The notes under the pieces: generated by a model
Told to the model about the DNA's origin: nothing
The model's input: only the letters and a program-made list of their open reading frames with translations
Database searches by the model: none
Part shown: positions 1 through 46,478 of the stretch, in pieces
Layout of the letters: each line of letters opens with the position of its first letter
Numbering within the stretch: the stretch's first letter is position 1
NCBI GenBank assembly: GCA_051294375.1
Contig: JBJCIZ010000029.1
Location: 1-46,478, forward strand
Source of the DNA: Paraspadella gotoi
Lineage: Eukaryota > Animalia > Chaetognatha
DNA length: 46,478 nucleotides
Direction: 5' to 3'
Translations under genes and position numbers: made by a program

Positions 1-50
1 CGCGGAAAAAAATGGGTAAGGTGAGGTGAGGTTCCGCTTGACAGTCATCG

Positions 51-187
51 CGGGTTAAGCGCCCCGTCCCTCTTAACTGCTAGGCAGCCACCGGGCTAGA
101 ACGCCGGACCCTTGGGTTGGGAGGCGAATGACTTGCCTGCGGCACCAATGGCCGCAGATGAACGGTTGGTGGATTTTAGTCCACCAT
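51..187 (-). mobile_element. Partial copy of a tRNA-box-containing interspersed repeat (family A, SINE-like)
   Basis: Reverse complement matches 17554-17690 and 45870-46010. It has a 5' hairpin TGGTGGA-CTAAAA-TCCACCA, an A-box-like TGGTGCCGCAGG and a B-box-like GTTCTAGCCC. Confidence 0.75.
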
Positions 188-259
188 GAAACAGTCTTTT
201 TCGCTTTTCCATCCCATTCCCCCCACACAAAAAAAAACCCTTAATTCCCTAAACTCAAC

Positions 260-1274
260 CTGAGCACGATGACGTAACTGCGCATCAACCGATTCAATAT
301 GATCAGAGGCGTCGAGATGAAGTTCCCCAAGTATTTGGCGTCGCCGAGGCTGATCATGTAGAAGGTTGGGTGAACGCGGAGGTAGCAGAGTTGGTTCCTG
401 GTCATGTAGTTGCTCATGTTGTGAAGGTAGTCGTAGGGGTCGACTCCGGGAGAGCGGGACACGTTGTAGAGACGACCGTTGGTGGAGTTGCTGGAGCAGG
501 AGATTTTGGAGCCGGATTCGAAGTCGGCCTTTGGATCCAGCTTCAACTTAAATTTTGAGGAGCGAGGTAAATAAAAATATAATCAGTCGCTTCCTTATAT
601 TAGATTTCGATTAAAATAAAATTAAAAATCGGGTCATTTTCAGGAGAAGGCGTGTCGAAAGCAAATGTGAACCTGAAAGGCTGTGACGGCAACGATTGAT
701 AGACAACACATAATGTTGGAGACGACAAGCGCGATCATCTGGAGCTGAAAAAAAAAAGCCAAGTCTTAAATTAGCGGTGATAAGTCAGTTCATCCAAATT
801 CCTCACCTTGTGAGATGTGACGGGCGTCAGGCGTTTCAATCTTACGTAAATTACGATGACATTTAAAAAGCAAATGATCGTACAGATGACAAAGCGCGGT
901 ATCTGAATATACCTCGTTTGTCTCTTTTCCTCTTCGTCCTCCTGGATCTCTCTCTCGCTTTCTTTCGCTCTCTCCTCTCTTCTCTCTCTTCTCTCTGTCT
1001 CTCTCTTCTCTCTCTCTCTCACTCTTCATTTTGCACAATTGTTTCAATAATATTTTATCTTCATTTGCACAATTGTTTCAATAATATTTTAAACCGAAAT
1101 ACGCCGATGAAGGCTTGAATTACAAGCCGAAACATGCCCGTTTTTAAATACAAAATAAAATCGTTGTTAAAATTCGAACTTTGCCAATCTCTAAAATATA
1201 ATAATAAAAAATTGTCGTCGCATTTTCCGAGACTGCGGTTGTAAACAAAATCTTACCGATTCCTTCAGCAACAT
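260..1274 (-). CDS. Multi-exon 7TM/GPCR-like membrane protein, 5' part; gene continues beyond the window start. Exons 1274-1257, 902-807, 744-673, 546-260
   Basis: GT-AG exons join in phase (0,0,0; last donor phase 2): MLLKES|IPRFVICTIICFLNVIVIYVRLKRLTPVTSHK|LQMIALVVSNIMCCLSIVAVTAFQ|LKLDPK...NQLCYLRVHPTFYMISLGDAKYLGNFISTPLIILNRLMRSYVIVL. It shows two clear hydrophobic helices (TM1 with Asn), then a Cys-led third segment ending in an NR motif reminiscent of DRY. The first micro-exon is the least certain. Confidence 0.6.
945..1022. repeat. (CT)n/(AG)n microsatellite
   Basis: Imperfect CT dinucleotide run. Confidence 0.9.
1101..1170 (+). ncRNA. Degenerate minimal hammerhead ribozyme (Penelope-like pLTR fragment)
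   Basis: ACG-CCGATGA-A-GGCTTG-AATTA-CAAGCC-GAAACATGCC-CGT, followed by AATAAAATCGTTGTT. It carries two core substitutions (CTGA>CCGA, GTC>GCC). Confidence 0.65.
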
Positions 1275-2557
1275 CTTACTGACTGAAAGAGAACAAGATC
1301 GCTTCGTATGTATTTTGAATGAAGTTTTAGATTTTTTTCGTTAATTCTATTTGATTTGTTTATCAGATTCTTCGCTTCGTATTTGGACAGAGGCGAAAGA
1401 TCATTTATAATCATAATGATTCACTAATTCACTAATTTGCGTATTCCTTTTTCCATGCCCGGGAATAAACAGTTGGCAAATTTTTTAGCTACTGTTTCGA
1501 GACAACGAAACAAGTCGAAACCACCCGCATCGAGGAAACGGACCGATGACATTTTCGATAGTTACTTTTCTATTTTTAGGAGACAAAAATCCCAAAGTGT
1601 ATTCACTCGATGTTGATAACTAAATTATTATCTTTACCGTTAACATTCTTTCGTTAATACTCTGGCCTTGCATGAAAGCGGGCCGGTATGCAATGGCAGA
1701 GTAATCTCGCAGACTCGTCAGTCGTCATCGATCTGAGAAATTGGTCCATGACACACGTCATCGCGATCTAGCTTCTGCTCGGCAATGCCGAGTCGGCATG
1801 TTCAATCGTTCAATCGTTCACTCTTCGACGAAGGAAATTCGATTGTTTTAACTTTGTTTTGAAATTGTCATTTCCATCCCACTCACTTTAAATTGATGCG
1901 AGACGAATAAATTAAACTAACTTGGAAAAACACGATGTTAAAAACTAACCGATGTCTTCAATAATTTTATAGAATTTTTGAGTTTCTAAACCGAATTAGT
2001 TATTTAATTCTTATGCTGAATAGTCACACAATGATATATCCTGATATTCATAATTGATTTTATGAGCATCTCCAACAGCAACCTTGTTCAGCAACAGCAA
2101 CAGCCGCATTTTTTACGGTTTGTCTTCGAATAATTGGTCGGACTTCGAACGATGGAATTCGATTCCTAAAAGAAAATATTTAAATTGAAGTTTCTGTTTA
2201 CATAAAAATAATTACATTCTCTGACACTGGAAGAGTTAATTAATTTAAACAATTCGACTAACTTTCATTATATCCTCTGAGGAAGGAAAATCTTCATTGG
2301 TGTTGGCCGGAGCTTTTAGTAGCGTGTCTAAATTAGGGGAAATACATTCATACTTATATTATTGTCAGAAAACTTAAAAAAAAAGAAGAAAGAATCAAAA
2401 TAAAAAAGAAGGGAAGAAAGAAGGAAAGAAAGAAAAAAAGAAGTTAAGAAAAAGAAGTAAAGAAAGAAAGAAATAAAGGAGAGAATAGATTTTTCAATAA
2501 TTTTCAAATAAGAATCACGAATCACGAATCACTTACCTCTCTTGCCTTTTCCACCAA

Positions 2558-2562
2558 TCACA

Positions 2563-2600
<38 letters not shown>

Positions 2601-4246
2601 TCGTCTCTCTCTCTCCTCTCTCTTCTCCTCTCTCTTCTCCCTTCAATAATCACCCACTCACTGTCCTTGATCACATTCACGTCATCTCCTTTGTCTCTGA
2701 TCTTGTTTTTGTTTCGATCCGCTCCCGCGTTTCTGTTGTTGTTCTTCTTCGTCGTCGGATCCACGTCGAGCTCGAGTCCGTTTTTCATCGAATTCATGAA
2801 AAACGTCATGAACTTGTCCCAAGCCTGTTATTGCGCAAAATTGGCAAGTCCTAAAGTCATTTAAACTACTGCAATTGTAAGGGAAATTTATATTTGCTAA
2901 TTTGGTTAACTATAAGTATAACTGTTCGTCGTCATCTCAGTCATTGCTGAATGTTGAGGTCCCCAAGAACTGTTCTGAATTAGATTGTCGTCAATGAGCT
3001 CGAAATCGTCGAGAGAGTTTTGGAACCGCAACAATGATCGTCAGTCTATTTCTCATATTTTATCTACCGTATCAATAATACGTCAGGGTTTAATCGTCGT
3101 TGTCGTCGTCGTCGTCGTCGTCACCGACTTTGTCGCACCCTGAATGTGTTGGGCGTGGCCTTGTCCGCCATTTGCTCCGGGATGAACTCCCCGAGGAAGA
3201 CGGACTTGAATTCCATCAATTGCTGATGAAAATAAATAAAATAAATGATAATTAGTTAGTTAATAAGTTAATTGGTTGATATCGAATTAAAACATTCATT
3301 CATTCATTTATTTATTCATTCTACCCTGAACTAAACCTGAGGCGGGGTGTCGAACTGACGGTGGGCGAAACCGAGGCTTTGCGTCATCTGCTCTGCGATT
3401 CCCGGATGTTTGAGATTAGCGATGACGAGCGTGATCTCGCGGACGGTAGAGTAACTAACCCAAAAAATAGGGAAGTAAGGACTGAGTCAAAGTAGCAGCG
3501 CAGCGGTATCGTTTAAAATTAGTTTTAGGAGGAGAAAAATAATACAATTTTAACCTAAATTTGTGCAATAAAAAAGATAAGTTTTAAAAAAACCTGTGAG
3601 CTTTCATCTCCGGAGATTTCATGATGTCCTCAAAATCTTTATACTTTTTGAATTTTCTGAAAAACAAAAGGGAAAGCTTAAGGTGACTCAGTCGCTTACG
3701 TTTTCTTCTGGCGCCAAATTTTATCCGAATCCACGAGACCAAAACACGAGCAAAGGGAGGACGAATGAAAAACAAAACCAAACGTCGAAAAATAAGGAAA
3801 TGTATTTGAGGGAAAAATGAAAAACGTATCGAGGAAAGAAAGAAGAGAAAAAAAATATGAAAACGGTGAGCACAAAAGAAAGTCCCGTCAAGCAATGGTT
3901 TAAAAAAAGCCGCAGTTCTTCTCTCAAGGTGGTTTTCACAAAAACCGAAGCGACTCACTCAAAAGATTTCACGTGATGCGGCTGAGAAGTGAACAACTGA
4001 CGGTAGAGGATGAGTCCAGCCTCGCGCAGGCCGCCCGTCGATCGCGCCATCATGTCCCATGACTGCTGGACCTGCGGCGAAAGAGGTAAGGTCGCGTGAG
4101 AATTGACGAGGATGTGGATTTTATTTCACTCCTGCTCCTTTTCCTTCTAGTGAAGATTCCATTTATCCCTCCGTCAATGTACTATTAACTTTTCACGTGA
4201 GACTCACTTCGTTGATCTCCTCCTCCGTGAGAGCCGTGTCGCCCAT
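2558..4246 (-). CDS. Globin (3-over-3 fold), six coding exons: 4246-4208, 4071-3959, 3656-3594, 3454-3337, 3222-3139, 2824-2558; about 227 aa including a low-complexity tail
   Basis: Spliced translation: MGDTALTEEEINE|VQQSWDMMARSTGGLREAGLILYRQLFTSQPHHVKSFE|KFKKYKDFEDIMKSPEMKAHS|YSTVREITLVIANLKHPGIAEQMTQSLGFAHRQFDTPPQ|QLMEFKSVFLGEFIPEQMADKATPNTFR|AWDKFMTFFMNSMKNGL... Trp A12, Gly B6, Phe B14, Pro C2, Phe CD1, His E7, His F8 and the H-helix AWDKF are correctly spaced. All introns are GT-AG and phase-compatible. The start lies next to an N gap and the 3' end runs through a microsatellite, so both termini are uncertain. Confidence 0.92.
2563..2640. repeat. (CT)n/(AG)n microsatellite within the globin last exon
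   Basis: Imperfect CT run; it encodes RE repeats on the - strand. Confidence 0.9.
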
Positions 4247-4266
4247 TTCCTNNNNNNNNNNNTCTT

Positions 4267-4297
<31 letters not shown>

Positions 4298-5099
4298 TTT
4301 TTCTTATTCTTCACGGGTACATCTCCTAAAAAAAAATTCTACTTAAAAAAATTTCTAATTAAAAGAATTTCTCTACTTTGATTAACTAAGGAAAAGTTTT
4401 AAGCTCAAATGAGTTTTTTTGACCAGACACTTTGATTTTGGGGACGATTTTAGGATACAATTGATCAGAATATTAATACAAGTTTAAAAAATTAATTAAG
4501 AAGAATTAGCATCTGGAATTCTGGTAAATAATAATGTAAAAATAATATAAAAAATATGATTAGAACCAACCCTAAAAACTTAAAAACAGACCATATTTAC
4601 GTAATCGAACCCGAGATATTAAAAAACACCGCCTCATCGGAATTGAAATACATCGCTACGTCACCTGACACAATCAATTTAACCGGATGCTTCCCATTGG
4701 TCGGGAAAAAGCTGACCGGATCGTTGATTGGCCCGTTTTGAGGGAGGGGAGAGGAGGGGGCGATTCCGTGTTTTCCGTTTCCTTTATAATTATATTTTTT
4801 TGGTTTTAATTTTAGAAACAAAAATACTTTAAAATTTTAATAAATTAAATCAAAGCTTTTTATTCACGACAGATTTACATCATCGAATAGTAATATTCAT
4901 TCAGTATTAGGACAGTAATAACCGTTAGATTTAATCAAATTTGTTTCTTACCTCTTTTTTTTCCATATTTAAAACTCCTGATTAGCCGTCGAGGTGCGAA
5001 CTGGCCGATGATAGCGTGCGCCATAATACGAGCCATATAACCGCCTCTCTTCGTAAAATTTTAACGATAAACAAACCAAAACAACGGAANNNNNNNNNN

Positions 5100-5600
5100 T
5101 CTTCTCTATTTTAAAGCGGTCAATATTTTTTTAAAACATTTAGGAGTTTTCTATTGTCAAAATTAAAGTTCACAACTTTTAACGACTTGAAGATGATGAT
5201 ATCGATTTTTCAACGCTATTTTACACGTGTCTTGGTTCTTTGGCATACATTTATTTTTTTTTAGATCAAATGTTAGACTCGAAGACTCTTGAATCGTCTG
5301 AGTTCGGACTTTGTCACGAGGATTTATCGTTTCTGATATTCTCATCTTTCGTGCAAACGTCGGTCCTTTTAACAAAAGTTGTCATTTAGTCTCTAGACAT
5401 TAATTATCTTATTCAAGCTATGAATCACAAAGCCTTAGGCTGAGAAATAAACTTAGAGAAAAACAGAAAACCTAAAATCATGTCTTTGAAGCATCTTTTG
5501 ATGGGACTCGCCGGGCTGAAAGTTTTTCTCGAATATTCACGGGGGCGTTTTTGGAGGACGAACCTGCGGTTCCTCACCAAACGTATCAGGTGCGTTTTGT
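5100..5600 (+). repeat. Near-identical duplicate of 12662-13168, bounded by N gaps; includes an LTR-related segment from 5271
   Basis: The sequence matches 12662-13168 apart from small indels and has gaps on both sides. Confidence 0.85.
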
Positions 5601-5625
5601 NNNNNNNNNNNNNNNNNNNNNNNNN

Positions 5626-7150
5626 GCAAAGGTGATTCCATCGCATGACGATGTCCTTAAGAAAAGAAACAAAAAGGACAGCAAACCAGCAGGTCTATTT
5701 TGTCGTACAGACAACTTATGAATGATATCTTTTCAAGCCTCTCCTTGATGAAGGGTACAACGCTTTCCAATGAGCTTCTCAGGCCATCTATGGGAGTCCA
5801 AACTCCTTGAAATCAGCCATTGATTTCAGCAATCTTTGGCCCATCCTTTGAAGATCCAACAAAATTCGCAGTAGACCAATCAGGTCGAACGCTTTTTTAG
5901 CTCACCCTTCTTACACAGCTCTTATCCAATTTAATCTAGTGCGCATGCACTTTGGTTTAATCCCCCAATGTTCTATTAATACTTGCCTTCGCAAGCTCCA
6001 CGAGCATGATCACCATCAGTGTACATCTTAAATTACTGGATGGCCAGATTGCAGCACCCTTGGTCCATTCCAACAAATTCAAAAATTTATATGACGCTGA
6101 CATGCCAGGAACACTCTCAACATGTAAAGAAAACTCTCTCAAAAATGGCTCACATCTGCTGGAATACCTTGGCCATTTTTAGCCTGAGTAGGACGCTTCC
6201 TTTGGAAGTGTGCCGCCAAACCATATGCGCAAGGCATAGTCTTGTAAGTCCATGAACTGTTGGGGAACCGCGGGTTGAACTGCTCCACAGGCCAGCAGGT
6301 GCCGCATTCACTGAAACCAATAGGAAAGGGATCAATAGGTTTGCCTTTGAGGAGCCCAAACCCCAGCCAAAGGATTCAATGATAGCTAGCAACTGACCTG
6401 TTAGTGTTTCCGCCTAATCCATGTCCCATTTCGTTTGTATCCCCACTTCAGCAGAATAGGTTGCCAGCGACAAGCATCCAGCAATCTTCCACTGAAGCAG
6501 CGGGTCCACAGGATGTTGCCTGAATAGACCCGCGGCATCGCCTTGCCTCTCGATTGTTGGCCACAGACGAGTTCTTGACTGCCAATATGCGACCAAAGAC
6601 ATCTATAGTTTGAGGTTCTGCAAGGAAAGCGAAATAGCATTAACTTTGTTATCTGGTTTCAAGCTCATTCAATTGAGCTTCACGTTCAGCAGCTATTCGC
6701 TTTTCATTCTCGCAATTCCGTTGCGTCTACTCAATAAGTCACCTTTTTTTCTATTTTTCATGAGCCTCCAAATCTCGGCCCTTTGTCTAATTGCCAGCCA
6801 CCTGTTCCTCCTCTCTTTCTTAAATTAACATTATGCAATTCTCCTATCTAATTGGGCTCTATTTTCAGCCACAGTAAATGCTCTCTTCAAGGAACGTACT
6901 GACCTGACGCTCCCGTCAGAGCCCAATGGTTGAACTACTCCAGAGCCAGACCAGCTTGATCCACCATCCCTCTCATTCAAAAGCCTCTTCTCCATGCTGC
7001 AGGCGGCACTCAAACTCACTTGTCAGGATTGGTAACCTATCACCTTAGGCCTTACTGCATCAGGAGTCCAAGAATCAGAAGAGAAAGATGAAAAAACGCA
7101 TCCACCATGTCATACTCATAGGAAAATTCTCTCAATTCTGGTTTCACAAA
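5626..7150 (-). mobile_element. Possible decayed non-LTR retrotransposon relic (gag-like/AP-endonuclease-like fragments)
   Basis: Intronless, GC-richer island of broken ORFs with only weak motif echoes (LVSVNA..GL, TLGD*, FC*..EMGH). No firm motif. Confidence 0.3.
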
Positions 7151-7583
7151 TAAAACTTATCTTTCAAGAAGTTTTCGCATATCCGTGGCAGACGTGAATC
7201 AGTCGTCAATCTTACTGAAGGATCCGGAGGCACGCTCGACGACCTCTGCATCATCCAAGTATCTTCCAAAGTCGTAGCGCATTTAAGTAGTCGCCGAGGG
7301 AAAGCGTGTGATAGACCGGCGCCTTTGCCGGTCGTCGCTGCTGAATTTTCGAATGTTTTGTTTCTTTGGCGTCGAAAGTCGTAGGCCCGAGGGGGTTCTT
7401 GAGATAACTGGCATCAAAAGAAAAAGGCGTGAGCGCACAATTTTTGAAGCGATTGGTTTTCGTAGTCCCTTTTCAACATCGGCGAAGCGCGAGGACGAAT
7501 CATTTTAATCGGCGGAAGTTGTTCGTTCGTTTTGATTCGCCGGCCGTCTATTTTTCGTATTAATCATTTAAGCGCCATGTTTC

Positions 7584-7688
7584 AACTGGACAATTACGCT
7601 TCGTTTTTCACTGGACAATGACGCTTCGTTTTCCCACTGGGAAATGACGCTTCGTTTCACTGTACAATGGACTGCTTCGTTTCACTGT
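7584..7688. repeat. Short tandem repeat, ~24 bp unit CACTGGACAATGACGCTTCGTTT, about 4 copies
   Basis: Directly visible tandem units. Confidence 0.85.
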
Positions 7689-9944
7689 TTGAGCTTGCCT
7701 TCTAAATTTTTCTGACTTTTATGAGAACGACGACCGAGAATTCCAACGATGTTTTAAAAAATGTTCATTGATATTGAATAATTGCGACGATGTATAAACA
7801 GTTCCCAAGTTTAAAAACGTTAAAAACACTTTAAAAAACAACCTTAAAAGCAACACCTTAAAATCAAACGTGAAAAACGTTCGACGTCGCGCTTAACGAG
7901 GCAACTGCCTCTGGCTTTTTCCTAATTTCAACGTTAAAAATAACCAGATATTATGCTTTCTCTTCAATATTAATCGTTGTCGTCGCGATCAGGAAACTTG
8001 GGAACTCGATGTCGAAATCCTCTGCCGTCGAAACGTTGAACCGTTCTGCCCCTAGACGGCGACGCCCGCGTTTTGCGCACCGTTCGAAACGCCAATACAA
8101 ATAAGTTTAAATATATTTAATTTAAAAATACAAATATTAAAACTCATTCTGGGAAAAACCGAACAGAAAATGGGTCCCTCTCGGAAAAAAGAGAACGGTA
8201 TTGATGTTGTTGTTGTTACTGCAGACGATTCAAGACGCGAAAAATTTACAACGAACCGCAATCTTGAAAAAATGAAAGAGAAATACTTAAAGACTTTTTA
8301 GCAAAGACTACGGATCCTCGCTGTGACAAATGGGGCGTTGATTTCGCTTGGCGAGACACAAATTACGTACATTGCAACAGGTGAGGAAGAATGACAATTT
8401 GGATTTTGTTATTTATGATGGGGAACGTGGTTTGAAAAGCTTATGTGAATATAATCAATTAGTTTGGTCAATACTAATAATAAATTTAGAATTATGGCTT
8501 GTTTGGCAGAGACAAACTTGATAAACCTGCTTGTTAGCGAAACATTTCAAAAAAATATAAATTTAATCGTATTTTTCAATAGTTGAATTGGATAGCATAA
8601 CTCATTTTTTAGAGGGAAATCCCTAAACAAAAAATCTCTTTAAAAAAAATGTCGAAATCTTTTTTAATATATCTGAGCCAGCCGACTACATATTAAGTTT
8701 TAGTTTTAGTTATTATTAATATTTAGTTTATAGATTAGTTTAATATTTTCTTCTTCTTTTTTTTTGCATCAAGCACAATCGTGAAAGAAGGAAAGCTACC
8801 ATTGCGCCGCCCGCTTCTTGCAGCGATTTTGAGATTGTGAGAGCAAACGAGCGTTGAATCACGGTGAAGAAAATCGAGTCCTAAGGAGAATTTTTTCGTA
8901 TTCAGTCGCGACTTAAAAGATACTTTTGTTCTAATTATATATATATAATATATATTATATTATATATTATTAAAAGAAGATATTTAAATTGTGTGTATTA
9001 AATAATAATAAATTAATAATAATTAATAGATTTAGAATTATTATCATTTCTCAGGGCACGGACGCAGAAAGGCTTGGAAAAATGCTACAAAAAAATGTCC
9101 AACAATGCCGACACTATGAGGTGAATATCATTTAGTATTAATTTAAAAAATGTTAATCTTCGCTTATCAATTGACATGTATTACAATATTAGGTAACGAT
9201 ATGTTTAAAATTATAATTTTTGGTCTAAAAAAGAATAAAAGTTTAAACACTCGTTTATCATCATCGTGATAATTTTAATAAATATATATAAAGTAAATCT
9301 TTTTCTTTTAAGGCACATTTATCAATTAATATAATATTAATAAACAGTTTTCAAAAATATCTATTGGAATGAATAACGAAGAAAAGAAAACGAAAGCAAA
9401 ACCCGAGTTGTTTGTGTTTGGTTTTGCTTAAGTTTTGGTTTTGCTTTGTTTGATTTTTTTTTTTTAGGTGTTGAACCCAAACGAAGGAGAATCGTCTTCT
9501 AATGGCGGGGCTCGTTGACCGCAAGTAATAACTCCTTTCAACTCGTTCTTACTGGAAAAAAAAAAATTAATTCCTATTGTGACATATCGGTGATAACGTT
9601 TGTTATTTTTGTGATATATTGTGACATTCGGTGATAACGGTTTGTTATTTTTGTGATGTATTGCGATTTTTTGGTGTCGTAAAAAGATAAAAAAGTCTCA
9701 ATGGGATTTTAACATATTTTGATGGAATATATCAAGACTAGAAATATTGTTTTAAATAGCCATAATTAGTCTTTGTAACATATCAGAACAGGAAATGTTT
9801 TCTAATTTTAAAATTTGGCGATAAATATGAAAACGGTCAAGTCAAATATAGGGGGAAAATCAGGTTAACGTATCATTTGCTTTGAGATTAAATCATTTGA
9901 TAGTAAAGTCGGTATCATTAGATTGGTCTGAATAAGTCTTATAT

Positions 9945-10710
9945 CAGGCTTTGTAATTCTTGTTTGGTATTTGATTTAGTCCTAGATTCGGTTTTAGTGG
10001 CCCACAGCCACTGTCTATACTTATTAATGCCTCTGTTCGCATTCGATGCAGTCTTAGGTTAGAATTTTTGTGTCCACAGCCACGTCTATGACTTATTATG
10101 GGCACTGCTGTTCGCATTCGATGCATGTCTTAGGTTAGGTTTTTGTGCCAAGCACGTCTGCTCCTATTATGCTCTGTTCGCATTCGATGAGGTCTTAGGT
10201 AGGTTTTGTGCCCACAGCCACGTTTATCTTACTATGCCTTTGTTCCGCATTCGATGCTGTCTTAGAGTTAAGGTTTGTGCCCACAGCAACGTCTATCCTT
10301 ATTATGGGCCTTGTTCGCATTCGATTTCAGTCTTAGCGTTAGGTTTTGTGCCCCAGCAACTCTATCCTTATTATGCCTTTGTTCGCATAGTTGATTTCAG
10401 ATCTTAAGGTTAGGTTTTGTGCCACAGCAACGTCTACACTTATTATGCCTTGTTCGCATTCGATTCAGTCTTAGGTTAGGTTTTTTGTGTCCACAGCCTC
10501 GTCTACCTTATTATGCCTATTGTTCGCATTCGATTCCAAGTCTTAAGGTTAGGTTTTGTGTCCACAGCCCGTCCTATACCTTATTATACCTTTGTTCGCA
10601 TTCAATGCAGTTCTTTAAGGTTAGGTTTTTGTAGCCACAACATCCACGTCTATCCTTATTAGGCCTTTGTTCGCAATTCGATGCAGTCTTAGGTATCGGA
10701 TTTGTGGCGG
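9945..10710. repeat. Minisatellite, ~68-70 bp unit, about 10-11 copies
   Basis: The unit TCTTAGGTTAGGTTTTTGTGCCCACAGCCACGTCTATCCTTATTATGCCTTTGTTCGCATTCGATGCAG repeats head-to-tail with scattered indels and no unique spacers. Confidence 0.95.
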
Positions 10711-10852
10711 CAAAAGACCGACGTCCCTGGGCGCCGAAGATCGAATCCAGGCTCATGCCATCTCAGTTCCTTTCACTCATTCCTCGTCCGTGGTTTCTTC
10801 TTCATCACCGTCTTTGCTTTTTGTGCATCTGAAGAAGAAAGGAGGACAAGCA

Positions 10853-11178
10853 GGTGAGATAGAGAGAGAGGGAGAGAGCAGAGAGAGAGAGAGAGAGAGA
10901 GGAGAGGGGAAAGGTAGATGGAGAGGGTGAGAGAGAGAGGAGGGAAGGGAAGAGAGAGGAGGGAGAGAGAAAGGAGAAGGGAAGGAAGAGAGGTAGAGGG
11001 GAGGGGAAAAAGGTAGATGGAAGGGGAGAGGGTGAGAGAGAGAAGAGAGATAGGGTGAGAGAGAGAAGGGAAGGGAAGAGAGAGGGAGGGAGATGAGAAG
11101 GATGAAAGGGGAGGAAGAGAGGTAGAGGGGAGGGAAAGGTAGATGAGGGGAGAGTAAGAGAGAGAGGGAGTGAAAGAT
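10853..11178. repeat. Polypurine (GA-rich) low-complexity tract
   Basis: About 320 bp almost exclusively A/G, with a recurring AAAGGTAGATG subunit. Confidence 0.9.
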
Positions 11179-11664
11179 AATAAAATTCTACTCGGGCTCC
11201 TGTCTTGCCAATAATTGGAAAGGTGGCGATCATGAAAGGAGATGGAAGTTAATCGCGAAGTCGACTGAAATGAATCCTCTACAAGCAATCTGCGACGAAA
11301 ATGGGACTTCAAGTCCAACGAAGACGAAAAAAAATGTGATTAAGGGAACATCGACATGAAAACATAGCATAAAATATTTTATTACTTCGACATGACATCG
11401 ATTGGCATTATATTGACAATGAACGTTGACATAGCTTGATATCGACGTGACATTGAACAATAGCATTTTGTTTTATTTTGATGTCAATTTTGTCATGATG
11501 TTGACCAGACAATGACATAAACATTACATAGCCGTTACATTCATTTTATGTCATAGACTTTAAATGACACTTAAAAAAATTTAACTGACATATTGGCATG
11601 GCGTTTATAGAGGCTAACGATTGCATCCATGATATTAGATTAAAATATTAGACAAAAATGACTT

Positions 11665-11785
11665 AGCATTTAGGATTGACCATCGAGAACTTAGATTGGA
11701 TTGAACATCGAACTTCAGATTATGATTGAACATCGAACTTAGATTATGATTGAACATCGAACTAGATTAGGATTGACATCGACCT
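11665..11785. repeat. Short tandem repeat, ~24 bp unit GAACATCGAACTTAGATTAGGATT, about 5 copies
   Basis: Directly visible tandem units. Confidence 0.85.
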
Positions 11786-12544
11786 CGAAAATCACGCGGT
11801 CCTTCAAAAATGTTCGAATCACATTTGATTATTTTTTTAATTTTCCGACAGAAAAAAGCGGAAAAACGAAAATGATGAAGCCGACGGGGAAACAGGTGAG
11901 AGACGACGACGACGACGACGACGACATAATGACATTAAAATGACAGTCCTGATTGAATCCTTATTCGTTGCTTGTTGGATTCTCAATTTATGTCTCCAAT
12001 ATTAAAAATAAAAATACTTAACAATACTTACGTATTATACTTAAGTTTTTGGTACAATTGAAAACGTTTTCTGAAATGTTATGGCATAACTAGAGAGTGA
12101 AGAACTCTCCGATTTAAAAAGCTTGCAGTGTTTTCCGTTATGTTATATCTGAGAGAGTGATGGCGGCTTTAATCCCCATCGCCCGCAAGTTAGTAGTTAT
12201 CCTATTTCATATGAAAAAAAAAAAAAGACGCCCAATCCAAGGAAACCTTTGCGACGCAAAGTTTGCGTGTTTCCGGTTAAAACTCGCGAACTCAATCCAC
12301 TTGGAAAAGAAAACGTACATAAACAGACGACCGCGAATAACGACAACCGCGAATAAACGACACGACTAAAAGCCGAGAATAACGACAACAACAACCCCCC
12401 CCTCCATCGAGGAGCGAACTCCTTCGAGTCGCCAGTTCGGCTCAACGATGAAGATTCCCATCGTCGTTGGGATCGAGACAACGATAACGAAGGGATGTCC
12501 CATCCCCGATTTACTAAAGCGCCTCTTTCGGTATCCCGTTTTTT

Positions 12545-12657
12545 TAACCAATCAGCGACCTGGGCCTAGAAAATTAACGAACCAATCGGAGCTGATTTCA
12601 ATAGTCACGTGACCGAGCACGAATCACCTGCCCGGGCCGCATCCCGCCATTTTTTTT
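12545..12657. promoter_or_regulatory. Putative Pol II promoter motif cluster
   Basis: Two CCAAT boxes (CCAATCAG, CCAATCGG), a palindromic E-box GTCACGTGAC and a YY1-like CGCCATTTT lie within ~110 bp of locally GC-rich sequence. Confidence 0.45.
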
Positions 12658-12830
12658 CAAATCTTCTCTATTAAAGCGGTCAATATTTTTTTAAAACATT
12701 TAGGAGTTTTCTATTGTCAAAATTAAAGTTCACAACTTTTAACGACTTGAAGATGATGATATCGATTTTTCAACGCTATTTTACACGTGTCTTGGTTCTT
12801 TGGCATACATTTATTTTTTTTAAGATCAAA

Positions 12831-13146
12831 TGTTAGACTCGAAGACTCTTGAATCGTCTGAGTTCGGACTTTGTCACGAGATTTATCGTTTCTGATATTC
12901 TCATCTTTCGTGCAAACGTCGGTCCTTTTAAACAAAAGTTGTCATTTAGTCTCTAGACATTAATTATCTTATTCAAGCTATGAATCACAAAGCCTTAGGC
13001 TGAGAAATAAACTTAGAGAAAAACAGATTTGCTTGAAACCTAAAATCATGTCTTTGAAGCATCTTTTGATGGGACTCGCCGGGCTGAAAGTTTTTCTCGA
13101 ATATTCACGGGGGCGTTTTTGGAGACGAACCTGCGGTTCCTCACCA
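12831..13146. mobile_element. Diverged solo-LTR-like copy related to 14134-14542
   Basis: It starts TGTTAGA and shares both terminal blocks (TCTGAGTTCG..GTCAC..GATTTATCGTTT; TCGAATATTC.CGGGGGCGTTTT) with 14134-14542. Confidence 0.6.
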
Positions 13147-13823
13147 AACGTATCAGGTGCGTTTGTTTCATTTGTGATAAAACTATACAAATGCCGTTCA
13201 GTATTTAGGATTCGCCACATGCTTTATTTTGGGAAGAAATAACTTTTTTAAACTCTTCTAAATTAACTTAACATTTATATTTTTGTTTATATGTTATGAT
13301 ATTGTATTTAAAATATTTTTGCATTTAAAATATTTAAAAAAAAGTAAAGCAATATGTTTCCCACCCAAATTTTATTTTCTATTATCATTTTTGATTCTAT
13401 ATCAAAAGCGAATGTCAGAAAAAGAATGATGGATGTCAAACTAGAGAAATTTACTTTACTATTTTACTTTTTTATTTTACTTTATTTACTAAAATTAATC
13501 ACTTTTTATCATTAGGAGTTTTGTAATATATAATTAATTTGTCCATTAGTGATAATAAATATTTATTAATTAGTGAAGCACAGTATAACATTGAAGCATT
13601 TAAATATTTATTAGATTTGAATCCGACAATATTATGAATGTGACAAGTCCGGGTGTCCTGTTCCTTTTTCTCAGCTCTTTTAAACTGAAAGTTTCTAAAA
13701 AATTTTTTTTGTCCGAGCCAATATTGAAATTCGCCTTTTTAATGTTTTTTTTTTTTGCTTTTTTCAGTTAATTCTTTAATATAATAATCTTTAATCAAGT
13801 TATTTATTTCAAAAAAAGATTTT

Positions 13824-13987
13824 GGCTAAATTTTACTTTCGCCGACCGCGGTAATGGCGGCTTTTAAAAAATTATTTAAAAATATTTTAAAAAAAATATT
13901 ATTTAATTACCCTAACCACCGCTAATCCTAAACATCCCTAAATCTCCCTTAACCCTAACCCCTCTCTAACCCTGGTCAGCGTAACCC
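13824..13987. mobile_element. MITE with GG...CC termini, 8-bp TSD and internal degenerate (CCCTAA)n (Merlin-like)
   Basis: Flanked by AAGATTTT at 13816-13823 and 13988-13995. The left end GGCTAAATTTTACTTTCGCCGACCGCGGT is inverted relative to the right end of the sister copy at 22059-22088. Confidence 0.7.
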
Positions 13988-14133
13988 AAGATTTTATATT
14001 ATTATATTTAGGTGAAGGTATTAAAGAGCTAAAATATCTAAATTGTTTTTTTAAGACTTATAAATCTAGAGAAAAGTTTGAATGTAGTGGCAACAACGAA
14101 TTTGTTTTATTATTATGAAAACGGACATGTTTC

Positions 14134-14542
14134 TGTTAGATCCAAAGACTCGCGAATCGTGATATCTGAGTTCGAACTTTACTTCGTCACAAGGATTTAT
14201 CGTTTGGATCATTTCGTCATTCGTGCTTTAGTTTATTCATTGATTTTTGAGTTTATACTGATTTTTGTAATTCTTTTGAGTGTTTAAATGATTTTGATAA
14301 TCATTTTTTATTGTACTGTTTGAATATCTATATGCTTTGATTATTTTATTAAGGTACCCTTTTTAAACTCTTCATAAACTCAGAGAAATAGACTATTGGA
14401 TAGTCGATCTGCTCAAGCCACCAAATCATGCCTTTGAATCTCTGGACTACCGAAGCATCTCGCCGGGGTTGAGGAGTTTCCTCAAATATTCGAATATTCT
14501 CGGGGGCGTTTTAGGAGGAGGACGGACCGGCGGGTCCTAACA
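14134..14542. mobile_element. Solo LTR (409 bp), probably Ty3/Gypsy type
   Basis: Termini TGTTAG...CTAACA with a 4-bp TSD TTTC (14130-14133, 14543-14546). Removing it restores the inverted-repeat arm exactly. Confidence 0.85.
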
Positions 14543-14972
14543 TTTCGGTTCACAATACGAACCTTCTTCAGCGCAAAAAAGGGTTTTGACATTTGATAAT
14601 TTTTTTGCATTAAAGAAAAGAGAGAGAGAGAGAGAAAGAAAGACAAATGGAGAGAGGGCAAAGTTTCCAACACAGAGTTGAGACAGAATAGTGGTCAAAT
14701 GGTGAGGACAGGTTAAGTTAAGGACAGATAGAGTAAGTTTGTGAAGGGAAATTGAAATGTGTTTATACATTGCACAATGTATCATTAAACTCTCTCTCTT
14801 TCACATTTCAATTTCCCTTCACAAACTTACTCTCTGTCCTTAACTTAACCTGTCCTCACCATTTGACCACTATTGTCACAACTCTGTGTTGGAAACTTTG
14901 CCCTCTCTCTGTTTGTCTCTCTCGCACTTTTCTTTAATGCTAAAAAATTATCAAATTTCAAAACCCTTTTTT

Positions 14973-15013
14973 GCGCTGAAGAAGGTTCGTATTGTGAACC
15001 GAAACATGTCCGT
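14973..15013 (+). ncRNA. Minimal type I hammerhead ribozyme, intact core
   Basis: GCG-CTGAAGA-A-GGTTCG-TATTG-TGAACC-GAAAC-ATGTC-CGT: CUGANGA and GAAA boxes, stem II, palindromic ACATGT stem III, GUC cleavage triplet and a short stem I (GCG/CGU). Confidence 0.85.
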
Positions 15014-15613
15014 TTTCATAATAATAAAACAAATTCGTTGTTGCCACTACATTCATACTTTTCTCTAAATCATAATACACAACAAAAAGAAAGGAAAATA
15101 ACACAATGACTTATAAATCATATATTTTTTTTCAGGATAACATGTTTTAATCATAGTGTTAAGAGAATATTAATCTAAATATTTCTGTCTTCCTTTTCTC
15201 CTTTATTTTCCCTAACGGACTTTTAGCGTTGTTATTTTGTTGAATTTTATTTTATATTTTTTCCTTTTTTTCTAGAAAAAAAATCTTTGTTGCTTATCGT
15301 TAAAAAGGTTTATATTTTGATAATTTTTTTTTTTTGTGATTTCACTTTTAGTTATTGGACTATCCGGATACAAGGTAAAATGATACAAATAGATGGATGA
15401 ATGGCAATTGTAATAATATTTTGGCTTATTTTTACATTCGACGATCGAGATTTTGCGGTCTTTTTTTGTTGTTTTTTTTGCTTATGAGCGACGTATAGAG
15501 ATATCACTTTTTATTACAAATCCCTAACCACCCCTAACAACCCCTAATCCCTAACCAACCTTAACCCAATTGCTAACCGTTTAAAAAATATAAATTTTTG
15601 TTTCCTTTCCACG

Positions 15614-15870
15614 TTTGTTTACGTACGAGTTTTATTAAGAACAAATTTCCGTCAGTTTTCGCTTCAATGTAAAGCTTCATCAATCATCATTGTAAAAACG
15701 AATTAATTGTGAAATAAATATTTTAACAGACTTTGAAGTTTGCAGAGAGAGAGAGAAAGTGTCAGAAAATATTTGTTTCACAAATAAATCGTTTTTGCGC
15801 TGATTAAAGCTTACATTGAAGCTGAAAGATGTCCGAAATGTTTCTTTATAAAACTCCTACGTAAACAAAC
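15614..15870. mobile_element. Old inverted pair of degenerate hammerhead/pLTR fragments
   Basis: GCG-CTGATTA-AAGCTT-ACATTG-AAGCT-GAAAGATGTC-CG at ~15797-15835, with a diverged inverted partner at ~15614-15685. Confidence 0.55.
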
Positions 15871-16099
15871 AATTCATTTTCTACCTTAAACATAAAAATA
15901 GCAATTAAAATAAATTTAAAACTTATTTATTATAAAAATATAGTATTATTAAACAAAAAAATGCATATTATTGCGCAAATAGGGAAAACAAAATTAAATG
16001 GATTAACAAAGAACCGACCCTTGGTAGCTAGTTGGTTGAGTACGCCGAATAGTAAAGTTGCCCAATTTTTTTTTTCAGCTCTACCCGAATCTGAATTTG

Positions 16100-16245
16100 A
16101 AAAAAAAAGTTTGAGCAAACAATGTCGGATCTGTCCACGATTATAGGAGGTAATTAATTAATTAATTCAAACTATATAAACTAAAATAATAATTTAATTA
16201 ATAAATTAAGTGAATTATAGTCGGGATTTGCTAATAAAAATTCTT
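16100..16245 (-). mobile_element. Internally deleted HINE-like copy (both ends of the 36803-38044 family)
   Basis: AAAAAAAGTTTGAGCAAA..ATGTCGGATCTG.CCACGAT is joined directly to AAGTGAATTATAGTCGGGATTTGCT. Confidence 0.7.
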
Positions 16246-17553
16246 GATTTATAGTAATACGATAATTCTGTTATTAAATATACATAAAATCTTAAATTTT
16301 TAAATGGATCCCGATTTTAGGGACTTCCTCGAAACCGACGGGATTTGCCTTCGACCTTCAGGTTATCGAAAGAAAAGGAGAGATGTTTTTCGAGTCTTTA
16401 TCAGCGTTTAAAATAAGTTTGCTTTTCACAAACGTAGAGAAAGAATATCCAACAAACTTTTTTAATTTACAATGAAAAACAAACATTTGCCTAATTAATA
16501 AAACTCTTCGTTTTATGCAAAATTATGAAAATTCTGGATCAAAATAAACCTTAATTACATTTAATTCTCATTTTTTTCTTAGGTGGATGACATAATACAA
16601 TGATTTTTCAGATGAACCGTGTTGCGGCGCTTCTCCTTGTCGTGAACTTCTTTTCGGATGGCATGGATGTCTATTACGCCATTTGCGGTAGCAAACTTAT
16701 TGCCATTTTCTTCTATTCATTATTGAATACATTGTGATTGTTTATTATTTTTATAATCTNNNNNNNNNNATAACTAGATAAAAACTATTCTGTTGTTTTT
16801 AGTGTACAAAGTCGGGAGTTGTGATTATCTTACATTGGTTACTAGTTTAATCTACTTTTGATGAATGATATATTGAAATTTGAATGGAGGTGTAAAATTT
16901 TTTACATTTATTCTGCCTCTAAATTTATTTTTTCTTGTTAACAACAGTAATATAAAGTAGAATTTATATTAAAAAAATAATTTTTACATTTAAAAAAATT
17001 TAAGTTTTGCGACTTGGCGCAGCAGCGTTTACAATATTTATTGAGAATAGTTTCTGCAGTGATCCTAAGTCATGCCGTCATACTTATTTAATTTTATGTA
17101 TTTAATAAGTATTAATGTATGCTTTATATTCTTTATCATTGTATTGGTTCTCGTGGCGGTGTATGATCATCCCACTCGGTTGTGTATGACCGTGCAAAGA
17201 AGGAACCGACACCAGGAAACATCGCGAAAGCGGTGATGGAACGGATCCGGTCCGAGATTTTCTGTTGAACCAAGAACGAAGAGGCGTTAAACATGGACGT
17301 TCTTAATCGCCTCAACTCAGCCGAGAGTACCAAAACCGAGTGAACAAGAGGAAGGCCGCTGACTTTTGAATGCTTATTTTCTTGTCGCAATCGCGCTATT
17401 ACTATACTTTATTTTTTCTTTTCAGGGATTTTTTTATAAATTTTCTTTATTCATTGATAAAGCGTGTATTCAACTTCCGTTGATGCAGCCTTATCATATA
17501 AACTACGTCATTTTTTACTTGCAACTTTTTTCCTAACCTTATTTCTCATGCTT

Positions 17554-17782
17554 TATGGTGGACTAAAATCCACCAACCGTTCATCAGCGGCCATTGGTGC
17601 CGGAGGCAAGTCATTCGCCTCCCAACCCAAAGGTCCGGGGTTCTAGCCCGGTGGTCGTCTGGCAGAGGGACGGGGCGCTTAACCCGCCTGTAACATGGTG
17701 TTACAGCCTGATCCGAAGCTCAGGGACTGCTTATATTGAACGGTTCTGTCATTAACACTTATCAATAATTACTGTCTCTTCA
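17554..17782 (+). mobile_element. Full-length family A tRNA-box-containing repeat (SINE-like)
   Basis: 5' hairpin, then a tRNA-Gly(CCC)-like segment (TGGTGCCGGAGG ... TTCGCCTCCCAA ... GGTTCTAGCCC), then a 3' block ending ACTGTCTCTTCA that is shared with the other copies. Confidence 0.75.
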
Positions 17783-17786
17783 GCTT

Positions 17787-18361
17787 GCTTTATTATTATC
17801 TGATTCTATTTGTCAAAAAATCCCAGAAGACTGTGTAGCTAATTTATTACAGAGTAGTAAATTGACATATTTAGATGTATCTGCTTACAGTGGGGCATTA
17901 GTTAGAGACCTAATTGGTCCAACCGGTTATATTCGTTGAGATTTAAATTCGCATGGACAAAATGATATTTCTAATAAATTAATTCCGGTGTTTCTCCAGA
18001 TATTGCTTTACAGCAAATTAAAGAAGAAATTAGAGAATTATCTTGTAAGTTATTTTGTACTTATAGCAATCTGATTTTGTTTCACATTCCATTGTGTCAA
18101 AGGAAAAAAAAATTATGTTTGTGTACTCGATTTCCAGAATCAAAAGATGATAATTATATTAAAAAGGTCAATCAAATTATTAGAGGTTTTAATGTAAGTG
18201 ATATACGTTGTAGATGTCATGTAAACAAAAAAATTTTTATTAGACCAGAAACGTTTGATAATTATGAACATTATCTTTCTCAAGACGGAATACACCTTTC
18301 AGATTTTGGTAAAACTGTTTTAATGAAGGAGATTAAATTAGCGATTTACTATTATTTATAA
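17787..18361 (+). pseudogene. Decayed SGNH/GDSL hydrolase (esterase) domain
   Basis: All four blocks occur in order across frameshifts and stops: LLLSDSI (block I), AYSGA (II), HGQND (III), QDGIHLSDFG (V). Confidence 0.75.
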
Positions 18362-18583
18362 ACTTACATAAATAAAATTAAACTTAAATAAATAATTTTT
18401 ATCCTATGGTGAGGCGAAGAACCTTGAGCTTCTTTTGAATAATTTGATAATATGGAAGAATAAATAAAAATTATGAAAACTGTACTTATCAGATTGATTC
18501 TTTGTACATTGTAAGTGGAGTTTTTATGTTCCGTAATGATTGTTTTGTAAATTGTTTGACACGAAGATAAGCATGGGTTTGTT

Positions 18584-19143
18584 TTGAAAATAATACGGCC
18601 TTGTGCTGTTGAAATTTATGGAATACAAAAAATATCATATAATGAAGTTTTTCAACCATTAGAACTAAAAATTACTCGTATTGAAAACCGAAGTATTTCT
18701 AATTTGGTTATTCCTATTTCCAAAAACATTGGACAGTACAATTTAACTCAAAGCATATTAACCAGTCTTATAGATCAAAAACCATTTTCTGATGTTGTTA
18801 TTGATGCTTTTTTTTATTCTGTGTACACTGTACACTCTATTCAAGAGTTGTGCTTATGTTTATCTAGGTTCTCTAAAACATAAGTTTCTATGTGCATATA
18901 ATATACCCCTAAAATTTGGTATAACATTTGATGGTTTATTAGGCTATGATTGTTTTATTTCATTTATTAGATTTTGACAAAAAATTGTTTATAACTTATG
19001 ATCCGCTTGGACAAATCCGGCAGTCAACCATGCGCAAAATTTATGATCTTATTTGTGTATTTTTTTGCTATAGAAAAGGTTTAGACATTAGCATATGGAA
19101 GCACTTAGAAGTTAGATTTAGGATCAGAAGCTTTTGTGGGTGA
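18584..19143 (+). pseudogene. Decayed Ulp1/SUMO-protease (peptidase C48)-like fragment
   Basis: FSDVVIDAFF resembles WLNDEVIDFY, LLDFDKKLFITYDPLG resembles L.D...K....YDSL, and a terminal SFCG resembles the catalytic Cys context. The frames are broken. Confidence 0.55.
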
Positions 19144-19219
19144 GAGGATGTTGGAGGGTTTAAAATAGTTTCCCAGAGGCTTTAAAAATCGTTAAACAAT
19201 AAACTGTATTAAATTTTTA

Positions 19220-20874
19220 GGAAAAAACTCCTAATTTTTTCGGCCTTTTCTCGTCATGGACTCTGGCCAACCTGGCCGCGCGATGAAAAGTCCACCACGA
19301 TCGAGCATATCCCTTTCCTCTGTCTCGCGGTCTTTGGGTAAGTCGTTTTGAATCCAGGTGTAAATTAATGAAAAGTGTTTGTTTTTGTCATTGTTAATCG
19401 TTAAGTATTGGTATTATCTTTTTCTCTTTGATTCCCCAGGCAATCTCTGGAGTTACAACTACGTTCATGAACAGTCTTGTACTGAAGAACATTGAAATCT
19501 AAAAATTTTTTTTTAATTTCTTAATTTTTACATACGCCTATATTTATACATAGTACTTATCATAAAAAATGCCAAAATTTTAAAATATTTTTTTTTACTT
19601 TTTAGGCAGATTCGAATTCCTCTTAAAAAGTTGAAAGGAAAAAAATTAAGTCTTAATCAAAATTTTTTTCATTAAGTTAGCTAAAAATTAAAAAAAAAAA
19701 ATTGTATACTAAAATTAAATTAACTATAAGTTTTCAGGATTTTAACCCACTTAATAAAATAATTTTCTTAAAAGAGTTAGACATTGTGTTATAGACTTTC
19801 TTTTTGTTGTGTAAAGGTGAAAAGTTTTAAATGAATTTCAACAACGATTTTTATTTGAAGGCTAAAATGCAAGGCAAAACATGTCCGATTTTCCTCTGAA
19901 AATAAAAATCGTTGTTGAAATTCATTTAAAACTTTTCACTAAAAAGAGTTATATTTCCTGTTGCGCCCTCAGGACGCCATCGGCTGCGTTCAGGACGTCG
20001 AGCGGGAGATGGAGAAGCGATGGTTTAAGACAAAAGTGGGCAAGGAAGTGTAAGGGAAGGATGTTGGGTCCGCACTTCCGCCACATAGACTCGGATCTTG
20101 GATCAATGACCCATTTTTCAACGCGCGGATCAATTGTTTAAAAGTAAAATCTAGATTAAAACTCCAAAATTTGTCTTCATTTAAATTTTAATCTCTTATT
20201 TCGACACTCGATATTTAAATGGATTTAAAATTTATAAAGTGCAAAAATTAAACTTACTAATGAAGCACCAGGTATCTCTGAATCAAAGCGTTGGGTATAT
20301 TATGCTTTGACTATCTTTTTTCGTGCCACTTATTTTTGGACTCCTCCCTCTAAACACCCACAACGAGCAGGTGTCGCTGATCAACCCTACGCAGCGCCTT
20401 GTCCGCCGAGCGGGCGGGCTACACGACGGCGCTCACGATTCTCATCAATCCTCCGGGACCGTGGAAGGAGGAAGTGGTGCGGCGCGAACGGCACGAACTG
20501 CACGGGCGACACCTCGATCTCGTCGACGGATATTTTAGGTTTTTTTGGATGATTTTATGAGGATGATGATGATGATGAAAATAAGATCACTTTTACCAAA
20601 TATATCTCGTGAGTCAAGCTTTTTTGCTCGAAATTTTGTCTCCCACAGAACTGATTACATAATTCAAAACATGTTGAGAGAGTTGATCAACGCCGATGAC
20701 TCTGATGCATCATCTATGGTGAGACCGAATCACTTTTCTTTTTTATCCTTTCTTCTAATCACCTCCCTCCCGTTCTTTTCTTGTCAGCAAGGTCCGCTGT
20801 GTGCTCCATCTGCCTCATCTGCGATGCTCTCGGGTCGGCGTCCTATTCTCAACGCCCGTCAGTTTAAAATTTAA
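19220..20874 (+). other. Unidentified spliced gene or pseudogene (exon-like GC-rich blocks)
   Basis: Blocks at ~19221-19337, 19440-19495, 19973-20040, 20371-20530, 20649-20718 and 20788-20870 have pyrimidine-AG acceptors and some GTAAGT/GTGAGA donors. No consistent frame or family could be established. Confidence 0.3.
19783..19940 (-). mobile_element. Short Penelope-like pLTR remnant with inverted repeat
   Basis: Inverted repeat 19818-19858 / 19900-19939 surrounds a decayed hammerhead (..GCAAAACATGTCCG). It carries the reverse complement of the TACACAACAAAAAGAAAG...ACACAAT tail seen at 15076-15107 and is flanked by AAAAGAGTTA direct repeats. Confidence 0.65.
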
Positions 20875-21313
20875 CTGACCTTTTATGGCATCAATGACGA
20901 AAGCAGCCGGTTTTGCCAATGTTCTTGCTGTCGCCAAATCTCGTCTAGCTTTTGCTAGGGCGACCTTCGGCTCAACATTTCCCATAATTTTGTGAATGAG
21001 ATAATTTCTTTTAAATTGTTATCATATTTTGAGGAATAAATATTGTGTGCTTTATTTAACTTTGGGCCAGATTGATCGCGATTGATATGTCACTGCTAAA
21101 GCATGGATCAATATTAAAAAACCTTGTCTTTACACTTTGCCATGTTAGAAATCTTTAAAAAATGTGTATAAGTTTTTTTATACTTTGACGTAGGTCATTA
21201 AGAGTACTTTGTAGATGATTAATTACAACGCGAGGACAGGCTTATTGTTTAAAGGCACATGTAACTAGTTGATAGTTTAAACCTTAAAAGCATTTGCATG
21301 AATAAAGTTAATT

Positions 21314-21569
21314 ATAAGGCAATGAGAGGATTGCCTATGATACCCAGGGCGAGGGGTATCTCACCAACTGGCGTAGGGGCTGCTGACCCTCAGTGACCGC
21401 TTCTGTCACTGGCATGTTTAGACTGGCTCCGTCACATTTAAGCCCGAACCAGGATACCCAGGGATTGAACCTGGGATGCACGGTTGAAACAAGATGATTT
21501 AGCCTGCTCAGCCATTGAGATGAGGCCGAGGACAGACAGCAGTAAGGCAGCTCTAGGTCGTACTGCCAC
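21314..21569 (-). mobile_element. Family B element with internal tRNA-like A/B boxes and terminal hairpins
   Basis: It is absent from the paralogous site at ~27020 and has AATT on both sides. The - strand has A box TGGCTGAGCAGG, B box GGTTCAATCCC, a 5' hairpin GGCAG..CTGCCTTA and a 3' hairpin GGCAAT-CCTCTC-ATTGCCTTA. Confidence 0.75.
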
Positions 21570-21780
21570 AATTCCTTCTTAATTGCACTGCTACTTGACT
21601 CGCAAAGCAAGAGTCGAAACATGTGCAATATAATCTGTTAATAAATTGTTAAAACTAATAAAACTTTTATTACTTATATTACTTTTAATTATTACTTATA
21701 CTACTCACAGTGCATATGACTTTTAAAGAATTAATAAAACTTTCATTTTCGAATTTTCGACTAATTGTTATTGTTATTAT

Positions 21781-22088
21781 GGCTAAATTTTACTTTCGCG
21801 GCTTTTAAAAAAAATTTAAAAATATTTATTTTTTAAACCAAATTTTGTTATAATTTCCTTTCTTTTCGTTGCGTTGGGACATAGGAAAAACTGTCCTTAA
21901 CTGAAGAAGGTTCGTAAACCGAACCGAAACATGTCCGTTTATTGTTATTAAATAAATTCGTTGCTGAGTCACAATTTAAAAAAAAATTTAAAAAATATTA
22001 CCTAATTACCCTAACCCTAAAACCACTCTTAACCCTAACCCTTCCCTAACTTTTCCCTAACCGCGGTCGGCGAAAGTAAAAGTAACCC
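21781..22088. mobile_element. MITE with (CCCTAA)n, same family as 13824-13987; contains a nested hammerhead fragment
   Basis: TIRs TTTTACTTTCGC / GCGAAAGTAAAA; degenerate 8-bp TSD GTTATTAT/GATAATAT. Confidence 0.7.
21901..21940 (+). ncRNA. Minimal hammerhead ribozyme core (stem I apparently lost)
   Basis: CTGAAGA-A-GGTTCG-TAAAC-CGAACC-GAAAC-ATGTC, then AATAAATTCGTTG and CACAAT. The insert is flanked by duplicated TTAAAAAAAATTTAAAAATATT-like sequence. Confidence 0.8.
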
Positions 22089-22448
22089 GATAATATGTTA
22101 AGAGAAAATGGTTAGTATATGTTTGGAAACTGCTAATATCAGCGGTAAAACCGATAGCTTGCAATAGGTCCTTTTCCGCAATTAATGATGCTTTTCCTCT
22201 ACCCTAGCCTTCGCTGTCGTTAACGCCACCAAAAATTAAGTAAAATTTATTAAAATTTGGAGATTTTGGGTATTGCGCCCAGTGACACTTTCGTTGATGT
22301 ATTTCCAGATTATCACGTGACTAAAAGGATGAAATAGTCTAAAGTTAAGGGCAAGATAGTTTGTTAATTTAATTAATGAATAATTTTATATTAGTACAGT
22401 ATCTTATAGTTTCTTTTATTTGTAAAGTATTAATTATAAAAATTAAGT

Positions 22449-22580
22449 GGTAAAATTTTACTTTCCCTGACTGGGGTTTTGGCGTCCTTTGAAAAACCAT
22501 TTAAAAACATTAATTTTAAAAAATTATTACTTAAATACCTTAGCCATTTCTCACCCCCGTCGGCGAAAATAAAATTATGC
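22449..22580. mobile_element. Diverged third copy of the GG-terminal MITE family
   Basis: GGTAAAATTTTACTTTC ... GTCGGCGAAAATAAAATTATGCC. Confidence 0.55.
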
Positions 22581-23231
22581 CTTGTCGATACCTCATTCAA
22601 GACCTAATTTTATTTATTTTTTATATATATTTTTATGCCGTTCCATGGAGAATAATGTCAATATTCACATGCAAAAAACAGTTTTTAAATTCCTACAATG
22701 GTTTCCAAGATATAGTCATAAACGTCAGCCTTGAAAGGCAAAATTTGTTGGAATAAAATTTTTAAGTTTCTCCTTAGATATTTTTACGCGCTAGTATTAA
22801 CTATTTAAAAAAAATAGGAAACGTTTCTCTGATTTCTTAAACCATAAGCCATAAATAAATAACGATGGGCACAACTGAAAGTAATAAAGTTTTCATAAAT
22901 CCTTTTAGATTTTTTAAATTTCGGTTTTTCTAGTTTGTTACCTTTCACCGTTTCTTTCACTTTTCATCCTGATCGTAACTTTGTTTAGAAATTCGACCAA
23001 GTGCAGTTTTATCAGAATTTTGTCTCGTACGGTTAGTTTAATTTTTTTACAGTTATCTGCAATAATAGAAGCAGTAATTTAAATACTTAAAGCTGCTAAA
23101 ATATGCTTAAATGTCCTTTAGTATCTCAGAGAACGTAACACACGATCTTTCATTTTTTTAACTTTTATCAGAGAACAGGAAACAGACCTGATCTCAGCAA
23201 CGCCTCCTTCGCCTTCGACCGGGATATAATA

Positions 23232-23869
23232 GGGTAGTGCGGGGAAATTCGGAACACTTTTGAAAGTAATCAAATTTTTCGCATAGTAAGTTTATTTTTA
23301 AAAGTTAGTAAGAGCATAGAGCCTTTAATTAATATTTTATGTATAAAAAATTGAAAATCTTATATTTTTAAGTGCTTAAAATAATTTTTACTATCATGTT
23401 CTCAGTTTTGATAAATTATTGAATGACAATAGGTACAAAACTTGTATATATTTTGTTATTTATAGTATTTTTGACTAAGTTTTTTATTTCTTTCCATTCC
23501 TGCATTTTGAATACTTCACAGGTGTTCCGTTTTACCCCAATTAGCTATGTAAAAATAATTGAATTATTTTTTCGAAATCAATACAATAACTAAAAATTCG
23601 TAGTCTCGTCTATCAGATATTAATGTTCCATGGTCATATTACGTCAAATATTACTGCGCTGTGACAGAGGCTTGAAAACGACTACTCAAAGACGAAATTT
23701 GACTTACAGCATTCAATTTGGCTGCAACAGCAGCCAAATGCTGTAACTTTAATAATGGAAAGTCAAGTTGCTGAAATATTAAATAAACAAAAAAGATTAT
23801 AAAATATCTATACACATTTTTTGTTTTATTTCATTTCATGTCAGTGTTCCGAATTACCCCGCACTACCC
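23232..23869. mobile_element. Non-autonomous Tc1/mariner(pogo)-type DNA transposon (MITE)
   Basis: 27-bp TIRs GGGTAGTGCGGGGAAATTCGGAACACT / AGTGTTCCGAATTACCCCGCACTACCC (1 mismatch), TA on both sides, and an internal partial repeat at ~23522. Confidence 0.9.
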
Positions 23870-26800
23870 TAACTAAAGTTCTAGTTTAATAACGCCAGGG
23901 CCCTGGCGGCGACCGCGGCGACGGACCCAAAGTGAACTGATTTTATGGCGTTCCATAAATTTGCTTGTATTTTTCAGTTAGTCATTTATAAATATTCTAA
24001 TAGTTTTCATAGTAGATTTTATGTTAATCAGAATCATCAGTATTCAGAATATTCGGATCCGGTATCAATAAAATCTACAATTTATTATTTAGAGGCCCAA
24101 ACGCACATTGCTGCAAAACCATGGCCATGGCTAACCACTAAAGCGTAGTAAAAATTCTAAATTTAACTTGAATTAAAATTCTAAAAGTGAGGAACGAACA
24201 ACATTATGTATAAAAAATTTTTCTAAATATTACAATTTACGCAGTAGGCTATATCTATACTAGTACTAATCCAAATGTTAAAATTACAAAATAGTTTTTT
24301 GTTAGATTTTTTACGGATTTGGATTCGTCATTAAAAGTTGATATAAAGAAATATAACTCATTTAAAAATTATTTCATTAAGTTGATAAAATATAATAAAA
24401 ACCTATATTTTAAACTGAAAATTAAAATTTTATATATTAAATATAGTTTTTTTAATTTTTAACCCCTGTTAAGAAATTATTAAGCTAAATATTTCTGTCT
24501 TCCTCTTCTCGTACTATTTCCCTAACGGTTTCTAACGTTGCTATTTTGCTGAACTTTACTTTTGGGATCCAGAGGATTTGGAACCAGTTGTCTCATCAGA
24601 GGGCAGAACTAGTCTTTTTTTTTTAAAAATCATGCGCATGCGCAGTGAACTGCAACGTTTACAATTCGATCTTCGAATGGAAACTTCTCATTCACTCCAT
24701 GTTGCTTATCGTTTACGTTTGATATATTTTGGTAAATGCCTTTTCTTTTAGGTATTTAGTTATTGGCAAGTGGTTCCGTATCTTACTTTTCTTGGACTAT
24801 CCGGATACAAGGTAAATTGATGCAAAATAGAATCTTTTATAACTCAGAACCAGTTTCAAATTGTTAAGTTATTTTGTATAATTAAATAGTGAACACAGTC
24901 ATATTTCTAATTCTACTTTTTTCGGTTTAGTCTTCTAACCCGCTTGTTCTCGCTCACTCGCTTCGCTTACGTCAACAAGGTTCTTCTCAGGGCCGCCCTG
25001 CTATTGTTGCCTCACCCCTGCAGGACAGTGGCCCAACCATTCTAAATTACTTCTATAGTAATAGTTCTGAAGATAGCGATAGTTGAGAGAAGCCGTTAGC
25101 AAGTCAATTGCGATAGAGGAAGAAACATTAGTACTTACTGACTCTACGCTCGATAGTTTGCTAGTTTCAGTACAACCCCCTTAATGAAATAATTTATAAA
25201 AATGATTTATATTTTCTTTTATCAACTTTTGACGAGGAATTCAAATCTGCAATCAAAATTAAGAAAAGCCAATTTTGAAATTTTTCGATTTTATAAGGAT
25301 AGTACTTTATATAAATATAGCATATTGCGAAAAATGAAGAACATAAACATGAACCCAGGAATAAACAGATTATAAATATTTATAAATATTTAGTTTTAAT
25401 ATAAATATAATTATTATCTTATTATTTATTGTTTTTAATGGAGCGTTTAACCTTTTGGGTGCTCTGCGGCGGAACTAATCCCCAATTTTGCCTTTCATCC
25501 AAACTACTAGAATGACTCTTTTCACCGGATAATGGCTATGAACCCGAGCGGCCATTCTGTTGAGGAATGTCAAATATTTCTGGACTCAATGTCTGATGTC
25601 GTCGGGTGCCACTCAGTCGCGTATGGAAAACATCGCGAAGGCGGTGATGGAACGGATCCGGTTCGAGATTTTCTGTGGAACCTGGAACGAAGAGGCGTTG
25701 AACATGATAATGGACGATCTTAATCGCCTCAAGCCAGCCTTAAGTGAGGACCTAAATCTCGATTCTCGAACCCGCCGCGCCTGCTCCGCCTCAACATCTC
25801 CGACTGCGTTGTGACAGATCTGCACTAAAAAAGGTCTTTATCGTCGCTATCCTTTCCTCCTTTTTAATCTTTTTCTTCCTCTTTTCAATCCTCTTTTCCT
25901 CCAACTCTATATCAAGCTTCTCATCCTCCATCCTCTCTAGGTCGTTTACCAACCTTAGGCGGACGTTCTCACGTGACGACTTTGACGAAACGCGAGACTG
26001 ACTTCGCTCGACTTCGCCCGACGCGGGTAAAACAATAACAGGATAATTTACTGACACGCGCGGTACCGAATTTGTTTATATTGTTTATATTTTTAAACAC
26101 TTTTACAAAAGGTAAATAAGATCGACGGATTACGACGAGAGTGATGGATGTACGGCAATGAAACGCGACAGTTCTTCAAAAAGCGTCCAGACCCGATCAC
26201 GCACTCCGTCAGGATTTTGAGACCGTTAGGACCGTGAGCTCGTTTGCTTTGTGGTAAGACTCCACGAAATTGTTTAATTCACGATTTAATTCATTGAGAA
26301 ACGCCCGAACCCCATGTTCATTTGCGTTCCACAAATGGCTATTAAAATATACTTTTTTAACTACGAAGGTCTCGCTTTCACCATTGCCGTGAGGCATAGG
26401 CCTTTCCATACATTTTTCGATGGCTTCGACGTTCCCATGGCCCTCGTCCTCGTTTCCGGAAAGCGGCGTCGACGACGATCAACTAGTCACCATAAAATCG
26501 AATTTCCACAACTAGAGCCTATTAAAAATGTCTATCATTTGAGTTTCAACGAAGTGTAGTTTTATTGTAGAAGCGTTCAAACTATGAAGAATTAATTAAA
26601 ATTAATTACAATGTTATTTTTCATGTCTCAATTTATTTTAGTCTTACATTTTGGGCAGAGGGGTATTTTTAATCTTTTAACATGAGATAATTTCTTTTGA
26701 ATTGTCATCACATATTTTGAGTAATAAATATTATCTAAAAACTGCTTTATTTAACTTTGGGCAGCATGGGCCAGATTGATCTCGATTGGTATGTTACGGC

Positions 26801-27169
26801 TAAAGCATGGATCAAAAAACCTTGTCTTTACAATTTGCCATGTCAGAAATCTTATGCCATGTAATTAAAAAATGTGGTTAAGTTTTTTTTATACTTTGAT
26901 GTATGTCATTAAGAGTACTATGTAAATTTTTAATTACAACGCGAGGACAAGCTTGTTTAAAGGCACTTGTAACTCGAGTTAATAGTTCAAACCTTAAAAG
27001 CATTTGCATGAATAAAGTTAATTCCTTCTTAATTGCACTGCTATTTGACTAATTGTTATAATTGTTGTAATTGTTATAACAAAGTCAGGGACAAGATAGC
27101 TTATTTATTAAATGGATGGATAATTTTTATATTGGTTGTACCAATTTCATTAGATATTATGATCTTTAG

Positions 27170-27251
27170 GACATGTTTCGACTCTTGAGTTTTAGAGTCT
27201 TCATCAGTCATAACTGATGAAGACTCTAAAACTCAAGAGTCGAAACATGTC
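27170..27251. ncRNA. Perfect palindrome encoding two back-to-back hammerhead ribozymes
   Basis: 39-bp arms (27170-27208, 27213-27251) with a CATA spacer. Each reads CTGATGA-A-GACTC-TAAAACTCAA-GAGTC-GAAAC-ATGTC. The whole insert 27165-27342 ends ACACAAT and is flanked by GATATTATGATC repeats. Confidence 0.88.
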
Positions 27252-28797
27252 TTACCAATAATACAATTCGTTGATAAAAACAAATAAATTGTTTTTTCTC
27301 CTAAACTTCAAAACGCAACGAAATTGATAGTTTATACACAATGATATTATGATCGTAGAAAATGGTTAGTCTGTTTGGAAACTGCTAACAGCGACATAGC
27401 CGACGGCTTGCATTAGGTCCTTTTCCGCAATTGATGGTGCTTTTTCTCTACCGGCGCCTTCGCTGCTGTCAACGCCACCAAAGAACCACGGCAACCTTAC
27501 GTGACGTCACCAATGTAAAAAAAAAGCAGGCTAAGAGTAAGATGCTGAAGAGACGGTAATAGTTGTTATGAGTTAGTGACAATATAAGCTGAGCTTTGGA
27601 TCAGACTGAAATGAGGCGGTATTGCCGGAGAAATTGAATTAAAAAACGTATGTGGAACAGTAAAAAGGACAGTAAAAGTTACGTATGAAAATTCTAAGAG
27701 TCAAATATGAACCTTAATTTATATAAAAAAATTGTTTTTATTTTCGCAGTAGGCTATATTTTTAAGTAGTTAAAGGTAGAAAATAGAAAATTTAATATAA
27801 TCAGCTCGCCTAATTTTCTTTAAAAAATTGGTAAAAATAAAATCTTTTTCATTGAATTAAATCATTTTTTTGTGGGATATACAAGTGCAGTATTTAATTG
27901 TTGCCGATGTTTTTATTTCTCAGTCATTTCACAAGTGAAGTGACCAAGAGGGTCGCCACACTTAGTATGTCCAGTGGGTCTAGGAGATTCTTCTGGCTTG
28001 CAGGTTTAACCAGCCCGTCGCCCTTTTGCCAAATTCCGACTATATCCGAACCAAATTTTCGCGGGTTCTAGTCCTGAAGCGTTATCCTATTATCCTATTA
28101 TTACTATGGCGGATTTCCTGCCCATCAACTGTTTTTTTGAGCGGATTAAAATTTTCGGCGCCTTAACAGTACTAAGCTTTCAAAACAACACTAAAATGAC
28201 AGATTCTACCACCTCCAGTCCAGTGGATTCCAGATTTTTTTATAATTTAAAAATATTAATATTTTGTACTGCTGCTTGTGACAAAAGATAGCCAGGACGC
28301 GGTTAATTCTTGTCAATCACTTTATCACAGAAAAGAACGGCTTATTAATTTTAACTGTGGGCAAAAAAAATTCCTTCCAGTTCCAGTGGTGATCGTTCTA
28401 TTCACTAATTCGGTGTTTCGCTCACGGAGAATGGGAAGGCAAGGAAACTTTCTCTTTCTGGAGGTGCAGGGTGTTGTGGACGAGCTCTCTTCAAAATTTT
28501 ATTTTCGGTCATCAGGAAGGGAGCGAGCGGCGTCATTTTACTGGAGCAATGTCGAAAAACCAGTGATGTTGTCCTATCTTGGAAAATGAATGTTTTGGAA
28601 ACCCTCGTCACAAAGATTTAAATCGTGACTGAGTGAAAAAGCTTACGGAGACCTGCAAAATCATTTTCTTGTAAGAGTGATGGAAGCCTTAAACTAGTGT
28701 ATCAAGATGGATTCGGATTTTTAAAAACGTTTACACAAGTGATCACACATATATATACTTTAATTTAAAACACCTTTTATTCAATTTAAAATTTTCA

Positions 28798-30978
28798 ACA
28801 TGAGAGATCCCGGTCGATTTTTATCTGGCTCCTAAATTATGCAAATTAGCTTAAGATCGAATTTGTCAGAAAACGATGACGCTCTTTATTCGCGTAATTT
28901 TAAACGTTTTATTATTGTAATATTATAAATAATAAAATATTAAAGTTTTTAGAATATATATTTTATAAATATAAATACTTTATAGTATTTATACTAATAT
29001 AAATAAGATAAAATAATATTTAAACAAGAGCTTGAATGCTTTTTCCTAACAAAATGAGGAATTCGAACAGATTTTTGCATAAAATATAAAATTAACTATT
29101 TTGCTTGCTTAAAATCCTTATTACATAAAATAAACTTTTATAAATTGTATAATTCGATCGTTTAATTTACCATTATATGCGCTTTAATAAATAAGTAAAT
29201 ATGAGAAAACTTGATAACTAAGATAAAAATAACCAATAAAAGTAAAATATTAAAATAAATAATAATAATATTAGTATTATCAAAAATATAATTAAACAAT
29301 ATTAATAATAATATATATATATATATAATAATAATAAGATAGCTTATTTATTAAATGGATGGATAATTTTTATATTGGTTGTACCAATTTCATAAAATAA
29401 TAGTATTATAATTTTTTTTTTTTTTAAACAGGAAATTTTACATTTTTAGAGCACAAGCTTGGAAAGCAGGGCAATTTTAGTGATTAGTCTAATCTTATTC
29501 CATGTACTCATAATAACAGACTTTTACATTAAACTGATAATCATAATAATTGAAAAATATTTTTCTCTTCAACTAAACAAAAATTTAAAAAAGTCTAAAA
29601 GTTAAAAGCTAAAAACTGAAAGCTAAAAGTCAATCATTCGATAAATTCTCAGTATATACTTATAGATAAGTGAAAAGGATCCATTCAGTATCAGAATCAA
29701 TGATTAAGTTTATTATGTTTGAATGATCGGTAAGAAAATTAAATACAGTTTAATAAACATTACTAAATTTGAATAATAAATACATATTGGACGATTGGAT
29801 CATTTTTGTATTTGAGGCAACATGAACCGGAACTTATTTTTTGCCATTTTATATATAACTGTTTCTATTAATTTGTTTAATATTCTGATCATAATTTTGT
29901 AACTATTATAAATAAAAGTAGTTTCATTCAAAGCAAACAGAGAACACTTGAGAGGGAAACTTTACTTCCAAGATTTTAAAGAATTGCTTTTGTTTTATAA
30001 ATTTTTTAAATCAAAACTCGTATATGTCGATAGTCCAAACATGTCAATTAATAATAAAATTAATCAAAACTTGTCTGTAAACATTGATAGATTGCTTGAT
30101 TAATTCTTCAATCAACAATATTGAAAAAGTCAGTAAACAAATTTTGATTAAAACTCAAATACAATATGATAATATTTTAATTGTTAGTCCGAAAAGGTCC
30201 ATTTTTATGTAAAAACATTATGTCGTTATTGTTAACCATTAAAAAGTTATTATTTCGTCTCTAAATCAGACAACAAAATAGACGAAATAATACAATGACT
30301 AAAAACTATTTAACAACTATTATTTGGATGTTCAAACCCTCATACATCCTGAATTATTAGCCTATTAATAGTTATAAAAATGAAACTATAGTACATAGGA
30401 AAAAGGCTTTTATAATTATAATATAATAATAGTTTAAGAAGAAGGGGATAAAATTGTAATCAAATCATATCCGTTTAAAGCATTTATGTTTATGTATAAA
30501 CTTTGTCATTGTTAAAAAAAATATAATTCATCTTTTAATAAATATTAATATTATATTTATTGTTATTTATCATTTGACTATATAAGATCGGATTTTATAT
30601 TAATTTTTCTTCAAAAATATGTTCAGACTGAATTTCAGTAAAGCAAAACAAAAAATAGCGATTAATTTTTAAACTGTTTTCCTATAACAGAAAAAAACTA
30701 TTAAAAATTACAACATGCAGCTACTAAAAACTCATAAAATTATTAAGAATTATAAAATTAATAATAAAACATAGAAAATATCATTAATAATACCTATGTT
30801 ATTAAAATAAACTAAACTCATCGTCAGATTTCACAAGCAAAAGATGCTCTTTTTATGAAAAATTTGCAAATATCCGCCCAGGTTCGCTAGTATCTTTTGT
30901 TCTTTTTGACCGGCTTGACCGGTCTTTAACATTAAAAAGATACGAAATGACGTATTCGATCTCGGGATCTCTCATGTT
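28798..30978. mobile_element. Possible 2.2 kb TIR-bounded non-autonomous DNA transposon
   Basis: AACATGAGAGATCCCG at 28798 and its reverse complement CGGGATCTCTCATGTT ending at 30978 bound a very AT-rich non-coding interior. No TSD was recognised. Confidence 0.45.
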
Positions 30979-31128
30979 CGATGCATTAAATTAATATTTT
31001 TATACGAAAATTATTTATTTATCGTCTGATTAAGTGTGCGAACGTTTTTATGAAACTCGATGTCTGTATATTTCCAACTTTTGGACTAATTAAGATAACT
31101 AAATAAATAATGTAAGTAATCTTGCAAG

Positions 31129-31471
31129 TATGGTGGACTGAAATCCAGAACCAGAGATTCTATGAGCGGTTTTTGGAAAAATGTTTTTGTTTCAAATATA
31201 TTAAGAATTAATGCCAAAAATTGACTAAAATAACCAAATTTTCTATGAAGGAATGAGAATGAAAATATCTTTTCATAGAATTGGAGTCTATGACTAAAAG
31301 TAATTCATGTCAAATTTCACCAAGGAACCGCCTTAACGTTTAGGCTGCAACTATTCAATTTATATTTGAATTGAGTGATCCTTGACCTTAGCCCGCCTGA
31401 CCCAAAGCTCAGAGACTGCTTATATTGAACGGTTCTGTCATTAATTCACAACCAATATTACTGTCTCTTCA
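31129..31471 (+). mobile_element. Variant of family A with the same termini but a different interior (no tRNA boxes)
   Basis: It starts TATGGTGGACTGAAATCCA and ends AAGCTCAGAGACTGCTTATATTGAACGGTTCTGTCATTAA...ACTGTCTCTTCA. Confidence 0.6.
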
Positions 31472-31835
31472 CAAATTTTAATTTTATTTAATAATGAAAT
31501 GAATATATACTTAATTACTTATTCATCTTATATGGGTGATTTTCTTTAATTTTTTTAACTGGAAATTTATACAAGAATCATTTTATATGAAATTGTACAG
31601 TTGATGAAACCTAACTATAATTACACAAGTGTACACAATTAAGTATTAGAAATAAATTGATTTCATTTATTAAAAAAAAATATTTAAACTAAAAGACACC
31701 ACATTAGCATTAATTACAAAAATCAACCTAAATTTATTGATGATATTTTAATAAATATGCATGTGTAGCAGTATTATTTCAGAATAAAAATGATTGAAAC
31801 AACTTTCACTTAAATTTCAAATTCTTCCCTTTTAG

Positions 31836-34800
31836 TTATTCGGCCAAGACGACATCCTTTGCTTCAAACCCCTTTTCTATAGAAAACATAAGAGAAAAAC
31901 GTACTTGCTTCCATGCATACTTTGAACCAGATAAGGTATCTGTCTTCTTAGGCAAAAATGACATGTACACTTCAAGACTACTTTCCGGACTGTGTTCCTC
32001 CGAGACTGAAAATAGTTTATGAACATCTACTTTGTCTACTGTACTGAGATAAATCCAGCCGCTAAATTTGCTGAGATTTGGGGGTTTGATGTAACCAGTA
32101 CATCGACTAAGGTTTTCCTTGTTCAAAGGCCTTCCGCGATAGGAGCGAATTAACCGTTTTATGCCACCGCTTCTTCCCAGCCATTCTTTAACTTTGGAAT
32201 TTCTTGAAAATTGAATCTTATGTTCAAAATCCCTAAGTTGTTGCATAAGTTGCAGTGATTTACTGTAACATTCAAAGTCGGTACCCTTTTTCTCTGAGCC
32301 AATACCTATAATAAAGTTTATAATAGCTGCATAAAAGATCGACAATGGCGATTTGCAATTTTTCACGCACTTTTCCAAAATATCTAAAACGTGCCTGGGA
32401 GAGTGATCTTGTTTAAAACTGTTTAACCGTATACCTGTCATCCACTCCCTTAAATCTATTGCCAAAAGGACAGGATCCTTTTCTTCAAGAACATTTTGTT
32501 CGTATAGCTTAATTACTATTTTCAAGTCATCGCCAGCTACATTCGTTAAGCTGCCAAAATGATCACTGTATTCTGGCTTGGCAGCCAGTCGATTTAGATA
32601 CTTCAGCTTGATAATTGCGGCTTTTAAACGTCTTGAATTTCTACTATTGCCCGTAAATCTTTCTACTGATAATTTTCCAAACAATAGTTGATACATTTTA
32701 TTTACAGAGAGTAATTTATCATTTGCATCTGAATCATCTTCTTCTACACATAAACTGGCCTTATAGATCAACTGATCAATAATTTCAGCTGAATCAATCA
32801 TTATCTCTTCTGCTTCCTTCATCCAAGTTTCTTTTTGTTGCGCAAGAGACAGAGGAAACTTTTGAATATTAAATATTTCTTTTTTTGTTAAGGTATTACA
32901 AAATTTAAGTCTCAAAAAGACTTCTGCTAAGTATGTAGTGTAATAGTGTTCATTCTCTGGCCTTGTATATTTATCTCGACTAAGAGCAAAATGTTCTATT
33001 CCCCTTTTCATTATTTCTAAGTATCTTTCCATCGATTGTTTATTATTAGGGTCCAATGATGAAGAACATCTTGTAACTAAAGCTTGATCCATAAATGCAT
33101 ACATATTATAAACTACTCTTGCAGAATTAAAATATTGGTTTCTCACATTTTTGTCACAATTTTTTTTATTTTTTGTACAATTTTCAATTCCTTTTTTTAT
33201 AAGTAAAATGGCTACTTCAAAGCAAGATTCTGCTTTTTTAAAATCATTGCATCCTAAATAATGAAAGCGTCCTAGGTGAGCATGAGCATGTGGATCTAAT
33301 CGTATTTTATCCCTAATTTTTTCCAAAACCCTCAGTTTATTCTCTTTTTTTTTAATTGACATTATAATGTTGGTAAAATGTTTTCGGGTTTCATCTTCTG
33401 CAGAATCTTGAGTGTCACGGTCTAAAAATATATTGGTAAGAATTTGTCTATCAGAGTCATTGACTTTATCACAATCCACAACTATGAAATCAATGAATTC
33501 TTCGGCCAATCTGCTGAGTTCACATGTAAATTCATTTCCACTATTTTCTTCTTTTTCTTTATTCAACTCAATTTGTTCTTTCAATGCTAAATCTAAAACT
33601 TCTTTTGCTATGAGGTTGTGAACCATTTTTATCTTTGTATCATCACTACTATTAGAAAATTTTACAAGATATTCAAGTAGTGTTTCAATTTTATCTTCAT
33701 GTAGCATTTCACCTTCTGGCACACCCATCACTTTAAAAAATCGTTGCAATTCAAGGTCTCTGCATCCACGGTGGGCATATACATCGATAAATGATAAAAT
33801 ATTTGCAAACATTTTTTTGTTCTAAATTTAAGGCATTATAAACATTGTAGACGAATCGTTTTAAACTTTTAAATTTATCTACAAACGCTGTAAGACTGAA
33901 TTCTATTAAATTCTGTTTGTTTTTTCAAGTTTTTTTAGCTCAGGCCTATTTTTAATGTCAAATTTTGCTAAGCTACTGATCATCAATTTGGCTTCTGCTT
34001 GTCTAATTTTCCAGAAAAATCAAACTGAACTATTCGACCAGGATTTTTAAAACGTTGAGCTGTTAGTTTAACATTGACATTTCTTCTAGTAAATAAGACA
34101 ACAGCAGAAAAAGGCGTCATAATCCTTGTAAAATCCTGAAGCAATGCATTATTAGGTTCATCTATGAACACAAGAACTGGTAATTCAGTTTTTCTGTGAA
34201 TGAATAACACTTCTTCATTTATTTGTTCCACTAGGTCTGAATTGATTTGGTCAACTATTTTGGTTTTTAGTTGAACACATGGGTATTCTTTGTGTATGCT
34301 CCATAACAACTGCATAGCAAGAGTGGTTCCACCTCCAGATGGACTATGTAAAATTTCTATTTTTCCGCAGCCAGCCTGATTTTCTAATAGATGAATTATT
34401 TCTTTTTTTATTGCTTCAAAACAACTTCTCTGAATAGCAATGGAATAATTATTTAACTTTTCCCATGTTTCCCAGTTAATACTTCCCCCCTTTAAAAACT
34501 CTTTTTCAACGTTTTCGATTTCTTCAAAATTCTCAAAATATTCATAAACTTTATTTAGGTATAATAGTTGTAATGTTTCTTCCATCCTAAGTACATCTAA
34601 CCGGTTAAGTCTGGGGTTATTTCCTTTCCCAGGATTTTTCATTGGTAGTAAATACCCTGTTGTAACGTTATTTTTACCACTTGTTTCTTTCCACATATTT
34701 GCAAAGACTTGGTTCATATTTAGTTGGTAAGAGCAAACTTCTTTCAGAAAAAGCTTATTTAAATATGGCAGTTCATCGTCAGAACATGCTACAAGTTTGA

Positions 34801-36586
34801 CATACTTCTCATCAGCAAAGTGTAGATTCAATGCGTCTAAAAATCTTTCTAAATGATTTTCTAGTGAGTTTGATTCTTTATTCCATAGCAGCAGTATTTT
34901 TATTACACTATTATATCCATTGTTAGAAAATTTTTCAATTTCTTTAGTTATGTTGCGAAAACATGCTACACTTTCTTTGTACCATTTTTTTGGATCTTTT
35001 TCAGATGGTTCAAATCGTGTACCCATTAAAAATACCCATTTTGGACACAACTCATCTATTTTTATCTGCTTATCCTTCAATGTTTTACTTTCATATAGTC
35101 TGTTTTTATACTTCTGTACTGAATGAAAAAGACCATGTGTTAATGACATTTCATCAAAGTCCAAAACTAACAACCAAGGTATTTTTGTTAATGCTTTTAA
35201 AAAACGTTGTTCTTCAATGTTCATTTTTCCAGCTATCAAAATGTAATGTCCATAATTACGTCCAGATTGAAATTGTTCCATAGATTTACAAAATAAAGGG
35301 TCATAAAAACTTTCCATTTTTTCTTTTTCTTCATCACTTAATGTTTCAGTCTGGTCTTCATTAAACCATTCCAATATGCGTGTGTAAGTCGCATCAGCAA
35401 TATCAATATTTTCACTAGAACTTCCAATTCTTGTCCATAAAGAATCTTTCTCCATGTTTACTCCATCATCAAAAAAAATATCTTGTTTTACCATTGCTGG
35501 GCTAACATTTGAATTTTTGCTATTCGCAATCTCAAATATTACGATTCGATGATTTAGACCCGAATTTGGATCGCAATACGAAGATTCATAAAACATGAAT
35601 TCTGGAATACTGCTTAAGAATTTGTCATTCATGAAAGGAAATTGTTTGACAGGATCATCAGATGATTTCAAACCTACCACCTGCGCTTTTCCCATCTTAT
35701 ATGAGGGTTTAATCCCAAATAGAATATAGGCTTTTTCTCGGTCAGGTGTATTCCAAAGACTTACAATGTCTTTGAATAAAATAGATTCACTTGGTGGAAT
35801 TGAATGAGCTATTACTGACTTGTTTGGAACTTTGCATGTAAGAATTTTCTCAATATCCTCTTGTTTCAACTTACCTGATTCAAAATTGAAAAATGGTTCA
35901 CACTCGTTTACATTAGTTTTGTCATTCGCTTTAGTACTTTTTAATGTTGGTTCGGAATCTTTACTCAGGGCTTGGTGTAACATTAGTTTAATTTCATTCA
36001 AACCATCTAGTACATCGCCAAAACCCGTCGCCATTTCTTCTTCATATTGAATCTTCAATGCTTCATAATATTTGCATGAGGCTTTTTTATCCAGTGGTCC
36101 ACGCCTCACTATTTCTACGTCGTATTCTCTTTTTGGATCCAAATAAATGATTGCTTTCTCAATTTTTATCCACATTTCGTCAAAACGATCGTCATCAAAT
36201 TCTGGAACTACTGCGTGGGCAAGTTCATTGCGGCAGGAGCGAAGTTCTTTTATGTGCTTGCTAAAATCCCCACTCTGCAATGCTTGAGAACAAAAATTAT
36301 CAATCAAATAGGTTAGTAAAGTTAAGTCCAAAGCTTCTTCAGTGAGTTCTCCTTTTAGAGGGAATAAGGTGAAAAACTGCTTTCGACTGAGTATCTTTTT
36401 CTTCCGAGAGTATTCACCCTGAACATTTTTTAAAATGTTTTCTTTTTTGGGCAATAACCAATCATTCAATGTGGCCGCGCCCTGGGCGATTCTCCACTTT
36501 CGAAGGCATTGTTGCAAAGACGCTGTTCCATGTTTCCAGAGTACAGTAATGAGTCTTAGAAAGTTAGTTTCGTCTTCCTCGGACAT
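31836..36586 (-). CDS. SAMD9-family STAND NTPase with N-terminal DZIP3-like HEPN domain (HEPN-AlbA/Schlafen-SIR2-like-STAND-TPR-OB), ~1580 aa, intronless; assembled as two ORFs because of frameshifts at 33812-34000
   Basis: HEPN: NFLRL..., LDLTLLTYLI, LRSCRNELAH. AlbA: KDIVSLWNT...YILFGIK...VVGL. SIR2-like: IPWLLVLDFD...GLF. SAMD9-type Walker A ILHSPSGGGTTLAMQLLW and Walker B LPVLVFIDE. TPR: HAHLGRFHY..NDFKKAESCFEVAI. OB C-terminus: VRFSLMFSIEKGFEAKDV (compare SAMD9 VSFYLGFSIGGPLAYDI). Confidence 0.9.
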
Positions 36587-36802
36587 TTTATTTAAGAGTT
36601 GTTCTTTTTTTTAAAAGGAAATCCGCGAGTTTGTTTCATGTCTTCCATTTTTTCATTAATATAACAACGAAGGAGGTAGGCATAAAATAAAATCGCCGCT
36701 GAAAACTTACCAAACGAGAATTCAGTGATTTCAGTGAATTCGAACGAACAACCGGTTCAATCCAGTTTGAAAAGACGAAGTCACTAAAAATGAGACGCCC
36801 TT

Positions 36803-38044
36803 AAAAAAAGTTTGAGCAAAAAATGTCGGATCTGCCCACGATCATTAGCGGTAATTAATTATTTAATTAATACAAACTATATAAACTAAAATAATAATTT
36901 AATTAATGAATTAATTAATTTGATCCGAAATGTTTGTGTTTAGGTCTTTTCGTCACTGACCACGACAAAAGCAACGACGACGATGATGGCGACGATGACA
37001 ATAATGATTTACTTGATTGATTGATTGATTAATTATATAATTAATAAATTTATGAACAAAATTGATTGATTGAATAATTAATTAATAGTTAACTAAATAA
37101 ATTAATTGATTGAATAATTAATTGACTGATTAATTAATTATTGATTAATTAATTGACTAATTGATTAATTAAATGATTAATTATTTTATTAATTAATACA
37201 TCTTGCATTTACATTTAATATAAAAAGAAAAAGAAGCATAATCAATTAGTGAAACAGGTTTTTTGTTTTTTCCATTTAAACTCATTTCCACTCAGACGAT
37301 TCCATCAATCAATTAAAGAATAATTAATTAATTCAAGTTAAATAATTAATTAGTCAATTAAATAATTAACTTGATCCGAAATATTTGTTTTGATTGATTA
37401 ATTGACTGAATAATTAATTGACTAATTGATTAATTAACTCATTAATTATTTGATTAATTTATACATCTTGCATTTACATTTAATATAAAAAGAAAAAGAA
37501 GCATAATCAATTAAAGAAACAGGTTTTTTGTTTTTTTCCATTTAAACTCATTTCCACTCAAAAAAATTCCATCGAAACTTGATTTCCAGCTTAATCACAC
37601 ACTTTCCTACCCACATACAAAATTTAAAGTCAATCGCCCTATCCACTCATAAGTAATTGGTGTTCAAATAGTGAAATATATTTTTTTGTTTTTTCCATTT
37701 AAACTCATTTCCACTCGCACAATTCCATGCTAAGGTGGGACGGACGGACAGACGGACAGATGGACAGACGGACGGACGGACGGACATCTTTTTTTTGCAT
37801 AATTTATCATAAGATAGTTTAATTAATTTGCAACAACAATTTATAATTAAAAGACGAACATGTTTTGGCTCTAATTCAAGCCTTCATCAGCGCCAAAATG
37901 TTTTACTATAATGCATAATTTATCATAATTCGATGTTATGACATGATATAAGTGTGTGCCCGACAAGATTGAGGGGGCGGACCAACGGACCGACAAAGTG
38001 AATTATAGAGTCGGGATCTGCTGAAAGCAGATCCCGTCTAAAAA
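36803..38044 (-). mobile_element. Helentron-associated non-autonomous element (DINE-1/HINE-like)
   Basis: Terminal hairpin CGGGATCTGC-TGAAA-GCAGATCCCG (38012-38036) has its arm repeated subterminally at the other end (GTCGGATCTGC, 36825). It also has a (GTCC/GTCT)n microsatellite at 37738-37786, AT-rich central tandem repeats, T-rich ends and no TSD. Confidence 0.8.
37853..37894 (-). ncRNA. Degenerate hammerhead fragment retro-inserted into the HINE
   Basis: - strand GGCG-CTGATGA-A-GGCTT..GAGCC-AAAACATGTT-CGTC (GAAA>AAAA). The insert is flanked by a 17-bp duplication TGCATAATTTATCATAA (37796-37812, 37912-37928). Confidence 0.7.
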
Positions 38045-39349
38045 CTCCCACTTTTTTTCACGCACTCGGCACTCGCTGAACGATATTTGATGACAGCGGC
38101 TGCGGCTGCGGCGGCGATGCTGCGCACGGGTTCTTTCAAAGATTAATTTTAAGGTCAACCTGATCTCGAAGGGACATCGAAGGAACTTTCTCGAACGTTA
38201 TATCTTATAGTTTCATGTGAATTAGTTCATAACATTTTATTAATGATTCCATTTTAAACGTTAGTNNNNNNNNNNNNNNNNNNNNNNNNNGTTTTTATTT
38301 TAATGAGAATCCGTTGTTTTGATGAGTGAAACGTTATTGGTTTGAGAAAAATGGGATGTGCAAAGCAATGGCAATAGGGATTTTTTTAAAAAAACGTGGT
38401 TTTTTGGAGCTAAAATGATTTAAAAAAATTGTTTTGAAAAGGGGAATGAAATTTAAAAAGAGCGGGCATGGAGGGAGAGAAGAGAGAAGAGGAGAGAGAG
38501 AGAGAGAGAGAGAGAGTACAGTTACTAAGTAATGCTCTAGGACATGGTGTAATTAAGATTAATTAATAAGATAAGGAATATGAAGATATTGAAGATTAAG
38601 ATAACTAAATAAAATAGTAAGTAATCTTGCAAGTATGTTGGGACTAAAATCCAGAACCAGAGATTCTAAGCGGGTTTTTGGAAAAATGTTTTTGTTTCAA
38701 ATATATTAAGAAATTAATGCCAAAAATTGACTAAAATAACCAAATTTTCTATGAAGGTAATGAGAATTTTTGAAAAATATTCTTTCATAGAATTGGAGTC
38801 TGTGACCTAAAAGTAATTCATGTCAAATTTCACAAGGAACCGCCTTAACTTTAGGCTGCAACTATTCAATTTATATTTGGAATTGAGTGATCCTTGACCT
38901 TAGCCCGCCTGACCCAAAGCTCAGAGACTGCTTATATTGAACGGTTCTGTCATTAATTCAACAACCAATATTACTGTCTCTTCACAAATTTTAATTTTAT
39001 TTAATAATGAATGAATATATACTTAATTACTTATTCATCTTATATGGGTGATTTTCTTTAATTTTTTTAACTGGAATTTATACAAGAATCATTTTATATG
39101 AAATTGTACAGTTGATGAAACCTAACTATAATTACACAAGTGTACACAATTAAGTATTAGAAATAAATTGATTTCATTTATTAAAAAAAATATTTAAACT
39201 AAAAAGACACCACATTAGCATTAATTACAAAAATCAACCTAAATTTATTGATGATATTTTAATAAATATGCATGTGTAGCAGTATTATTTCAGAATAAAA
39301 AATGATTGAAAAAACACTTTCACTTAAATTTCAAATTCTTCCCTTTTAG

Positions 39350-42300
39350 TTATTTGGCCAAGACGACATCCTTTGCTTCAAACCCGCCTTTCTATAGAAA
39401 ACATAAGAGAAAAACGTACTTGCTCCCATGCATACTTTGAACCAGATAAGGTATCTGTCTTCTTTTGGCAAAAATGACATGTACACTTCAAGACTACTTT
39501 CACGGACTGTGTTCCTCCGAGACTGAAAATAGTTTATGAACATCTACTTTGTCTACTGTACTGAGATAAATCCAGCCGCTAATTTTGCAGAGATTTGGGG
39601 GTTTGATGTAACCAGTACATCGACTGAGGTTTTCCTTGTTCAAAGGCCTTCCGCGATAGGAGCGAATTAACCGTTTTATGCCACCGCTTCTTCCCAGCCA
39701 TTCTTTACTTTGGAATTTCTTGAAAATTGAATCTTATGTTCAAAATCCCTAAGTTGTTGCATAAGTTGCAGTGGATTTAACTGTAACATTCAAAGTCGGT
39801 AACCCTTTTTCTCTGAGCCAATACCTATAAAAAGTTTATAATAGCTGCATAAAAGATCGACAATGCGATTTGCAATTTTTCACGCACTTTTTCCAAAATA
39901 TCTAAAACGTGCCTGGGAGAGTGGATCTTGTTTAAAACTGTTTAACCGTATACCTGTCATCCCACTCCCTTAAATCTATTGCCAAAGGACAGATCCTTTT
40001 CTTCAAGAACATTTTGTTCGTATAGCTTAATTACTATTTTCTAAGTCATCGCCAGCTACATTCGTTAAGCTGCCAAAAATGATCACTGTATTCTGGCTTG
40101 GCAGCCAGTCGATTTAGATACTTCAGCTTGATAATTGCGGCTTTTAAACTCTTGAATTTCTACTATTGCCCGTAAATCTTTCTACTGATATTTTCCAAAC
40201 AATAGTTGATACATTTTATTTACAGAGAGTAATTTATCATTTGCATCTGAATCATCTTCTTCTTTACACATAAACTGGCCTTATAGATCAACTGATCATA
40301 ATTTCAGCTGAATCAATCATTATCTCTTCTGCTTCTTCATCCAAGTTTCTTTTTGTTGCGCAAGAGACAGAGGAAAACTTTTGAATATTAATATTTCTTT
40401 TTTTGTTAAGGTATTACAAAATTTAAGTCTCAAAAAGACTTCTGCTAAGTATGTAGTGTAATAGTGTTCATTCTCTGGCCTTGAATATTTTATCTCGACT
40501 AAGAGCAAAATGTTCTATTCCCCTTTTCATTATTTCTAGTATCTTTCCATCGATTGTTTATTATTAGGGTCCAATGATGAAGAACATCTTGTAACTAAAG
40601 CTTGATCCATAAAATGCATACATATTATAAACTACTCTTGCAGAATTAAAATATTGGTTTCTCACATTTTTGTCACAATTTTTTTTATTTTTTGTACAAT
40701 TTTCAATTCCCTTTTTTTATAAGTAAAATGGCTTACTTCAAAGCAAGATTCTGCTTTTTTAAAATCATTGCATCCTAAAATAATGAAAGCGTCCTAGGTG
40801 AGCATGAGCATGTGGATCTAATCGTATTTTATCCCTAATTTTTTCCAAAACCCTCAGTTTATTCTCTTTTTTTTTAATTGACATTATAATATGTTGGTAA
40901 ATGTTTTTCGGGTTTCATCTTCTGCAGAATCTTTGAGTGTCACGGTCTAAAAATATATTGGTAAGAATTTGTCTATCAGAGTCATTGACTTTTATCACAA
41001 TCCACAACTATGAAATCAATGAATTCTTCGGCAATCTGCTGAGTTCACATGTAAATTCATTTCCAACTTTTTCCTTCTTTTTCTTTATTTCAATCAATTT
41101 GTTCTTTCAATGCTAAATCTAAAACTTCTTTTGCTATGAGGGTTGTGAACCATTTTTATCTTTGTATCATCACTACTATTAGAAAATTTTAAAGATATTT
41201 CAAGTAGTGTTTCAATTTTATCTTCATGTAGCATTTCACCTTCTGGCAACACCCATCACTTTAAAAAAATCGTTGCATTCAAGGTCTCTGCATCCACGGT
41301 GGCATATACATCGATAAATGATAATATTTGCAAACTTTTTTTGTTCTAAATTTAAGGCATTATAAACAATTGTTAGACGAATCGTTTTAAACTTTTAAAT
41401 TTATCTACAAACGCTGTAAGACTGAATTCTATTAAATTGCTGTTTGTTTTTTCAAGTTTTTTTAGCTCAGGCCTTTTTTTAATGTCAAATTTTGCTAAAG
41501 CTACTGATCATCAATTGTGCTTCTGCTCTGGTCTAATTTTCCCCAGACAAATCAAACTGAACTATTTCGACCAGGATTTTTAAAACGTTGAGCTGTTAGT
41601 TAAACATTGACATTTCTTCTAGTAAATAAGACAACAGCAGAAAAAGGCGTCATAATCCTTGTAAAATCCTGAAGCAATGCATTATTAGGTTATCTATGAA
41701 CACAAGAACTGGTAATTCAGTTTTTTGTGAATGAATAACACTTCTTCATTTATTTGTTCCACTAGGTCTGAATTGATTTGGTCAACTATTTTGGTTTTTA
41801 GTTGAACACATGGGTATTCTTTGTGTATGCTCCATAACAACTGCATAGCAAGAGTGTTCCACCTCCAGATGGACTATGTAAAAATTTCTATTTTTCCGCA
41901 GCCAGCCTGATTTTCTAATAGATGAATTATTTCTTTTTTTATTGCTTCAAAAACAACTTCTTCTGAATAGCAATGGAATAATTATTTAACTTTTCCCATG
42001 TTTCCCAGATTAATACTTTCCCCCTTTAAAAAACTCTTTTTCAATCGTTTTCGATTTCTTTCAAATTCTCCAAAATATTCATAAAACTTTATTTAGGTAT
42101 AATAGTTGTAATGTTTCTTCCATCCTAGTACATCTAACCGGTTAAGTCTGGGGTTATTTCCTTTCCCAGGATTTTTCATTGGTAGTAAATACCCTGTTGT
42201 AACGTTATTTTTACCACTTGTTTCTTTCCACATATTTGCAAAGACTTGGTTCATATTTTAGTTGGTTAAGATGCAAATTCTTCCAGACAAAGCTTATTTA

Positions 42301-44172
42301 AATATGGCAGTTCATCGTCAGAAACATGCTACAAAGTTTGACATACTTCTCATCAGCAAAGTGTAGATTCATGCGTCTAAAAATCTTTCTAATGATTTTC
42401 TAAGTGAGTTTGATTCTTTATTTCCATAGCGCAAGTATTTTTATTTACACTATTATATCCATTGTTAGAAAATTTTTTCAATTTCTTTAAGTTATGTTGC
42501 GAAACATGCTACACTTTCTTTTGTACCATTTTTTTGGATCTTTTTCAGATGGTTCAAATCGGTGTACCCATTAAAAATATCCATTTTGGGACACAACTTC
42601 ATCTATTTTTTATCTGCTTATTCCTTCAATGTTTTACTTTCATATAGTCCCTGGTTTTTATACTTCTGTACTGAATGGAAAAGACCATGTGTTCATGACA
42701 TTTTTTCATCAAAGTCCAAAAACTAACAACCAAGGTATTTTTGTTAATGCTTTTAAAAAACGGTTGTTCTCAATGTTCATTTTTCCAGCTATCAAAATGT
42801 AATGTCCATTAATTACGTCCAGATTGAAATTGTTCCATAGATTTACAAAATAAAGGGTCATAAAACTTCCATTTTTTTCTTTTTCTTCATCACTTAAATG
42901 TTTCAGTCTGGTCTTCATTAAACCATTCCAATATGCGTGTGTATTCGCAATCAAGCAATATCAATATTTTCCACTAGAAAACTTCCAATTCCTTGTCCAT
43001 AAGAATCTTTCTCCAATGTTTACTCCATCATCCAAAAAAAATATCTTGTTTTTTACCATTGCTGGCTAAACATTTGAATTTTTTGCTATTCGCATCTCAA
43101 AATATTACGAATTCGATGATTTAGACCCGAATTTGGATCGCAATACGAGATTTCATAAAACATGAATTCCTGGGAATACTGCTTAAGAATTTGTCATTCA
43201 TGAAAGGAAATTGTTTGACAGGATTCATCAGGATGATTTCAAACCTTACCACCTGCGCTTTTCCCATCTTATATGAGGGTTTAATCCCAAATAGAATATA
43301 GGCTTTTTCTCGGTCAGGTGTATTCCAAAGACTTACAATGTCTTTGAATAAAATAGATTCACTTGGTGGAATTGAATGAGCTATTACTGACTTGTTTGGA
43401 ACTTTGCATGTAAGAATTTTTCTCAATATTCCTCTTGTTTCAACTTACTGATTCAAAATTGGAAAAATGGTTCACACTCGTTTAATTAGTTTTGTCATTC
43501 GCTTTAGTACTTTTTAATGTTGGTTGGAATCTTTAACTCAGGGCTTGGTTGTAACATTAGTTTTAATTTCATTCACACCATCTAGTACATCGCCAAAACC
43601 CGTCGCCATTTCTTCTTCTATATTGAATCTTTCAAATGCTTCATAATATTTGCATGAGGCTTTTTTATCCATTGGTCCACGCCTCACTATTTCTACGTCG
43701 TATTCCTCTTTTTGGATCCAAATAATGATTGCTTTCTCTCAATTTTTATTCCACATTTTCGTCAAAACGATCGTCATCAAATTCTGGAAACTACTGCGTG
43801 GGCAAGTTCATTGCGGCAGGAGCGAAGTTTCTTTTATGTGCTTGCTAAAATCCCCACTCTGCAATGCTTGGAACAAAAATTATCAATCAAATAGGTTAGT
43901 AAAGTTAAGCCCAAATCTTCTTCAGTGAGTTCTCCTTTAGAGGGAATAAGGTGAAAAAACTGTCTTTCGCTGAGTATCTTTTTCTTCCGAGAGTATTCAC
44001 ACCTGAACATTTTTTTAAAAATGTTTTTCTTTTTGGGCAATAACCAATCATTCAAGGGTCCGCGCCCATGGGCGATTCTCCACTTTCGAAGGCATTGTTG
44101 CAAGCCGCAGTGTTCCATGTTTCCAGAGTACAATAATGAGTCTTAGAAAGTTAGTTCGTCTTCCTCGGACAT
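39350..44172 (-). pseudogene. Frameshifted second copy of the HEPN-SAMD9-like gene (artefact or pseudogene)
   Basis: ORF fragments are identical to parts of 31836-36586 (e.g. SRPENEHYYTTYLAEVFLRLKFCNTL, KDIVSLWNTPDREKAYILFGIKP), with very many indels. Confidence 0.8.
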
Positions 44173-44389
44173 TTTATTTAAGAGTGTTCTTTTTTTAAAA
44201 GGAAATCCGCGAGTTTGTTTCATGTCTTCCATTTTTTCATTAATATAACAAACGAAGGAGGTAGGCATAAAATAAAATCGCCGCTGAAAACTTACCAAAC
44301 GAGAATTTCAGTGATTTCAGTGAATTCGAACGAAACAAACCGGTTCAATCCAGTTTGAAAAGCGAAGTCACTAAAAATGAGACGCCCTT

Positions 44390-45613
44390 AAAAAAAGTTT
44401 GAGAAAAAATGTCGGATCTGCCCACGATCATTAGCGGTAATTAATTATTTAATTAATACAAACTATAAACTAAATATAATATTTATTAATGAATTAATTA
44501 ATTTGATCGAAATGTTTTGTTTATAGGTCTTTTCGTCACTGACACGACAAAGCACGACAACGATGATGGCGACGATGTACAATAATGATTTACTTGATTG
44601 ATTGATTGATTAATTTATAATTAATAAATTTATGAACAAAATTGATTGATTGAATAATTTAATTAATAGTTAACTAATAAATTATTGATTGAATAATTAA
44701 TGATGATTAATTAATTATGATTAATTAATTGACTAATTGATTAAATTAAATAATTATTATTTTATTAATTAATACATCTTGCATTACATTAATATAAAAA
44801 GAAAAAGAAGCATAATCAATTAGTGAAAAAGGTTTTTTTGTTTTTTCCATTTAAACTCATTTCCACTCAGACGTTTCCATCAATCAATTAAAGAATAATT
44901 AATTAATTCAAGTTTAAATAATTAATTAGTCAATAAATAATTAACTTGATCCGGAAATATTTGTTTTGATTGATTAATTGAACTGAATAATTAATTGACT
45001 AATTGATTAATTAACTCATTAATTTTTGATTATTTACATCTTGCATTTAATTTATATAATAGAAAAAAGTGCATTAATCAATTAAAGAAACAGGTTTTTT
45101 GTTTTTTTCCATTTAAACTCATTCCACTCAAAAAATTCCATCGAAACTTGATTTCCAGCTTAATCGACACTTTCTACCACACATACAAATTTAAAGTCAA
45201 TCGCCCTATCCTCATAAGTAATTGGTGTTCAAATAGTGAAATATATTTTTTTGTTTTTCCATTTAACTCATTTCCACTGCCACAATTCATGCTAAGGTGG
45301 GACAAGACGGCAGGCAGACGCGACGCCGTATGGACAGACGGACGGACGACGGAACTTTTTTTTTTGCATTAATTTATCATAAGATATTTATTAATTTGCA
45401 ACAACAATTTATAATTAAAAGACGAACATGTTCTTTGGCTTTATTCAAGCCTTCATCAGCGCCAAATGTTTTACATATAATGCATTAATTTATCATAATT
45501 CGTGTTATGACATGATATAAGTGTGTGCCGACAAGATTTGAGGGTGGGAGCGCAACGGACCGCAAAGTGAATTATAGAGTTCGGGATCTGCTGAAAGCAG
45601 ACCGCGTCTAAAA
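44390..45613 (-). mobile_element. HINE-like element, duplicate of 36803-38044
   Basis: Same termini, microsatellite and nested hammerhead fragment. Confidence 0.75.
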
Positions 45614-45869
45614 CCTTCCCACTTTTTTTCACGCACTCCGGCACTCGCTGAACGAATTGATGACAGCGGCTGCGGCTTGCGGCGCGGCGATGCTGCGCAC
45701 GGGTTTCTTTCCAAGATTAATTTTAAGGTCAACCTGATCGTCGAAGGGACATCGAAGAACTTCTCGACGTTATATGCTTTATAGTTTCTGTGAATTAGTT
45801 CATAACAATTTTATTAATGATTCATTTTTTAAAACTTAGTGGTCTTTTGTTTTCGTTTAATTTTAATAG

Positions 45870-46103
45870 TATGGTGGACTAAAATCCACCAACCGTTTAT
45901 TCAGCCGGCCATTGTGCCGGAGGCATGTCATTTCGTTCCCAACCCAAAGGTCCGGGTTCTGCCCGGTGGTTCGTCTGCAGGTTAAGAGGGACGGGGCGCT
46001 TAACCCGCTGTACATGGTCTTACGGCTGATCCAACAGCTCAGGGACTGCTTATATTGACGGTTCTCTTCTGTCATAACACTATCAATAATTATGGTCTCT
46101 TCA
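45870..46103 (+). mobile_element. Family A tRNA-box-containing repeat
   Basis: Matches 17554-17782 over its full length. Confidence 0.75.
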
Positions 46104-46117
46104 ATAGTTTAGTTTTT

Positions 46118-46478
46118 ACTTGTCCGTTTCCGTCCGTCGTCCGTCCATCCCATCTTAGCAAAAAACACCAATTACTCAGGATTTGATGGATGGATTGAAA
46201 GGAAATTTTGTGTGTGGGTAGGAAAGTGTGTGATTGAGCTGGAAATCAAGTTTCGATGGTATCGTCCAAGTGGAAATTAGTTAAAATGGAAAAAACAATC
46301 TATTTCACTATTTGATTATGCTTTTTTATTTTTATATTAAATGTAAATTCAAGCTGCATTAATTAATTATTAATAAATAAGTAATTAATTAATTAATTGT
46401 AATTAATTAATTAATTAATTGTGTGATCGAGATTTTTTTTGTGTTTGAGAGGCGAGACAAAGTGGAAAATGATTTTGA
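46118..46478 (+). mobile_element. HINE-like fragment in the opposite orientation, possibly cut by the window end
   Basis: (GTCC)n followed by the reverse complement of 37440-37735 (GTGGGTAGGAAAGTGTGTGATT.AGCTGGAAATCAAGTTTCGATGG). Confidence 0.75.

Follow-up and report, generated by a model that had tools for sequence, protein, structure and literature searches.

Human SAMD9 acts through an AlbA_2 tRNase (PMC10246899), which raises the question of which domain would be the effector in a SAMD9-like protein with a HEPN domain at its N-terminus. Such a protein is encoded in the window, the 46,478-nucleotide stretch of Paraspadella gotoi contig JBJCIZ010000029.1 that we analysed. We determined its architecture, fold and residue states, and its features are collected in Table 1.

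Table 1. Features of the SAMD9-like locus, with positions in the window
Feature	Residues	Position	Strand	Basis
Whole gene, intronless, with the frame break bridged	~1583 aa	31836..36586	(-)	
HEPN, DZIP3/hRUL138 type, all-helical in the model	~1-160	36107..36586	(-)	Pfam PF18738, model, alignment
RNELAH = Rx4H motif (R119, N120, H124)	119-124	36232..36215	(-)	
Predicted pair of helices (possible coiled coil) and flexible linker	~161-230	35897..36106	(-)	Model
AlbA_2 / Schlafen-like; catalytic acids mostly lost, D273 kept	231-416	35339..35896	(-)	
SIR2-like, SAMD9-type LDFD motif	425-640	34667..35314	(-)	Fold match, SAMD9 alignment
STAND nucleotide-binding: H747, GGT Walker A 752-754, Walker B D809/E810, sensor-1 R835		34013..34609	(-)	
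Broken stretch with three changes of frame and several substitutions relative to short reads, probably assembly errors		33822..34016	(-)	
STAND winged-helix and helical domains, conserved WHD histidine (ORF2 H68)		33417..33809	(-)	Model, alignment to human H985
TPR-like helical region, putative sensor		32217..33374	(-)	Model, Foldseek
C-terminal beta-barrel where SAMD9 has its OB fold		31839..32204	(-)	Model strands, alignment with relatives
Second, indel-riddled copy of 31089-38265, gene included (39350-44172)		38595..45840	(-)	

The gene starts with an ATG at 36586 and ends with a stop codon at 31836. It had been predicted as one intronless unit of ~1580 codons. In the window itself it is split into two open frames, ORF1 (36586-33983, 867 aa) and ORF2 (33821-31836, 661 aa), and three frame changes are needed to read through the broken stretch between them. 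Short-read contigs from 4 runs spanned the break with 3 gaps and one letter more than the window (contig/window lengths 2452/2451, 2456/2455 and, twice, 1183/1182). This net gain of one base brings ORF1 and ORF2 back into frame, and the joined frame comprises 4752 nt, or 1583 codons plus the stop, so that the predicted unit would stand with the short-read base added. An unbroken open frame would then cross the 160 bases of the break, which is most likely an assembly error. The broken stretch matched, piecewise, the corresponding part of relatives (e.g. P0001), indicating that it is coding, and an intron at 33822-33982 was ruled out on this ground. A chimeric HEPN join was also ruled out: contigs of two runs continued unbroken from the last HEPN helix (residue ~141 on) into AlbA and overlapped the next contig, which bears the RNELAH motif. 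A short-read contig over 36138-36830, RNELAH included, showed 0 differences from the window.

The three frame changes in the window and the presence of a second, broken copy would fit a pseudogene or else a recent, silent fusion, with the second copy a real decayed duplicate. We consider this very improbable, because the short-read contigs supply the base that joins the frames, 867 and 661 codons run without a stop at ~32% GC, and the switch residues described below are intact. In addition, of the 138 gaps between the two copies, 124 are one base long, the second copy begins 305 bases past a 25-N gap, and long stretches of the gene were covered by a single short-read contig with no second variant at 90-99%. 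The second copy is probably an artefact, a false duplication that arose from a noisy long read.

Both halves of the protein folded like human SAMD9 in the predicted models. ORF1 matched human SAMD9 by sequence (E 8e-17); ORF2 alone had no sequence match in the PDB, and its likeness to SAMD9 comes from its fold, with a model pTM of 0.88 and human SAMD9 as the best Foldseek matches (E 3e-10, TMq 0.51). The SIR2-like domain aligned with ThsA (6lhx; Z 13.2, rmsd 3.5, 192 residues), and the Walker A motif has GGT in place of GKT/S together with an upstream histidine (HSPSGGGTT, residues 747-755). H747, T754, D809/E810, R835 and the WHD histidine correspond to H737, T744, D799/D800, R837 and H985 of human SAMD9, whose roles in the switch have been described (PMC13600222); alteration of the WHD histidine activates the human protein. 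Judged by this alignment, the ATP-switch residues are all intact. The predicted order of SAMD9 motifs (AlbA, SIR2-like, GGGTT Walker A, TPR, OB) was confirmed by alignment and fold matches, and AlbA_2, SIR2-like, P-loop NTPase, TPR and OB is the order of the SAMD9 family (Mekhedov 2017). Human SAMD9/SAMD9L (PDB 9zjr, 7ksp) has these domains in the same order, including a STAND domain with the histidine and GGT Walker A; it matched the window protein in fold (Z 19.0, 414 residues, rmsd 4.6) and shares its ATP-switch residues. In contrast to human SAMD9/SAMD9L, the window protein lacks SAM (Pfam), carries an N-terminal HEPN domain and has lost most AlbA_2 acids, at ~20% identity.

In a quick LG+G4 core tree of 43 rows, the window protein fell into a 23-row clade (SH-aLRT 100) with Lingula XP_013415988.1 and mollusc and tunicate members; the part outside HEPN thus groups with the SAMD9 family, as the original prediction expected, among published invertebrate members. 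Its branch is long (1.83 changes per site for the core, 0.97 for HEPN), and its place inside the clade is unsure. FastTree on SIR2-STAND alone put it beside vertebrate-type rows (support 0.95). Adding the C-terminal half moved it to the invertebrate clade and the vertebrate-type grouping was then rejected (AU p 0.016), and we therefore read that grouping as long-branch attraction. The SAMD9-like proteins of the Lingula XP_013415988.1 type (Mekhedov, Makarova, Koonin 2017) belong to the same clade and have the same AlbA subtype. Their N-termini are CARD, Death or LOTUS-like, as in the clade members sampled here, as opposed to HEPN in the window protein, and HEPN is not mentioned in the text or supplements of that study. 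Invertebrate members without SAM have already been published (PMC5445408).

The AlbA_2 domain was modelled with pLDDT ~85-95 and aligned to the SAMD9 tRNase domains 9o0d and 7ksp (Z 10.0 and 9.9, rmsd 3.8-3.9, 165-171 residues). Human SAMD9 needs all four acids E184, E196, E218 and D241, and each single change abolishes cleavage (PMC10246899). The acids were counted in the bacterial register; MAFFT set the HEFK motif of vertebrates 7 columns later. On this count, one of the four positions is acidic here (1/4), namely D273, which corresponds to E218. At the Avs9 AlbA_2 site E14, D19, D45 and E65 (PMC12680541), D273 as the D45 equivalent is alone retained. Residues 247-266 and 291-309 contain zero acidic residues, so the equivalents of SAMD9 E184, E196 and D241 and of Avs9 E14, D19 and E65 are missing in any local register. 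At MAFFT's HEFK position some invertebrate rows carry an acid, but the window protein does not. The basic residues K198, K214 and R221 of SAMD9 (PMC8795524) are also replaced according to our mapping; the AlbA region was not aligned in the profile comparisons. In the alignment census, the E-D-K-D set was kept in 44/44 bacterial-type rows and whole in 0/38 invertebrate-type rows, whereas D273 was retained here and in 38/38 of the latter. By this census a large invertebrate clade seemingly lacks the AlbA_2 catalytic set, which is testable. The decay of AlbA_2 had not been mentioned in the original prediction.

Mutation of Avs9 D45, the D273 equivalent, abolishes toxicity, and since D273 is kept, AlbA_2 may not be dead. 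It could cut tRNA via a rearranged site, with HEPN as a second effector: the AlbA fold is well predicted, D273 is invariant, and E267, D282 and E284 lie near in sequence. Two working nucleases nevertheless seem quite improbable, because human SAMD9 requires four acids (PMC10246899), three of which are missing here together with the basic tRNA-binding residues.

At the N-terminus, a DZIP3-type HEPN with an intact RNELAH motif had been predicted, and both were found. Pfam matched HEPN_DZIP3 (PF18738) at residues 53-168 (E 4.5e-12; score 46.4 bits, cut-off 27), with the remainder folding like SAMD9 as anticipated. The model of this region has pLDDT mostly >90; in the following linker, helices were predicted at 167-187 and 194-210, with pLDDT <50 at 189-196 and 209-230. 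A solved HEPN structure was absent from the fold-match lists, which other domains filled, so that residues 1-230 were barely probed. A bare Rx4H is weak evidence alone, as it arose in 16% of 20,000 shuffles of residues 1-190, against 0.5% for RNx3H. RNELAH falls in the motif column of the HEPN_DZIP3 family alignment, and R119, N120 and H124 agree with the family pattern of Rx4-6H plus a polar residue after R. We know of no DZIP3-type HEPN that has been shown to cut RNA. In tested HEPN RNases, the R, the polar residue next to it and the H are catalytic determinants (PMC3710099), and HEPN domains form composite sites on dimerising (PMC13017515).

The original prediction of a sensor-switch-effector layout agrees with the domain architecture. 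It also held that SAM had been swapped for HEPN; a SAMD9 core with an N-terminal HEPN is present, but the effector of SAMD9 is AlbA_2, not SAM, and the sampled members of the clade have N-termini other than SAM. We lean towards an effector swap in which the intact-motif HEPN, activated by assembly, would take over RNA cutting from the degenerate AlbA_2, because AlbA_2 keeps 1/4 acids, whereas the motif of HEPN and the complete ATP switch are preserved. HEPN occupies the place of the absent AlbA in two cnidarian proteins and a bacterial group, and RNELAH is known here from one species. The AlbA degeneration spans the clade and predates the HEPN fusion, and therefore it does not prove that HEPN took over AlbA's role.

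For HEPN activity, trigger, substrate and immune role, we infer the following course. By analogy with human SAMD9, the protein at rest would be closed on bound ATP. It would be opened by a trigger, probably one arising from infection, after which the molecules would assemble; activation of human SAMD9 is likewise proposed to cluster its N-terminal nuclease domains (PMC13600222). Once assembled, the molecules would bring their flexibly tethered HEPN domains together in pairs with a composite active site, and the paired HEPNs would cut RNA and stop translation, with AlbA_2 persisting as a scaffold or RNA-binding relic. Alternatively, HEPN could serve dimerisation in a regulatory or non-catalytic role, at the position that SAM, CARD, Death or LOTUS-like domains hold in other members, with signalling as the output or a partner protein supplying it. 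Relatives do have adaptor domains in this slot (PMC5445408), and deviations from R-N-x3-H occur in the HEPNs of the cnidarian SAMD9-like proteins and in some short relatives (P0073, P0128). We regard this alternative as unlikely, because the motif has stayed canonical although the branch is very long, and a site out of use would probably have drifted.

Among 142 SAMD9-like relatives, searched for the same architecture as the original prediction had proposed, none had HEPN and AlbA together; HEPN without AlbA occurred in two cnidarian proteins and a bacterial group, in separate clades. The cnidarian proteins (P0142, Actinia XP_031548674.1; P0134, Sanderia EP00794 P004419) have a DZIP3-type HEPN upstream of the SIR2-like, STAND and core regions, but unlike the window protein they lack AlbA_2 and have K-D instead of R-N in the motif, so their HEPNs may be inactive. 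They form a separate clade; joining the window protein to them was rejected on the core (AU p 0.005) but not on HEPN alone (p 0.056). These K-D proteins indicate that HEPN can occupy the chassis without a canonical site. Bacterial HEPN-STAND-TPR-S1/OB proteins (Anantharaman 2013), Avs5 and Avs9 share the chassis with an N-terminal effector, which is SIR2 in Avs5 and an active AlbA_2 in Avs9, and the window AlbA aligned more cleanly with Avs9-type than with vertebrate AlbA. HEPN without AlbA was found on this chassis in P0150 (DUF4145), P0131 and the Bacteroidetes locus L002; the Anantharaman 2013 proteins appear to be the same family as P0150. The bacterial HEPN differs from that of the window protein in being of a type other than DZIP3 and in lacking an adjacent AlbA. 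The HEPN_DZIP3-NACHT receptors of bivalves and cnidarians (PMC9646362; Xenia matches) likewise place a HEPN of this family before a STAND NTPase, with Rx4H and N after R, but combine it with NACHT and LRR, TPR or WD40 instead of a SAMD9 core.

NACHT receptors of invertebrates and STAND-TPR-OB proteins of bacteria have already been published with HEPN domains, and surprise is limited because the parts and general design are known. Our searches found no animal description of a HEPN fronting an apparently degenerate AlbA_2 on a SAMD9 core. As a tentative wider reading, a HEPN RNase could have replaced the AlbA_2 tRNase of the SAMD9/Avs chassis repeatedly and independently (in bacteria, cnidarians and this animal), with the window protein an intermediate that has an active HEPN before a dead AlbA_2. 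If true, this would be the first animal SAMD9 to stop translation through HEPN, and the animal SAMD9 switch would be modular in its effector like bacterial Avs, not bound to the AlbA_2 tRNase. Most invertebrate SAMD9-like proteins of the same clade would then be pseudo-nucleases signalling via the N-terminal domain, and the window protein would be a natural case, in a single chain, in which to test whether DZIP3-type HEPNs, which are very abundant in invertebrate immune receptors, are assembly-activated RNases.

A word-based homologue search with ORF1 gave no matches, no relatives were found in metagenome contigs, and PADLOC matched neither ORF1 nor ORF2. The word-based search with the HEPN alignment returned 10 HEPN-NACHT/WD40-type proteins, 0/10 with a SAMD9 core. 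The ESM Atlas gave only leads below 0.9, namely to a HEPN_DZIP3/nSTAND3 cluster of molluscs (0.77 and 0.87).

In the window sequence, the gene falls into two open reading frames, ORF1 for the N-terminal half and ORF2 for the C-terminal half, with approximately 160 bases between them and three frame changes needed, as a pseudogene might have. We compared the contigs of four short-read runs (11 runs listed, stretch present in nine), and all four spanned the break with three gaps and a net one letter more than the window (X1, 2452 over 2451; X2, 2456 over 2455; X5 and X6, 1183 over 1182). X1 and X2 share a study, X5 and X6 seem to be a single data set, and the best-matching run may stem from the sample behind the assembly itself; the frame join thus has about two independent sources. 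One extra base is the shift that joins both frames, giving 4752 nt (1583 codons plus stop), in keeping with the single unit of about 1580 codons in the original prediction, with a frame that would run open through the break. Over the HEPN motif the X1 contig was identical to the window; across 33713-36163 it differed at four places only, all within or adjoining the break. We consider a pseudogene very unlikely.

Features in and around the gene and elsewhere in the window
Feature	Position	Strand	Remarks
ORF1	36586-33983	minus	867 aa from ATG
ORF2	33821-31836	minus	661 aa, frame differs from ORF1
RNELAH motif	36232-36215		ORF1 residues 119-124
GTAAGT donor	36604-36711	minus	~125 bases upstream of ATG; points to a short intron in the 5' UTR
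Second copy of gene region	38595-45840		94.9% identical, 234 gap openings
Exons with several hydrophobic helices	244-1000	minus	by eye, seven-helix-receptor-like; exon pieces without Pfam match
Multi-exon gene	2650-4245	minus	globin-like by eye; one exon with weak haemoglobin-like PDB matches only, E 0.7-1
71-base tandem array	9978-10706		~10 copies
500-base repeat	5100-5597 and 12662-13164		97%, adjoining N gaps

The second copy is likely a false duplication out of a noisy long read. Single-base gaps make up 124 of 138 gaps in its coding part, a 25-N gap ends 305 bases before its start, and long stretches of the first copy lie under one contig only, without a second variant. The region may instead be a real, identical duplicate.

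The gene is a real SAMD9-family member. Human SAMD9 was the only phmmer match in the PDB (E 8e-17), and its chains were the seven best Foldseek matches of ORF2 (best E 3e-10). The two ORFs were modelled separately by AlphaFold, with mean pLDDT of 84.6 and 86.1. Residues 427-867 matched the human SAMD9 structure (Z 19.0, rmsd 4.6, 414 residues), residues 231-416 matched SAMD9 tRNase domains (Z 10.0 and 9.9), and residues 425-639 matched the SIR2 domain of ThsA (Z 13.2); a second fold search agreed with these ORF1 matches. These results bear out the SAMD9 identity proposed for this part of the protein. The HSPSGGGTT motif lies at residues 747-755, and the human residues described as holding ATP and regulating SAMD9 (H737, T744, D799/D800, R837 and H985; PMC13600222) all have equivalents (H747, T754, D809/E810, R835 and H68 of ORF2), indicating that the ATP switch of the predicted protein is intact.

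A Pfam match to HEPN_DZIP3 spans residues 53-168 (E 4.5e-12; 46.4 bits against a cut-off of 27), in support of the DZIP3-type HEPN with an intact RNELAH predicted for the N-terminus. In the AlphaFold model, residues 1-160 form a confident helical domain, tethered by a low-confidence linker (209-230). Other domains filled the fold-match lists, which held no solved HEPN structure; the assignment of a HEPN domain with a canonical motif therefore rests on sequence. The closest HEPNs among the matches listed were six short unnamed proteins (30-37% identity) on contigs of 1-1.4 kb.

The AlbA_2 catalytic site appears depleted. In human SAMD9 tRNase, E184, E196, E218 and D241 are each essential (PMC10246899), and the Avs9 site is E14, D19, D45 and E65 (PMC12680541). 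In the protein encoded in the window, acidic residues are absent from 247-266 and 291-309, and D273 is the only catalytic acid kept. The alignment had 91 rows, with the window, three vertebrate-type and five truncated or misaligned rows set aside; the other types were assigned by tree position, by length and, for a minority of rows, by name. E-D-K-D was kept in 44/44 bacterial-type rows, while the 38 invertebrate-type rows kept the first acid in 15, the second in one, the third in all and the full set in none, counted in the bacterial register (in the MAFFT alignment, HEFK of the vertebrate rows falls seven columns further along, at positions that are acidic in some invertebrate rows). Mutation of the third acid (Avs9 D45) kills Avs9 toxicity (PMC12680541), and its invariance counts against a fully dead AlbA_2; with the site so depleted, two active nucleases in one protein seem improbable. 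AlbA_2 of the invertebrate clade aligns closer to the bacterial Avs9 type than to vertebrate SAMD9, sharing a D-I-V-S-M-W-N-T-P block, which bears on a published convergence claim. The closest AlbA among the matches listed, P0079 (103 aa, ENA record, 51% identity), has also lost the first two acids and is too short to reveal any HEPN.

A search of 1.84 billion representatives returned 426 matches, and 150 listed ones were examined. The SIR2-STAND core was present in 142, among which 88 carried AlbA, two a DZIP3-type HEPN and none both. Of the two with a DZIP3-type HEPN, one was Actinia XP_031548674.1 (Pfam E 2.5e-6) and the other came from Sanderia (Pfam E 0.089; clear with an in-house HEPN profile built with that protein included). 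Both lack AlbA and have K-D in place of R-N; the motif of the window is canonical, and a HEPN serving as a mere adaptor is unlikely. A bacterial group (P0150, E 2.2e-5; P0131) carries a DUF4145-like HEPN without AlbA, and its motif recurs at the Bacteroidetes locus L002. Pfam analysis of 62 full proteins revealed CARD, Death, SAM, Pyrin and LOTUS-like N-termini.

In a core tree (43 rows, SIR2 to OB) under LG+G4, which is prone to long-branch attraction, the window's protein fell on a long branch within a 23-row SAMD9-like clade (SH-aLRT 100) alongside molluscs, Lingula and Clavelina. On the core and under this model, grouping was rejected both with vertebrate-type rows (AU p 0.016) and with the clade of cnidarian HEPN proteins (p 0.005), whereas grouping with the cnidarian pair on HEPN alone was not (p 0.056). 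Independent gains of HEPN in the window lineage and cnidarians are therefore favoured, though not proven.

Neither the relatives examined nor the papers searched contained this architecture. The text and supplements examined of Mekhedov 2017 (PMC5445408) list SAM, CARD, Death, Pyrin, FIIND, kinase and glycosyltransferase as SAMD9-family additions, HEPN not among them, and the term does not occur in the main text available for Legrand 2025. The available part of a Roberts-type Avs survey (10.64898/2026.01.04.697583) ties the Avs5 sensor to SAMD9 and does not name HEPN-SAMD9. No description of an animal HEPN-SAMD9 was found in the literature searched, which lay largely outside subscription journals; the Actinia record is an example of an architecture already public in a database. 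Animal DZIP3-type HEPN fused to NACHT, TPR, CARD and Death, and bacterial HEPN-STAND-TPR-S1 proteins, have been described (Anantharaman 2013, PMC3710099), and the pearl oyster has >50 HEPN-NACHT genes (PMC9646362). The architecture is one of known parts assembled on a known design.

We lean slightly towards a mechanism in which the protein would rest closed and ATP-bound. A trigger would open it for assembly, as proposed for human SAMD9 (PMC13600222), and pairing of the HEPN domains would form a composite site like that of other HEPN RNases (PMC3710099; PMC13017515). The paired HEPNs might then cleave RNA and arrest translation.

Many invertebrate SAMD9-like proteins (P0016, P0039, P0009, P0011, P0030 and others) have a LOTUS/OST-HTH-like N-terminus (Pfam E 8e-5 for P0039 and, for P0016, a WH_Egal match at E 5e-4), a domain absent from the available supplements of Mekhedov 2017. 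A profile from five LOTUS-like proteins matched 34/151 proteins. P0041, also SAMD9-like and of the invertebrate clade, matched RHIM weakly over residues 28-41 (E 0.004).
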